A stretch of 64,000 bases of DNA from Gammaproteobacteria bacterium (GCA_017999615.1 JAGNLM010000001.1:614739-678738), one strand, 5' to 3'; counted from the first letter of the stretch, positions 1 through 64,000 are shown. The notes: generated by a model not told the origin, from the sequence alone. Numbers and translations: made by a program.

Positions 1-100
1 CGGCCCTCTATGCTCCACTTATGATAACCCGCCCCGGTGGACCCGATCCCACCGACGGCCCCTTTCGGCCGCAGCCCTGGCTCCCAACGAGAACCCATCC

Positions 101-919
101 GTGAGCGATAGAGAACGAACCCAGAACCTGGCCGTCTTCTGCGATTTCGAGAACGTGGCACTCGGCGTGCGCGACGCCAAGTACGCGAAGTTCGACATGC
201 AGAAGGTGCTCGAACGCCTGCTCCTGAAGGGCAGCATCGTCGTGAAGAAGGCCTACTGCGACTGGGAGCGGTACAAGGAGTTCAAGGCCTCGATGCACGA
301 GGCGTCCTTCGAGCTTATCGAGATCCCGCACGTGCGCATGTCGGGCAAGAACTCCGCCGACATCCGGCTCGTGGTGGACGCGCTCGACCTCTGCTACACG
401 AAATCCCACGTCGACACGTTCGTCATCATCAGCGGGGATTCGGATTTCTCGCCCCTGGTCAGCAAGCTGCGGGAGAACAACAAGGCGGTCATCGGCGTGG
501 GGGTGAAGAAGTCCACCTCCGACCTGCTCATCGCCAACTGCGACGAGTTCATCTATTACGACGACCTGGTGCGCGAGAGCGAGAAGCAGCGCAGGACGCG
601 TAAGAAACCCGTGGCGAAGGCCGCGCCCACCGAGCCGGCCCCGGTCCCCAGCGAGGAGGACAAGCAGCAGCAGGCGCTCGACCTGGTCATGGAGATCGTC
701 GAGTCGCTCTTCGAAGAGCGGGGGGACGAGGAGAAGGTCTGGGGGTCCATGATCAAGCAGACCCTCAAGCGCCGGCGGCCGGGCTTCAACGAGGCCTATC
801 ACGGCTTCCGGACCTTCGGCAAGCTGCTGGAGGAGGCGCAGGCGCGGGGCCTGCTCGGCCTCGAGCTCGACGAGAAGTCCGGGGGCTACATCATCCGGCG
901 CCCCAGTCAGGGCGACTGA
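101..919 (+). CDS. NYN-domain (LabA-like, PIN-fold) protein with C-terminal OST-HTH/LOTUS domain
   Basis: N-terminal motifs LAVFCDFENV ... IISGDSDFSPLV typical of NYN/LabA nucleases; C-terminal VWGSMIKQ..RRPGFNEAYHGFRTFGKLL resembles OST-HTH RNA-binding domain. Confidence 0.6.
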   Translation: MSDRERTQNLAVFCDFENVALGVRDAKYAKFDMQKVLERLLLKGSIVVKKAYCDWERYKEFKASMHEASFELIEIPHVRMSGKNSADIRLVVDALDLCYTKSHVDTFVIISGDSDFSPLVSKLRENNKAVIGVGVKKSTSDLLIANCDEFIYYDDLVRESEKQRRTRKKPVAKAAPTEPAPVPSEEDKQQQALDLVMEIVESLFEERGDEEKVWGSMIKQTLKRRRPGFNEAYHGFRTFGKLLEEAQARGLLGLELDEKSGGYIIRRPSQGD

Positions 920-960
920 CGTATAATCCGGGGCAGGGCCGCCCACGACCGCGATCCCCT

Positions 961-1045
961 GCGAAAGTGGCGGAATCGGTAGACGCGCTGGATTTAGGTT
1001 CCAGTGGGGCAACCCGTGAGAGTTCGAGTCTCTCCTTTCGCACCA
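961..1045 (+). tRNA. tRNA-Leu (anticodon UAG)
   Basis: GCGAAAG acceptor stem pairing with CTTTCGC + ACCA; anticodon stem CTGGA/TCCAG with loop TTTAGGT (U33, TAG at 34-36, G37); long variable arm typical of Leu. Confidence 0.85.
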
Positions 1046-1221
1046 AGCTCCTGCCCCTGGTGCGTCCAGGGCGGGCGGCCCGTGCGCTGCCGCGCGCGGG
1101 CCGGCGGCACGCCAGTTACCATCCCTCCCCAGGGTTGAAGGGCCCCGGGAACGGGGCGAATCTCGCGGGGCGCGGGGGCGCCTCGCGTCCAGTCACGTGG
1201 AAGTGTCTCTGAGGTAGCGAC

Positions 1222-2541
1222 ATGCAGGTCACAGTGGAAGCGACGGGAAGCCTAGAGCGGCGGATGACGGTCGAGGTGCCGGAGGAGCGGATTGCCTCGG
1301 AGGTGCAGAGCCGGTTGCGAAGACTGGGCAAGACGGCCCGGATCCACGGCTTCCGTCCAGGCAAGGCGCCACCGCCGGTCGTGGAGCGCAGCTACGGGCG
1401 GCAGGTCCGGGACGAGGTCGTGGGGGAGATCCTGCGCTCGAGCTTCGCCGACGCCGTCGCCCAGAACTCCCTGGCGCCCGCGGGCGGGCCGACCATCCAC
1501 GAGCTGGCGGCGGCCCCTGGGCAGGGGCTCTCCTACACCGCCGTGTTCGAGGTGTACCCGAAGCTGAGCTTGCCGGACCTGAAGGAGCTCAAGGTCAGTC
1601 GTCCCGTTGCCGAGGTAAAGGAACAGGACGTGGACCAGATGATCCTGACCCTGCGCCGGCAGCGGCAGACCTGGCGGGTGGTCGACCGTGGGGCCCAGAC
1701 GGGCGACCGCGTGGTGCTCGACTACGAGGGCTCGGTGGACGGGGCGCCTCTGGAGGGCAATGCGGGCAAAGAGGTGCCCGTGGAGCTGGGCACCCACCGG
1801 CTGGTCGGGGAGATCGAGGAGCGCCTCGCCGGAATCCGGGCGGGCGAGGAGCGTGAGGTCACCGTGGACTTCCCGGCCGACCATCGCAACGCCTCGGCCG
1901 CGGGCAAGACGGTGTTCTTCAAGATCACCGCCCACAGGGTCGAGGAGCCGCAGCTGCCGGAGATGGACGAGGGCTTCTTCGCCAGCTTCGGGGTCGCCGA
2001 TGGGGGTGAGGCTGCCCTGCGCCGCGAGGTGCGGGAGAACATGGAGCGCGAGTTGCGCGAGAACCTTCAGGGCCGGGTCAAGACGGCGGTGATGGACGGC
2101 CTGCTGGCCGCCATTCCGCTGGATGTCCCCAAGGTCCTGGTGGACTCCGAGGCCCAGGCCCTTCGGCGCCAGGCCCAGGAAGGCCTGGTCCAGGGCCGCG
2201 GCGGGGCGCCGGCCCTGGAGCTGCCGCTGACGCTGTTCGAGGACCAGGCGCGGCGGCGGGTCGCTCTCGGCATGATCCTGTCGGAGGTCGTGCGTGCGAA
2301 CGAGCTCAAGGTCGACCCCGAGCGGGTTCGCGCCCGGGTGGCGTCCATCGCCTCGACCTATCAGGAGCCAGAGGAAGTGGTGCGGTGGTATTATTCCGAC
2401 AAGCGCCGTCTGGCCGACGCGGAGAACGTCGTGTTGGAGGACCAGGTGGTCGACTGGATCCTCGAGCGGGCACAGGTCACGGATTCGCCCACGACGTTTG
2501 ACGCCGTGATGAAGCCTGGGCAGACTCCCGGCGGAGGCTGA
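1222..2541 (+). CDS. tig: trigger factor (ribosome-associated PPIase chaperone)
   Basis: 439-aa ORF beginning [28 protein letters not shown], canonical trigger factor N-terminus; immediately upstream of clpP-clpX-lon as in E. coli. Confidence 0.95.
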
Positions 2542-2548
2542 ACGCGAA

Positions 2549-3190
2549 ATGCCACACTTTGCTGACCGCGCCAGCGGTCCGGAAGAGCGGGCGCTGAACC
2601 TCGTCCCCATCGTCGTCGAGCAGTCGGCGCGGGGCGAGCGTGCCTACGACATCTACTCCCGCCTCCTCAAGGAGCGCGTCGTTTTCCTGGTTGGGCCCGT
2701 GGAAGACCACGTGGCGAACGTGATCATCGCCCAACTCCTGTTCCTCGAGTCGGACAATCCGGACAAGGACATCCACCTCTACATCAACTCCCCCGGTGGG
2801 CTGGTGAGCGCGGGTCTCGCGATCTACGACACGATGCAGTTCATCAAGCCGGACGTGAGCACGATGTGCGTCGGGCAGGCGGCCAGCATGGGCGCGCTGC
2901 TCCTGGCGGGTGGCGCCAAGGGCAAGCGCTACGCGCTGCCGCACTCGAGGATCATGATTCACCAACCGCTCGGTGGTTTTCAGGGCCAAGCAACGGACGT
3001 CGACATTCACGCGCGGGAGATCCTCAAGACCCGGGAGCGCCTGAACGAGATACTGTCCCGCCACACGGGCCAGCCCCTGGAGCGGATTCGGCAGGACACC
3101 GACCGCGACTTCTTCATGGGTGGGACCGAGGCCGTGGAGTACGGCCTCATCGACGGGGTCCTGAGCCGGCGCGAGTCCCCGGCGAAGTAG
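2549..3190 (+). CDS. clpP: ATP-dependent Clp protease proteolytic subunit
   Basis: Highly conserved ClpP sequence ([44 protein letters not shown]). Confidence 0.95.
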
Positions 3191-3242
3191 GCGAGCCAGG
3201 GTGCGCGGGTTCCGTCGCCGACGTCTGGAAGCGAGGTAGCGT

Positions 3243-4526
<1,284 letters not shown>

Positions 4527-4539
4527 GAGGCAGGCTTCC

Positions 4540-6990
4540 GTGGTCGAATCCAACAAGCCGTCCGAGGTGGTGGAACCGACACTGGGGAGTCCGGTACTGC
4601 CCCTGCGGGACGTCGTCGTCTACCCGCACATGGTCATCCCCCTGTTCGTGGGGCGCGACAAGTCCATCCGCGCACTCGAGCGGGCGATGGAGGAGAACAA
4701 GCAGATCCTGCTGGTTGCGCAGAAGAGTGCGGCACAGGACAACCCGACCACCGACGACATCTACCGCATCGGAACGCTCTCTACGATCCTCCAGCTGCTG
4801 AAGCTTCCGGACGGCACCGTCAAGGTGCTCGTGGAAGGGGTCAAGCGGGCGCGGATCGTCCATTTCCTCGGGGAGGACGAGTACTTTTTCGCGCAGGTTC
4901 GGGTCCTCGAGGCTCAGGAGACCGACGAGCGTGAGGGTGAAGCCCTCAGCCGCTCGGTGCTGACGCAGTTCGAGCAGTACGTGAAGTTGAACCGCAAGGT
5001 TCCGCCCGAGATCCTGGCGTCCCTGTCGTCCATCGAGTCTCCGGGGCGGTTGGCGGACACCGTGGCCGCGCACCTTGCGGTGAAGCTCGATCAGAAGCAG
5101 AAGATCCTCGAGATCGAGGATACGCGCGAGCGGATGGAGGCGCTGATCGGGCTGCTGGAGACCGAGATCGATCTGCTTCAGGTGGAGAAGCGCATCCGCG
5201 GCCGCGTGAAGAAGCAGATGGAGAAGAGCCAGCGCGAGTACTATCTGAACGAGCAGATGAAGGCCATCCAGAAGGAACTGGGGGACCTGGACGAGGCTCC
5301 GAACGAGATTGAGGAACTCGGCAAGAAGATCGAGCAGGCGGGCATGACGCGGGAGGCCAGGGACAAGGCCGTGGGCGAACTGAACAAACTGAAGATGATG
5401 TCACCGATGTCGGCCGAGGCGACCGTCGTCCGGAACTACATCGACTGGCTCGTCAACGTGCCCTGGAAGAAGAGGAGCAAGATCCGCTTCGACCTGGGCG
5501 CCGCCGAGGCGGTTCTGAACGAGGACCACTACGGCCTGGAGAAGGTGAAGGAGCGCATCCTCGAGTACCTTGCGGTGCAGCAGCGCGTCAAGAAGCTGAA
5601 GGGCCCGATCCTCTGCCTGGTGGGCCCACCGGGGGTGGGCAAGACGTCCATCGGACGCTCGATCGCGCGGGCCACGAATCGCAAGTTCGTGCGCATGTCG
5701 CTCGGGGGCGTGCGGGACGAGGCGGAGATCCGCGGCCACCGGCGCACGTACATCGGGGCGCTGCCGGGGAAGATCCTCCAGAACCTTGCGAAGTCCGGTG
5801 TGCGCAACCCTCTCTATCTGCTCGATGAAGTCGACAAGATGTCGATGGATTTCCGGGGAGACCCGGCGTCGGCCCTGCTGGAGGTCCTGGACCCGGAGCA
5901 GAACAACTCGTTCAACGACCATTACCTGGAGGTCGACTACGACCTGTCCGAGGTGATGTTCGTCACCACGGCGAACACGCTGAACATCCCGCCGCCGCTG
6001 CTCGACCGGATGGAGGTCATCCGGCTCTCGGGCTACACGGAGCACGAGAAGCTCAACATCGCCACCCGCTACCTTATCCCGAAGCAGATCAAGAACAACG
6101 GCCTCACGGAGGCCGAGCTCAGGATTACTGACAGCGCGATCCGCGACATCGTCCGCTTCTATACGCGAGAGGCTGGCGTGCGCAACCTCGAGCGCGAGAT
6201 CGCCAAGATCGCGCGCAAGGTGGTGAAGGAGCTGGTGCGGACTCCCGGGCGCCGAAAGGTCACGGTGAGCGCGCGCAATCTCGAGACCTATCTCGGGGTC
6301 AAGCGCTACCGCTACGGCAAGGTAGAGGCGCAGGACCGGATCGGTGAGGTGACCGGGCTCGCCTGGACCGAGGTCGGCGGGGACCTCTTGACCATCGAGG
6401 CCGCGGTGATGCCCGGAAAGGGCAAGCTCATCCACACCGGGCAGCTGGGCGACGTGATGCAGGAGTCGATCCAGGCCGCGATGACGGTGGTGCGAAGTCG
6501 CTGCAAGAGCCTCGGTGTGGATCCCGACTTCTACCAGAAGCACGACATCCACATCCACGTGCCGGAGGGCGCGACCCCGAAGGACGGCCCGAGCGCGGGT
6601 ATCGGCATGTGCACGGCCCTGGTCTCTGTGCTGACGGGGATCCCCGTGCGATCGGACGTGGCGATGACGGGCGAGATCACGCTGCGGGGAGAGGTTCTGC
6701 CCATTGGCGGGTTGAAGGAGAAACTCCTGGCCGCCCTGCGGGGGGGGTTGCGGACGGTCCTGATACCGGAGGAAAACCGTCGGGACCTCACGGAGATCCC
6801 CGCCACCATCAAGCAGCACCTGGAGATCAGGCCGGTCAAGTGGATCGACGAGGTGCTGGGGATGGCCTTGCTCCATCTGCCTCAGCCCATGGAGGCGGAG
6901 AAGCTGGAGCCTCCTCCCGAGGCGCCCGTCGCGAAGCGCGAGGGCAAGGCGGCCGGCAGGAAGCGGGGCGGGGTGGCGACGACGCATTGA
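4540..6990 (+). CDS. lon: Lon protease (ATP-dependent serine endopeptidase La)
   Basis: Near-identity to the E. coli Lon N-terminus [21 protein letters not shown], Walker [10 protein letters not shown], catalytic region [11 protein letters not shown] opens at 4495 inside clpX, so I chose the in-frame GTG at 4540; the start is uncertain. Confidence 0.9.
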
Positions 6991-7053
6991 GCCGGCGGTG
7001 GTGGCGACGCCCCTTCGCCGGCGTGGTCACGCGGGGCGGGGAGGGCGCATTTC

Positions 7054-7083
7054 TTGACACTCTCGGAAGGCTGTTGGTATAAG
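7054..7083 (+). promoter_or_regulatory. candidate sigma70 promoter for hupB (TTGACA, 18-nt spacer, TATAAG)
   Basis: TTGACA at 7054-7059 and TATAAG at 7078-7083, about 85 bp upstream of the hupB start; sequence pattern only. Confidence 0.35.
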
Positions 7084-7167
7084 CCCCGTTCGTCCAGGGT
7101 GACGGTCTAGAGTCCCGGGGACGGTCGAAGAGCCAGCAGCTGCCATAACGAACGATGGGGGATCCGA

Positions 7168-7440
7168 ATGAACAAGGCAGAACTGATTGACGCGGTCGCG
7201 GCCGACGCGGACATCTCGAAGGCCTCCGCCGCCCGGGCGGTCGACTCTATGGTCGCCGCCATCACCAGCGCCCTCAAGTCCGGGGAGAGCGTGACGCTGG
7301 TGGGTTTCGGGACGTTTTCGGTGCGGGAGCGGCCTGCCCGCTCGGGCCGCAATCCGCGGACGGGGGAGACGATCCAGATCGACGCCTCCTCGACGCCAGT
7401 GTTCAAGGCTGGCAAGGCCCTCAAGGATGCGGTAAATTGA
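7168..7440 (+). CDS. hupB: DNA-binding protein HU-beta
   Basis: 90-aa [11 protein letters not shown]...[24 protein letters not shown], the classic HU/IHF fold signature; lon-hupB synteny. Confidence 0.9.
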
Positions 7441-7452
7441 CGCTATGCCTTG

Positions 7453-7528
7453 GGGTGCTTAGCTCAGCTGGGAGAGCATCGCCCTTACAAGGCGAGGGTC
7501 GGGGGTTCGAGCCCCTCAGCACCCACCA
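7453..7528 (+). tRNA. tRNA-Val (anticodon UAC)
   Basis: GGGTGCT.../...AGCACCC ACCA acceptor stem, anticodon stem TCGCC/GGCGA with loop CTTACAA, T-arm GGTTCGAGCCC. Confidence 0.85.
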
Positions 7529-7537
7529 GCCTGTCTC

Positions 7538-7614
7538 GGAGTGGTAGTTCAGCTGGTTAGAATACCGGCTTGTCACGCCGGGGGTCGCGGGTTCGAATCC
7601 CGTCCACTCCGCCA
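7538..7614 (+). tRNA. tRNA-Asp (anticodon GUC)
   Basis: GGAGTGG.../...CCACTCC GCCA acceptor stem, anticodon stem CCGGC/GCCGG with loop TTGTCAC, T-arm GGTTCGAATCC. Confidence 0.85.
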
Positions 7615-7625
7615 ATACCTGACCG

Positions 7626-7659
7626 GGGGTGTGCCAGAACGGCACACCCCTTTTGGTTT
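7626..7659 (+). terminator. rho-independent terminator after the tRNA-Val/Asp pair
   Basis: Perfect 10-bp stem GGGGTGTGCC / GGCACACCCC with loop AGAAC, followed by TTTTGGTTT. Confidence 0.6.
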
Positions 7660-7736
7660 GGGGGTCCAGCCGCAGGGGGGCCGTGGGCCGCTCCGGCAGC
7701 GGGACCGCCAGGCCGCCGTTCCACAGGGGTCTTGCC

Positions 7737-9317
7737 ATGCTGCTAGAGGACATCCGGAGCTGGGCCCACTCCTGGCTCATGACGATCCTGCTGGTGATGA
7801 TCATCGTCCCCTTCGCCTTCTGGGGCATCAACCAGTACTTCCACGGCGGCGGCTCGATGGTCGTGGCCGAGGTGGACGGCACCCCGATCGGGGTGAGGGA
7901 GTTCCAGCAGGCTCTGCAGCAGCAGCGTTATCGCCTTCAGACGGTCATGGGGAGCGGTCTCGAGTTGGACGAGGCCGCCGAAGACCGCCTGAAGCGCGAG
8001 ACCCTGAACGGGATGGTCGAGGAGTCGGTGCTGGTCGACCGGGCGACCCGCAAGGGAATGACGGTGGGTGACGAGCATCTCGCCACGCTCATCCACGCGC
8101 AGCAGGCCTTTCAGTCCAACGGGCAATTCTCCCGCGACCGGTACGAAGCCTGGCTCCACCGCCAGGGCTACGCCCCCGGAGGGTTCGAGCAGAGCTTCCG
8201 TCGATCGCTGGTCATCCGGCAACTGCAACAAGGGGTCGTCGAGGCCGCCTTCCTGACAGGGGCCGAGCGCGAGCGGCTCGAGCGCCTCCAGGGGCAGCGG
8301 CGGAGCTTCGCGTACCTGGTCATCCCGGCCGCGCGCTACCGGGGCCAGGTGCAGGTGAGCGACGAGCAGGTGCAGGAGTTCTATCGCGAGCACCAGTCCG
8401 ATTTCCTCTCGCCCGAGCAGGTCGACGCCGAGTACGTGGAGGTGTCGCGCGAAGCGCTGGCCGCCGGCGTGGGAGTCTCCGAGGAGGAGCTCCGGCAACG
8501 CTACGACTCCCAGCGCGCGAGCTTCGGCGATCGCTCCTTCGAGGACGTGCGGGCCACGCTCCTGCGCGAGGTCCAACTCGAGCGTTCGGAGGCGCCCTAC
8601 TTCGAGCAGGGGGAGCGGCTCGCCAACCTTGCCTTCGAGCACCCGGACTCTCTGGAGCCCGCGGCCAAGGCGCTGGGGCTCGAGGTTCTCAGCACCGGTT
8701 TCTTCTCCCGCAAGGGCGGGGAGGGCATCGCGGTGGAGCCCCGCTTCGCCTCCGCTGCCTTCGCTGAAGAGGTGTTCCAGCAGGGGCACAACTCGGAGCC
8801 GGTGGAGTTGTCCGGGGGGCGTGTCATCGTGCTGCGTGCCCGGGACGTCCGGCCTGCGGTTCAGCGCTCCCTGGACGAGGTCCGCGCGCAGATCGTCGAG
8901 CGGCTGACCGCTCGGGCGGCGACGGAACGGGCCGAGGCCGCGGCACGAGCGGTCGCGCAGGAACTGCAAGGGGGCCTCGATCGCACCGAGCTGGCGCGGC
9001 GCGAGGGCCTGGAGTGGGTGGAGGTGGTCGAGGGCAAACGTCGCGCGAGCGGCATCGACCCGGCGATCACCGCCCGTGTCTTCCAACTGCCGAAGCCGGT
9101 CGCGGAGCAACGGGTCTTTGGCACCACCCCGGTCGCCAACGGGGATGCCGCGGTGATCGCGCTGCAGTCGGTCCTCGACGGAGAGCCTGCCGCGAAGAAG
9201 GCGGGCGCGCCCGCGGACCGCATCCTCGATCAGGCCTATGGCCAGGCGACGTACGATTCCCTGGTCGAGACCCTGCGGACGGGCGCGAGCGTCGAGGTTT
9301 ACAACGACCGGCTCTGA
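7737..9317 (+). CDS. ppiD: periplasmic folding chaperone / peptidyl-prolyl isomerase PpiD (SurA-N domain, membrane anchored)
   Basis: MLLEDIRSWAHSWLMTILLVMIIVPFAFWGINQYF membrane anchor followed by SurA-like chaperone region; hupB-ppiD synteny as in E. coli. Start taken at ATG 7737 inside the longer listed ORF. Confidence 0.8.
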   Translation: MLLEDIRSWAHSWLMTILLVMIIVPFAFWGINQYFHGGGSMVVAEVDGTPIGVREFQQALQQQRYRLQTVMGSGLELDEAAEDRLKRETLNGMVEESVLVDRATRKGMTVGDEHLATLIHAQQAFQSNGQFSRDRYEAWLHRQGYAPGGFEQSFRRSLVIRQLQQGVVEAAFLTGAERERLERLQGQRRSFAYLVIPAARYRGQVQVSDEQVQEFYREHQSDFLSPEQVDAEYVEVSREALAAGVGVSEEELRQRYDSQRASFGDRSFEDVRATLLREVQLERSEAPYFEQGERLANLAFEHPDSLEPAAKALGLEVLSTGFFSRKGGEGIAVEPRFASAAFAEEVFQQGHNSEPVELSGGRVIVLRARDVRPAVQRSLDEVRAQIVERLTARAATERAEAAARAVAQELQGGLDRTELARREGLEWVEVVEGKRRASGIDPAITARVFQLPKPVAEQRVFGTTPVANGDAAVIALQSVLDGEPAAKKAGAPADRILDQAYGQATYDSLVETLRTGASVEVYNDRL

Positions 9318-9413
9318 GGCCTGCGGCGGTCCGGGACACCGGGCTACAGAGTCCGTCTCTGGAGCCCGGTTCCGGCGCGGGCGTCAGGCGGCGGCGCGGG
9401 CGTCAGGCGGGAG

Positions 9414-10202
9414 TCAGAGCGGGCCGGAGCCCATCGCTGTGACGTGGAATCCGCTGTCCACGTACACGACGTCTCCGGTCACCCCCGCGGCCAGGTCGGA
9501 GCAGAGGAAGGCCGCGACGTTTCCGACCTCTTCGATCGTGACGTTGCGCCGCAGCGGGGTGTTGCGCTCGCTGTAGTCCAGGAGACGCCGGAAGTCGCTG
9601 ATCCCGGCGGCGGCGAGCGTGCGGATGGGACCCGCGGACACGGCGTTCACCCGGATCCCCTCGGGGCCCAGGTTGTCCGCCATGTAGCGCACCGTCGCCT
9701 CCAGGCTCGCCTTGGCGATCCCCATGACGTTGTAGTGCGGCACGGCGCGTACCGCACCGAGATAGGTCATGGCAACGATCGCGGCCTTGCGCCCGCGCAT
9801 GAGTGGGCGCGCGCCCTTCGCGAGCGCGGCGAGACTGTAGGCGCTGATGTCCTGGGCGGTGCGGAACCCATCGCGGGTCACGGTGTCCAGAAAGTTGCCC
9901 TCGAGCTGCTCCTTTGGCGCGTAGGCGACCGAGTGCACCAGGATGTCGAGTGCGCCCCACTCGCGGCCGAGCCGGTCGAAGAGCGCCTGGATCTCCGCGT
10001 CGCTCGACACATCGCAGGGCAGGCACAGGTTGGAGCCGACCTCCGGCGCCAGGCTCTCGACCCGGTCCTTCAGCTTGTCGTTCTGGTAGGTGAACGCCAG
10101 GGTGGCGCCCTCACGGTGCATCGCCTGCGCGATCCCCCAGGCGATGGAGCGGTTGCTCGCGAGTCCGACGATCAGGCCGCGTTTCCCTTCGAGAAAACCC
10201 AT
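9414..10202 (-). CDS. fabI: enoyl-[acyl-carrier-protein] reductase (NADH) FabI
   Basis: [23 protein letters not shown] Rossmann N-terminus and catalytic Y-x6-K region of FabI short-chain dehydrogenase/reductase family enzymes; start set at MGFLEGK. Confidence 0.9.
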
Positions 10203-10273
10203 GGCGTTAGCCCCCGAGTGTGTGAGCATGCCGGCGAGTTATAATCGGTCGGCCCCCCAAAGGCAAACCTGCT

Positions 10274-12474
10274 TGGCGCCTCGTTCGCGCAGCTTTTTCG
10301 CTCTCTCCCCGCGGTGCCTGCGCCTGCTGGCGGGAGTGTGTTCCGCTGCCCTCGCGGGGTGCGGACCGCAGCCCTGGAACGATCCCTACCCGCGGGCACA
10401 GGCCGGCGGAAACGTCCTTTTCAGCTCCTTCTCCGAGCGCCCGAAGCACCTGGACCCGGTGCGCTCGTACAGCGAGAACGAATACGCGTTCATCGGCCAG
10501 ATCTACGAGCCGCCCCTCCAGTACCACTACCTCAAGCGCCCGTATCAACTGGTGCCCCTCACGGCCGCGGCCATGCCCGAGCCGGTCTATCGGGACGCGC
10601 AGGGGCGCACGCTTGCCCCGGACGCGCCGGCCGCGGCGGTCGCGCTCTCCGTGTACGAGGTGCGGATCCAGCCCGGGATCCTCTATCAGCCGCACCCCGC
10701 CTTCGCGCGTGACGAGGAGGGAAGGGCGCTGTACCTCGACCTGCCGCCCGGGGCGCTCGATCGGGTGCGCGGGTTGGGCGACTTTCCACGCACCGGCACG
10801 CGCGAGTTGGTGGCCGAGGACTACGTTCATCAGATCAAGCGCATGGCCCACCCGCGGCTCCACTCTCCGATTGCCGGCGTGATGGGTGAGTACATCGCGG
10901 GCCTCACCGGGTACGGCGAGTCCCTGCGCGCGGCCCTCGCCGGGCGTGAGCAAAGGGCGGGCGAGGGTGCCTTTCTCGATCTGCGGGAGTTTCCGGTCCC
11001 GGGTGCGGAGGTGGTGGATCGCTACACCTTCCGGATCACCGTGCGCGGGAAGTATCCCCAGTTCCTGTACTGGCTGGCGATGCCGTTCTTCGCCCCCATG
11101 CCCTGGGAGGTCGATCGCTTCTACGCGCAGCCCGGAATGGCGGAACGCAACCTCGTGCTGGACTGGTATCCGGTCGGCACGGGCCCCTACATGCTGGTGG
11201 AGAACAACCCGAACCGGCGCATGGTGCTGGTGCGCAACCCGAATTTTCGGGGCGAGCCGTACCCGGGAGAGGGCGAGCCCGAGGACCGGTCTCTCGGCCT
11301 GCTGGAAGACGCCGGCAAGCCCATGCCGTTCATCGAGCGCGCCGTCTACAGCCTGGAGAAGGAGGACATCCCCTATTGGAGCAAGTTCCTCCAGGGGTAC
11401 TACGACGCCTCCGGCATCACCTCCGACAGCTTCGACCAGGCGGTACGTCTCGGCAGCCAGGGCGACCCCGAGGTGACGGAGCGCCTGAGCGGGCAGGGCG
11501 TGCGCCTGGTGACGGCGGTGCGGGTCTCGACCTCGTACACGGGGTTCAACATGCTCGACCCCGTCGTCGGCGGCCACGGCGAGCCCGCGCGCCTCCTGCG
11601 CCGGGCCCTTTCCATCGTTGTCGACTTCGAGGAATTCATCTCCATCTTCGCCAACGGCCGGGGAGTCGCGGCGCAGGGGCCCGTTCCGCCCGGGATCTTC
11701 GGACACCGCGAGGGCAATGCCGGCGTCAACCCTTACGTCTATCTCTGGCGCGACGGCGGGGCCGCGCGCCGGGGTCTCGAGGAGGCGAAGCGGCTGCTGG
11801 CGCAGGCGGGCTTTCCCCACGGCCGCGATCAGGCGACCGGCAAGCCCCTGCTGCTGAATCTCGACACCACGGCCTCGGGCCCCGACGACAAGGCCCGGCT
11901 TGACTGGATGCGCAAGCAGTTCGCGAAGATCGGGGTGCAACTGGCGGTGCGCGCGACCGACTACAACCGGTTCCAGGAGAAGATGCGCAAGGGTACCGCG
12001 CAGATCTACCAGTGGGGATGGAACGCGGATTACCCCGACCCCGAGAATTTCCTCTTCCTGCTCTACGGGCCCAACGGGAAGGTGGAACACGGGGGGGAGA
12101 ATGCCTCCAATTACGCGAGCCCCGAGTTCGACCGCCTGTTCGAGGCGCTCAAGGATCTGGAGGACGGCCCCGAGCGCCAGGCCCTCATCGACCGTGCGGT
12201 GGAGGTCGCGCGCCGCGACGCACCTTGGATGTGGGGGCTGCACCCGAAGGCCTACTCCCTGCACCACGGCTGGTACTCGAACGTGAAGGTCAACCTGATG
12301 GCGAACAACACGCTGAAGTACCGCCGGGTCGACCCGGACCTGAGGGCCCGTCGTCTCGCCGAGTGGAACCGCCCCGTGCTCTGGCCGGTCGTGGCCGGCG
12401 GCGCCGCGGTCCTCCTTTCGCTCGTGCCGGCCATCGCGGGCTACCGGCGTCGCCAGCACCGGGGCGCCCTGTGA
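10274..12474 (+). CDS. ABC transporter substrate-binding protein, family 5 (peptide/opine type; YejA-like), lipoprotein
   Basis: Lipobox LLAGVCSAALAGC, then a long solute-binding family 5 fold; first gene of a four-gene ABC operon with overlapping stop/start codons. The ORF extends upstream into fabI, so I chose the TTG at 10274; the start is uncertain. Confidence 0.7.
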
Positions 12475-13448
12475 TCGCCTACCTGGCTCGCCGGCTGCTC
12501 TACGCGTTGCCCATCCTGGTCGGCGTGAACGTGCTGACGTTCTTCCTCTTCTTCGTCGTCAACAGCCCGGACGACATGGCGCGCCTGCACCTCGGGGTGA
12601 AGCGCGTGACCCCGGAGGCCATCGAGAAGTGGAAGGCCGAGCGGGGATATGACCGCCCCCTCTTCTGGAACGCGCCCGAGCCGGGGCTCGCCGCGCTGAC
12701 CGAAACGATCTTCTTTCAGAAGTCGGTGCGACTGTTCGCCTTCGACTTCGGGCGTTCGGACGAGGGCCGGGAGATCTCCCGCGACATCGCCGAGCGCACG
12801 TGGCCGAGTCTGGCCATCGCGGTGCCGGCGCTCCTGGTGGGGCTGCTGGTGAACGTCACGGTGGCCATGACGCTCGCGTTCTTCCGCGGCACGTACCTCG
12901 ACGCCTGGGGGGTCGTCTTCGCCGTGGTGCTGATGTCGGTGTCCAGCCTCTTCTACATCATCGGCGGGCAGTACCTCGTGGGGAAGCTGCTCCGTCTCGT
13001 CCCCATCTCCGGTTACGAGGGGGGGCTGGACGCGCTGAAATTCATCGTCCTGCCCGTGCTGGTCAGCCTCGCGGCCGGTGTGGGGTCAGGCACGCGCTGG
13101 TACCGCACGCTCTTCCTGGAAGAGTTGGGCCGGGACTACGTGCGGACCGCCCGCGCCAAGGGGCTCGCCGAGCGTGCCGTGCTCTTCAAGCACGTTCTGC
13201 GCAACGCCCTCATCCCGATCCTCACCGGCGTGGTCGTGGTACTGCCGCTGCTGTTCCTGGGCAGCCTGATCACGGAGGCGTTCTTCGGCATCCCCGGCCT
13301 CGGCAGCTACACCATCGACGCCATCCACCAGCAGGATTTCGCGGTGGTCCGAGCCATGGTGTTCCTCGGGTCGGTGCTCTACATCGTGGGGCTGCTCCTG
13401 ACCGACATCTCCTACACGCTCGTCGACCCGCGGGTGCGCCTCGAGTGA
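12471..13448 (+). CDS. ABC transporter permease (DppB/OppB/YejB-like)
   Basis: VIAYLARRLLYALPILVGVNVLTFFLF start typical of OppB-family permeases; GTG overlaps the upstream stop (GTGA); multiple TM segments. Confidence 0.8.
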   Translation: MIAYLARRLLYALPILVGVNVLTFFLFFVVNSPDDMARLHLGVKRVTPEAIEKWKAERGYDRPLFWNAPEPGLAALTETIFFQKSVRLFAFDFGRSDEGREISRDIAERTWPSLAIAVPALLVGLLVNVTVAMTLAFFRGTYLDAWGVVFAVVLMSVSSLFYIIGGQYLVGKLLRLVPISGYEGGLDALKFIVLPVLVSLAAGVGSGTRWYRTLFLEELGRDYVRTARAKGLAERAVLFKHVLRNALIPILTGVVVVLPLLFLGSLITEAFFGIPGLGSYTIDAIHQQDFAVVRAMVFLGSVLYIVGLLLTDISYTLVDPRVRLE

Positions 13449-14866
13449 TTGCGCCGGTCGTCCTCTGGACCGATGCCCTGATCTTCACCCTCGTCGGTGT
13501 GGCGCTGGTCTTCGGTCTGCACGCGCGACGCCGTGAGCACCTGCGCGAGCCCTGGCGGCGCGTGGCGCGCAGCCCCAAGGGGGTCGCCGCGGGGACGGTG
13601 CTCGCAGCCTTCGTCGCCGTCGGCCTGCTGGACTCGCTGCACTTCCACCCACGGCTCGACGGGGCGGAGGAGGGGGGCAGCGCCGAGCACTACTCGACGG
13701 AGGTCGTGAGCGTCTTCGACCTTCTCGTCTGGCCCCTGCGCGAGCGGGTCGAGAAGACCTACTCCGCACCGTTCGGGACCCACGCCTATGCGAAGGAGAC
13801 CCTCGACCTCGGGGGGGGACGGCAGGCGCGGGAGTACCCCCGGTTGGTCCACGGCGGGGCGCATCTGAGCGACCCGGGCAGGAGGGGGGCGGACATCGCG
13901 CTCCGGACCCTCGCGGGACTCGGTGCGAGCATCGCCCTCTGGCTGGCCCTGGTGGCCCTCTTCGTCGCGGTTCGGACAGCCCGGCGAGGAGATCGGTTCG
14001 GGCCCCTCTGGCGGGCCCTCTGGGCCGGGCATTGGCAGTGGCCCTGGCGCGCGTTCCTGGCGACCGCGGGGGTACTGCTCACCCTGGTGACCCTGGGTGT
14101 CGCCCTTGCGGGCGCCTACCACGTTCTCGGCACCGACAAGGTGGGTCAGGACGTCCTGTACCAGACCCTGAAGAGCGTTCGCACCGGGCTCGTCATCGGC
14201 ACGGTCTCGACGCTCGTGATGCTCCCCCTCGCCATCGCCCTCGGGATCTCGGCCGGATACTTCCGGGGGCTCGTCGACGACGCGGTGCAGTATCTCTACA
14301 CCACGCTGAACTCGATACCGGGGGTGTTGCTGATCGCGGCGGCGGTCCTGATGTTGCAGGTCTACATGGCCAACCACCCCGACGACTTCGAGAGCCTTGC
14401 CGAGCGTGCAGACCTGCGACTGCTGTTCCTCAGCATCATCCTGGGGGTGACCAGTTGGACGGGCCTCGCCCGGTTGCTGCGCGCCGAGACGCTCAAGCTG
14501 AGCCAGGTGGAGTTCGTGCTGGCGGCGCAGGCCCTCGGTGTGGCGAGCGGACGCATCCTGTCGCGCCACATCCTGCCCAACGTGATGCACATCGTCCTCA
14601 TCACGGTGGTGCTCGACTTCAGCGGGCTCGTCCTGGCCGAGGCCGTGCTGTCCTACGTGAGCATCGGCGTCGACCCGACCACCATCAGCTGGGGCAACAT
14701 GATCAACAGCGCACGCCTGGAGCTCGCCCGGGAGCCGGTCGTCTGGTGGTCCCTCGCGGCGGCCTTCGTCTTCATGTTCTCCCTGGTGCTCTCCGCCAAC
14801 CTCTTCGCCGACGTGGTGCGCGACGCCTTCGACCCGCGCCTGCGGGGCAGCGAGCGTCCCGCGTGA
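13445..14866 (+). CDS. ABC transporter permease (DppC/OppC/YejE-like) with extended N-terminal region
   Basis: GTG start overlapping the previous stop; C-terminal region with the EAA-like loop of OppC-family permeases; about 473 aa. Confidence 0.75.
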   Translation: MIAPVVLWTDALIFTLVGVALVFGLHARRREHLREPWRRVARSPKGVAAGTVLAAFVAVGLLDSLHFHPRLDGAEEGGSAEHYSTEVVSVFDLLVWPLRERVEKTYSAPFGTHAYAKETLDLGGGRQAREYPRLVHGGAHLSDPGRRGADIALRTLAGLGASIALWLALVALFVAVRTARRGDRFGPLWRALWAGHWQWPWRAFLATAGVLLTLVTLGVALAGAYHVLGTDKVGQDVLYQTLKSVRTGLVIGTVSTLVMLPLAIALGISAGYFRGLVDDAVQYLYTTLNSIPGVLLIAAAVLMLQVYMANHPDDFESLAERADLRLLFLSIILGVTSWTGLARLLRAETLKLSQVEFVLAAQALGVASGRILSRHILPNVMHIVLITVVLDFSGLVLAEAVLSYVSIGVDPTTISWGNMINSARLELAREPVVWWSLAAAFVFMFSLVLSANLFADVVRDAFDPRLRGSERPA

Positions 14867-16890
14867 CCGCCTCCGCGCAGGCCCTCCTCGAGGTCCGTGG
14901 CCTGCGGGTGTCGCTGAGCGTGCCGGGCGGGACGGTGCGCGCGGTCGACGGCGTGGACCTGACGGTGATGCCCGGGGAGACGCACGCGATCCTCGGGGAG
15001 TCGGGGTGCGGGAAGTCCATGACGGCGCTCTCGATCCTGCGTTTGCTGCCGGTGGCCGGGCGGGTCGTGGACGGCAGCGTACGGCTCGACGGGACCGACC
15101 TGCTGCGCCTGCCCGAGCACGCCATGCGCGCCGTTCGGGGCGGGCGCATCGCCATGATCTTTCAGGAGCCTCAGTCCTCGCTGAACCCGGTGCTGACCGT
15201 GGGCGACCAGATCGCCGAGGGCGTGCGCCGGCACCGGGGACTGTCGCGCCGGGCGGCGCTGCGTCGGGCCGTGGAGCTGCTGGAGGCGGTCGGCATCCCG
15301 GACCCTTCCCGGCGGGTGAGCGAGTACCCGCACCAGCTCTCCGGCGGCATGAAGCAGCGAGTGATGATCGCCAGCGCCCTGGCCGGTGAGCCGGACCTCC
15401 TGATCGCCGACGAGCCGACCACCGCGCTCGACGTCACCATTCAGGCCCAGGTGCTGGAACTGCTGGAGCGGCTGCGCCGCGAACGGGGAATGGCGGTCCT
15501 GCTGATCACGCACGACCTGGGGGTCGTGGCGGAGTCGGCGCAGCGGGTGGCGGTCATGTACGCCGGACAGGTGGTCGAGGAGGGTGCGACGGCCAGCCTC
15601 TTCGCCCGACCCCTGCACCCGTACACGCGGAAACTCTTCGCGGCCCTGCCTGCCGTGGGAAAACGGGGCGGAGCGCTCGAGGTCATCCCGGGGACGGTGC
15701 CGTCGTTGACCGAGGACGCCCCGGGTTGTCGCTTCGCCCCGCGCTGCGAGCAGGCGTGGGCGCGTTGTCGCGCCGCGGCGCCCGGCTGGCACCCGCTCGG
15801 GGAGGGGCAAGGGGTGCGCTGCCATCTGTACGCGGAAGGCCGGGACGCGGCGCCCGGCCTGCCTTCCGGCCCCGCCGTGGCCCGGACCTCCATGGCCGTT
15901 CCCGAGGAGGGGACCCCGGCACCCCTGCTGAGGATCCAGGGGCTGCAGGTGCATTTTCCCATCCGCCGCGGGCTCCTGCAGCGGGTCGTCGCGCAGGTGC
16001 GCGCCGTCGACGGGGTGGACCTGGACCTTGCGGCGGGGCGCACGCTCGCCCTGGTGGGGGAGTCGGGCTGTGGGAAGACCACAGTCGGCCACGCGATCCT
16101 GCAGTTTCGGCGCCCGACCGCGGGCTCGGTACGCTTCGACGGCGAGGAGTTGACCCACCTCTCCGGCCCGGCCCTGAGACGCCGCCGGCGGGAACTGCAG
16201 ATCGTCTTCCAGGACCCCTACGCCTCGATGAACCCCCGCATGCTGGTGGGGGACATCGTGGTGGAGGGGATGCTTGCCCAGGGCACGCTGCCGGACCGGC
16301 CTGCACGACGGAGCCGGGTGGCAGAGTTGCTGGCGCAGGTGGGACTCGGCCCCGGGGCCACGGACCGTTACCCCCACGAGTTCTCGGGCGGTCAGCGCCA
16401 GCGCATCGCGATCGCCCGCGCCCTGGCCGTGGAGCCGAGGCTGGTGGTGTGCGACGAGCCGACGAGCGCGCTCGACGTGTCGGTGCAGGCACAGATCCTG
16501 AATCTGCTTCGGAGCCTGCAGGACCGCCTGGGGCTGGCCTACCTGTTCATCACCCACAACCTGGCGGTCGTGGAATATCTCGCCCACGAGGTCGCGGTGA
16601 TGTATCTGGGCCGGATCGTGGAGCGAGGTCCGGTGGGCGCGGTGCTTCGCGGCCCCGCCCATCCCTACACTCGGGCGCTGCTCTCAGCGGTGCCGGTCCC
16701 CGACCCGACGAGCGGGCGCGCGGTGATCCACCTGGAGGGCGAGCTGCCGTCTCCTTCCCATCCGCCCCGGGGCTGCCACTTCCACCCCCGCTGCCCTCAG
16801 GCCGTGGACGTGTGCCGTGAGACCTATCCGGAGACGGTCGAGGTCGGTGCCGGCCACCGGGTGGCCTGCCACCTGTACCCTTCGTCGTAA
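14863..16890 (+). CDS. ABC transporter ATP-binding protein with two fused ATPase domains (YejF-like)
   Basis: Two Walker A sites (GESGCGKS and GESGCGKTT) and two LSGG signature motifs ([16 protein letters not shown]) plus C-terminal oligopeptide-ATPase extensions; GTG start overlaps the upstream stop. Confidence 0.85.
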
Positions 16891-16922
16891 CGGGAAGAAG
16901 CAGGGCGCATCGCGCCCGACGC

Positions 16923-18236
16923 TCAGGGGCGCGCGAGGGTCTCGCTGGTCTTGCCGAGCCGGGACACCAGCGTCTTCACGAAGGCCCGCAGGAATCGGAG
17001 TTGGGCCCCGGCGGAGACCTGTTCCACGTGGCTCGCGCCGAGCCGGAGGGCGGAGACGTCGTTCAGGGCGACGATGTTGGCGCTGCGGGGCACCTTTCCG
17101 AAGTAGCCCATCTCTCCGAAGCAGTCTCCGGCAGCGAGCGAGCTCAGAACCCGGGACCCCTTCTTCACCATGACGTCACCCGACACGATGATGTAGAAAA
17201 AATCCTCGATCGCGCCCTCGCTCACGATCCGGTCACCGCCGGTGAAACGGTGGCCGCTGGCGGCACGCACCACTTCCCACAGCTCCGCGTCGGAGAATTC
17301 GGAGAAGAACTCCAGCTTGCGGGCGCTCTCGAACCGCTCCTGCTCTTCGACGTGGGCCTCGACGCCGTCCAGGTGGTCGAAGGCCTGCGAGAGGTCGGCC
17401 GCCATCTCGTTGCCCATCGCGTAACGCTGGGCGCGGTCCCGCGCCAGCGCCTTCATGACGATGGCCTCGAGCTCCGGGGGGATGTCCGCGCGCAGGGTGC
17501 GCACGGGCGGTGGGGCGTCGTGGACGATGCGGTAGATGAGCCTCGAGAGGTTCTCCGCCTGGAAGGGCGTGCGCCCGGCGAGGAGTTCGTAGATCACGAC
17601 GCCGAGCGAGTAGAGGTCCGTCTGGTGGGTCAGCTCCGCTTCCTGGGCCTGTTCGGGAGACATGTACCGCGGTGACCCGACCATCCCCATGACCTGCGTG
17701 GTGTCCGAGTGCAGCTTGCGGGCGATGCCGAAGTCCGCGATCTTCACGTCGCCGTTGGGGGTCAGCAGGATGTTGCTCGACTTGATATCCCGGTGGATGA
17801 CCCCCGCGCGGTGCGCGTAGTCCAACGCACGCGCACACTTGAACGCGATTTCCACCACGCGCCGCAGCGGCAGGAGGGAGTCCGCCTGGCAGTGGTCCTT
17901 GAGCGTCCGCGACCCCTCCACGTACTCCATGACGATGTAGGGCCGCCCGTCCTCCTCGCCGGCATCGTAGACGGACAGGATGTTCGGATGTTTCAACAGG
18001 CCCGCGAGCCGGGCCTCGTTGAAGAAGATCCGGTGCGAGAGCCGGGCGGCCTCGGCGGAAGTGGGGATGCCTCCTACCTTGATGGCGACCGGGCGTTCCG
18101 CAAAGGGGTCATGGCCGAGGTAGACCACGCCCATCGCACCCCGCCCGATGGGCGCGAGCAACTCGTACTTGCCGAGCTTGCGCGGAGCGTCAGCGGGACC
18201 GTGACCGGGCAGGGTTTCGTCTGGACCGGAACTCAT
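16923..18236 (-). CDS. Hanks-type Ser/Thr protein kinase fused to a C-terminal cyclic-nucleotide-binding (CAP-effector) domain
   Basis: Kinase motifs GRGAMGVVY, VAIK, HRDIKSSNILL, DFGIA, SPEQ; C-terminal cNMP-binding signature FGEMGYF...RSANIVA. Confidence 0.8.
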   Translation of the reverse strand: MSSGPDETLPGHGPADAPRKLGKYELLAPIGRGAMGVVYLGHDPFAERPVAIKVGGIPTSAEAARLSHRIFFNEARLAGLLKHPNILSVYDAGEEDGRPYIVMEYVEGSRTLKDHCQADSLLPLRRVVEIAFKCARALDYAHRAGVIHRDIKSSNILLTPNGDVKIADFGIARKLHSDTTQVMGMVGSPRYMSPEQAQEAELTHQTDLYSLGVVIYELLAGRTPFQAENLSRLIYRIVHDAPPPVRTLRADIPPELEAIVMKALARDRAQRYAMGNEMAADLSQAFDHLDGVEAHVEEQERFESARKLEFFSEFSDAELWEVVRAASGHRFTGGDRIVSEGAIEDFFYIIVSGDVMVKKGSRVLSSLAAGDCFGEMGYFGKVPRSANIVALNDVSALRLGASHVEQVSAGAQLRFLRAFVKTLVSRLGKTSETLARP

Positions 18237-18312
18237 GGAGTGGGCGGACGGCCGCGAGGCGCCGAGGGCCCCAGGGGTGGCCCGGCGGCAGGAAGTCTGT
18301 ACGGAGAGGGGG

Positions 18313-20250
18313 TCAACCAGCTCGCGCGACGCGTGTGTCTTCGCGGTAGACGTTCAACTCCTGGCCTGCCCGTACTCCCTGACTCTCCCCGAGCTTGTTC
18401 CAGCGCCGGAGCATCGCCGGGCTGACACCGAAGCGTTGGGAGATCGCCCAGAGCGTCTCGCCGGGTTTCACCTTGTAACGGATCAACTCGGGCGTCGCCG
18501 TCTTCGCCGTCTTCGCTGTCTTCGTGGCCGCGGCGGACGCCTTTCCAGTGTCGGGCTTCGCAGCGCCAGGCTTGGCAGGCGCTACGACACTGGCTACCTG
18601 GGTGGCGGCTGCCTTCTTGCCTGGGGCGGAGGCGGCGGCATCGGGCCTCGTCGCCTTCTCGGGCTCGGCCTTGCCGCCCTTCTGGCCCGCCTCGGTCTTG
18701 TTGGGCGGCCCGCCTGCGCTGGCCACCACGGTGCGATCGTCCTGAACATGGACCGCCAGGGTCTGGCCCGCCTTCACGCCAGTCTTGGACGAGATGCCAT
18801 TCATGCTCGCCAGCGCCTGCGGCGTCACGCCGTAGCGGCGAGCCAGCGAGTAGAGCGTCTCGCCCGGACGGACGACGAACTTCTGGGTGACCGCTGCCGG
18901 CTCGCTCACCCTGAGAGTCGCGGGGGTCTTCCGTCCCCTGTTCTCGTCCTCGCCAGCGGAGCGGGACGCGGGCTGGGCCACGGCCTCGGATGCATCGGCG
19001 ACCAGGACGGCGGCGTTTGCGGTCTTGGCGCCAAGCGGCACGCGGACGACGTTCCCGGGGCGGACCCGGTTGCCGCTCAGCTGGTTCACCTCACGCAACG
19101 TGTCCGGTGTCGTCCCGAAGCGGCTTGCCAACATCGCGAGCGTCTCACCGCGGCGCACCACATGGCGCCTCCAGGGCAGCCGCTCGTGCTCGGGCATCTC
19201 GCTCAGGCGCGCAGAGAAGGAGTCCGCCTTGTGGATCGGCAGTACCAGGTGGTGTGGCCCGTCGGGGTCCGTCGCCCAGCGCGAAAAGCCGGGGTTCAGG
19301 TGGCGCAGGTCCGCCAGCGGAATCCCCGCTGCCGAAGCGGCGACGTTCAGGTCGACGGGACCCTGGAGCCCGACCCGGGTGAGATACGGCTCGTTCGGAA
19401 TGGCGGCGAGCTGCACCCCGTACGCGCGTGGGCTCGCGACGACGCGCGCCAGCCCGAGGAGCCGCGGCACGTAGCTGCGGGTCTCTTCCGGAAGGGACAG
19501 GCTCCAGAAATCGGTCGGCAGCCCCGCCCGCTGGTTCTCCTGGACCGCTCGGGCCACGGCGCCTTCGCCGCAGTTGTACGCGGCGACCGCCAGTTGCCAG
19601 TCGCCACCGAACTGATCGCGCAGGGCCGTCAGATAATCCAGAGCGGCGCGGGTGGAGGCGAGGATGTCGCGACGCCCGTCGTACCACCAGTTCTGCCGCA
19701 AGCCGAAACGCCGCCCCGTCTCCGGGATGAACTGCCAGATCCCGGACGCCCGCGCCGGCGAATACGCGAAGGGCTGGAACGCGCTCTCGACGATGGGGAG
19801 GAGCGCGATCTCGCTCGGCACGCCCCGCGACTCGACCTGTTCGACGATGTAGTGCAGGTAGGGCCGTGCGCGCTGGGCCGTGCGGTCCAGGAAACTCGTA
19901 TTGCGCACGTATCGGTCGATTTCCGCATCGATCGCCGGTTGCTCCGGCGACGGCATGCTGAACCCGCTGCGGATCCGCGCCCACAGGTCGGGGGAATCCT
20001 TGCTGCCGGGCTCCGGTTTGAAGCGGCCACGCGGGGCGCTCCGATACGCCTTTACGTCGGACGCGACCGCGCCTCTGCCCGAGTCGGTCACGGGACGTCC
20101 GTCGCTAGAGGTTACTTGGCCGAAGTCCCACCCTTCCGCATCCGCGCCGAAACCAGAGCGCGCAGGCTGGAGCCCACAGCCGGAAGAGAGCGATACAATA
20201 CCGACCAGAACCCCCGGGACGATCAGGCGCCGGGTCGCTCTTATTGTCAT
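18313..20250 (-). CDS. mltD: membrane-bound lytic murein transglycosylase D (SLT domain plus C-terminal LysM repeats), lipoprotein
   Basis: Lipobox SLSSGCG; SLT catalytic region ...ESAFQPFAYSPARASGIWQF; at least two LysM repeats (YKVKPGETLWAISQRFGV..., RVRPGNVV...) near the C-terminus. Start set at MTIRATRR (20250). Confidence 0.85.
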   Translation of the reverse strand: MTIRATRRLIVPGVLVGIVSLSSGCGLQPARSGFGADAEGWDFGQVTSSDGRPVTDSGRGAVASDVKAYRSAPRGRFKPEPGSKDSPDLWARIRSGFSMPSPEQPAIDAEIDRYVRNTSFLDRTAQRARPYLHYIVEQVESRGVPSEIALLPIVESAFQPFAYSPARASGIWQFIPETGRRFGLRQNWWYDGRRDILASTRAALDYLTALRDQFGGDWQLAVAAYNCGEGAVARAVQENQRAGLPTDFWSLSLPEETRSYVPRLLGLARVVASPRAYGVQLAAIPNEPYLTRVGLQGPVDLNVAASAAGIPLADLRHLNPGFSRWATDPDGPHHLVLPIHKADSFSARLSEMPEHERLPWRRHVVRRGETLAMLASRFGTTPDTLREVNQLSGNRVRPGNVVRVPLGAKTANAAVLVADASEAVAQPASRSAGEDENRGRKTPATLRVSEPAAVTQKFVVRPGETLYSLARRYGVTPQALASMNGISSKTGVKAGQTLAVHVQDDRTVVASAGGPPNKTEAGQKGGKAEPEKATRPDAAASAPGKKAAATQVASVVAPAKPGAAKPDTGKASAAATKTAKTAKTATPELIRYKVKPGETLWAISQRFGVSPAMLRRWNKLGESQGVRAGQELNVYREDTRVARAG

Positions 20251-20356
20251 CGTGCTGGTAGCGTAGGAGTTTGCGTGCGGTCGGTCAAGCGTCTGCGGAG
20301 ACATCGGTGAGTGCCGACAGTGGTTCACGGTCCGTGACGGTGGCGAGCCCCGTGGC

Positions 20357-21151
20357 GTGGCCCCGTTGACGCTGGGGGCTCGGCTGAGGGCCTGGTCCAC
20401 CTCCTGGCCGGGCCGCGCGGTTCTTGCGGCGGAGCGTGCGGCGCTCGAGGAATTCCTTCCGAATCTCTTCGGTTACTATCTGTTGCAGGTGGGCAGTCTG
20501 TGTGACCCACAGGCCCTCAGCGCCAGCCGCATCCGCAGCCGTGTCTGGGTGACGGACGCGCGCCCGAGGTTCGACGCGGAGTGTACGTCGGTCGTGGGGT
20601 CACCCCAGGCGCTCCCGTTCGCGGCCGACAGCGTCGACGTCGTCGTGCTGCAGCACGTACTGGAGTTTCAGGACTCGCCGCACGAGGCGCTGCGCGAGGC
20701 GGAGAGGGTGCTGGTCCCGGAAGGACACCTCGTGCTGGCGGGCTTCAACCCGTTCAGCCTCCTCGGGCTGTGGCGGGCCGCAGAGCGGCGACGCGCCGGT
20801 CCGCCCTGGTCGGGGCGCTTCGTCAGTCCGACGCGGGTCAAGGACTGGCTCGCGCTGCTCGGATTCGAGGCGACGGAGGTGCGTATGGTGTTCTTCCGCC
20901 CGCCGTTCTCCCGTCCGGCGCTGCTGCGGCGGCTTCGCCGGCTGGAGTCCATCGGTGCCCGCCTGTGGCCCTATACCGGCGGTGTCTACGTGATCGTCGC
21001 ACGCAAGCGCGTCGCGACGCTGACGCCCATCAAGCCGCGCTGGTTGCCGCGCCGGGGCCTCGTTGGGGTCCGCCTGGCCGAGCCGTCGGCCCGTTGGGAC
21101 CCCGGGCTGGAGATGCCACCCACTCGACGCGGGGGGGACCTGGCGGCGTGA
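20357..21151 (+). CDS. class I SAM-dependent methyltransferase (YafS-like)
   Basis: Type-11 methyltransferase motifs ([21 protein letters not shown]); positioned between mltD and rnhA like E. coli yafS. Confidence 0.6.
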
Positions 21152-21594
21152 CGCGGGACAGGGTCGAGGCCTTCACCGATGGTGCCTGCCGCGGTAACCC
21201 GGGGCCCGGCGGGTGGGCGGCGCTGCTGCGCTACAATGGCCACGAGAAGGTGATCTCCGGGGGCGAGCCCCACACCACCAACAACCGGATGGAGTTGCTG
21301 GGCGCCATTTACGCCCTCGAGGCGCTGAAACGCCCCTGCCACGTTCGCCTGCACACGGACTCGGAGTACGTGCGGCGAGGCATCACGGAGTGGATCGCCG
21401 GCTGGAAGCGCAAGGGCTGGAAGACATCGGCAGGGCAGCCGGTGAAGAACGTCGACCTCTGGGAGCGGCTCGATCGGGCGCGCTCTGCCCACACGGTCGA
21501 CTGGCAATGGGTGCGCGGCCACGCCGGACACCCGGAAAACGAGCGCGTAGACGCGGCGGCGCGCGAAGCGGCGGCCCGTCAGTCTCCGAACTGA
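21148..21594 (+). CDS. rnhA: ribonuclease HI
   Basis: [22 protein letters not shown]...[17 protein letters not shown]...HTDSEYV...[15 protein letters not shown], the canonical RNase H active site residues; GTG start chosen inside the longer ORF. Confidence 0.9.
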
Positions 21595-21605
21595 GAAGGG
21601 CATCC

Positions 21606-22322
21606 ATGCGACAGGTCGTCCTCGACACCGAGACCACCGGTCTCGACCCCGCACAGGGCCACCGGATCATCGAGGTGGGGTGCGTGGAGATCGTGAATCG
21701 CCGGGTGACCGACCGCACCTTTCATCAGTATCTGAACCCCGAGCGTGAGGTCGAAGCAGGCGCCCTCCAGGTCCACGGGATCAGCAACGAGTTCCTGGCG
21801 GACAAGCCACGTTTCGCGGACGTGGCGCACGACCTGCTCGAGTTCCTGGCCGGGGCGGAGCTCCTCATTCACAACGCGGCCTTTGACGTCGCCTTTCTGA
21901 ACCAGGAGCTTGCGCAACTGTCCGTGGGCCTCGAGCCGCTGGAGCGCCACTGCACGGTGACGGACACCCTGGCGCTCGCCCGGGAGCGTCATCCGGGTAA
22001 GAAGAACAGTCTCGACGCGCTCTGCCGGAACTATGGTGTGGACAACTCGCGCCGGGACCTGCACGGGGCCCTGCTCGACGCCCAGTTGCTGGCAGAGGTG
22101 TACCTTGCGATGACGGGGGGGCAGGTCACGCTCTCCCTGGTTCCGAGGGCCGCCGCGGGGATGGGGAAGCGGGCTGGAGAGGGTGGGGCGTGGAGCGGGA
22201 ATCGCGCGCGGCTGCCCGTCCATCACGCGGACGGGCAAGAGGCCGCCGCGCACGAGGCCCGGTTGGCCGCCCTGGACCGGGCGAGCGGTGGCCGTTGCCT
22301 CTGGCGTGAACTCGGCTGGTAG
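21606..22322 (+). CDS. dnaQ: DNA polymerase III epsilon subunit (3'-5' proofreading exonuclease)
   Basis: MRQVVLDTETTGLDP...IIEVGCVEI...HNAAFDVAFL...H.ALLDAQLLAEVY Exo I/II/III motifs. Confidence 0.9.
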   Translation: MRQVVLDTETTGLDPAQGHRIIEVGCVEIVNRRVTDRTFHQYLNPEREVEAGALQVHGISNEFLADKPRFADVAHDLLEFLAGAELLIHNAAFDVAFLNQELAQLSVGLEPLERHCTVTDTLALARERHPGKKNSLDALCRNYGVDNSRRDLHGALLDAQLLAEVYLAMTGGQVTLSLVPRAAAGMGKRAGEGGAWSGNRARLPVHHADGQEAAAHEARLAALDRASGGRCLWRELGW

Positions 22323-22468
22323 GACGAGGGCGCCTTGAATCGCCCGGGCACCGTGTCTAGACTCGCTCCACTTCGGGCGGGGCGACCTTACGCCGCGGTC
22401 CCGTTGCCTTAAACGCTGCAGGCATCCGTCCTGCCCCCGTCCAGCGAGTCGACCAAAGGAGAACTCCC

Positions 22469-23050
22469 ATGGCCTTCGAGCTTCCGCCCCTCCCGTATGC
22501 AAAGAACGCCCTGGCCCCGACCATCTCCGAGGAGACGGTCGAGTACCACTACGGCAAGCACCACCAGGCCTACGTCACCAACCTGAACAATCTCATCAAG
22601 GGCAGTGAGCTCGAGGCCATGGGGCTCGAGGACATCGTGCGCAAGTCCTCGGGGGGTGTCTTCAACAACGCGGCCCAGGTGTGGAACCACACGTTCTACT
22701 GGAATTGCCTCAAGCCGGGCGGCGGTGGCGCACCGACGGGGGCGCTCGCTGCGGCCATCGACAAGGCCTTCGGTTCCTTCGCGGCCTTCAAGGAGAAGTT
22801 CTCCAGTTCGGCCGTCGGCAATTTCGGCTCCGGCTGGACCTGGTTGGTGAAGAATGCAGACGGCAGTCTCGAGGTGGTGAACACCAGCAACGCGGGCACG
22901 CCGATGACGAGCGGGAATACGGCGCTGCTCACGTGCGACGTGTGGGAGCACGCCTACTACGTGGACTACCGCAACGCCCGGGCGAAGTACGTGGAGTCCC
23001 TCTGGGGGCTGGTGAACTGGGAGTTCGTGGCGAAGAACTTCGCCGGCTGA
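22469..23050 (+). CDS. sodB: superoxide dismutase (Fe/Mn family, Fe-type-like)
   Basis: [34 protein letters not shown]...DVWEHAYY; good AAGGAG ribosome-binding site upstream. Confidence 0.9.
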
Positions 23051-23103
23051 GGACACGCCGGGCGGCAGCCGCGGGCGGCCTCTTTGCGTTCAGGAAGTGC
23101 GTG

Positions 23104-24282
23104 ATGACAGATTCCCTGATGCGGACGTACGCCCGCCAACCGGTCACCTTCGATCGGGGGGAAGGCGTCTGGCTGTGGGACCAGGAGGGTCGCCGCTACC
23201 TCGATGCCGTCGCGGGCATCGCGGTCTGCGGCCTCGGCCACGCCCACCCCGCGGTGACGAAGGCCCTGTGCGAGCAGGCGGGCCGCCTGGTCCACACCTC
23301 GAACCTGTACCGGATCGCCGCCCAGGAAGAGTTGGCGGACGCGCTCAGGCGGATCTCGGGGATGAGCCGGGCGTTCTTCTGCAATTCCGGTGCGGAAGCG
23401 AACGAGGCGGCCATCAAGCTCGCCCGCTTGCACGGGCACGGCCTCCAGGTGGACGTGCCGGTGGTCGTCGTCATGGAAGGCAGCTTCCACGGCCGCACCC
23501 TCGCCACCCTGAGCGCGACGGCGAACCGCAAGGTCCAGGTGGGCTTCGAGCCGCTGGTCCAGGGCTTCCTGCAGGTTCCGTACGACGACCTCGAGGCCCT
23601 CGAGCGGGTGGCGCGCGAGCGCAAGGACGTGGCGGCGGTTCTCGTGGAGCCGGTGCAGGGGGAGGGTGGAATCATCGTGCCCGGTGCCGGTTACCTCGCG
23701 GGTGTGCGGCGGATCTGTGACGCGCAGGGTTGGCTGATGATGCTGGATGAGATCCAGACCGGGATCGGCCGCACGGGCCGCTGGTTCGCCCATCAGCACG
23801 ACGGGGTCCTGCCCGACGTCATGACCCTCGCCAAGGGGCTCGGGAACGGCGTTCCCATCGGTGCCTGTCTCGCGCACGGCGCCGCGGCGGAACTGATGGG
23901 ACCGGGCAGCCACGGCTCGACCTTCGGGGGCAACCCCCTCGCTTGCCGGGCCGCCCTGGCGGTGCTCGAGACAGTCGAGTCGGCGCGGCTGGCGGAGCGC
24001 GCTGAGGCCACGGGCGCGTATCTGCGCGAACGCCTGGCCGGGGCGCTGCAGGGGCTCCATTGCGTGCGTGCCGTGCGGGGCAGGGGACTGATGATCGGGG
24101 TCGAGCTCGCGCGCCCTTGCGGGGACCTGGTCGCGCAGGCCCGTGAGCGCGGGGTGCTGATCAATGTGACGGCCGAGAGAGTGGTGCGCCTGCTTCCACC
24201 GCTCATCCTGACGCGCGGGGACGCCGACCTCCTGGCGGACACGCTCGCCGACCTGATCCGCGAATTCTGCTCGCGGGTGTGA
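23104..24282 (+). CDS. argD: acetylornithine/succinylornithine aminotransferase (class III PLP)
   Basis: Class III PLP aminotransferase motifs ([40 protein letters not shown]); followed by argF. Confidence 0.85.
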
Positions 24283-24289
24283 GGCTTCC

Positions 24290-25195
24290 ATGGCTATCCG
24301 GCACTTCCTCACGTTGCTCGACCTGACCTCCGAGGAGATCGTCGCCCTGATCGACCGCGCCACCGAGCTCAAGGCGCGGCTTCGCGACGGTGTGATCGAC
24401 GAGCCCCTGAAGAATCGGACGCTCGCTCTGGTCTTCGAGAAGTCCTCCACCCGCACCCGTGTCTCCTTCGAGGCCGCGATGGTCCAGTTCGGGGGGGCGA
24501 CCCTGTTCCTTTCTCCGCGGGACACCCAGCTCGGGCGTGGCGAGCCCATCGAGGACACCGCACGAGTCCTCTCGCGCATGGTGGACGCCGTGGCGATCCG
24601 CACTTTCGAGCACGAGAAGATCGAGCGCTTCGCCGCCTACTCCGGTGTGCCCGTCATCAACGCGCTCACCGACCGGCACCACCCCTGCCAGTTGCTGGCC
24701 GACATGCAGACCTTCTTCGAGCACCGTGGCTCGATCGCCGGGCGCACGGTGGCCTGGATCGGTGACGGCAACAACATGTGCCACTCGTACATCGACGCCG
24801 CCCGGCAACTGGAGTTCCGGCTGCGGGTGGCCTCGCCCGAGGGATACGAACCGGACCCGCAGTTGGTAGCGGCCGGCTCGGGCTGGGTCGAGGTGATGCG
24901 AGATCCCAGGGAGGCCGTAGCGGGGGCCCACCTGGTGGCGACCGACGTGTGGGCGAGCATGGGCCAGGAATCCGAGCAGACCCAGCGCATCGAGCGCTTC
25001 TCGGCTTACCAGGTCAATCGGGACCTGATGCGGCTGGCCGCACCGGACGCCCTGTTCATGCACTGCCTGCCGGCGCACCGGGGTGAGGAGGTCACCGAGG
25101 ACGTCCTGCTCGGCCCCCAGAGTGTCGTGTGGGACGAGGCGGAGAACCGACTGCATGCTCAGAAGGCGTTGTTGGAGTTCCTGCTGCGTCGCTGA
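24290..25195 (+). CDS. argF: ornithine carbamoyltransferase
   Basis: STRTR carbamoyl-phosphate-binding motif ([12 protein letters not shown]), HPCQ, HCLPA motifs. Confidence 0.9.
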
Positions 25196-25216
25196 GCGTC
25201 CGGACCGGTTCGCCGC

Positions 25217-25972
25217 GTGCGCATCCTGATCAGCAACGACGACGGCTACCAGGCTCCGGGCATCGTCTGTCTCGCGCGACGCCTCGGCGAGGTCGGCGAG
25301 ATCTCCGTCGTGGCGCCGGAGCGTGAGCGCAGCGGCGCGAGCAATTCGCTCACCTTGCGCAACCCCGTGCGCGCGCGGCGCGCCGAGAACGGATTCATCT
25401 ATGTGGACGGGACGCCCACCGACTGCGTGCACCTCGCGATCACCGGGTTGCTCGACCCCGAGCCGGACCTCGTCGTGGCGGGCATCAATGCGGGGGCCAA
25501 CCTCGGCGACGACGTGCTCTACTCGGGCACGGTGGCCGCGGCGATGGAGGGGCGTTTCCTCGGACTGCCAGCGATCGCGGTGTCGCTGGTGGGGGACCAG
25601 TTCCAGCACTACGAGACGGCGGCCGACGTGGTGGTGTCCCTCGTGCGAAGCCTCCAGACCTCGCCCATTCCCCCGGCGACGATCCTCAACGTGAACGTGC
25701 CGGACGTCCCTGCCGAGGAGCTGTCGGGATTTCGCGTCACCCGCCTCGGGCAGCGGCATCGTTCGGAGCCCGTCGTGCGCACCCACGACCCTCGAGGCCG
25801 GGAGATCTTCTGGATCGGGCCGGCCGGGCCGGGACAGGACGCGGGGCCGGGCACCGACTTCCATGCGCTCGCCGGGGGCTACGTGTCCATCACGCCGCTG
25901 CACGTCGACCTCACTCGGCATGCGGCAATAGAGGACCTCTCGCGCTGGGTCGGAGGCCTGCGGGTCCGGTGA
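25217..25972 (+). CDS. surE: 5'/3'-nucleotidase SurE
   Basis: [15 protein letters not shown]...[21 protein letters not shown]; surE-pcm-nlpD-rpoS synteny. Confidence 0.9.
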
Positions 25973-26628
25973 CCACGCGATTCAACGGCATCGGCATGAC
26001 CTCCCAGCGCACGCGGGACCGGCTGATCGACCGCCTGCGCGCGCAGGGGATCAGCAACCCGGCGGTGCTCGAGGTGATCCGGCGCACTCCGCGCCACATC
26101 TTCGTGGACGAGGCGCTCGCGAGCCGCGCCTACGAAGACACCGCGCTGCCGATCGGTCACGGTCAGACGATCTCCCAGCCCTACATCGTCGCGCGCATGA
26201 CCGAGTTGCTGATCGGGGAGCGCTCTCCCCAGCGGGTGCTGGAGATCGGCACGGGCTGTGCCTACCAGACCGCGGTGCTGGCGCAACTCGTGCCCGCGGT
26301 CTTCAGCGTGGAGCGGATCCAGGCCTTGCTGCACCAGGCCCGGGAGCGGCTCTATCAGCTGAGGATCAACAACGCACGCCTGCGGCTGGCCGACGGCTCG
26401 CTCGGCTGGCCGGAGCATGCCCCCTACGATGGCATCCTGGTCGCCGCTGCGGCCCCGTCGATCCCCCAGGCACTCTGCGAGCAACTGGCCCCCGGCGGGC
26501 GCCTGGTCGCCCCCGTGGGCACGCGCGGCGCGCAACGCCTCGTGCTCATGGTGCGCGAGGAGGAAGGCTTTCAACAGCGCACTCTCGAGGCGGTGAGCTT
26601 CGTGCCGCTGGTTGCCGGGACCGGGTGA
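25969..26628 (+). CDS. pcm: protein-L-isoaspartate O-methyltransferase
   Basis: [19 protein letters not shown]...[16 protein letters not shown] motifs; start overlaps the surE stop. Confidence 0.9.
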
Positions 26629-26634
26629 CGGCGC

Positions 26635-27420
26635 GTGAGGGCCCGCACCTGGACCTGGAGATGTGCGCTCGGTTCAGTGGTCGTGCTCACCCTGGCCGGC
26701 TGTGGTTCCAGTGGCGTCAGGGCCCCGGTCGAGGAGCGGGCTGTGGTGGGTTCCATCTCGGTCCCTGACGCTCCCCGCGTCCGGGGTGCCCGCAGGCCTC
26801 AGGAACCGCCAAGGCGGGAGGCTGCGACGGAGGTGTCGGAGCTGACGAGGCGCCAGGTTCCGAGGGAGGTGCCGGAGCCGACGAAGCAGCCGGTGGCCAC
26901 CGAGGCTCGGGATCCAGGGAGCCAGCAGGTCGCAACCGCACCACGCGAGAGGGCGAGAGCAGCGGTCGAGACGAAGCCCCGGAAGCCGGTGACGTCGGCG
27001 AAATCGGCGAAGAAGGTCCAGCCCGAGGTGCTTGCGTGGGTCTGGCCCGCCACGGGCCGCGTGTTGCGCGGGTTCTCCGAGGGAGGCAACAAGGGCCTCG
27101 ACATCAGCGGTCGAACGGGGTTGCCCGTGTGCGCCGCCGCGCGGGGCCGAGTGGTCTATTCGGGCAGTGGACTCGTCGGATACGGCAAGCTTATCATCGT
27201 CAAACATAACAAGAGCTATCTGAGTGCGTACGCGCACAACGACAAGCTCCTGGTCAAGGAAGGTGACTCGGTGACGGGCGGTCAGCGCATCGCCCAGATG
27301 GGTCAGACCGGCACACAGGGGGTGAAGCTGCACTTCGAGATCCGTCGGGACGGCAGGCCGGTCGATCCGCTGATTTACCTTCCGCGCCGGGACCTGCCCC
27401 AGGAGGATTCGGATGCTTGA
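26635..27420 (+). CDS. nlpD: M23 family murein hydrolase activator / lipoprotein NlpD-like (no LysM domain seen)
   Basis: Lipobox LAGCGS, Pro/Glu-rich linker, C-terminal M23 LytM domain ([31 protein letters not shown]...LHFEIR); upstream of rpoS. Confidence 0.8.
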
Positions 27421-28440
27421 GCGGGACGAGGAGCGAGAGGAAGTCCTCGAACAGAACCGCGAGCCGAGCGAAGAAGCGCTCGGCGACGACGAGCTGCTCG
27501 AACCCGCAATCGGCGAGGGGCTGGTCGAGACTCTGGCGGAGGATCTCGAGGAGGATCCCGCGCTGGCCGAGCCGGAGACCGTCTCCTTTCCCCGGGACAT
27601 CCCGGAAGGGGAGATGGACGCCACCCGCCTGTACCTCAGCGAGATCGGCTACTCCCCCCTGTTGACCGCGGAAGAAGAAGTGCGTTTCGCGCGTGCGGGG
27701 CAGCGGGGCGACAAAGAGGCGCGCAAGCGCATGATCACCAGCAATCTCCGGCTGGTGGTGAAGATAGCCCGCCGGTACATGAACCGGGGCCTTGCGCTGC
27801 TCGATCTGATCGAGGAGGGCAACCTCGGCCTCATCCGGGCGGTGGAGAAGTTCGACCCCGAGCGCGGTTTCCGCTTCTCCACGTACGCTACCTGGTGGAT
27901 CCGTCAGACCATCGAGCGGGCGCTGATGAACCAGACCCGCACCATTCGTCTGCCCATCCACGTGGTGAAGGAGATCAACGTCTACCTGCGTGCCGCGCGC
28001 AAGCTCGCGCAGTCTCTCGATCGGGAGCCGAGTCCGGAGGACGTGGCCGGGATGCTCGACAAGCCCATCGAGGAGGTCAAGCGCATGCTGGGCCTGAACG
28101 AGCGTGTCGCCTCGGTGGACGTCCCGAGGACGCAGGACACCGAGAAGTCCCTCATCGACTCCATCCCCGACGAGCAGAATACCGACCCTTCCCTGCTGCT
28201 CCAGGACCGGGACGTGCAGCTCCACATCGACCTCTGGCTGTCGAAGCTGAACGACAAACAGCGAGCCGTGGTGGAGCGCCGGTACGGTCTGCACGGCCAC
28301 GAGAGCTCGACGCTCGAAGAGGTGGGCAACGAGCTCGGCGTGACCCGGGAGCGCGTGCGTCAGATCCAGATCGAGGCCTTGCGCCGCCTGCGGGAGATCC
28401 TGGAGCGGGAGGGCTTTTCCGTGGAGACCGTGTTCGAGGG

Positions 28441-28444
<4 letters not shown>
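27413..28444 (+). CDS. rpoS: RNA polymerase sigma factor RpoS (sigma-38)
   Basis: Sigma70 regions 2-4 ([39 protein letters not shown]), acidic N-terminus, nlpD-rpoS arrangement. Confidence 0.85.
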
Positions 28445-29627
<1,183 letters not shown>

Positions 29628-29694
29628 TTCCACACGGATTGCTTGACCGATTGTGTTTTTGAACTACAGTACGCAATAACCGTCCGACGCAACG

Positions 29695-30186
29695 ATGATG
29701 ATTCGACGAAGCGCGTTCCGGAGCGGGGACATCGGCAGACAACTGGGGGATGGATTGATGGCTGCTACTAGAAAGGCGGGTGCCCGGAAGGCCGTGGCAG
29801 GCCGCAAAGCGACGGCCAAGCCGGCTGCGGCGAAGGCGAAGGCGAAGGCGAAGAAGACGACCCGGACAGTTGCCGCGCGCAAAGCGGTTGCTGCGCGCCG
29901 CACCGTCGCCAGGGCGGCAGTGGCCCGCAAGACCACGAGCCGGCGCGCCGCATCCGCTCGGGCCCGCACGGCCACCCGGAAGAAGGCGGTGCCAGTGGAC
30001 GACCGCGAGGCGCGTCTGGTGGCACGTCTGGAGAAGGCGAAGGAGAAATTCCTCGCCCGTGAGGGCAAGCGCTTCGAGAAGGAGTTCTGGCGCAAGGAGC
30101 GCATGAAGGAGAAGGCCCGCATCCGCCGCAAGCGCGAGCGTGTGCGGGCGAAGAAGGCAGTGGTGGCGGCGCCGACGGCTGCCTGA
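29695..30186 (+). CDS. histone H1-like / AlgP-like Lys-Ala-Arg-rich nucleoid-associated protein
   Basis: Low-complexity basic repeats KAAKAKAKAKKTTRTVAARKAVAARR.., C-terminal charged helix (KEKFLAREGKRFEKEFWRKERMKEKARIRRKRER); alternative start MAATRK at 29758. Confidence 0.55.
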   Translation: MMIRRSAFRSGDIGRQLGDGLMAATRKAGARKAVAGRKATAKPAAAKAKAKAKKTTRTVAARKAVAARRTVARAAVARKTTSRRAASARARTATRKKAVPVDDREARLVARLEKAKEKFLAREGKRFEKEFWRKERMKEKARIRRKRERVRAKKAVVAAPTAA

Positions 30187-30292
30187 CACGCCGCCACCCG
30201 CGGCCCTGTTCTCCCGGCGTGGTCCGGGGCGGGACCGGGGGGATCGAGACCGGTATTTCCCCTCGCCGGGCTCCCACGGGAGCCCGGTTTCG

Positions 30293-31000
30293 TCAGGCTC
30301 CCTCCCGCAGGTGGACGATGGGCCACGCACGGCTCCGGGCGATGGTGCGCAGCGTCTCGTCCGGGTCCACGGCGACGGCGTGGTCCACACGCTCGAGCAG
30401 GGGCAGGTCGTTGTGCGAGTCGCTGTAGAACCACGTCTCGCTCGCGGGCTGCCCCTGTTCCTCCAGCCAGGCATCGAATCGGGTCACCTTGCCCGCGGCG
30501 TAGGCGGGAACCCCGGCGACCTCCCCGGTGAATCGGCCGGCTGAGGTCTCGGGGTCCGTCGCGATCAGATCCTCGACCCCGAGCAGGCTTGCGATGGGGC
30601 GGGTGATGAAGCGGTTGGTCGCAGTGATGATCAGCAACCGGTGACCGGCGCGCCGGTGCCGCTCCAGCAGGACGGCCGCCGCTGGCAGGAGGATGGGGCG
30701 GATCTTCTCTTCGATGAATCGCTCTCTCCACGCCAGCAGGTCGGGAAGGGGGAAGCGGGCGAGCGGCGCGAGTTGGAAGCGCAGGAACTCCCCGATGTCG
30801 AGGCGGCCGGCGAGGTAGTCGGCGTAGTAGCGCTCGTGCTCGCGCAGGAAGGCCTCGGCGTCCACCTTGCCGAGCTCGGCGAGGAACTCGCCCCAGAGGT
30901 AATCGCTGTCGCCGGCGATGAGGGTGTTGTCGAGATCGAAGATGGCAAGCTGCACGACCGGTCTCCCGTGGAGTGCGCACGTGGAGTGCGCGGGACCCAT
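30293..31000 (-). CDS. HAD-IB family hydrolase (phosphoserine-phosphatase-like)
   Basis: HAD motif [12 protein letters not shown], motif II IITATN, motif [13 protein letters not shown]; divergent from rppH. Start set at MGPAH. Confidence 0.6.
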
Positions 31001-31077
31001 CCCCCGGGGACGACGGGCATTTGCCGTGCCCAGGGCCTTGTGCAAGAATCCTACCAGAGCACTCGAAGCCAGCAACC

Positions 31078-31638
31078 GTGATCGACGCCGACGGTTTCAG
31101 GCCCAACGTCGGAATCATCCTGATCAATCAGGGCGGTCAGGTCTTGTGGGCGCGTCGCGTGGGCCAGGACGCCTGGCAGTTTCCCCAGGGCGGCATCCGG
31201 CGGCACGAAAGGCCCGACGAGGCGCTCTTTCGCGAGCTCTACGAAGAGGTCGGCCTGACTGTTTCTCAGGTGAAGGTCATCGGCTGCACCCGCGGTTGGC
31301 TCCGCTATCGCCTGCCCGAGCGCTTCATCCGCCGCCACCGCCAGCCCCTGTGCGTGGGCCAGAAGCAGCGCTGGTACATCCTGCGCTTCGTGGGGGAGGA
31401 GACAGACGTCTGCCTTACCCGGGGCGAGCGGCCGGAGTTTGACGACTGGCGCTGGGTGGACTACTGGACCCCCCTGAAAGAGGTGGTCTTCTTCAAGCGG
31501 CAGGTCTACCAGCGCGCGCTCGAGGAGCTCGCCCCGCTGGTCGGCCGGACCGGTCTCGCCGAGGTGTCCGAGGCGGACGAGGAGGGACCGCCGGAGGACC
31601 CCGGGTTGCCCCTGAGCCCGACCTCATCCTCCGAGTAG
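31078..31638 (+). CDS. rppH: RNA pyrophosphohydrolase RppH (NudH), Nudix hydrolase
   Basis: Nudix box GG..R.E...A..REL.EEVGL and the conserved RppH N-terminus YRPNVGIIL; GTG start chosen inside the longer ORF. Confidence 0.85.
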
Positions 31639-31738
31639 GGAGGTGCCGACACCCGGCGGGTTCGAGTGCCCCTGGAGGGGGGCGGGCGTGGCCTGCCGGC
31701 GGTTGGAGCGCTGCTTACCCTATCCACACAATCAACTT

Positions 31739-31752
31739 TTGACGTTGGTCAA
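31739..31752 (+). promoter_or_regulatory. FNR/Dnr/NNR-type palindromic box TTGAC-GTTG-GTCAA upstream of napD
   Basis: Perfect TTGAC-N4-GTCAA inverted repeat centred about 85 bp upstream of the napD start codon; the CRP/FNR-family consensus is TTGAT-N4-ATCAA. Confidence 0.4.
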
Positions 31753-31830
31753 TCCAGCGCTCGCGGATCTGGCGTGTCGGCTGTTATTAATCTCGTCTAG
31801 ACTCTTGCGTGTAGGTCCCCCCCCCCGCCC

Positions 31831-32145
31831 ATGAACATATCCGGAATCCTGGTCGTCGTTCCGCCCGAGCGCCTGGAGCAGGCAGTCCTGGAGCTCGCCG
31901 CGCTACCCGGGGTCGACGTGCACCACACCGACCCCGCGACCGGGCGGATCGTCATCACCCAGGAGGGGGAGACCATCGGCGCCGAGGTGGACGGACTCAA
32001 GCGCATCAAGGCCCTTCCGTACGTGGTGCTCGCCGAGATGGTGCACCACCGATTCGAGGACAGCAGCGAGATCATCGACGCGATACCGTCGGAGTTGGAG
32101 GAGGACGACGGCCTCGCGCGAGTTCCGCCGTTTCTGAATGAGTAG
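31831..32145 (+). CDS. napD: NapD, chaperone for periplasmic nitrate reductase NapA
   Basis: About 100-aa protein [12 protein letters not shown]......L..LPGV..H.....GRIV.T.E.E, matching the NapD ferredoxin-like fold family; directly precedes napA. Confidence 0.7.
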
Positions 32146-32195
32146 GACCGGACCCCAAGGCTGGAATAACAGCACGACACTCGAGGAGGCTGGCT

Positions 32196-34937
32196 ATGGC
32201 TGTTACCCGTCGTGATTTCCTGAAGAGCAGTGTTGCGGCATCCACGGCCATGGCGGTCGGGTTGCCCATAGGCGAGGCCGCCGCGGCCGCCGCGGGTGGC
32301 GGCGAAGAGGGCTGGCAGTGGGACAAGGGGGCGTGCCGGTTCTGCGGCACGGGCTGCGGCATCATGATCGCCACGAAGGACGGGCGGGTGGTCGCCACCA
32401 AGGGTGACCCTGACGCGCCGGTCAACAAGGGCCTGAACTGCATCAAGGGCTACTTCAACGGCAAGATCATGTACGGCAAGGACCGCATCACGCAGCCCCT
32501 GATGCGGATGACCGACGGCAAGTTCGACAAGAAGGGCAAGTTCACGCCGGTGACCTGGCAGCAGGCGCTGGACGAGATGGAGAAGCAGTTCCGCAAGGCC
32601 TACGACGAGAAGGGGCCGACCGGTATCGCCGTCATCGGGTCGGGACAGTACACGATCCAGGAAGGCTACGCCGCCTCCAAGCTGATCAAGGGCGGTTTCC
32701 GCAGCAACAACCTGGACCCGAACGCCCGGCACTGCATGGCCTCGGCGGTCGTGGCATTCATGCAGACCTTCGGCATCGACGAGCCCGCGGGCAGCTACGA
32801 CGACATCGAGCACACCGACACGATCGTGTCCTGGGGCGCCAACATGGCCGAGGATCACCCGATCCTCTGGTCCCGCGTCACCGACCGCAAGATTGGCAAC
32901 CCGAACGTCAAGGTGGTGAACCTGACGACGTTCCGCAACCAGACCTCGCACATCGCGGACGTCGAGATCATATTCCGGCCCGGCACCGACCTCGCGATCA
33001 CGAACTACATCGCCCGAGAGATCGTCGCCCGCGACGCCTGGAACAAGCCCTTCGTCGAGAAGCACTGCGCCTTCGTCACCGGGCCCTACGACATCGGCTA
33101 CGGCATGCGCCCGACCGACAAGTTCGCGTTCCCGGCCGAGAAGGACATCCAGGCGAAGGAGCTGAAGGTCGCGCTGGACAAGTACGAGGCCGTCGGTCAG
33201 CGCCGCCAGGAAGGGGAGGTGGTGGAGCAGAAGAGCGCGGCGAACCCCGACGCTCACTGGGTCATCAGCTTCGAGGACTTCAAGAAGGCGGTCGAGCCCT
33301 ACACGCTCGACTTCGTCGCCGAGCTCTCCAAGGGCGACGTGGACGAGCCGCTGGATGCCTACAAGAAGAAGCTGCAGCAGCTCGCCGACTGGTACATCGA
33401 CCCGAAGCGCAAGGTCGCTGCCTGGTGGACGATGGGCTTCAACCAGCACTATCGGGGCAGCTGGGTCAACGAGCAGCTCTACATGATCCACCTGCTGCTC
33501 GGCAAGATTGCCCAGCCGGGTAACGGGCCGTTCTCCCTGACCGGCCAGCCCTCGGCGTGCGGCACCGCGCGCGAGGTGGGGACCTTCTCCCATCGGCTGC
33601 CCGCCGACATGGTGGTCGCCAACCCGAAGCACCGGGAGACCACCGAGGGCATCTGGAAGCTGCCGGCGAAGACGCTCAACCCGAAGGTCGGCAGCCACAT
33701 CATGAAGATCCTGCGCGACCTCGAGGACGGGTCGGTCAAGTTCTGCTGGGTGCAGGTGAACAACCCGTTCCAGGCATCGCCGAACGCCAACCACTGGCTG
33801 AAGGCGGCGCGCGACATGGACAACTTCATCGTGGTCTCGGACCCCTACCCGACGGTCTCGGGCAAGGTGGCCGACCTGATCCTGCCGGCGTCGATGATCT
33901 TCGAGAAGTGGGGCGCCTACGGCAACGGCGAGCGCCGCACCCAGGTCTGGCGCCAGCAGGTGCCGCCCATGGGTGATTCGCGCAGCGACGTCTGGATGAT
34001 GCTGGAGTTCTCCAAGCGCTTCAAACTGAAGGAGGTCTGGGGCGAGAAGTCGATTCCCGGCCTCAAGGCGGAGGGGTTCGAAGACGGCAAGCTGCCGAGC
34101 GTGCTGGCCGAGGCCGAGAAGATGGGCTACTCGCCCGAGGACACGCTCTACAAGGTGCTTTTCGAGACCGAGGCCAACAAGAAGTTCAAGTGGCCGGACC
34201 CGGTCGCCAAGGGCCACGACAACCAGACCGTCAAGTACCTCGGCGTCAACTGGTTCGTGGAGAAGGCGCTGTTCGAGGAGTACGCCCAGTTCGGCCGTGG
34301 CCACGCCCACGACCTGGGGGACTTCGACCTCTACTACGACGACAAGGTGCGCGGTCTGCGCTGGCCGGTGGTGAAGGGCAAGGAGACCGTGTGGCGGTAC
34401 AACGAGGAGCACGACCCGTACGTCGAGAAGGGCAAGGGCTTCTCGTTCTACGGCAAGGCCTTCAAGGAACTGCCCAAGGGTGATCTGGACAAGGTGACGG
34501 GCGAGGAGAAGGTGAAGCTCGGCGACAAGGCCAAGATCTTCTTCCGGCCGTACGCCGCTCCGCCCGAGGCGCCGGACAAGAACTACGACCTCTGGTTCTG
34601 CACCGGCCGCGTGCTCGAGCACTGGCACACCGGCACCATGACCCGGCGCGTGGAGGAGCTCCACCGGGCCTATCCGGCCGCCCAGCTCTGGATGAACCCG
34701 AAGGACGCCGAGGCGCGGGGCCTGAAGCGCAACGACCTGGTCTGGATCGAGTCCCGGCGCGGGAAGATCCAGGCGACGGTCGAGACCCAGGGCCGGAACA
34801 CCATGCCCAAGGGATACACCTTCATCGTGTTCCACGACGAAGGCGTGTTCGTGAACAAGGTGTGTCTGGACGTGACCTGCCCGCAGTCGAAAGAGGCTGA
34901 CTTCAAGAAGGCGGCGGTGAAGGTCTACAAGGCGTAA
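32196..34937 (+). CDS. napA: periplasmic nitrate reductase catalytic subunit NapA (Mo-bisPGD, 4Fe-4S)
   Basis: Tat signal [18 protein letters not shown]; N-terminal Cys cluster CRFCGTGCG; conserved NapA body. At 913 aa it is the long type, compared with about 830 aa in E. coli. Confidence 0.95.
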
Positions 34938-35081
34938 GCCGTGGGGGACGAGGTGGCCGGTCGTTCCTGGCCGGCTGCCTCGCGTGGTGGCCGTCGGAGC
35001 GCGGTTCTCCGGCGGCCCACCCCAGAGCCCACAGAGGGCCCCGAGTGAAAGGCGTTCCATCCCCGGTGCCCTCTGTGTGCT

Positions 35082-35873
35082 TTGTGGAAATCGACCGGAA
35101 GGCGTTGGGCTGTCGTGAGTGAATCGTCGCGGCGTGATTTCTTGATCAAGGCGGCCCAGGGCACGGCTCTGGCGGCGACGGGCGGCTTGGTCTGGTGGTT
35201 CCTGCTGCAGAATCAGGCGCGGGCCACGCCGTTCGCGATCCGCCCCCCGGGGGCGGGCACGGAGGCCGAGTTCAACGCGCTCTGCATCAAGTGTGGCCTG
35301 TGCCTGCCGGCGTGCCCCTACGGCACGCTGAAGCTGGCGGCCGCGGGTGAGTCCATCCCCATCGGCACCCCGTACTTCTTGCCCCGGGACGTGCCCTGCT
35401 ACATGTGCCCGGACATCCCCTGCAAGGTGGCCTGTCCCACGGGGGCCCTCGATCCGGGGCTCACGGACATCAACCAGGCGCGCATGGGGCTGGCGGTCAT
35501 CGACATCGAGAGCTGCCTGTCCTGGCAGGGTCTGCGGTGCGAGGTTTGCCACCGGGAATGCCCGGTGTCGAACCAGGCGATCACGGTCGCTCACCACCCG
35601 CGCAAGACCAGCAAGCACGCTGTGTTCGTACCGCTGGTGCACAGCGAGCACTGCACCGGTTGCGGGGTGTGCGAGAAGGCGTGCCCGACGGACGTGCCGG
35701 CCATCCGCATCGTCCAGGCGGACCTCGTGCAGGGAAAGATGGGGGCGCACTACCGGCTCGGGTGGACCATCGACACCCCGATCACCCAGGAGTTCGTGCC
35801 GGCCCAGGAGGCGGGCCCGGCCGGACCGGGGCGCGATACGACCGGGGCCGGCATCGATTATCTGAATGACTGA
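35082..35873 (+). CDS. napG: NapG, periplasmic ferredoxin-type 4x[4Fe-4S] protein
   Basis: Tat motif SRRDFL, four Cys clusters (CIKCGLCLPACP, CYMCPDIPCKVACP, CEVCHRECP, CTGCGVCEKACP); alternative GTG start at 35115. Confidence 0.85.
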   Translation: MWKSTGRRWAVVSESSRRDFLIKAAQGTALAATGGLVWWFLLQNQARATPFAIRPPGAGTEAEFNALCIKCGLCLPACPYGTLKLAAAGESIPIGTPYFLPRDVPCYMCPDIPCKVACPTGALDPGLTDINQARMGLAVIDIESCLSWQGLRCEVCHRECPVSNQAITVAHHPRKTSKHAVFVPLVHSEHCTGCGVCEKACPTDVPAIRIVQADLVQGKMGAHYRLGWTIDTPITQEFVPAQEAGPAGPGRDTTGAGIDYLND

Positions 35874-35881
35874 GCGGAGTC

Positions 35882-36850
35882 ATGGCAACGGCACCTGACA
35901 CCAGAGAGGGTTCGCAGCGGGGGGGGCGTCCGCCCGCGCGGCCCTTCGTGATGCCAGCGACCCTCGGGGGCAAGCTTCGCGTGTGGCGCTTCCTCATCGC
36001 CCGGCGCGCCGTCCAGGCGGGCCTGCTGTTGCTCTTCTTCGGGTCGCTGCACTGGGGCTGGAGCCTGTTCGGCCGGCTGCTCCTGGTGGGCAACTACTCG
36101 GCCTCCGAGGTGCTGGGGCTCGTGCCGCTCGCCGACCCGTTCGCCGTTCTGCAGACGGTGCTCACCGGTTACTTTCCGACCGCCGAGGTGCTGATCGGCG
36201 GGGGCCTGGTCCTGCTGTTCTACGGAGTCGTCGGGGGGCGGACGTGGTGTGCGTGGGTCTGTCCCATGAACCTGGTGACCGATGCCGCGGCCTGGCTGCG
36301 CAAGCGCCTGAAGGTCCGGGACCTCGCCAACGTGACCCGCAAGGTCCGTTACGGGGTGCTCGCACTCACCCTCGTTCTCTCCGCCCTCGCGGGTGTGGCC
36401 GCGTTCGAGTGGGTCAGCCCGATCTCGATGTTCCACCGGGAACTCCTCTTCGGGGCGGGTATCGGGTGGGCCGCGGTCCTCGGCGTGTTCCTGTTCGACG
36501 CCCTCGTGCTGCGTGATGGCTGGTGTGGGCACCTGTGTCCGCTCGGGGCCTTCTACGCGGTGCTGGGGGAGCGCACGGCGCAGGTGCGGGTTGCGTTCGT
36601 GGACGAACGCTGCAGCCGCTGCGGAGAGTGTGTTCGGGTCTGCCCGGAGCCGCAGGTCCTGAATTTCAAGAAGGCCGCAGAGGCCGGCATGGTTGCCTCA
36701 GGAGAGTGCATCAACTGCGGGAGCTGTATTCCAGTTTGCCCCGAGGATGCCCTGCGGTTCGATTGGCGCCACCGTATCGTGGCGGCACGGCGCGCGGGGG
36801 ATTCGGGGCTCGAAAAGTCGCAGGTACCACCCAAAAGGAGGGTCGCATGA
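35882..36850 (+). CDS. napH: NapH, membrane-bound ferredoxin-type protein (quinol dehydrogenase partner of NapG)
   Basis: TM helices, conserved CAWVCP motif and C-terminal CxxCxxCxxxCP clusters (CSRCGECVRVCP, CINCGSCIPVCP). Confidence 0.85.
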   Translation: MATAPDTREGSQRGGRPPARPFVMPATLGGKLRVWRFLIARRAVQAGLLLLFFGSLHWGWSLFGRLLLVGNYSASEVLGLVPLADPFAVLQTVLTGYFPTAEVLIGGGLVLLFYGVVGGRTWCAWVCPMNLVTDAAAWLRKRLKVRDLANVTRKVRYGVLALTLVLSALAGVAAFEWVSPISMFHRELLFGAGIGWAAVLGVFLFDALVLRDGWCGHLCPLGAFYAVLGERTAQVRVAFVDERCSRCGECVRVCPEPQVLNFKKAAEAGMVASGECINCGSCIPVCPEDALRFDWRHRIVAARRAGDSGLEKSQVPPKRRVA

Positions 36851-37308
36851 AAATCAAAACCGTTCTGATCGCTTCCGCATTGGCGCTGGCGGCCGCGGGC
36901 ATCGTGCAGGCTGCGGGCACCGCGATGGACGACAAGGAGATGGGACTCAGCAAGTCGAGCGTCTTCGACGTGCCCGTCCCGCCGGCGTGGGATTACGCGA
37001 CGACGCAGGGGACGATGCCCCGTTACTTCGGGGATGCCCCGCCGATGATCCCGCACTCGATCGCGGCCTACGAGAACATCACGCCCACCATGAACATGTG
37101 CGTCAGCTGCCACAAGCAGCCGGACAAGATGGGCCAGAAGGTCGCCGCGGGGATGCCGACGCCGATGCCCGCGAGCCACTACACGGACCTGCGGAATTCA
37201 CCGACCAAGGTGGACAAGGAAGTGGACGGGTCCCGTTACAAGTGCACGCTGTGCCACCAGGCACAGGCGGACGCGAAGCCGCTGGTCGAGAATACGTTCA
37301 AGAAGTAG
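36847..37308 (+). CDS. napB: NapB, diheme cytochrome c subunit of periplasmic nitrate reductase
   Basis: Signal peptide MKIKTVLIASALALAAAG, two CxxCH motifs (CVSCH, CTLCH); ATG at 36847 overlaps the napH stop. Confidence 0.85.
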   Translation: MKIKTVLIASALALAAAGIVQAAGTAMDDKEMGLSKSSVFDVPVPPAWDYATTQGTMPRYFGDAPPMIPHSIAAYENITPTMNMCVSCHKQPDKMGQKVAAGMPTPMPASHYTDLRNSPTKVDKEVDGSRYKCTLCHQAQADAKPLVENTFKK

Positions 37309-37467
37309 CCGTCCGTCTCGCGCGGGGCTTCCCCAGGGGAGCCCCCTCCGCCCCGGGGCGGAGTCGAGGGTCTTTCGAGGCGGGGCAGACAGCGTGTTGC
37401 CCCGCTTCGGTAGTTTGCATTGGCAGGCGCGCCCCGCGCCCAGCAGCGTCGGTATCCCATTGCCCCC

Positions 37468-38694
37468 ATGAGCGGCGAAGCCTCCACGCTTTCTTTCGAT
37501 GATGCGCTCGCCTTTCTGCTCGAGCGCGCCCGGCCCGTACAGGACACCGAGACCTCGGAGCTGCCGGCCGCGCTGGGCCGCGTGCTGGCAGGGCCGGTGG
37601 TGTCTCCGCACGACGTCCCGCCCTGGGACAACAGCGCCATGGACGGTTACGCCGTGCGCGTGGCGAACGTCTCGGGCGCGGGCGAGACGCGGCTTCGGGT
37701 GAGCCAACGCATCCCGGCTGGACACCGGGGCGAGCCCCTCGTCCCCGGGACAGCCGCGCGCATCTTCACCGGCGCCCCGGTGCCCGAGGGCGCCGAGGCG
37801 GTCGTCGTCCAGGAGGACTGCCGGGAGGAGGCGGGGGAGGTGATCCTCTCCGGCCCGGTACGCGCTGGTGACAACGTTCGCCCCCGCGGCAGCGACATCC
37901 GGGCCGGCAGCGAGGTCGTGGGCCGCGGCGAGCGGCTGCGCCCCCAGCATCTCGGTCTGGCGGCCTCGGTCGGCGCCGCTCGTCTCGAGGTGTACCGCCG
38001 CCTGCGCGTCACGCTGTTCTCCACGGGAGACGAACTGGTCGAGCCCGGTCTGCCGCTCGGCGAGGGGCAGATCTACAACTCGAACCGCTACACCCTTCGG
38101 TCCCTCCTCGGGATGCTCGGGTGCGAGGTCCGCGACCTGGGCATCGTTGCCGACGACTTCGAGACGACGCGTCGGGCGCTCGCGGAGGCCTCCGGGGCCA
38201 CCGACGTCCTGTTGACGACCGGCGGCGTCTCGGTCGGGGAGGAAGACCACGTCAAGGCAGCGGTGCGCTCGCTCGGCCGCCTGGACCTCTGGCGGATCCG
38301 CGTCAAGCCCGGCAAGCCGCTGGCCTTCGGCCGGGTGGGGGAGGCGGATTTCCTGGGTGTGCCCGGGAATCCGGTCTCGGCCTTCGTCACCTTCCTGCTC
38401 TTCGTGCGGCCCTTCCTGCTGCGGCGCATGGGGGTGCTGAGGCCCGAGGTCCCGCGGTTCTCGGTGCCCGCGGATTTCCGGCACGAGCGGGCGGGAAAGC
38501 GCCGGGAGTTCCTGCGCGCCCGCCTGGTCGCCGGGCCGGACGGGACGGCGCAGGCGACGCTCTTCCCGCGCCAAGGCTCGGAGGTCCTTTCCTCTATCGC
38601 CTGGGCCGATGGCCTGGTCGAGTTGCTCGAGGGCAAGGTCGTCGCACCCGGCGACTTCGTCGGCTATCGCAGTTTTGCCGACCTGCTGAGCTGA
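37468..38694 (+). CDS. moeA: molybdopterin molybdotransferase MoeA
   Basis: LSFDDALAFLLERARPV...SPHDVPPWDNSAMDGYAVR...GGVSVGEEDHVK, the conserved MoeA/gephyrin E-domain motifs. Confidence 0.85.
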   Translation: MSGEASTLSFDDALAFLLERARPVQDTETSELPAALGRVLAGPVVSPHDVPPWDNSAMDGYAVRVANVSGAGETRLRVSQRIPAGHRGEPLVPGTAARIFTGAPVPEGAEAVVVQEDCREEAGEVILSGPVRAGDNVRPRGSDIRAGSEVVGRGERLRPQHLGLAASVGAARLEVYRRLRVTLFSTGDELVEPGLPLGEGQIYNSNRYTLRSLLGMLGCEVRDLGIVADDFETTRRALAEASGATDVLLTTGGVSVGEEDHVKAAVRSLGRLDLWRIRVKPGKPLAFGRVGEADFLGVPGNPVSAFVTFLLFVRPFLLRRMGVLRPEVPRFSVPADFRHERAGKRREFLRARLVAGPDGTAQATLFPRQGSEVLSSIAWADGLVELLEGKVVAPGDFVGYRSFADLLS

Positions 38695-38757
38695 GGGGTC
38701 CCCGGCTGCAGGGCTCGGTGCTCCCGTGACCGGGGTTCCCGGGGGGAAGCTGGCGCG

Positions 38758-39423
38758 ATGAGGCTCTTACTGGTCGAGGACGACGCGCCGCTGCGTGAGC
38801 GCTTGCGCTCGGGGCTGCGTCAGGCGGGCTTCGCCGTCGATGTCGCCGCTGACGGGCTCGAGGCCGAGTCTTGCGGGGTGGCCGAGCCCTACGACGCGGT
38901 CGTGCTCGACCTGGGGCTGCCCGGCAAGAGTGGTCTCGACGTGCTGCGTGGCTGGCGGGCGGAGGGAAATCAGGTCCCGGTGCTCGTACTGACGGCCCGG
39001 GATACCTGGTCCGAGCGGGTGGACGGCCTCAAGGCGGGGGCCGACGATTATCTGGGCAAGCCGTTCCACCTGGAGGAACTGGTGGCCCGTCTGAACGCGC
39101 TCCTCCGCCGGAGCCACCCCGAGGCGGAGTCCTCCCTGGCGGCCGAGGGATTGCGCCTGGACGAGGACCGGCAGGTGGCCGTGCGGGCCGACGGCCAGGT
39201 GGTCCCTCTCACCGGGACCGAGTTCCGGCTCCTGCGCTACCTCATGCACCACCCGGGCAGGGTACTGTCGAAGAGCCGGCTGAGCGAGCACGTGTACGAG
39301 CTCGACGAAGACCGGGACAGCAACGTCATCGAGGTCTACGTCAATCGCCTGCGCCAGAAGCTCGGAAAGGACCTGATCCGCACCCGCCGCGGGCAGGGCT
39401 ACGTCTTCGGCGAGGGGGACTGA
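38758..39423 (+). CDS. two-component response regulator, OmpR/PhoB family (receiver + winged helix)
   Basis: MRLLLVEDD...[13 protein letters not shown]......R.......PVLVLTARD and a C-terminal winged helix ([13 protein letters not shown]...[11 protein letters not shown]). Confidence 0.85.
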
Positions 39424-39424
39424 C

Positions 39425-40759
39425 GTGTTCTCCCTGCGGGCGCGGCTCACCGGCTGGCTGGTGGTCACGCTGGTGATCCTGCTCGCCCTGCACTGGCTCG
39501 TTTCGGGGATGGCGCCCCGGTTCATCGCCCAGGACTTCGTGGCGACGCGGCTCGGGCACGATACGGAGTCCCTCCTCGCGGGCCTGCACGTGGAAGAGGC
39601 AGGGGGGCTGCGGCTCGACGCGACGCACGTCGCGCCGGTCTACGATCGCCCCTTTTCCGGGCATTATTTCGTCATCTCGGGTGAGCGGGGCGAGGTCCGG
39701 TCCCGATCGTTGCACGGCGAGGACCTCCCGGGGCGTGCCCCGGAGACACCGGGCGTGGTGAGGATCTCCGAGGCCTGGGGTCCGCGGGGCCAGCCGCTGC
39801 TCGTGCGGGCCGAGACGCACGTGGTGTCCGGCAGGCCGGTGGGTCTGATGGTCGCCGAGGACCTCACCCCGGTCAGGGAGCACCTCGCTCGCATGCATCT
39901 GTGGTTCTCCGTGGGCACGCTGGCGGTCATGGGCTTGCTGCTCCTCATCCAGGGGGTGGTGGTCCGCTGGGGGCTGAGCCCCCTCGAGCGGGTGCGGGAG
40001 GACTGCCTGCGGCTCGAGTCGGGCGAGGTGGGCCGACTGTGCGAGGACGTGCCCCTGGAGGTCCGTCCGCTCGTGAACGAGGTGAACCGGCTCCTCGGGG
40101 TGATGAATCAGCGCCTGGAACGCTCGCGGAATGCCCTCGGGAATCTCGCCCACGCCATCAAGACGCCGCTCACTCTGCTGGCTCACGCCCTGGATGAGCG
40201 GGGAGGGGAGCGGCTCGGGCCTGATGTGCGTCAGGGCGTGGCGAAGATCCAGGAGGTGGTCGATCACGAGCTCGCGAGGGCCCGTCTGGCGGGACGCTCG
40301 TCCTCGACCGAGAGCTTCGCGCCGGCCCGGGAGCTCCCCGACCTGGTGGAGGTGATGCGCCGGGCTCACGCCGGACGTGCGCTCGACTTCGAGTTGCAGG
40401 TGCCGGAAGGGCTTGCGTTCCGGGGCGACCGGCAGGACCTCCTGGAGCTCTTCGGCAATCTCCTCGACAACGCGGCGAAGTGGGCCAGAGAGCGGGTGGT
40501 CCTGCGGGTGAGTGAGGGCGCGGGCCTCGCCTTCACCGTGGAGGACGATGGTCCGGGCATCCCCGGGGAGCGGCTGGGAGAGCTCTCGGGGCGCGGGGTC
40601 CGGCTCGACGAGTCGGTCCCCGGTCACGGCATCGGACTCCCCATCGTACGGGAGATCGTGGACCACTACGGCGGCTCCCTTGCCTTCTCCCGCTCGCAGG
40701 CCCTCGGCGGCCTGCGTGCCGAGGTCCGCCTTCCTGGGGCCGGGTACGGCCCGTTTTAA
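39425..40759 (+). CDS. sensor histidine kinase (cognate to the upstream regulator)
   Basis: Two TM segments, HisKA H-box LGNLAHAIKTPLT, HATPase N/G boxes (LFGNLLDNAAKWA, DDGPGIP, GHGIGLPIV); the start is only 1 bp after the regulator stop. Confidence 0.85.
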   Translation: MFSLRARLTGWLVVTLVILLALHWLVSGMAPRFIAQDFVATRLGHDTESLLAGLHVEEAGGLRLDATHVAPVYDRPFSGHYFVISGERGEVRSRSLHGEDLPGRAPETPGVVRISEAWGPRGQPLLVRAETHVVSGRPVGLMVAEDLTPVREHLARMHLWFSVGTLAVMGLLLLIQGVVVRWGLSPLERVREDCLRLESGEVGRLCEDVPLEVRPLVNEVNRLLGVMNQRLERSRNALGNLAHAIKTPLTLLAHALDERGGERLGPDVRQGVAKIQEVVDHELARARLAGRSSSTESFAPARELPDLVEVMRRAHAGRALDFELQVPEGLAFRGDRQDLLELFGNLLDNAAKWARERVVLRVSEGAGLAFTVEDDGPGIPGERLGELSGRGVRLDESVPGHGIGLPIVREIVDHYGGSLAFSRSQALGGLRAEVRLPGAGYGPF

Positions 40760-40813
40760 GGTTGGATTCAGGCGCCTCCTCTATTCTGTGTACGGGTAGA
40801 GGAGGTACCGGCG

Positions 40814-41074
40814 ATGAATGCAGGCGAAGAACGTTCGCGGGGCATCGGCGATGCGGCCCTGGTCTTGCGCTGGATCCGGGCCAACGCCCTGGAGGCCTTC
40901 ACCCTGCGGGAGTGTCAGCAGCGGCTGCGGGGGCGCTTCCGTAAGGCGGCGCAGCTCGAGCCGGTCATCGAGAGCCTGGTCGAGCAGGGGCGGCTCGAGC
41001 GCGTGGTTCCCCCACCGAAGGTCGGCCGCCCGCCGCGGCTCTTCCGGGTGGTCGACGCCGGCGCAAACGGTTGA
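40814..41074 (+). CDS. hypothetical small protein, possible winged-helix fragment
   Basis: 86-aa ORF in a 370-bp gap; no recognisable family; could be a remnant. Confidence 0.3.
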   Translation: MNAGEERSRGIGDAALVLRWIRANALEAFTLRECQQRLRGRFRKAAQLEPVIESLVEQGRLERVVPPPKVGRPPRLFRVVDAGANG

Positions 41075-41128
41075 GGGGCCCGTGCAGTCTCGGGCCTGCA
41101 TCCCCGGGGCGAAGGCTCGGGCAAGTCC

Positions 41129-43384
41129 CTAGGGCTCGAGCGGCGGGGTCGGCGGGAGCCGCAGGGGGGTGTTGGCCCCCGCGGGGTCCAGCACCACGCC
41201 GAGGGGAGAATCGAGCGCCGCCCACTCGCCCTGGAGGGCGGCCTGCAGGCTCGGTGTGTCGAAGACGACGTAGCCCTGACGCCCGTAGTGGCGCAGCTTG
41301 CGGGCGATGCCCGCGACGGCTGCCTCATCCTCGGCGCCCACCCAGCCCAGCACCGCGGACGGCGCGTCCCGGCGGGGCAGCGCGAGCGTGAAGGCGTGCC
41401 CGGCCCTCGGCAGCGTCCGGTCGGCAAGCGTGACCCGGCCGCCGGAGAGGCCGCTGCTCCCCGGGGGGGAGGCATCAAATTCGTCCCGTCCGCGCGGGTG
41501 CGGCTCCTCGAGGTGGTCGCCCTGCCGGGCGAGGGCGTCCGCCACGTCAGCGAGGAAGCGGTTTTCCCACCCCAGGACCCACACCGGGCGATCGGCGGAA
41601 ATGCTCTGGACCTCACTGTCCAGCACGGCCTCTCCGCCGCCACGGGCCCACTCGGCGGCGAGCGACCGATACGCCTGGAGAAGGGTGGCCGGCGCCGCAC
41701 CGGGTAGCACCAGCAGGGGCTGACGGGCCCCGAAGAGCCGGCCGAGAGAGGCCGGGAGCTCCGCAGGGTCGAGCCGGCGGAAGAGGTCGAACCGCGGGTC
41801 CACCTGCAGGCGCACGGGCCGCGTGCTCGTGCGCACCTCGAACGGGGCGGACCGCCCGTCGAGCGCGACGGTCTTCACCACCGCCGGCAAGTCTCCCTCG
41901 CCCTGTACCGCCACGGGCACCTGCAGGCGATACGGCCGGCCCGTGCCGGTCTCTTCGATGCGTCCGCTCACCGCGTATCCGCCGCCCACGGCGGTCGCGG
42001 TGACCCCGGACAGACGGATCCTCGGCGCGCCCGTGCGCTCGACCCACTGCGCGAAGAACCAGCCCAGATCGCGCCCCGCCTCGGCCTCGAAGGCTCGCTG
42101 CACGTCCGCCCAGCCCGCGGTGCGGAAGAGGTGCTCCCGGTAGAGCCGGCGCAGCCCCTCCACGAAGGCCCGCTCGCCGACCTCCTGGCGCAAGGTGTGG
42201 AAGACCATCAGGGCCTTGTTGTACCCCACCGCCTGGGTGACCTCCCCGTGGCGTCCCCGGAAGGACGTGAGGGGGAAGTCCTGCGCCTCGTCGACGTAGT
42301 CCGCGTATTTCTGCAACGCCGCTCTCCGGTGGGCCGTGCCGCGTCCTTGCCGCTCCTGGACGAGGTGGTCGGCCAGGTACGAGGTCAGGCCCTCGGCCCA
42401 GTTGCCGGCGCGGTAGTCGATCCAGACCCCGTTGCCCCACCAGTTGTGGAGGATCTCGTGGGGGTAGGAGCTCTCCAGCAGGAACGGCAGCCGCAGGACC
42501 CGGGAGCCGATGAGGGTGAAGGAGGGCATCCCGTAGCCGGTCTCCCAGGTGTTCTCCAGGAGCGCGAACTTCCCGTAGGGGTAGGGCCCCAGGAGCTGGC
42601 TGTAGAGGTCCAGGTAGCGGTCGGTGGCCTCCAGGTAGCGCTGGGCGAGGTCCGGATCCGGGGCCCGGAGGTAGACCTGGGCCTCGCCGTGGGGCGTCGC
42701 CTTCCGGTACACCGTGAAAGGGGCGGCCACGAGGTAGATCTCGTCCTGGAGCCGGCGCTCTACCCAGCGGGTCCCCTCTGTCCAGCGGGTCCCCTCGGTC
42801 CCGCCCACCGTCCCGGCACCGTCCTCGACCCCCTGGCTCACCGACCTCCAGCCCGGGGGAAGCGACACCGTGAGGGAGAAGGTGAGGGGTCCGCCAGGGT
42901 CGGGATACCAGCCGCTCGCCCCGTCCAGGTACACGGTCGCAGGGTCGATCAGGCCCGGGGTGCTGGGCATCGGTCTGCCGCCGTCGGTCGCGATGTCGGT
43001 GACGGGGTGGCGCAAGAGTCCCCCGTAACGGATCGTGAGCCGGGGGCTCTGCGCCGGGACCTGCGCGCGAAACCTTTCGAGCGGGACGGCGGCGGTGGCG
43101 GTGCCGGTCCGCTCCAGGCTTGCGCCGGGCGTCCCGGTCCTCGGCTCGAGACCCGCGTGCAGGGTAAGCTCGAGCGTGGTCGTCCCGGCGGGGAGCGTCA
43201 GCGTATCCTCCGCATCGAGCCTACCGCGCAGGGGGTCGAGCTGGACCTGCAGGTCATGGTGGACCTGGGTCGGGGCGGGTGGGGTGACGGTGAGCGCGAG
43301 CACGCCGAGGAGCGCTGGAACCCAGAAGGGGGTCCGGTGGTCAGGGTAGGGGTAGGCAGAACGGGACATCCGCATGAACCTCAT
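41129..43384 (-). CDS. M1 family zinc metallopeptidase (aminopeptidase N-like), secreted
   Basis: Gluzincin motif YPHEILHNWWGNGV...E (HEXXH-x18-E) and upstream GYGMPSF exopeptidase-like motif; N-terminal hydrophobic segment. The start at MRFMRM overlaps the divergent gene by 11 bp; the third Met at 43369 does not. Confidence 0.8.
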   Translation of the reverse strand: MRFMRMSRSAYPYPDHRTPFWVPALLGVLALTVTPPAPTQVHHDLQVQLDPLRGRLDAEDTLTLPAGTTTLELTLHAGLEPRTGTPGASLERTGTATAAVPLERFRAQVPAQSPRLTIRYGGLLRHPVTDIATDGGRPMPSTPGLIDPATVYLDGASGWYPDPGGPLTFSLTVSLPPGWRSVSQGVEDGAGTVGGTEGTRWTEGTRWVERRLQDEIYLVAAPFTVYRKATPHGEAQVYLRAPDPDLAQRYLEATDRYLDLYSQLLGPYPYGKFALLENTWETGYGMPSFTLIGSRVLRLPFLLESSYPHEILHNWWGNGVWIDYRAGNWAEGLTSYLADHLVQERQGRGTAHRRAALQKYADYVDEAQDFPLTSFRGRHGEVTQAVGYNKALMVFHTLRQEVGERAFVEGLRRLYREHLFRTAGWADVQRAFEAEAGRDLGWFFAQWVERTGAPRIRLSGVTATAVGGGYAVSGRIEETGTGRPYRLQVPVAVQGEGDLPAVVKTVALDGRSAPFEVRTSTRPVRLQVDPRFDLFRRLDPAELPASLGRLFGARQPLLVLPGAAPATLLQAYRSLAAEWARGGGEAVLDSEVQSISADRPVWVLGWENRFLADVADALARQGDHLEEPHPRGRDEFDASPPGSSGLSGGRVTLADRTLPRAGHAFTLALPRRDAPSAVLGWVGAEDEAAVAGIARKLRHYGRQGYVVFDTPSLQAALQGEWAALDSPLGVVLDPAGANTPLRLPPTPPLEP

Positions 43385-44588
43385 CGCTCGTTCCGGTGCG
43401 GCCGCCGCGACCCTTGCGGTGCTGCTCCTGTCGGTTCCTGCCGCCGCGGTTCCCGGCGCGGTTCCCGGCTCGGGTCCCGGATCGGTTCCCGGCGCAGGGC
43501 CGCGTGAGCGGCCGGCGCAGGGCTTGGCGGCCCCGGAAGGTTCGCCTGTCGCGAGGGCCATCGATATGCGCGCAGTGCCCGCCCTGGAGCGGATCATCCC
43601 ACGTCTGGACCGGACGCGGGTCGTGTTCGTCGGGGAGACTCACGACCGTCTCGACCACCACCTGAACCAGTTCGAGGTGATCCGGGGCCTCCACGCGCGG
43701 CGCCGGGCGATCGCCATCGGCATGGAACAGTTCCAGCAGCCTTTCCAGGGTGTGCTCGACGACTACGTGGCGGGCCGCGTCTCCGAGCGCGAGATGCTGG
43801 AGCGTACGGAGTACTTCGAGCGCTGGCGCTTCGACTACCGCCTGTACCGGCCCATCCTGCAGTACGCCCGGGAGCACGGCATCCCCTTGGTCGCCCTGAA
43901 CGTTCCCGCCGAGATCACCACGAAGATCGGCCGGGAGGGCCTCGGGGGTCTGAGCGAGGCCGAGCGCGCCCAGGTGCCCGCGGAGATCGACCGCAGCGAC
44001 GAGGCCTACCACGCGCGGCTGCGCACCATCTTCGATCAGCACCCGAGGGGCGGCGAGCAGAGCTTCGAGCGCTGGCTCGAGGTGCAGCTGACCTGGGACG
44101 AGGGCATGGCCGAGTGCGCCGCCCGTTACCTCGCAGAGAACCCCCGCCGCACGCTGGTCGTGCTGGCCGGTTCCGGGCATCTCACCTACCGCTCGGGGAT
44201 CCCCAACCGGGTGGCACGCCGTTCGGGTGTCTCCGGAATGGTGCTCCTGCCCATGGACGGTGTGGCGCTCGAGCCCGAGGTGGGCGACTTCCTCCTGACC
44301 TCCCCGTCGCGGAGCCTGCCCCCGTCGGGCCGGCTGGGGGTGGGAATCGAGACGCAGGAGGGCCGGGTGCGGGTGGCGTCCGTGGAAGCGAACAGCGGCG
44401 CGCAGGAGGCGGGGATGCGGGAAGGCGACGAGATCGTCGCCATCGACGGTCATCCGGTCGCGCGGTTCTCGGACGTGCGCCTCGCGCTCTGGGATCGGTC
44501 GGCCGGTGAGCAGTCCACGGTCGAGGTCCTTCGCCGGCGCTGGATCGGCCCGGACGAGCCAGCGACGCTCACGGTCACGTTGCGCTAG
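43374..44588 (+). CDS. ChaN-family (DUF399, Tiki/TraB-like) protein fused to a C-terminal PDZ domain, secreted
   Basis: Signal peptide MNLIARSGAAAATLAVLLLSVPAAA; ChaN motifs VVFVGETHD and VVLAGSGH; C-terminal PDZ (GVGIE...G.RVASV...SGAQEAGMREGDEIVAIDG). Confidence 0.7.
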   Translation: MNLIARSGAAAATLAVLLLSVPAAAVPGAVPGSGPGSVPGAGPRERPAQGLAAPEGSPVARAIDMRAVPALERIIPRLDRTRVVFVGETHDRLDHHLNQFEVIRGLHARRRAIAIGMEQFQQPFQGVLDDYVAGRVSEREMLERTEYFERWRFDYRLYRPILQYAREHGIPLVALNVPAEITTKIGREGLGGLSEAERAQVPAEIDRSDEAYHARLRTIFDQHPRGGEQSFERWLEVQLTWDEGMAECAARYLAENPRRTLVVLAGSGHLTYRSGIPNRVARRSGVSGMVLLPMDGVALEPEVGDFLLTSPSRSLPPSGRLGVGIETQEGRVRVASVEANSGAQEAGMREGDEIVAIDGHPVARFSDVRLALWDRSAGEQSTVEVLRRRWIGPDEPATLTVTLR

Positions 44589-44655
44589 GCCTGCGCCAGG
44601 CCTGCGCTGAGGCTGCGCCGGGCCTGCGGCAGGGCTGCGCCAGGCCTGCGCTGGG
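44583..44655. repeat. imperfect tandem repeat, about 6 copies of an 11-12 bp unit G(C/G)CTGCGC(C/T)(A/G)G
   Basis: gcctgcgccag gcctgcgctgag gctgcgccggg cctgcggcagg gctgcgccagg cctgcgctggg, between convergent gene ends. Confidence 0.5.
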
Positions 44656-44661
44656 CCGTGC

Positions 44662-45912
44662 TCACGGGCGGTACATGGGGCAGGCCGAGACGCGGCGGTC
44701 GACCTCGTCGAGCACCTCCTGGTAGGCGGGGCTCCCGACCTCGCCGTACCGGCGCCGGAGCTCGATTTCGGAGAGGTACTCGGGCAGGCCGTCGACCGCC
44801 GGCATGAAATCGGCCTCCGTGGTCTGCGCCGCCAGCCGGGCCCGCCACGCACGCGCGGTGTCGGGCGAGCGCACGGCAAGCTCGCCGAAGCGAGTCCCGG
44901 CCCGGTCCGCGGCCAGGTCCGTGAAGCTGAAGCCGCTGCCGCCACGGGCGTCGGCGAGCTCCTTGGAGAGCCCGAGGGCCTCGGAGACCGCGCTGCCGGA
45001 GGCCGCGGTGACCGCGGCAGACGTGAGGAAGTGCTGGGCGAGGTCGACCCGGCCCCGCAGGACCAGACGCACGCCGCGCCGGGGAGCGGCCTCGGCGTCG
45101 GGCGCGAGCAGGCGCAGGTCCTTGCCGAGGGCGTGGGCGGCGAGGACGACCAGGAGGGCCCGGTTCTCGGCCGCCGGGTCGTCCCCTGCGGGCTCCACCC
45201 CGGTGAGGTCACGGAGAGCGCTCGCAAGCGGCAAGGACCGGCCGGCAGGCACGGCGGCGAGGGATGCGAGGAGTCTGCGCTGGAACTCCATCAGGCGCTC
45301 CCGGTCGGCGGGCGGCACGAGCTGGTCCCGCGCGGCACCGACCAGGTCGGGCCGCCACTCGTAGCGGACTCGGAGCGCGTCGGGCGCGACCTGGACCTCG
45401 CGCACCGATTCCCGGGCGATGCGAAAGCCCGGCTCCTTGGCCAGTTGTTCCCACGTCCGCCGCCAGGCCCAGGCGGCGAGGGCGTCCGGAACGGGTACCC
45501 GACCGACCCGCAGGTCGCCGAGGGAGAGCTCGGCGCCCCTCGCGCGCAGGGTCGCCTCGACGTTCAGGAAACGCCCCGCCGGGTTCTCGGGCAGCTCGCG
45601 GCTGCCGACCAGACGCACCTCACCGGTCCCGAGGGTCGCCCGCGTCGCGGCCATCCCGACGCGCTGACCCAGGTAACCCACCAGCGCGTTCACGTCCTGG
45701 GCGCTCAGGGAGAGCGTGCGGTCGCCCGATTCCGGCTGCCGCCGGGGGTCGTGCTCGCGCAGCATGCGCTCGGCCCGGGTGAGCTCCTCCGGCGAGAGAG
45801 GGGCGACGTTGGTGACGAGGGGTTGGTCGTCCAGGGCCAGCACCAGCAACAGCCCGGCGGCGGCCAGGGCGATGGCGGGGAGGAACAGGACCAGGCGCAG
45901 GATCAGTCGCAT
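44662..45912 (-). CDS. hypothetical membrane-anchored periplasmic protein
   Basis: N-terminal TM anchor MRLILRLVLFLPAIALAAAGLLLVLAL; no family recognised by eye. The ORF upstream of MRLIL reads as GC-frame noise, so the start was set at 45912. Confidence 0.45.
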   Translation of the reverse strand: MRLILRLVLFLPAIALAAAGLLLVLALDDQPLVTNVAPLSPEELTRAERMLREHDPRRQPESGDRTLSLSAQDVNALVGYLGQRVGMAATRATLGTGEVRLVGSRELPENPAGRFLNVEATLRARGAELSLGDLRVGRVPVPDALAAWAWRRTWEQLAKEPGFRIARESVREVQVAPDALRVRYEWRPDLVGAARDQLVPPADRERLMEFQRRLLASLAAVPAGRSLPLASALRDLTGVEPAGDDPAAENRALLVVLAAHALGKDLRLLAPDAEAAPRRGVRLVLRGRVDLAQHFLTSAAVTAASGSAVSEALGLSKELADARGGSGFSFTDLAADRAGTRFGELAVRSPDTARAWRARLAAQTTEADFMPAVDGLPEYLSEIELRRRYGEVGSPAYQEVLDEVDRRVSACPMYRP

Positions 45913-45978
45913 GGCAGGCACCCTGGCGTCGACGGTTGGGGCACCGTAGGATCGCGCCCGTTTTCGGAGGGGTCGGCA

Positions 45979-46542
45979 ATGAAGGCAAGCGAGCTCAAGC
46001 GGGGCACGGTAGTCTCCATCGAGGGCCGCGCGTACATGGTACGCGAGGTGAGCGTCCAATCGCCCTCCTCGCGCAGTGGAAACACCCTGTACAAGGTCCA
46101 GTTCCGTGAAGTGGTGACCCGCCAGAAGCTCGAGCAGTCCTACCGGGGCGACGACGACCTGCAGGAGGTGTCGTTCGAGCGCCGGCCGGTGCAGCTCCTG
46201 TTCCGGGAAGTGGACTCCTGCACCTTCATGGACCTGGAGGACTACCAGCAGTACCCGATGGACCACGAGGCGATTGCCGCCGAACTGCCCTATCTCGTGG
46301 ACGGACTCACGGGCCTCTACGCCCTGGTCTCGGAAGGTACCGTGCTCGGGCTCGAGCTTCCGGCGACGGTCGAGCTGGAGATCGTGGACTGCGCCCCTTC
46401 GCTGAAGGGCGCTTCGGCGTCCGCTCGGACCAAGCCGGCCACTCTCTCCACGGGCCTCGTCGTCCAGGTGCCGGAGTACATCGCCCCAGGAGAGCGGGTG
46501 CGGGTGAACACGGTCACCGGCGAGTTCATGGCGCGGGCCTGA
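45979..46542 (+). CDS. yeiP: elongation factor P-like protein YeiP (EfpL)
   Basis: MKASELKRGTVV...EGR.Y.V.E......G.G......K.......L.......D, EF-P family KOW/OB domains, about 187 aa. Confidence 0.85.
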   Translation: MKASELKRGTVVSIEGRAYMVREVSVQSPSSRSGNTLYKVQFREVVTRQKLEQSYRGDDDLQEVSFERRPVQLLFREVDSCTFMDLEDYQQYPMDHEAIAAELPYLVDGLTGLYALVSEGTVLGLELPATVELEIVDCAPSLKGASASARTKPATLSTGLVVQVPEYIAPGERVRVNTVTGEFMARA

Positions 46543-46576
46543 GGCGCGGGCTCACGGCCAGCGCGGGGGGCGCGGG

Positions 46577-46915
46577 GTGTTCAGTCTGGAAGTCGTCATG
46601 GGGCTCGCGGCCCTCGCCCTGGCCACCCATCTCTGGCAGGACGGACTGCGCGCCCGTGAGGGGGCCCTGGCCGCCGCGCGCCGCGCCTGCCAGGACCTGG
46701 ACGTTCAGCTCCTGGACCAGACCGTCGCACTGCGCCGGCTCTCCTTCGCCCGGGGCGCGAGCGGCTGGTTGCGCCTGCGGCGCGAGTTCGGTTTCGAGTT
46801 CAGCGTCGAGGGAACCGAGCGGCGCCGCGGCTACGCGGTGGTCCTCGGCGGTCGCGTCGAGACCGTGCACCTGGAGCACCCCGAGGGCCCGGTGGTCCTT
46901 CCGCGCTACCCCTGA
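46577..46915 (+). CDS. DUF3301-like small membrane-anchored protein
   Basis: 112 aa with an N-terminal hydrophobic helix then RE.A..AARRAC.....QLLDQTVAL......RGY.FEF..., a pattern resembling DUF3301. Confidence 0.4.
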   Translation: MFSLEVVMGLAALALATHLWQDGLRAREGALAAARRACQDLDVQLLDQTVALRRLSFARGASGWLRLRREFGFEFSVEGTERRRGYAVVLGGRVETVHLEHPEGPVVLPRYP

Positions 46916-46972
46916 GCGCGGCCCCATCAAGCGCCACGGACGGGTGCCGATAAGTCCTCCGAGCCCGGGCCG

Positions 46973-48187
46973 GTGCACCGCGTGAGGAGGCCAGCTTTGC
47001 TGGAGAAGAGAGTCACTCTCAGGCAACTACGCCCGGGCATGTACGTCTCGCGGCTCGACCGCCCGTGGCTCGGGACGCCCTTCCCCCTGCAGGGCTTCCA
47101 GATCCGCGTCGGATCGGACATCGCGGAGCTGCACAAGCACTGCAAATTCGTCTACATCGACGTCGAGCGGGGCCTCGACGCCAAGCCCGAGAAGCTCGAC
47201 ATCCCGCCGCCCACCCTGAGGAGCAAGCCCGACCCGGTGGAGGCCCAGGTCGAGCTCCCGAAGGCCAGGCAGAGCACGGAGCAGGTCTCCAGCGAGCTCA
47301 CGCGGATCTTCGAAGGTGCCAAGTCCGGCGGTCGGGCCATCCAGACCGCCCAGCTCAAGGCGGGCATCACGGGGCTGGTCGACAGCGTCCTGCGCAGCAC
47401 CGACGCCGCACTGCTCCTCGCCCGGCTCAAGCGCAAGGACAACTACACCTACACGCACGTCCTCAGCTGCTCGCTGCTGGCTGTCATTCTCGGCAAACAA
47501 CTCATGCTCGAGAAGGGCGAGCTGCAGAAGCTCGCCCTCGCGGCGTCCCTGTTCGACATCGGCAAGACCCACGTTCCGGACGAGCTGCTCGTGAAGAGCG
47601 GCCCCATGACGGCAGCGGAATTGTCGCTCTTGCGCCGGCACGTCGAATTCGGGGTGAAGGTGCTGAAGGAGACGCGGGACATCGACGAGAGCACCATCAA
47701 CGCGGCCCGCTACCACCACGAGCGTCACGACGGCAGCGGTTACCCCGAAGGACGGGTGGGCAGGGACATCCCGCTCTTCGCGCGCATCGTCGGGCTCGTG
47801 GACACCTACGACGCGATGACCAGCACCCGCGTGTACCGCAGCGCGATGTCCCACGAGAGCGCGATCCGCGAGCTCTACGAGCTGCGCGACAAACACTTCC
47901 AGCCGGAGCTGATCGAACACCTGATCCAGTGTCTCGGAACCTACCCGGCGGGCACGCTCGTGGAGCTGACGACCGGTGAGGTGGCCATCGTGGTGGAGCA
48001 AAACCTGGTCCGCCGGCTGCGCCCCAAGGTCATGGTGATCCTGGACGCCGACAAGCGGCCGCTCGAGCACTTTCCCCAGGTCGATCTCCTCACCGAGTCG
48101 GTCAGCGACCACGGGACACCCGTTGCGATTGCCTCGACGCTCGCCCCCGGAAGCTACGGGGTGGACGCGAGCGAGTACTTCATCTGA
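46973..48187 (+). CDS. HD-GYP domain c-di-GMP phosphodiesterase with N-terminal DUF3391
   Basis: DUF3391-like LRPGMYVSRLDRPWLGTPF; HD motif H....L; canonical HHERHDGSGYP. Confidence 0.8.
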   Translation: MHRVRRPALLEKRVTLRQLRPGMYVSRLDRPWLGTPFPLQGFQIRVGSDIAELHKHCKFVYIDVERGLDAKPEKLDIPPPTLRSKPDPVEAQVELPKARQSTEQVSSELTRIFEGAKSGGRAIQTAQLKAGITGLVDSVLRSTDAALLLARLKRKDNYTYTHVLSCSLLAVILGKQLMLEKGELQKLALAASLFDIGKTHVPDELLVKSGPMTAAELSLLRRHVEFGVKVLKETRDIDESTINAARYHHERHDGSGYPEGRVGRDIPLFARIVGLVDTYDAMTSTRVYRSAMSHESAIRELYELRDKHFQPELIEHLIQCLGTYPAGTLVELTTGEVAIVVEQNLVRRLRPKVMVILDADKRPLEHFPQVDLLTESVSDHGTPVAIASTLAPGSYGVDASEYFI

Positions 48188-48234
48188 CGGCCGGCGAGCC
48201 TCTCGGCAGCACGGGACGAACGGACAGGCGACGG

Positions 48235-49599
48235 ATGGCGCTCGATCAGCAACCCCTCGGCCGGCCCCACGAGACGTGCCAGCGCCTTTCGCGCACGGGG
48301 GTGGTCTCCCTGGTCGCGGAGGAGTTGGGCCGCAGCCCGGGCTCGAGCGCCGCGCTCATCCTCCTCGCACTGCGCACCTATCGGGTCATCAACACGACCT
48401 TCGGGTACGGTGCCGGCGAAGAGTTCGTGCAGCAGGTCGGCACCATGCTGCAGGCCCAGTTGCGCCCGGTGGACCGCGTGGCCACGCTGGGCGGCGGAGA
48501 GATCGCGGTCGTCCTGCCGGGGTTGAAGAACCCCGAGCACGCGCTGCTCGCCGTGGCCAAGGTCAGACGCTTGCTGACCGGCAAGTTGAAGGTCGGCACG
48601 GAGCTCTTGGGGATGAATTCGACGCTCGGCGTGGCGGTGTTCCCCGCCCACGCGGGGACCGCCGAAGGCCTGGTGCAGCGCGCCGACGTCGCCCTCGGAA
48701 CGGCGCTCAAGCACGGAAAGCCCTTCGTTCCGGCGACTGCGCTGGAAGGGCAGCCCGACAGCGCACTGCTGCTGGCGCAGGAGCTCGAGGCCGCGATCGC
48801 GGGGAACGACCTCTCGCTGTACTACCAACCGAAGGTGGCGCTGGCCGAGGGCCGCATCTGCGGTGTGGAGGCGCTGAGCCGCTGGCGGAGCCCCACGCGG
48901 GGCTTCGTCTCTCCGGATCGGTTCGTGACGGTCGCCGAGGAGCACGACCTCATCAAGCCGCTCACCCTCTGGTCGCTCAACGTCGCGCTGAAGCACGCGC
49001 GCGACTGGAGCGAGATCTGGCCGGGGGCGAGCGTCGCGGTCAACCTCTCGGCGGCACTCCTGGCGGACCCGGAGATCACCGCGCTCGTCCAGCAGGCGCT
49101 CAACATCTGGGACGTGGTCCCCGACCGCCTCACCCTCGAGGTCACCGAGAGCGCGGTCATGGAGGACCCGGAGCGCAGCCTCGCGACCCTGGGGCGCCTG
49201 CGCGAGGTCGGGGTGGGTCTGGCGATCGATGACTTCGGGACGGGCTACTCGTCGTTCAACTACCTGCGCAAGCTGCCCGTCGACGAGCTGAAGATCGACA
49301 AGTCCTTCGTCCTCGGGATGCTGGGGGACCCGAGCAGCGCCAAGATCGTGAAGGCCGTCGTGGACCTGGGCCACACGTTCGGGCTGAAGATCGTCGCCGA
49401 GGGCGTGGAAGACGCCGACACGGTGCAGGCGCTCACCGAGCTCGGCTGTGATTGCGGACAGGGCTACCACTACGCACGCGCCCTGCCCGCCGAGGAGATG
49501 GCGCAGTGGCTCGTCTCACCCCGCAGCGGACTCATGCGCAGTGCGCCGGCGAGCCCGGAGCGGCTCACTCGATGCCGAGCAGCTCCACGTCGAAGATGA
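48235..49599 (+). CDS. degenerate-GGDEF / EAL domain protein (c-di-GMP phosphodiesterase candidate)
   Basis: N-terminal GGDEF-like fold with the signature degenerated to GGGEI; intact EAL motifs (EALSRW, DDFGTGYSS, KIDKSFV, E..E). Confidence 0.8.
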   Translation: MALDQQPLGRPHETCQRLSRTGVVSLVAEELGRSPGSSAALILLALRTYRVINTTFGYGAGEEFVQQVGTMLQAQLRPVDRVATLGGGEIAVVLPGLKNPEHALLAVAKVRRLLTGKLKVGTELLGMNSTLGVAVFPAHAGTAEGLVQRADVALGTALKHGKPFVPATALEGQPDSALLLAQELEAAIAGNDLSLYYQPKVALAEGRICGVEALSRWRSPTRGFVSPDRFVTVAEEHDLIKPLTLWSLNVALKHARDWSEIWPGASVAVNLSAALLADPEITALVQQALNIWDVVPDRLTLEVTESAVMEDPERSLATLGRLREVGVGLAIDDFGTGYSSFNYLRKLPVDELKIDKSFVLGMLGDPSSAKIVKAVVDLGHTFGLKIVAEGVEDADTVQALTELGCDCGQGYHYARALPAEEMAQWLVSPRSGLMRSAPASPERLTRCRAAPRRR

Positions 49600-50311
49600 G
49601 CGTCTCGTCCGGCCCGATGACCCCGCCCGCACCGGCGTGGCCGTAGGCGAGGTCGGAAGGCACGAAGAGCTGCCAGCGTGAGCCGACCGGCATCCGGGTG
49701 AGGGCCTGCTGCCAGCCCTCGATCACCTGGCCGACGCTGAGTACGGTGGGCTCCCCGCGCCGGTAGGAGCTGTCGAACTCCGTACCGTCGATGAGGGTCC
49801 CGGCATAGTGCACCCGCACCTGGTCGGTGGCCTGGGGTACCGGCCCGGTGCCGGCCTTGACCACGCGGTACTGCAGGCCCCCCGGAAGCTCCACCACGTC
49901 GGGGTTGTTGCGGTTCGCCGTGAGGAATGCCGCCCCCTCGCTGCGGTTGCGCTCCGCCTCGGCGAGTCCCGCCTGGCCCTGTTTCGCCTCGAACTGGCGC
50001 AGCACGTTCTCGCGGTCGCCCGCGGAGAGCCGCGGCGGCGAGCCGGCCGCGCCGTCCTGTACCCCTCGTGCCAGTACGGAGGCATCCAGGGGCAGCGCCT
50101 CGCGCCGCAGTTGCTCCCCCAGCTGGTACCCGATGGTGTAGCTGAGGCGACGGGCGTCGGTGTCGAGCCGCGGGGCCTCGCCACTCGGCGCACTCCCGGC
50201 CGCAGACGGGGTGTTCCCTGCGGCGGGGGGTGGCGCGCCGTCCCCGCACCCGGCGAGGACGGCGGCGAACAGGGTGGGCAGTGCCCGGCGAGCGAGCGTC
50301 AGTCGAGACAC
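49565..50311 (-). CDS. fkpA: FKBP-type peptidyl-prolyl cis-trans isomerase (FkpA/FklB-like), lipoprotein
   Basis: Lipobox LAGCG; C-terminal FKBP domain (VHYAGTLIDGTEFDSS, IEGWQQAL, GPDETLIFDVELLGI); start set at VSRLTL. Confidence 0.8.
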   Translation of the reverse strand: MSRLTLARRALPTLFAAVLAGCGDGAPPPAAGNTPSAAGSAPSGEAPRLDTDARRLSYTIGYQLGEQLRREALPLDASVLARGVQDGAAGSPPRLSAGDRENVLRQFEAKQGQAGLAEAERNRSEGAAFLTANRNNPDVVELPGGLQYRVVKAGTGPVPQATDQVRVHYAGTLIDGTEFDSSYRRGEPTVLSVGQVIEGWQQALTRMPVGSRWQLFVPSDLAYGHAGAGGVIGPDETLIFDVELLGIE

Positions 50312-50360
50312 GTCAGAGCCTCCCCCGTGGATGGGAATTCGGGTGCGCGCCGCTCTCACC

Positions 50361-51161
50361 TCAACAGCCCTCGTTCACGATCAATCCCCCACCGCCGGCC
50401 GGTGCCGCGGGTGCCGCCGGGGCTGCGGGAGCCGTGGGCGCAGCGGGCGCGGCCGGTGCCGCGGGCGCAATCGGGGCAGCCGGGGCCGCCGGTGCGGCGG
50501 GAGTGGGCGCCTCGAGCGGTGCGACCGGCGGGGTGAAGGCGGCCGCCGGCGCAGAGGGCAGGGCCGCAGAGGCGGGTGGCGTCGGTGCCTGTGCGGAGGC
50601 GGCTGCCTCCGCGACCCTCACGAAGCCGCTCGTGCGTGCCTGGGCCCACTCGGCGGATTCGCGGCAGGCCGCCGCGAGCCGCTTGCCGTCGCCCGGATCG
50701 CGCGCCCCGAGGGCCGTTGCCTGACCCAGGTGGGCGAGCCAACCCCGGTAGCCGCCGTCGAGCGAATAGGCCTCGATGCCGGCGAGGCGCAGCAGCACCG
50801 CAGCCTGTGCCCCGGAAGAGGCCTCCTCCCCGTACACCACGACCACGCCCCCTTTGCCAAGGCGCTCGGCGCCCGCCCGGCTCACGGCCTCCGGGAGCGG
50901 CATGTGCTCCGCGCCCCGGATGGGCCCCGCGTCGAACTCGGAGTGGGTGCGCAGGTCCACGAGCCGCAGGGCGCGATTTCCCGCGGCGACCCAGTCCGAG
51001 AGCTGCTGCGCTGTCAGCCGGTACTCCCCCTGGGCCACGCCGGCCGCGACCGCGCCGAGAGAGGGGGCGGCGGAGGCCACCGGGGCCCGCTCACAGCCGG
51101 CCAGGGGGGTGCTCGCCAGGGCCGCGGCCAGGGCTGCGATGCGGAAGGCCTTTGCGTTCAT
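50361..51161 (-). CDS. rhodanese-fold lipoprotein lacking the catalytic Cys, with (PAA)n arm and C-terminal Cys
   Basis: Lipobox LAGCE; rhodanese fold (LRLVDLRTHSEFDAGPIRGAEH...VVVVYGEEASSGAQAA) in which the active-site Cys position is Gly; C-terminal PAAPAAPAAPIAPAAP...GGGGLIVNEGC. Start set at MNAKAF. Confidence 0.65.
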   Translation of the reverse strand: MNAKAFRIAALAAALASTPLAGCERAPVASAAPSLGAVAAGVAQGEYRLTAQQLSDWVAAGNRALRLVDLRTHSEFDAGPIRGAEHMPLPEAVSRAGAERLGKGGVVVVYGEEASSGAQAAVLLRLAGIEAYSLDGGYRGWLAHLGQATALGARDPGDGKRLAAACRESAEWAQARTSGFVRVAEAAASAQAPTPPASAALPSAPAAAFTPPVAPLEAPTPAAPAAPAAPIAPAAPAAPAAPTAPAAPAAPAAPAGGGGLIVNEGC

Positions 51162-51169
51162 GGTCTCGT

Positions 51170-52180
51170 TCACTCCCGAGTTGAGTGGAGCCGCTCCAGC
51201 CACCGCGCGTCGTGCTCCTGGGCGTACTGCTGGTAGGCGGTGCGCTGTCCGATCTCCACGGTGATCTCGCGCAACAGGTATCCGCCCACGAGCACGAGGA
51301 GCGGTGCGGCGAGGAACCAGAGGCAGATCCCCCTCAGCTCGAGCACCTCGAGCCCGAGCGGCACCAGGAGCCCCAGGCCCACGAACAGGACCCAGAAGGC
51401 CAGCGCCTGCTCGCCGAAGAACACCTCGCGGGCGGCCTCCACCTGGACCGCGCTGCCCGTCGCGAGGCTCACCAGCAGGAGGGCGACGAGCACGAGCTCG
51501 GCCAGGATGAGGCCGATGTCGATGCGGGTGAAGAGGGTCTTCTCCTCGTGGTGGAAGCGGGCCGCGAGGACGATGAGCGCCGCCGCGGTGGAGAGCCCCG
51601 ACACGAGGAAGAGCGGCCCGAGGACGCCGGAGTTCCAGAAGGGCCGGGCGTTGAAGGCGCTCAACAGGATCCCGGTGTAGACCCCGAGCGCGGCGCCGGA
51701 GACGAGGGTCGCCGCCGCGATGGGGCGGCGTGTCCGCTCGGCCGCATCGATCAGGGCGGACATGCCGGGCACCCGGGCCGCCTGGGCGGCGAGCGCGGGA
51801 TAGCCGGCCCGCAGGCTTGCGAGGATGAGGGCGATGCTGGCCGGGTAGACGAGGAGGAGGAACCAGGCGCCCCAGGACATGGGCGAGGTCGGCTCGAAGG
51901 TGGTGTAGAAGCGGTAGACGTAGAGCTTGTGGGAGAGGTCGAGGAACAGGAACAGCATCCCCGCGGAGAGCACCAGGGGGGCCAGCAGGATCGCCTGCCG
52001 GCCGGCGAAGGGCGACTGCTCCTCGCGCCGGGTGAGCACGATGACCGCGGCGAATACCATGAGCCCGGCGGTGAGCCCCCCGAGGTAGAGGTAGAGCGGG
52101 ATCTCCCAGCCCCAGACGGAGAGCACCGGGTCGATGCCGGGGTTGTGGCGCAGCGTGACGAGCAGCTCTTCGGTGGCCAT
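51170..52180 (-). CDS. NrfD/PsrC-family integral membrane quinol-interacting subunit
   Basis: Eight or more TM helices and the conserved W-x-x-P.YLYLGG N-terminal motif of PsrC/NrfD/DmsC-family anchors. Confidence 0.8.
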   Translation of the reverse strand: MATEELLVTLRHNPGIDPVLSVWGWEIPLYLYLGGLTAGLMVFAAVIVLTRREEQSPFAGRQAILLAPLVLSAGMLFLFLDLSHKLYVYRFYTTFEPTSPMSWGAWFLLLVYPASIALILASLRAGYPALAAQAARVPGMSALIDAAERTRRPIAAATLVSGAALGVYTGILLSAFNARPFWNSGVLGPLFLVSGLSTAAALIVLAARFHHEEKTLFTRIDIGLILAELVLVALLLVSLATGSAVQVEAAREVFFGEQALAFWVLFVGLGLLVPLGLEVLELRGICLWFLAAPLLVLVGGYLLREITVEIGQRTAYQQYAQEHDARWLERLHSTRE

Positions 52181-52723
52181 CTAGGTGAGGTAGTACACGT
52201 TGGGCTGGTTGCCGGTCTCCGGGAGCAAGACCTTCCAGGGGCGGGTCGCCAGCAGGCGGCTCACCGTGCTCGCGGGGTCGTCGAGCACGCCGAAGTGCAT
52301 GCAGTGCGTGGGGCAGGTCGCGACACACGCCGGGTCGAGTCCGCGCTCCACGCGGTGCGCGCAGAAGGTGCACTTGTCCACGTAGCCGTCGGGGCGCATC
52401 ACCAGGCGCGCGTCGTAGGGGCAGGCCGCGATGCAGGCCTTGCAGCCCGTGCACTTCTCGGGTGCCACCAGCACGATGTTGGTGTCGCCCCAGAAGTGGC
52501 TCGCGCCGGTGGGGCAGGTGTACACGCAGGTGGCATGCGAGCAGTGGTTGCAGCGCTCGCTGCGAAACTCTGTGCGGAGCTCGGGGTAACGGCCGTGGGT
52601 GGCCTCGACGACCCAGTCACGGTTCAGGCCGTCGGGGACGCGGTTCTCGGTCTTGCAGGCGACCACGCAGTCCCCGCAGCCGATGCACAGCCGGGTGTCG
52701 ATCACCATTGCGTAGCGGGTCAC
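52181..52723 (-). CDS. 4x[4Fe-4S] ferredoxin-type subunit (PsrB/DmsB-like)
   Basis: CIGCGDCVVACK, CNHCSHATCVYTCP, CTGCKACIAACP, CTFCAHRVERG...CVATCP clusters. Confidence 0.85.
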   Translation of the reverse strand: MTRYAMVIDTRLCIGCGDCVVACKTENRVPDGLNRDWVVEATHGRYPELRTEFRSERCNHCSHATCVYTCPTGASHFWGDTNIVLVAPEKCTGCKACIAACPYDARLVMRPDGYVDKCTFCAHRVERGLDPACVATCPTHCMHFGVLDDPASTVSRLLATRPWKVLLPETGNQPNVYYLT

Positions 52724-54966
52724 GCCGGCGTGTCCTCCGCCATCACGGTCACGAAATTCGCACGCATGCCCGTGCCGCCCATCAGCGGGTCGACCTTCAC
52801 CCGCGTCATCAGGCCCGTGTCGTCAGCCCCGGCCCCGCGGGCGAGGTTGAGCCCGGGCGCGGTGTGGCCGAAGCCGTGGGCGAGGTACACGCAGTCGGGG
52901 CGGATCCGCTCGGTGACGCGCACGCGCACCGGCAGGCTCACCGCGCCGTCCTGGTTCTTCAGGCGCACCCGTTGCCCGCTCGCGAGGCCGCGCGGACGGG
53001 CGGCGTCCGGGTGCACCCACAGGGTGTTCTCCGGCATCAACTGGAAGAGCAGCGGGTTGTTGCCGGTGCGCCCGAAGGTGTGGGCGGGCGCGCGGCCGTA
53101 GACGAGGCGCAGGAAGCCAGCGGGCGTCTCCTCGGGCGGGGTGTAGCGGGGCAGGGGGTCGAGCCCGGCCTTCGCGAGCTCCGTGGAATGGAGCTCGATC
53201 TTGCCCGTCGGTGTCCGGAAGCGCACCGCCTGTCCCGGCGTGAAGTACGCTGCGGTCTTGCGCGGGAAGCGCTTGAGCCCCACGCGCTGCATCTCCGCGA
53301 GGGAACTGCCGACCTGCTGCAACTGCCAGTCCAGCACCTCCGCGTAGTCTTGCCACGGGAACCAGGCGCCGAGCCCCAGGCGGTGGCCCAGCTCGCGCGC
53401 GATCCACCAGGCCGGCTTCGTCTCGTAGCGGGGGGCTAGCGCAGGCATGCGCAGGGCGAGGGAGGGCTCGCGCTCGGGGGCGTTGCGCAGCTCGTCGTAG
53501 CGCTCCAGGTAGGTGCACTCGGGCAGGACGACGTCCGCGTACCCCGTCACCTCGGCGGGCTGCACGTCCACGACGACGAAGAGGTCCAGTTTCTGCGAGG
53601 CCTCCTCGAGCTTGCCGGTGACCGCGGGGATGCTGAGTGGAAGGTTCGTGCCGTAGACGATCCAGCCCCGATAGTAAGGCCGCTCACCCACCGAGGCGTC
53701 GATGACGGCGTTGGTGACGTCGGCGTCGGCGAACGGGAACCCCCCGCGCCGGGCCTGGAGGTCCGCCGCCTTCGACTTGGGGTAGGGCGGCGTCGGGTAT
53801 TCCGGCAGGCTCACCTTCTCCGGCGCGTAGAAGCCGCCCGGCCGGCCCCAGGACCCGAGAAGCGCGTTCAGGATGGCGATGGCCCGGCTGCGCTGGGTGT
53901 CGTCCCCGTACCACGTGACGTGGCGGCCCGGGTGCACCAGGGTCGCGGGGGCGTGCCGCGCCATCTCGCGGGCGGTCTCGCGGATCACCTGCGGGTCGAT
54001 GCCCGTCTCGAGCCAGGCCCACTCGGGGGTGAACGGCTCGACGTGCCGGGTCAGCTCGGCGAGGCCGTGGCAGTAGCGCTGGACGTAGTCGCGGTCGTAG
54101 AGCCCCTCGCCCACGATGACGTGCGTCCAGGCGAGCAGGAGCGCCAGATCGGTGCCCGGGCGGATCGGCAGCCAGTACCGGGACTTCGCGGCGGCGACCG
54201 AGAACCTCGGGTCGACCGTGATGACGCTGGCACCGGCCTCGATCGCCCCGATGAAGTCCTGCACCTGCCCGTTGTGCAGGTTCTCCCCGAGGTGCGAGCC
54301 GATCAGCACGATGCAGCGCGAGCGTGCCATGTCGGTGCGCTCGGGGGAGCCGAGCAGCTCCCCGAAGGTCAGCCGGAAGCCGACGTCGCGCGGACCCCGA
54401 CACTGGGCGAAGGAGGGCGCGGCGTAGGTGTCCGCGCCATAGGCCCGCAGCAGGTGTCGGAAGAAGGCCCCGCCGGAGCCGTGGCTGAAGAGCGCGACCC
54501 GCTCGGGGCCGTGCTCCCTCGCGATCCGCTGCAGGCGCTCGGCGATGTAACCGAGCGCTTCGTCCCAGGAGACGGGCCGGAAGCGCTGCTGCCCGGGCTT
54601 CCCTTCGCGCAGCAGCGGCTGGCGCAGCCGGCTCGGGTCGTCCCAAGCCCCCGGTCCGGCGGTGCCCCGGGTACACAAGCGCCCGCCCGAGTGCGGGTCG
54701 TCCGGGTGGCCGCTGACCTTCCAGGGCCGCCCGTCGTGCACGTGGGCGTAGCCCGCGCACCTCCAGAAGCACACCTCGCAGACGGTCGGGGTGACCACCG
54801 CCTCCGAGTCCCGGGGCACGCGGGGCTCGACCCCGCAGCCGGGGAGCGCCCCCGTGGCGGCACCGAGTCCGGCGGCGCCGGATATCCGGATGAAGTCACG
54901 CCGTTTCAAGTTCTTCGGGCTCTCGAAAAAGGTCGGAGATCGATGGGGTGCCCCGCAAGGGGACAC
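52720..54966 (-). CDS. Tat-exported molybdopterin (Mo-bisPGD) oxidoreductase catalytic subunit, Psr/Phs/Sre-like
   Basis: Twin-arginine signal KRRDFIRISGAAGLGAATG; N-terminal FeS-binding CEVCFWRCAGY....C...; 748 aa, the size of polysulfide/thiosulfate reductase A subunits. Confidence 0.8.
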   Translation of the reverse strand: MSPCGAPHRSPTFFESPKNLKRRDFIRISGAAGLGAATGALPGCGVEPRVPRDSEAVVTPTVCEVCFWRCAGYAHVHDGRPWKVSGHPDDPHSGGRLCTRGTAGPGAWDDPSRLRQPLLREGKPGQQRFRPVSWDEALGYIAERLQRIAREHGPERVALFSHGSGGAFFRHLLRAYGADTYAAPSFAQCRGPRDVGFRLTFGELLGSPERTDMARSRCIVLIGSHLGENLHNGQVQDFIGAIEAGASVITVDPRFSVAAAKSRYWLPIRPGTDLALLLAWTHVIVGEGLYDRDYVQRYCHGLAELTRHVEPFTPEWAWLETGIDPQVIRETAREMARHAPATLVHPGRHVTWYGDDTQRSRAIAILNALLGSWGRPGGFYAPEKVSLPEYPTPPYPKSKAADLQARRGGFPFADADVTNAVIDASVGERPYYRGWIVYGTNLPLSIPAVTGKLEEASQKLDLFVVVDVQPAEVTGYADVVLPECTYLERYDELRNAPEREPSLALRMPALAPRYETKPAWWIARELGHRLGLGAWFPWQDYAEVLDWQLQQVGSSLAEMQRVGLKRFPRKTAAYFTPGQAVRFRTPTGKIELHSTELAKAGLDPLPRYTPPEETPAGFLRLVYGRAPAHTFGRTGNNPLLFQLMPENTLWVHPDAARPRGLASGQRVRLKNQDGAVSLPVRVRVTERIRPDCVYLAHGFGHTAPGLNLARGAGADDTGLMTRVKVDPLMGGTGMRANFVTVMAEDTPA

Positions 54967-55006
54967 CCCAAGTGTTGCACATCTTCGCCAGTCCGTCGCT
55001 CGCCCC

Positions 55007-56308
55007 TCACTCGAAGACGTAGCTGCCGTCGCCCTTGATGGTGAGCGCGTCGTTCAGGAAGCGCACCTGGTCGTAGCCGAGCTTCTTCAGGAACTGGTAC
55101 GCCATCTCGGAGCGGGATCCGTTGGTGCAATAGGCGACGATGGGACGGTCCTTCGGCAGCGACGAGGGATCCGCCTGCAGCTTGTCGAGGGGCAGGTGCG
55201 TCGAGCCCTTCAGCACACCCATCGCGGCCTCCTTGGCGTCGCGCACGTCCAGCAGCAGCGCGTTGCCGGGCGCGGCGACCACTTTCGCGAACTCCTCGGT
55301 CGACAGCGAGCCTTCCTTCGGCTTCTTCGTGTAGGCGATCTGGGTCGGGGCTTCGCCGGTGACCGTCGGCCGGCCCTCCTTCACCCACGCCTGGTAGCCG
55401 CCCCCGAGGATCGTGGCGTTCTTGTAGCGGTACTTCTTCAGCTCCGCGAACGCGGTGAGGACGTCCTCGCCGTTGTCCGTGTTGCCATAGACCACGATGG
55501 GCGCCCCCATGTCGGCCACGCCCGGGAGCCTCGCCGGTGCCTTCTCGGCGATGAATTTCTGGGTCATCGCGGGGAACGCCGCGGACTCGATCGACACCGC
55601 CCCCGGCAGGTGCCCTGCGGCCACCTCCGCCTTCGGGCGCACGTCGATGACGACGTGATGCGGGTCGAGGTGGGCCGCGACCCACTCGGGTACCGAGGTC
55701 ACCGGCTTGCCGGCCTTCTTCCACGCGGGAATGCCGGCCTGGAAGCCCTTCAGGTTGGTGTGGCCGGCCTTGGTGGCGATCTCGATGGAGCTGCCCGTGT
55801 AGGGACAGGTGGGACCACCACAATAGAAGATGACCATCGTGCCCTTGTCGGTGGGCAGCTTGTCCAGGTTGTTCGGCAGGTCCTTCCAGAAGATCTGGAT
55901 GGCGCCCGGGATGTGCCCTTCGAGGTACGGTCCCTTCGGGCGGGCGTCGACTAGCAGGAACGGGTCCTTGCCGGCGCGGATCCGCTCGAGCTCCTCCATG
56001 CTGATCTCGGCCCCGGGCGGAAGGGCGAACACCACCTTGGTGATCCGGGTGGCCGGCTGACCGGGCGTGTGCTCGACCTTGATCAGGTCCGGGGTGCCGA
56101 GCTCCTTGATGCCCGCCGCGTTGACGAACTCGGTCTGCGGACCGAAGAGCACGACCTGGGACTTTCCGCTCACCTCGACCTGGATGGTGTTGGCCTTGTT
56201 CGAGATGTCTTCGATGCGGCCCTCCACGGTGTCGGCCCGGGCGGTCGGGACCAGGGCGAGCAGGGCGGCGAGCAGGGCGGAGAGGGGCGTCGGGCGCGGG
56301 ATCGACAT
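55007..56308 (-). CDS. periplasmic multi-rhodanese protein (three rhodanese domains, the middle one Cys-less)
   Basis: Signal peptide; rhodanese 1 active loop FYCGGPTCPY, rhodanese 2 with YGNTDNGED replacing the Cys loop, rhodanese 3 YCTNGSRSEMAY; unknown N-terminal domain of about 110 aa. Confidence 0.75.
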   Translation of the reverse strand: MSIPRPTPLSALLAALLALVPTARADTVEGRIEDISNKANTIQVEVSGKSQVVLFGPQTEFVNAAGIKELGTPDLIKVEHTPGQPATRITKVVFALPPGAEISMEELERIRAGKDPFLLVDARPKGPYLEGHIPGAIQIFWKDLPNNLDKLPTDKGTMVIFYCGGPTCPYTGSSIEIATKAGHTNLKGFQAGIPAWKKAGKPVTSVPEWVAAHLDPHHVVIDVRPKAEVAAGHLPGAVSIESAAFPAMTQKFIAEKAPARLPGVADMGAPIVVYGNTDNGEDVLTAFAELKKYRYKNATILGGGYQAWVKEGRPTVTGEAPTQIAYTKKPKEGSLSTEEFAKVVAAPGNALLLDVRDAKEAAMGVLKGSTHLPLDKLQADPSSLPKDRPIVAYCTNGSRSEMAYQFLKKLGYDQVRFLNDALTIKGDGSYVFE

Positions 56309-56463
56309 GAGCGGATACCTCGCAGGTGGCTGAGTTCCCGGTGGGGCACGCTGCGCGGGGCAACACCACCAACCCGGGGGGCCCGAAGGCCCCCCTGAGT
56401 ATAGGCCCTGACGACGACCGTCCGCGATGAGTATCTGGTTGTTTTAACTAAGATTAATATCGT

Positions 56464-57768
56464 TCACTCGAGGACGTAGCTGCCATCGCCCTTGATCACC
56501 AGTGACTCGTTCAGGAAGCGGACCTTCTCGAAGCCGTTCTTCTTCAGGAAGTCGTACGCCATCTCCGAGCGAATGCCGTTGCTGCAGTAGGTGATGACGG
56601 GCTTGTCCTTCGCCAGGACGGACGGGTCGGCCTGAAGGCGGTCGATGGGGATGTGCAGCGCTCCCGGCAATTTGCCGCCTGCCACCTCCTTGTCCTCGCG
56701 CACGTCCACCAGGATCGTGTCGCCCCGGTTCTCGACCAGCTTCGCGAACTCGTCCCGGGACACCGCGCCGGGCTTCAGCTTCTTCACGTAGCTGATCTGC
56801 GTCGTGGCCGCCCCCGCCTCGATCGGCAGGCCCTGCTTCACCCATTCGGGGTAACCCCCCTTCAGGATGGCGGCGTTCTTGTACTGGTACTTCTTCAGCT
56901 CCCCGTAGGCCGTGAGCACGTCCTGCCCGTTCTCGGTGTCCCCGTACACGACGATGGGAGCCGCCATGTCGGCGACACCCGGCAACCGGGCCACCTGCTT
57001 CTCGGCGACGAACTTCTGGGTCATCGCAGGGAACTCCGCAGCCTCCATCGCCACGGCCCCTTTGACATGACCTTTGGCCGATTCGGCCTTCGCGCGCACG
57101 TCGATCACCACGGTGTTCGGGCCGAGACCGGCGGCGACCCACGAGGGGCTGGCGACGACCGGCTTGCCGGCCTTCTTCCAGGCGGGAATTCCGGCCTGGA
57201 AACCCTTCAGGTTCGTGTGGCCGGCCTTGGCCGCGATCTCGATGGACTGCCCCGTGTACGGGCAGGTCGGGCCGCCGCAGTAGAAGATGAGCATCACCCC
57301 CTTGTCGGCCGGCAGCTCGTTCAGGCGGTTCGGCAAGTCCTTCGGGAAGATGTTGATGCTGCCCGGCAGGTGCCCCGTGACATATTGCTTCTCGGGACGG
57401 GCGTCCACGAGGACGAAGGGTTCCTTGCCCGCGCGAATCGCCTCGAGCTCCTGCAGGCTCACCTCCGCTCCGGGTGGCAGGCCGAAGACCACCTTGGTGA
57501 TCCTGGTCGCGGGCTTGCCGGGGGCGTACTCGACCTCGATCAGGTCCGGCGAGCCGAGGTCCTTCACGCTGGCCGCGTTCACGTACTGCGTCTCCGGTCC
57601 GAAGAGAACCGTGACCGGCGGCTGGCCTTCGGGGGTCAGCTTGATGGTGGACCCCTTGTTGGAGATGTCGTCGATGCGGCCCTTGACGGTGTCCGCACCA
57701 GCGCCGGCCGACAGCGCGAGGCCGCCGGTCAAGACGAGGACGAGGCAGGTGATTCGCCTGTGGGACAT
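56464..57768 (-). CDS. paralog of the multi-rhodanese protein (tandem duplicate, about 70% identical by eye)
   Basis: Same architecture: FYCGGPTCPY, YGDTENGQD, YCSNGIRSEMAY; collinear with the downstream copy. Confidence 0.75.
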   Translation of the reverse strand: MSHRRITCLVLVLTGGLALSAGAGADTVKGRIDDISNKGSTIKLTPEGQPPVTVLFGPETQYVNAASVKDLGSPDLIEVEYAPGKPATRITKVVFGLPPGAEVSLQELEAIRAGKEPFVLVDARPEKQYVTGHLPGSINIFPKDLPNRLNELPADKGVMLIFYCGGPTCPYTGQSIEIAAKAGHTNLKGFQAGIPAWKKAGKPVVASPSWVAAGLGPNTVVIDVRAKAESAKGHVKGAVAMEAAEFPAMTQKFVAEKQVARLPGVADMAAPIVVYGDTENGQDVLTAYGELKKYQYKNAAILKGGYPEWVKQGLPIEAGAATTQISYVKKLKPGAVSRDEFAKLVENRGDTILVDVREDKEVAGGKLPGALHIPIDRLQADPSVLAKDKPVITYCSNGIRSEMAYDFLKKNGFEKVRFLNESLVIKGDGSYVLE

Positions 57769-57858
57769 GCTCCTATCCTCCTCTGGTTCTGCGTTTGCCT
57801 ATGGGATATTGCCTCCCTAACTATGACCCAAGTGTATTGCCTATGTAAATTTCGTTCG

Positions 57859-59835
57859 CTAGGGGAGGAGGCAGTTTGCGGTGGGGTCGGTCGGCGTGGG
57901 TGGGCAGACGAAGGCGAGCACCCCGCCGTCAGGTCGGACCTCGATGCGCAGGTCCTGCAGGCGAGAGAGCACGTCCATCCCGAGCACCGGCTTCCAGTGG
58001 CTGTCCGCGGAGGCACAGGCGAGCGCCCGCACGCCGGGCAACACGCAGGAACCGATGCGCAGTCCTTCGAGGAGGTAGTGCCTTGCCTCGGCGCCACCAC
58101 CGTGGATGAGCTCCACGTTCACTTCCCCGAGGGGCAGCGCCCGGTTGCGCCCGCACATGCGCTGCAGGTGCGGGTGGGGGAGCACGGTGACGGCCGAGCC
58201 GGTGTCGAGCAGCAACGAGAGGTCCGGGTCCTGCACGCAGCCCACGAGCCGGACCGGGACGTGCAGCAGTCCCTCGCGCAGGGTGAGGGGCACGCGCTCG
58301 GGACCGTTGCGCTCGGCAGGGGCCTCGCCGGGCGGGGGAGCGGCCGACGGAGCGGACGGGGGAGCGGACGGGGGAGCGGACGGGGTAGCGGGCGGGGGAG
58401 CGGGCGGCGTGCCGTGGCAGCTCCCGCAGGCCCGCGCCGGCCCCACCGTGTGCGGGCTGATGGGCACGAGCTCGCGCCACGACCGCACCGCCGCGGGCCC
58501 GCCAGCGGGAGGCGGGAACTCCGCGCTCATGGCCATGCCGGGGACGAAGGGTGCGATGCGCCCGTCGGGTCGCTCCCCGAGGTTCGGCACGACGGGCTGC
58601 ATCTTCCCGCGGTCCGCGAGCCAGCGCCCGGGGGTCAGCCGGCGCTCGTGATGGTCCCACTGCTCGGCGCCCGGCTCGAAGCGCACGTGGCAGCCCTCGC
58701 ACTGGGGCGCCCACTGGCTGTGGCAGGCCTCGCAGGTGAGGCGAGCGTGCTCGCGCGCGTATGGGTGGGCGGGCATCCGCGCCTTTCCGCCCTCGCGGTG
58801 GCAGTCCTCGCAGACGGGACCGGCCTTCCCCGCCAGGCCCATCACCTGGGTCCCGCGGTGACAGTCGACGCAGCGCATTCCCGCCCGGTGGTGGGCGTCG
58901 CCCGGGACGCGCTCCACCAGTCGGCCGTCGGGGAGCCGCCCCAGGCGTGACCGGTCCACCCGTGCGAGCGCGGACTCGTCCACCTCGGCGAGGCCGGAGT
59001 AGGCGAGGGCCATGCGCGTGGCGCGGGAGTGACAGCCGAAGCAGCGCTCGTCCCGCACCCGGGCGGAGAGCTCGGCGTGCGCACCCGCGGGGTAGTCGTT
59101 CAGGTGGCAGGCGAGGCACCCGCCCCCGCGGTCGCGCACCGGGTCGAGCGCGTGCCGGGCCTTGGGGTGCGCGATGTGGCAACTCGCGCAGAGCTTGCGA
59201 AAGAGCGAGTCGGCCGGTGACTGGCCGAGGCTGGCGACGCCCGCGGCCGCCGCCGGGGCGGACTTCCGATCGCCTGCGGGGGCCTCGCCAAAGGCCTGCC
59301 GGTTGCCCGTCACCATCCCGCGCAGGGTCGCCATGGGACTCGCGCGCACACCGGCCAGCTCTGCCGGGTGACAGCGCCCGCAGGTCCGCTCCGCGTTCTC
59401 CAGGTTCCCCGGGAAGGCGACGAGCCCGGCGTGCGCGAGCTCCCGTGTCGCGGCCGCGGCGTCGCCGGCGTGGCAGGCGGTGCAGTCTCCCGCAGCGAAG
59501 GCATGTCCCGCCGGGTGGCCCTGGTCGCGGACGGGGTGGCAGCCGAGGCATCCGGGGACGGCGGCTGCGGCCACCGCTTCGAGGCCGAGAAGGGCCGTGA
59601 GGGGCAGGGCGGTGAGGGCCAGGGGCGTCAGCACGAGGGGCGCCAGGGTGAGGAGCGCGAGGGCCAGGAGCGGCGCGCGCACGCTCCCGCCGGCGCGGCG
59701 GTCCGACCGGCCCGGGCTCCCCGCAAGCGGGGCCACGAATGGAGCCGCGCTTCGCCTCCCCGCAGATTTGCGCCAGATCAAGTGGCCTGCATCTTGGTCA
59801 AGGACCTGGTGGACGCACTCCGGTTCGTCACTCAT
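57859..59835 (-). CDS. undecaheme c-type cytochrome fused to a C-terminal retropepsin-like (clan AA) aspartic protease domain
   Basis: 11 CxxCH motifs; Pro/Ser/Ala linker PPAPPPATPSAPPSAPPSAPSAAPPP; C-terminal domain with LLLDTGSAV and VLGMDVL retropepsin signatures; hydrophobic low-complexity N-terminus. Alternative in-frame GTG start at 59682. Confidence 0.65.
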   Translation of the reverse strand: MSDEPECVHQVLDQDAGHLIWRKSAGRRSAAPFVAPLAGSPGRSDRRAGGSVRAPLLALALLTLAPLVLTPLALTALPLTALLGLEAVAAAAVPGCLGCHPVRDQGHPAGHAFAAGDCTACHAGDAAAATRELAHAGLVAFPGNLENAERTCGRCHPAELAGVRASPMATLRGMVTGNRQAFGEAPAGDRKSAPAAAAGVASLGQSPADSLFRKLCASCHIAHPKARHALDPVRDRGGGCLACHLNDYPAGAHAELSARVRDERCFGCHSRATRMALAYSGLAEVDESALARVDRSRLGRLPDGRLVERVPGDAHHRAGMRCVDCHRGTQVMGLAGKAGPVCEDCHREGGKARMPAHPYAREHARLTCEACHSQWAPQCEGCHVRFEPGAEQWDHHERRLTPGRWLADRGKMQPVVPNLGERPDGRIAPFVPGMAMSAEFPPPAGGPAAVRSWRELVPISPHTVGPARACGSCHGTPPAPPPATPSAPPSAPPSAPSAAPPPGEAPAERNGPERVPLTLREGLLHVPVRLVGCVQDPDLSLLLDTGSAVTVLPHPHLQRMCGRNRALPLGEVNVELIHGGGAEARHYLLEGLRIGSCVLPGVRALACASADSHWKPVLGMDVLSRLQDLRIEVRPDGGVLAFVCPPTPTDPTANCLLP

Positions 59836-59881
59836 GATTCCCTCACCGTCTTTGGGGTGATTTTCTTCAACAATAACCTGG

Positions 59882-61195
59882 ATGAATCGGATGGAGGTCG
59901 TCGTGCGCAGCCGCTCACTCGTCCTGACCCTCGCTCTCGTGCTGATCGGAGGTTTCCCGGCGCATTCGGCGTACGCCGCCCGTACGACGGCGGACGACGA
60001 GGCCGAAGAGCCGTTCCAGGGAAGGACCGTTCAGTATTATCGCCCGGAAGCTTGCAAGAAGTGCCACGAGGAAATCTACAACCAGTGGAAGTCCTCGATG
60101 CACGCGAAGAGCACGGCGCTGAAGGACCCCATCCACGAGGCGATGTACCAGATGGAGGTCGGCTCGCCGACGGAGGAGGGCGTCAAGCACAAGAAGTCTC
60201 AGACCTATCCGGTCTGCCTGCAGTGCCACGCGCCGGTCGCGGCGATGGAGAAGAAGACCAAGCTTGACGAGAAAGAGGCCTACAGCAACGGCGTCGGGTG
60301 CGTGGTGTGCCACTCCTTCGCCCACTTCAAGGGCATCAAGAAGCCGGACGGCAAGTACCAGCTCGGCCAGCTGGCCTATCAGGTCGACACCGAGCAGCTC
60401 TACGGGCCCTCCGGCATCTCCTACACCAAGAAGCGGGTGCCCAAAGGGTCTACGTGGCCGATTCCGGTCAACCACCCCCAGCCCATCAAGGGCAGCAAGG
60501 CGTCGCTCTTCAAGAGCAACGACCTCTGCATGGGATGCCACGACCAGCGCAACAACCCGAAGGAAGTGCCCCTCTGCATGACCGGCCCCGAGTACGAGAA
60601 GGGCAAGGCCTTCATCAACTGCCAGGCCTGCCACATGGCGCCGACCGAGGTGGTGAACAAGGACGGCGAGAAGGTCAAGGTGTTCGACCACACCATGGCC
60701 GGTGGGCACCACGACAAGATGATCACCCAGGGTGTCGCGTTGAGCATGGACGTGAAGCGCGAGGGGGACAATTTCAAGGTCGACATCACGCTGCGTAACC
60801 GCCTGCCGCACGCCTACCCGACCGGCGCGCCGTTCCGCAACGCCATCGTGCGGGTGGCCGCGTACGACAAGGACGGGAAGCTGCTGTGGCAGAACTACGA
60901 GAAGCACCCCTCCAAGGACGACCCCAAGGCCTTCCTCCTCCTCGCCCTCGGCAAGGACGGCAAGCCGGTGATGCCACCCGAGGCCACCGAGATCCTGAAC
61001 GACTCGCGCCTGCAGCCGGACGAGACCCGCGCGCTCGAGTACAGCTTCACCGCCGCGGGCGTCGGCATCGTGCGCACCGAGCTGCTCTACCACCTGCTGA
61101 CGCCGCCGGTGCTCGAGATGTTCGGGGACAAGCTGCCGGAAGAAGTGAAGAAGGCAAGGGTCGCGGCCTCGGCCGAGGAACGCTTCGAAAGCTGA
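59882..61195 (+). CDS. periplasmic pentaheme c-type cytochrome (NrfA/ONR/MccA-superfamily-like)
   Basis: Signal peptide ...AHSAYA; five CxxCH motifs (CKKCH, CLQCH, CVVCH, CMGCH, CQACH); N-terminal CKKCHEEIYNQWKSSMH and CQACHMAP resemble motifs of multiheme reductases. Confidence 0.7.
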   Translation: MNRMEVVVRSRSLVLTLALVLIGGFPAHSAYAARTTADDEAEEPFQGRTVQYYRPEACKKCHEEIYNQWKSSMHAKSTALKDPIHEAMYQMEVGSPTEEGVKHKKSQTYPVCLQCHAPVAAMEKKTKLDEKEAYSNGVGCVVCHSFAHFKGIKKPDGKYQLGQLAYQVDTEQLYGPSGISYTKKRVPKGSTWPIPVNHPQPIKGSKASLFKSNDLCMGCHDQRNNPKEVPLCMTGPEYEKGKAFINCQACHMAPTEVVNKDGEKVKVFDHTMAGGHHDKMITQGVALSMDVKREGDNFKVDITLRNRLPHAYPTGAPFRNAIVRVAAYDKDGKLLWQNYEKHPSKDDPKAFLLLALGKDGKPVMPPEATEILNDSRLQPDETRALEYSFTAAGVGIVRTELLYHLLTPPVLEMFGDKLPEEVKKARVAASAEERFES

Positions 61196-61305
61196 GGACC
61201 CCGGCGGCGAAACGCGGTTCCCGGGGCGGGCGGGGCGCCAGCACGCCCGCCCCGTGAGAGGCCGCAGCGGTCGGTCGAGCCCCACGGTATCGGTGGTCAG
61301 GAGGA

Positions 61306-62028
61306 TTGACGATGGTCTCGCTTGGAACATGGCTTCGGTCGCGCGCCCTGTGGAGCGGAGCCTGCCTGGTGGCCCTGCTGCCCCTCGCAGCGGTGGGTGA
61401 CGGGGCGAGCGACGAGGTGAGCGACAAGCCCGCGGTCGCCCGACCGGCGCCCCGCACCCTGGAGACGGTCCACCCGGAGGCGAACCCCGCCAAGACAGTG
61501 GACGGCCAGGCGCCGTTCGAGGAAGCCCCGCTGTTCCGGGTCGTCACCCGGAAGAAGGACTCGGACATGCACCCCTGCGGGGATTGCCACGACGAGACGC
61601 TGTCGGACTTCAAGCCGCGGGACCTGCAGCGGCCCCACGACGACTTCAAGCTCGAGCACGGGCTGCACGGCCGCGGCGAGTTCTGGTGCTTCACCTGCCA
61701 TCGCGTGAAGGGCACGGGCGGCCTGAAGACGATGGAGAGCGAGCGGCTCGGGTTCGACGACGCCTACGTCATCTGTTCCCAGTGCCACGCCCAGGAAGCC
61801 CGGGACTGGACCCACGGCGCCCACGGCAAGCGCGTGGGGGGCTGGGAGGGAGACCGCACGCTGCTCAGTTGCACCGTCTGCCACTTCCAGCACCGCCCGA
61901 AGATGGACCCGCGCAAGGCCGAGGAGCCTCCGCCGGTGCGCCGGGGCCTCCCTCGCCAGGACACCAATCCCCACGAGCCGTTGCCGGTGTGGGAGCGCCA
62001 CGGGGCCCAGGGCCCGGTGACCAAGTGA
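61306..62028 (+). CDS. periplasmic tetraheme c-type cytochrome
   Basis: Signal peptide; four CxxCH motifs (CGDCH, CFTCH, CSQCH, CTVCH); about 240 aa. Confidence 0.65.
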   Translation: MTMVSLGTWLRSRALWSGACLVALLPLAAVGDGASDEVSDKPAVARPAPRTLETVHPEANPAKTVDGQAPFEEAPLFRVVTRKKDSDMHPCGDCHDETLSDFKPRDLQRPHDDFKLEHGLHGRGEFWCFTCHRVKGTGGLKTMESERLGFDDAYVICSQCHAQEARDWTHGAHGKRVGGWEGDRTLLSCTVCHFQHRPKMDPRKAEEPPPVRRGLPRQDTNPHEPLPVWERHGAQGPVTK

Positions 62029-62082
62029 CCGGGTAACTCGGCGGCACCCAAACATCCGGATCGAACACGTACACGGACAACG

Positions 62083-63018
62083 TTGGCCATGAGCGACCAC
62101 GACCAGCACGACGACGCACCCGACCGCGCCCGCCGGCGCTTCCTGCAGCGGGTCGGTACCGTGGCAGCCGCAGCCGCGGCGGCCCCGGCGAGCGAGGGGG
62201 CCTGGGGCGGCAAGACCCTCGAGGACGCCCTGGGGGAGTTCTTCCAGGACAACTACCGGCGCATGACGCCGGAAGAGGTGAAGGAGGCGATCGGGCGCAT
62301 CGAGCGCCGGGCGAAGCGCCTGTACGGCGTGGACATCACCGTCGGCAACGAGCCGCCGCTGCCCGGGGTCGTCTTCGGGTACGCGATCAACGTCTCCAAG
62401 TGCCGCGGATACCGGGACTGCGTTCGCGCCTGCGGCGAGGAGAACAACCAGAGCCTCGACATGCAGTACATCCGGGTGCTGCAGCTCGACCAGGGCAGCC
62501 TGAACTTCGAGCAGGCCGAGCACTACTACCCGGGCGACCAGGTCCCGGTCGAGGGCAAGCACTACGTCCCGGTGCAGTGCCAGCAGTGCGACAACCCCCC
62601 GTGCGTGAAGGCCTGCCCGGTCGGCGCGACCTGGAAGGAGCCCGACGGCGTCGTGGTGGTCGACTACGACTGGTGCATCGGTTGCCGGTACTGCATGGCG
62701 GCCTGCCCTTACCAGGCCCGCGTGTTCAACTGGGGCGCGCCGGACCTGCCGGCCGAGCGCATCAACCCCAAGACCCACTACCTCGGCAACCGCCCGCGGC
62801 AGGCCGGATCGGTCGAGAAGTGCCACTTCTGCCTGCAGCGCACGCGCGTCGGCAAGCTGCCCGCCTGTCAGGAGGCCTGCCCGACCGGGGCACGGGTGTT
62901 CGGGAACCTGCTCGATCCGGAGAGCGAGATCCGCTACGTGCTCGAGCACAAGGTCGTCTTCCGGCTGAAGGAGGACGTGGGGACCGAGCCGAAATTCTGG
63001 TACTACCGGGACGTCTGA
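62083..63018 (+). CDS. Tat-exported 4x[4Fe-4S] ferredoxin-type protein (NrfC/HybA-like)
   Basis: Twin-arginine RRRFLQRVGTVAAAAAAA; Cys clusters CRGYRDCVRACGEEN, CQQCDNPPCVKACP, CIGCRYCMAACP, CHFCLQRTRVGKLPACQEACP. Confidence 0.8.
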   Translation: MAMSDHDQHDDAPDRARRRFLQRVGTVAAAAAAAPASEGAWGGKTLEDALGEFFQDNYRRMTPEEVKEAIGRIERRAKRLYGVDITVGNEPPLPGVVFGYAINVSKCRGYRDCVRACGEENNQSLDMQYIRVLQLDQGSLNFEQAEHYYPGDQVPVEGKHYVPVQCQQCDNPPCVKACPVGATWKEPDGVVVVDYDWCIGCRYCMAACPYQARVFNWGAPDLPAERINPKTHYLGNRPRQAGSVEKCHFCLQRTRVGKLPACQEACPTGARVFGNLLDPESEIRYVLEHKVVFRLKEDVGTEPKFWYYRDV

Positions 63019-63031
63019 GGAGGGGTGAGGC

Positions 63032-64000
63032 GTGGCCCTGTTTCGATTCCTTTCCAATGGAGTGCGGCATGCCTTCCGGGGCTCGCCGACCTACTGGGCG
63101 TGGCTGGGATTCCTGGTGCTGGTGATCGCGAACGGGCTGTGGGCCTATTCGCACCAGCTGTCCGAGGGGCTCATCGCCACGAACATGAGCAGCCAGGTCT
63201 CCTGGGGCTTCTACATCGCGAACTTCACCTACCTGGTGGGGGTCGCCGCGGCGGCCGTGCTGCTCGTCATTCCCGCCTACATCTTCCATCGCCAGGACGT
63301 GAAGGACGTGGTGCTGCTCGGCGACACCATGGCGGTCGCCGCGGTGATCATGGCGATCCTGTTCGTGGTGGTCGATCTGGGGCGGCCGGACCGCATCTGG
63401 CATCTGCTGCCGGGGGTTGGCATCTTCAACTTCCCGACCTCGATGCTGGCCTGGGACGTGGTGGTGCTCTCGGGCTACCTGCTGCTGAACCTCGGGATCT
63501 CGTTCTACATCGTCTACAGCCACTACCGCGGCCGCCAGCCGGTGCTGCGCTATTACTTCCCCTTCGTGCTGCTGGCGATGTTCTGGGCGATCTCCATCCA
63601 CACCGTGACGGCCTTCCTGTTCTCCGCGAACAGCGGCCGGCCGTTCTGGTCGAACCCGCTGCTCGCGCCGCGGTTCATCGCCTCTGCGTTCGCCTCGGGA
63701 CCCGCGCTCAGCATCATCGCCCTCACCATCGTGCGCAAGACGACGCGCTACCCCGTGCAGCAGAGCGTGATCGACATGCTCTCGGTGGTGATGACGGTGG
63801 CGCTCCAGATCACGCTCTTCTTCGTGGGCGCGGAGCTCTTCACCGAGTTCTACAACGAGGGGCACCACGCGGCGTCCGCGCGCTACCTGTTCCTCGGCCT
63901 GCACGGGCACGGCGTGCTGGTGCCCTGGATCTGGACGGGCATCGGGATGCTCGCGGTGGCGGTCTTCATCCTGATGGTCCACCCGCTTCGCCGGCAGCCG
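63032..64000 (+). CDS. NrfD-family integral membrane protein (partial; continues past the window end)
   Basis: Frame not listed in the ORF track because no stop occurs in the window. GAGGAGGGG ribosome-binding site then a GTG at 63032; the hand translation VALFRFLSNGVRHAFRGSPTYWAWLGFLVLV... shows many TM helices typical of NrfD/PsrC. Confidence 0.6.
   Translation, partial: MALFRFLSNGVRHAFRGSPTYWAWLGFLVLVIANGLWAYSHQLSEGLIATNMSSQVSWGFYIANFTYLVGVAAAAVLLVIPAYIFHRQDVKDVVLLGDTMAVAAVIMAILFVVVDLGRPDRIWHLLPGVGIFNFPTSMLAWDVVVLSGYLLLNLGISFYIVYSHYRGRQPVLRYYFPFVLLAMFWAISIHTVTAFLFSANSGRPFWSNPLLAPRFIASAFASGPALSIIALTIVRKTTRYPVQQSVIDMLSVVMTVALQITLFFVGAELFTEFYNEGHHAASARYLFLGLHGHGVLVPWIWTGIGMLAVAVFILMVHPLRRQP

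Follow-up and report, generated by a model that had tools for sequence, protein, structure and literature searches.

A probable quinone:cytochrome module with an LPC-family pentahaem cytochrome in a gammaproteobacterial sulfur-gene cluster

Introduction

It is known that NrfA can be served by either NrfBCD or NrfH, and that PsrABC together with Sud-type proteins makes up the classical polysulfide-respiration set. More recently, MccSep of Geobacter sulfurreducens was described as a polysulfide reductase, encoded together with ExtM, a rhodanese of 49 kDa and a complex that oxidises quinol (bioRxiv 10.1101/2025.11.18.688581; PMC5877670). Here, we analysed a window of 64,000 nucleotides from a Gammaproteobacteria bacterium (GCA_017999615.1 JAGNLM010000001.1:614739-678738). 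A preliminary description had likened the genes at its 3' end to the Nrf, Sir and Mcc systems. This parallel held for the architecture and failed for family membership, since no part of the operon belonged to the Nrf, Sir or Mcc families.

Results

Positions 59882-64000 contained the four ORFs that had been described, encoding a pentahaem cytochrome (c5), a tetrahaem cytochrome (c4), a Tat FeS protein and an NrfD-family membrane protein. The features of this part of the window were as follows.

59683..59881, no strand: probable divergent control region, with the cytochrome operon on one side and the minus-strand upstream genes on the other, inferred from gene calls
59882..61195, plus strand: pentahaem c-type cytochrome c5, LPC family; five CxxCH, five-haem N-terminal domain and Ig-like C-terminal domain
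61196..61311, plus strand: spacer between c5 and c4, containing a GC-rich hairpin GGGGCGGGCGGGG...CGCCCGCCCC and, for c4, the ribosome-binding site AGGAGG
61312..62028, plus strand: tetrahaem cytochrome c4; ATG after AGGAGG, 238 aa as in the public call, alternative TTG at 61306
62089..63018, plus strand: Tat-exported ferredoxin-like FeS subunit, DsrO-type; 309 aa, Tat motif RRRFLQ
63032..64000, plus strand, truncated at the window end: DsrP-type integral membrane subunit of the NrfD family; GTG 13 nt past the FeS stop, behind GAGGAGGGG

All four genes were confirmed, and together they make up a single operon. It was compact, its genes being separated by 116, 60 and 13 nt, and a terminator scan found no terminator between them. 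The hairpin in the 116-nt spacer folded into a local 11-bp stem with a z-score against shuffles that was not significant, and the scan detected no T-tract terminator there. When the sequence was extended past 64000 with identical wastewater-metagenome contigs, as had been advised, the NrfD-like gene was complete (419 aa, L001:10944-12203) and would end near 64291. After a further 277 nt, these public contigs encoded a PEP-CTERM protein and then polysaccharide-export genes; therefore, the operon ended with the NrfD-like gene. On the 5' side, the extent of the control region presumed that the neighbouring multihaem gene started near 59682, as in its 607-aa public call. The sigma-70 consensus was not found within 59683..59881, and the region was thus placed by inference. 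The order c5-c4-FeS-NrfD was repeated in 26 species-level genomes, which is far beyond chance, and the hosts were sulfur-oxidising Gammaproteobacteria. The concern that the FeS and NrfD genes might belong to a different operon was not borne out, as both were tightly linked to the c4 gene here and in distant taxa.

The pentahaem cytochrome had 437 aa when translated from 59882, with other starts at 59891 (434 aa) and 59903 (430 aa), both of which were called in public contigs. It carried a Sec-type signal peptide and CxxCH motifs at C58, C112, C140, C216 and C247. The sequences C58KKCHEEIYNQWKSSMH74 and C247QACHMAP were present as quoted earlier, and CxxCK and CX15CH motifs were absent from c5. 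Pfam returned Cytochrome_C554 (E 5.6e-17); the suggested comparison with Cytochrom_C552 gave no match, in agreement with the view that c5 was not a textbook NrfA. The profile matched PDB 5ZE8 with E 7.9e-129 and 43% identity, and the same structure was the top Foldseek match (43% identity, TM 0.66/0.74). The family of c5 is that of the low-potential penta-haem cytochrome c552 (LPC) of Thermochromatium tepidum.

C232, H85 and PTGAPFR were kept in 199/199 sequences, a count that is partly circular because 80 loci had been retrieved via the PTGAPFRN pattern. The loop P313-TGAPFR-N320 comprised eight consecutive invariant residues, and C232 was the lone invariant Cys. In the alignment with MccSep homologues, C232 corresponded to MccSep C239 and the invariant A316 to Sec325, the essential selenocysteine, and the position of MccSep R83 was an invariant Pro in the c5 family. 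The pentahaem c5 is a remote, selenocysteine-less relative of MccSep/ExtKL and not of the octahaem MccA/SirA. C232 may also serve as the distal ligand of haem 2, giving His/Cys ligation. Paralogues of c5 in Thiocapsa and Thiodiazotropha adjoined genes for a NapC/NirT-type tetrahaem quinol dehydrogenase and another multihaem cytochrome; thus, this pentahaem family was repeatedly wired to quinol-dehydrogenase modules, which extended the parallel to NrfA and its two alternative partners.

The tetrahaem gene was confirmed as such, although its product was probably 238 aa long rather than 240 aa, the ATG at 61312 after AGGAGG being a likelier start than the TTG at 61306. A hydrophobic N-terminal segment, either an anchor or a signal, was followed by a linker and the haem part, with four CxxCH and four invariant distal His (H111, H121, H173, H196), so that all four haems are probably bis-His. 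The c4 family had 1060 representatives. At the loci examined, the c4 gene was always followed by the FeS and NrfD genes, and this was again so for homologues of only 30-34% identity, where the NrfD protein scored on DsrP.

These observations bear on the possibility that the operon, with a catalytic cytochrome of an unusual kind, encodes an NrfABCD-like nitrite/hydroxylamine reductase or a sulfite reductase like Sir/MccACD. The nrfABCD gene order was indeed mirrored, and the sole similarity of c4 to PDB entries was to the haem 4-5 region of NrfA, weak and local (E 2.5e-6). The five-haem core of MccSep was reported to superimpose on those of other multihaem enzymes, but MccSep was inactive with nitrite, sulfite, thiosulfate and tetrathionate (bioRxiv 10.1101/2025.11.18.688581). 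Moreover, nothing matched Cytochrom_C552 or the NrfA, NrfB, NrfC or NrfD equivalogs, c5 had five haems rather than eight and neither CX15CH nor CxxCK, and the neighbours were sulfur-transfer and Psr genes instead of nitrogen genes. Family searches largely refuted membership in Nrf, Sir or Mcc, and we considered this option very improbable; in our reading, the operon is not a nitrite or sulfite reductase. The earlier decision to leave the substrate open was sound.

The FeS protein was Tat-exported as proposed, but the assignment of four [4Fe-4S] clusters did not hold. It had 15 invariant Cys in four groups, of which the first was C-x5-C-x3-C and the other three were canonical; therefore, one cluster is probably [3Fe-4S] or has a non-Cys ligand. 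Its NCBIfam scores were 192.6 bits for DsrO (cut-off 200), 148.6 for QrcC and 119.7 for NrfC (cut-off 377.6), and its PDB relatives were ArrB, PsrB and ActB. The last protein was NrfD-like as stated (Pfam NrfD, E 1.6e-48), with about 10 hydrophobic segments by hydropathy and ActC of alternative complex III as its nearest solved relative. At full length it scored 404.2 bits against DsrP (cut-off 350) and 35.6 against NrfD TIGR03148 (cut-off 347.6). By family scores, the two proteins are DsrO/DsrP-type, not NrfC/NrfD-type.

Some NCBI annotations go further and treat such proteins as genuine DsrO and DsrP of DsrMKJOP; one orthologue is named DsrP (P0189), and the DsrP equivalog cut-off was indeed passed. 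However, no dsrM, dsrK, dsrJ or other dsr genes were found in the 10 kb flanking each side, either at this locus or in 26 other genomes, DsrO fell below its cut-off, the partner was a tetrahaem, probably bis-His, rather than trihaem DsrJ, and the same c4-FeS-NrfD trio also stood alone among housekeeping genes. DsrMKJOP identity was contradicted by this context and seemed scarcely credible. The tetrahaem, DsrO-like and DsrP-like genes constitute a widespread three-gene module without a name, found in distant bacteria. Very likely, it functions as a quinone:cytochrome module with the pentahaem as its partner.

The genes upstream of the operon were divergent from it.

57859..59835, minus strand: multihaem cytochrome with 11 CxxCH; N-terminal part remotely ExtM-like, C-terminal retropepsin-like (clan AA) domain
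56464..57768, minus strand: periplasmic triple-rhodanese protein; three Pfam Rhodanese domains, E 8.4e-45, active-site loop CSNGIRS in domain 3
55007..56308, minus strand: second triple-rhodanese protein (paralogue); active-site loop CTNGSRS
52720..54909, minus strand: Tat molybdopterin oxidoreductase, PsrA/PhsA-like; Pfam Molybdopterin, Molydop_binding, Molybdop_Fe4S4, TAT signal; 729 aa (public calls)
52181..52723, minus strand: PsrB-like four-cluster FeS subunit, 180 aa
51170..52180, minus strand: PsrC/NrfD-like membrane anchor, 8-TMH type, 336 aa
50361..51161, minus strand: 266-aa lipoprotein, possible cluster member; one rhodanese-homology domain without catalytic Cys

The lipoprotein had an Ala/Pro-rich tail ending in ...NEGC. 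The PsrA/PhsA-like protein scored 473.5 bits against NCBIfam PhsA, below the cut-off of 694. Among 21 related genomes, the operon continued into triple-rhodanese and psrABC-like genes in 16; a rhodanese homologue followed the NrfD gene on the same strand in 17/21 and PsrA did so in 16/21. The rhodanese and PsrABC-like neighbours spoke for zero-valent sulfur or polysulfide and against nitrite or hydroxylamine. Psr was missing within 5 kb in 5/21 genomes, and modules without such neighbours existed; thus, c4-FeS-NrfD was not sulfur-specific in itself.

Discussion

In the mechanism that we propose, the DsrP-type 10-helix protein would exchange electrons and protons with quinone/quinol, and electrons would pass from it through the Tat DsrO-type FeS protein to the membrane-tethered bis-His tetrahaem. 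This module, possibly assembled as a complex, would partner the periplasmic LPC-family pentahaem in a periplasm-facing respiratory unit tied to the quinone pool. The unit would act on zero-valent sulfur or polysulfide together with the PsrABC-like molybdoenzyme and the neighbouring triple-rhodanese proteins as periplasmic sulfur carriers. The preferred flow would run from quinol through c4 and the O- and P-type subunits to the pentahaem and a sulfur acceptor, and the role may be anaerobic S0/polysulfide reduction by a sulfur-oxidising gammaproteobacterium. We gave this explanation as a whole, a quinone-coupled periplasmic polysulfide/S0 redox unit that is preferably reductive, about an even chance. 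A sulfur compound is fairly probable as the substrate, and reductive electron flow was chosen tentatively.

The sulfur reading was favoured by the kinship with MccSep, the conservation of C232 and PTGAPFR, the synteny with Psr and rhodanese genes and the paralogues linked to quinol dehydrogenases. On the other hand, the U325A and U325C variants of MccSep lost most activity, so a pentahaem with Ala316 cannot share the MccSep mechanism, and the replacement of R83 by Pro also counted against our explanation.

The missing catalytic Sec/Cys would suit a simpler arrangement, in which the pentahaem is a non-catalytic shuttle and c4-FeS-NrfD a quinol dehydrogenase delivering electrons to the ExtM-like cytochrome, PsrAB or an extracellular acceptor. 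LPC was reportedly isolated as a soluble cytochrome without known activity. An ExtM-like multihaem gene related to the 11-haem one adjoined c5 in 9/21 genomes, and relatives were likened to nanowire-forming cytochromes (PMC11976967). However, the invariant lone Cys and eight invariant loop residues at the site of the MccSep active centre exceeded the needs of a shuttle, and no outer-membrane porin or conduit gene was found in the cluster. We considered the shuttle quite improbable. Because the haem-2 Cys was kept and PTGAPFRN, the counterpart of the Sec loop, was invariant, a sulfur-handling terminal cytochrome appears more likely than a plain shuttle.

The direction of flow could also be the opposite, with sulfide, polysulfide, thiosulfate or rhodanese-bound persulfide as the electron donor of the pentahaem, which would pass the electrons through c4 and the FeS protein to the quinone pool. 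Here, the pentahaem would be a low-potential cytochrome with a His/Cys haem, as in TsdA or SoxAX, and the DsrP-like subunit a Qrc-like, possibly electrogenic, quinone reductase. An oxidative role was favoured a priori by the sulfur-oxidising hosts, and the FeS and NrfD subunits were nearest to DsrOP and next to QrcCD. Two quinone modules in one cluster, PsrC and the DsrP-like protein, fitted a loop with one module reducing the quinone pool and the other oxidising it; such a donor/acceptor pair fitted as well as two parallel reductases. Against it, both the pentahaem's nearest characterised relative and the Psr/rhodanese partners belonged to reductive systems, and sulfur oxidisers of this kind normally possess SQR, FCC, Sox and rDsr for oxidation already. 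Also on the oxidative side, Qrc acts as a cytochrome c:menaquinone reductase (PMC6303296, PMC8076601), the 5ZE8 paper is cited in PMC11976967 with a title that names a low-potential cytochrome, and a passage of the MccSep preprint mentions that oxidative enzymes have His/Cys haems as well (bioRxiv 10.1101/2025.11.18.688581). In a thiotrophic gammaproteobacterial symbiont, however, psr/phs genes were upregulated under anoxic and sulfidic conditions (PMC8269255). The oxidative direction was rated as rather unlikely.

Comparison with known systems

NrfABCD of the E. coli type had the same order and kinds of subunits, with alternative NapC/NirT-type partners elsewhere, but no subunit was orthologous, the CxxCK active-site haem was absent and the context was sulfur rather than nitrogen. 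The DsrJOP half of DsrMKJOP was similar in the membrane subunit, which here passed the DsrP model, in the FeS protein nearest to DsrO and in having a periplasmic c-type cytochrome as partner; the His/Cys haem of DsrJ would be shared if our reading of the Cys is right. However, there was no DsrM/DsrK and so no cytoplasmic DsrC-facing half, trihaem DsrJ was replaced by unrelated tetrahaem and pentahaem cytochromes, and the locus was not dsr.

Cbc4 (CbcSTU) of Geobacter, NhcABC(D), QrcABCD and alternative complex III had the similar build of a quinone:cytochrome c oxidoreductase. As in Cbc4, with c4 and CbcS likened by description, this included a tetrahaem that is anchored in the membrane and has a flexible linker and bis-His ligation of its four haems, together with an FeS protein with several clusters and an integral membrane subunit without cofactors; among solved structures, ActB and ActC were nearest to the FeS and NrfD subunits. 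In contrast, CbcS was described as NapC/NirT-like, and Cbc4 lacked a link to sulfur genes.

PsrABC with Sud (Wolinella) and PhsABC resembled the neighbouring genes and not the four-gene operon: a Tat molybdoenzyme (PhsA below the equivalog cut-off), a four-cluster FeS protein, an 8-TMH NrfD-type anchor and periplasmic rhodaneses, which differed from Sud in being three-domain proteins of 433-434 aa.

MccSep/ExtKL of G. sulfurreducens (PDB 9WT8/9WT9) shared the five-haem cap, Ig-like stem, collinear haem motifs, distal Cys of haem 2 (C239) and HxxP(D/T)G loop, and a neighbourhood with genes for a rhodanese of ~49 kDa, a multihaem cytochrome of the ExtM type and a membrane complex that oxidises quinol. 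Nevertheless, the similarity was remote (profile E 1e-5), with Sec325 replaced by Ala and R83 by Pro. The Geobacter quinol module was Rieske/cytochrome b (ExtOPQ) rather than NrfD-type, and relative to the ext cluster the present one lacked the ExtI porin and had an additional Mo-dependent Psr.

Finally, LPC of T. tepidum was homologous to c5 over the full length and agreed with it in five CxxCH haems, an Ig-like domain at the C-terminus, the lone Cys and the PTGAPFRN loop, and its host was also a sulfur-oxidising gammaproteobacterium. The 5ZE8-type proteins formed a separate subfamily with a ~25-residue insertion and adjoined a PF13447 multihaem gene and a NapC/NirT gene, whereas the c5 type was found in a c4-DsrO-like-DsrP-like operon with rhodanese and Psr.

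Organization of the operon

Four closely spaced genes were identified by ORF analysis on the plus strand of the window between 59882 and 64000:

59882-61195, plus strand: pentahaem cytochrome (c5), 437 aa, with five CxxCH motifs behind a Sec signal peptide
61312-62028, plus strand: tetrahaem cytochrome (c4), 238/240 aa, with four CxxCH motifs
62089-63018, plus strand: FeS protein, 309 aa, carrying a twin-arginine motif and Cys groups of the ferredoxin type
63032 (GTG) to beyond the window end, plus strand: NrfD-family membrane protein, with its start inside the window

The gaps between successive genes were 116, 60 and 13 nt. No terminator-like site was found between the four genes by the terminator scan, and no sigma-70 consensus by the promoter scan. 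An exact-sequence look-up with the FeS protein, which was indexed in 420 collection blocks, returned an identical locus in many wastewater metagenome contigs. These contigs provided the sequence past position 64000, whose inspection had been proposed in the preliminary description, and in them the NrfD-like gene was complete (419 aa). It was followed, 277 nt downstream, by a gene for a PEP-CTERM protein and then by polysaccharide-export genes, and thus the operon consisted of four genes. The 247-aa gene located 3' of NrfD was considered as a fifth subunit and rejected, as it encoded the PEP-CTERM protein heading the exopolysaccharide locus. According to the ORFs and motifs, the four-gene layout described previously was correct apart from the FeS cluster count: the proposed set of four [4Fe-4S] clusters was insecure since the FeS protein had 15 invariant Cys residues rather than 16, and their first group was a non-canonical C-x5-C-x3-C.

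Several additional features of the locus were observed. Directly 3' of the operon, the PEP-CTERM protein was PepA-like and flocculation-associated, and its gene was followed by Poly_export/SLBB, chain-length-determinant-like ATPase and AAA genes (L001:12480-20930, on a wastewater contig carrying the operon). This region was an exopolysaccharide/floc-formation locus of the kind typical for activated-sludge bacteria. The spacer between c5 and c4 (61196-61311, plus strand) contained a strong local GC hairpin with an 11-bp stem that was not significant against shuffled sequences, the DNA being 70% GC. This hairpin may be a processing or stability element setting the ratio of the soluble to the membrane subunits. 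The GC content was 63% in the pentahaem gene and 65-67% in the rhodanese genes upstream, against 70-77% in their surroundings (window 60000-60999 and 55000-57999).

The pentahaem cytochrome and its family

The preliminary description had held that the c5 was not a textbook NrfA, and this was confirmed: its five haem sites were all CxxCH, the CxxCK active-site haem with the Lys ligand was absent, and there was no NrfA model among its NCBIfam matches. The proposed HMM search against Cytochrom_C552 (PF02335) gave no match at E<=0.01 in the Pfam scan, and the best Pfam match was Cytochrome_C554 (E 5.6e-17). With respect to MccA and SirA, the protein had five CxxCH motifs, not eight haems, it lacked the extended CX15-17CH motif, and MccA was not among the PDB sequence matches of its profile. 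The best NCBIfam match was the '(seleno)protein ExtKL' model, which covered the N-terminal part and remained below threshold (78.9 bits vs a cut-off of 250).

The c5 profile, built from 32 members, matched one solved structure over its full length (hmmsearch, E 7.9e-129, profile positions 17-422). This was 5ZE8, the low-potential penta-haem cytochrome c552 (LPC) of Thermochromatium tepidum. The same structure was recovered by Foldseek (E 8.6e-39, 43% identity, TM 0.66/0.74) with an AlphaFold2 model that was used only for this confirmation, its mean pLDDT being 63.7 with a poorly modelled haem domain; the C-terminal beta-domain was modelled at pLDDT 80-97. Thus, the c5 was a member of the LPC family, consisting of a five-haem domain and an Ig-like domain and homologous to 5ZE8 over the full length.

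A database search returned 865 relatives, all of them unnamed or labelled 'cytochrome c family protein'. Among species-representative genomes, 251 carriers were found, and almost all were sulfur-oxidising Gammaproteobacteria (Chromatiaceae, Sedimenticolaceae/Thiodiazotropha, Achromatium and Thiotrichales), with the addition of a Magnetococcus. Within the family, 5ZE8 and the Thiocapsa-type paralogues could be recognised by a shared insertion that was missing from the window-type c5. Their genomic contexts also differed: the window type was found with c4, FeS and NrfD genes, and the Thiocapsa-type paralogues adjoined divergently oriented genes for a NapC/NirT tetrahaem and a PF13447 multihaem cytochrome. 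Therefore, the pentahaem family was tied to two unrelated kinds of quinol dehydrogenase. The window c5 was a new subfamily member, placed apart from the 5ZE8 type, of a structurally known family. A third pentahaem group (type III) was orphan, with no neighbouring cytochromes at its loci.

The arrangement of the 5ZE8-type paralogues was constant. At L068:5618-7785 (minus strand) and about 30 other loci (L048-L086), in Thiocapsa, Halochromatium, Lamprocystis and Candidatus Thiodiazotropha, the pentahaem gene was always divergent from a pair encoding a 512-aa PF13447 'seven times multi-haem' cytochrome and the NapC/NirT tetrahaem. This arrangement was a second conserved module.

Comparison with the polysulfide reductase MccSep

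The second PDB match of the c5 profile was MccSep (9WT8/9WT9), which shared with it five collinear CxxCH motifs and the Ig-like C-terminal domain (alignment A2 and PDB profile matches). MccSep corresponds to ExtKL, a selenoprotein of Geobacter sulfurreducens, and was shown to be a polysulfide reductase (bioRxiv 10.1101/2025.11.18.688581, a 2025 preprint). Haem 2 forms the active site of MccSep; its ligands are His122 and Cys239, and Sec325 extends into the site from the Ig-like domain. Activity was almost abolished in the U325A, U325C and C239H variants, and a conserved, activity-essential Sec or Cys at position 325 was proposed as the criterion of the family (bioRxiv 10.1101/2025.11.18.688581).

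When concatenated MccSep fragments were used as a query, only truncated proteins were returned. Two of these homologue fragments (P0126 and P0165) were collinear with the published MccSep numbering and fixed the alignment of Cys239 and Sec325, which corresponded to C232 and A316 of the window protein. MccSep R83 aligned with an invariant Pro of the c5 family, two residues before the invariant His85. Five CxxCH haem sites, C232, H85 and the loop P313-TGAPFR-319, including Ala at position 316, were conserved in 199/199 family sequences, a count that was partly motif-selected since 80 genomic loci had been retrieved by a pattern containing PTGAPFRN, the motif-independent part being only the 120 database proteins, all more than 50% identical to the query.

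Judged from these aligned residues, the c5 was not a member of the MccSep family by the criterion of its authors, and the MccSep mechanism cannot apply to it unchanged since there was neither Sec nor Cys at position 316. It probably retained a Cys-ligated haem, with C232 as the putative ligand, and by the alignment it had a strongly constrained loop where MccSep carries its catalytic residue.

The tetrahaem, FeS and membrane protein genes formed a separate module

The complete NrfD-like protein scored 404.2 bits with the DsrP equivalog of NCBIfam (cut-off 350) and only 35.6 bits with NrfD (TIGR03148, cut-off 347.6). The FeS protein scored 192.6 bits with DsrO (just under the cut-off of 200), 148.6 bits with QrcC and 119.7 bits with NrfC (TIGR03149, cut-off 377.6). 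The closest solved relatives of the two proteins were ActC and ActB of alternative complex III, together with PsrB and ArrB. Thus, membership in the Nrf, Sir or Mcc families was dismissed for every part, given the missing PF02335 match, the NrfC and NrfD scores below cut-off and the lack of an MccA match. For the cytochromes, the HMM scores and the haem motifs spoke against an identity as NrfA, NrfB, MccA or SirA, and these were rejected.

The c4 had an N-terminal hydrophobic segment and four invariant His residues outside the haem motifs, and its sequence was consistent with bis-His ligation of the haems. Its sole similarity to a solved structure was local and concerned the part of NrfA around haems 4-5 (E 2.5e-6). 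An exhaustive search placed the c4 in a family of 1060 cluster representatives (about a thousand 50%-identity clusters). In an entry annotated 'bacterium', a JGI metagenome contig and a deltaproteobacterial MAG, each with a distant family member (30-34% identity), the tetrahaem gene directly preceded an FeS gene (312-320 aa) and an NrfD gene (397-432 aa). The NrfD proteins of these loci passed the DsrP cut-off, and their FeS proteins scored best on DsrO, just below its cut-off. Since the trio recurred beside distant c4 members, the tetrahaem, DsrO-like and DsrP-like genes constituted an autonomous and widespread three-gene module, for which we found no name in the NrfD-family review (PMC8076601) or in other literature searched.

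Most c4 orthologues (alignment A3; L009, L018, L021, L024-L038) carried an acidic low-complexity linker with a conserved D-W-D-W/WDW motif between the signal or anchor and the haem domain; the window c4 lacked this linker. The DsrP equivalog cut-off was passed by NrfD-like proteins located outside dsr operons (L001:10944-12203, the complete gene on a wastewater contig, and orthologues such as P0189). As a result, some public records of the orthologues were named 'DsrMKJOP subunit DsrP', others 'NrfD/PsrC family'. Since the trio is sometimes annotated automatically in this way, metagenome surveys of the sulfur cycle can report dsr genes that are not there.

Gene neighbourhood and synteny

Upstream of the operon, the following genes were located on the opposite strand:

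57859-59835, minus strand: 11-haem cytochrome, partly similar to ExtM, with a C-terminal retropepsin-like domain
upstream of the operon, minus strand: two periplasmic triple-rhodanese proteins, the active-site loops being of the form CxNGxRS
upstream of the operon, minus strand: PsrA/PhsA-like molybdoenzyme with PsrB-like and PsrC-like genes
50361-51161, minus strand: lipoprotein containing a rhodanese-like domain, its gene immediately following that of the PsrC-like protein

The genes beyond this set were unrelated. In related genomes, these functions formed one co-directional array, [ExtM-like] c5-c4-FeS-NrfD-rhodanese-PsrA-PsrB-PsrC. The complete c5-c4-FeS-NrfD order was present at 26 species-level loci. 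Among the 21 loci with at least 3 kb of downstream sequence, a same-strand rhodanese gene was found at 17 and PsrA at 16, and the ExtM-like gene adjoined c5 at nine. The cluster with its rhodanese/Psr combination appears to be undescribed, as we found no account of it in the literature searched.

Further features were observed in two of the upstream genes. The 11-haem cytochrome was fused to a clan AA aspartic protease-type domain (PF13975/TIGR02281), an odd combination, and in most related loci the haem part alone was kept; its true start was probably near 59682, giving 607 aa. The lipoprotein (266 aa) had a LAGC lipobox, one rhodanese-homology domain without the catalytic Cys, and a long Ala/Pro-rich tail ending in GGGGLIVNEGC, and there was no Pfam match on record for it. 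In having a Cys at the C-terminal end of a flexible arm, the lipoprotein is reminiscent of the sulfur carrier SoxY.

Proposed function and significance

From the gene content, family relationships, residue conservation and synteny, we infer a possible mechanism. The DsrP-like subunit would exchange electrons with the quinone pool, and the FeS protein and the tethered tetrahaem would carry them to or from the soluble pentahaem, where the putative Cys-ligated haem 2 would handle sulfur species. The rhodaneses and PsrABC may use polysulfide or zero-valent sulfur from the same pool.

We favoured the reductive direction, namely anaerobic reduction of S0 or polysulfide by a sulfur oxidiser, since the only characterised relative of the c5 is a polysulfide reductase and since Psr with rhodanese makes up the classical polysulfide-respiration set. 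Moreover, a thiotrophic symbiont induced its psr/phs genes when conditions were anoxic and sulfidic (PMC8269255). Electrons might also flow in the oxidative direction, with sulfide, polysulfide or thiosulfate as their source and the system working as a Qrc-like cytochrome:quinone reductase; we considered this only moderately less likely than sulfur reduction.

A more far-reaching proposal, which we regard as speculative and rather unlikely, is that the LPC-type pentahaem cytochromes cleave or form S-S bonds independently of selenium. They would then be a new catalytic branch within the MccSep superfamily and would work by means of the PTGAPFRN loop and a haem 2 ligated by Cys. Combined with the trio, the triple rhodaneses and PsrABC, they would form the machinery for respiration or mobilisation of zero-valent sulfur in sulfur-storing Gammaproteobacteria under anoxia. 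If true, this would be the long-sought machinery by which these bacteria respire or mobilise their own zero-valent sulfur, and it would explain what the cytochrome c552 of T. tepidum does. The structure of this cytochrome has been known since 2018.

To our knowledge, no enzyme has been assigned to the reduction of stored sulfur by sulfur oxidisers, and the window cluster is a candidate for this role. Such organisms, for example Beggiatoa, reduce their stored sulfur in the dark or under anoxia (PMC3253548). The conserved rhodanese/Psr link and the retained active-site Cys of MccSep provide a concrete and testable sulfur-chemistry hypothesis for the 5ZE8 family. Although the finding is unsurprising in principle, it opens both the role of LPC and the respiration of sulfur by bacteria that store it to testing. 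Since the FeS protein was so frequently indexed in the sequence collection, the carrier organism being common in wastewater metagenomes, the system may also be relevant to the way sulfide and sulfur are turned over in treatment plants.

Relation to known systems

A genuine DsrMKJOP complex was rejected on genomic context: no dsrM, dsrK or dsrJ gene was found within 10 kb in the window or in related loci. While the trihaem DsrJ belongs to DsrMKJOP, the partner here was a tetrahaem cytochrome that gave no DsrJ match. The association of the pentahaem family with two kinds of quinol dehydrogenase parallels that of NrfA, which is likewise served by NrfBCD and NrfH. In the Geobacter Cbc4 complex (CbcSTU), a membrane subunit and an FeS protein are described together with a tetrahaem that is anchored, has a linker and binds its haems by bis-His ligation (bioRxiv 10.1101/2025.04.14.648717). 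Here too, an anchored, putatively bis-His tetrahaem, an FeS protein and an integral membrane subunit were encoded together, a likeness in architecture to the published description of CbcSTU.

The ext cluster of Geobacter encodes a 49-kDa rhodanese, ExtKL/MccSep, ExtM and a Rieske/cytochrome b complex (PMC5877670). The window cluster was the gammaproteobacterial counterpart of this system, but it used a different quinone module, had no selenocysteine and contained an additional Mo-dependent Psr.
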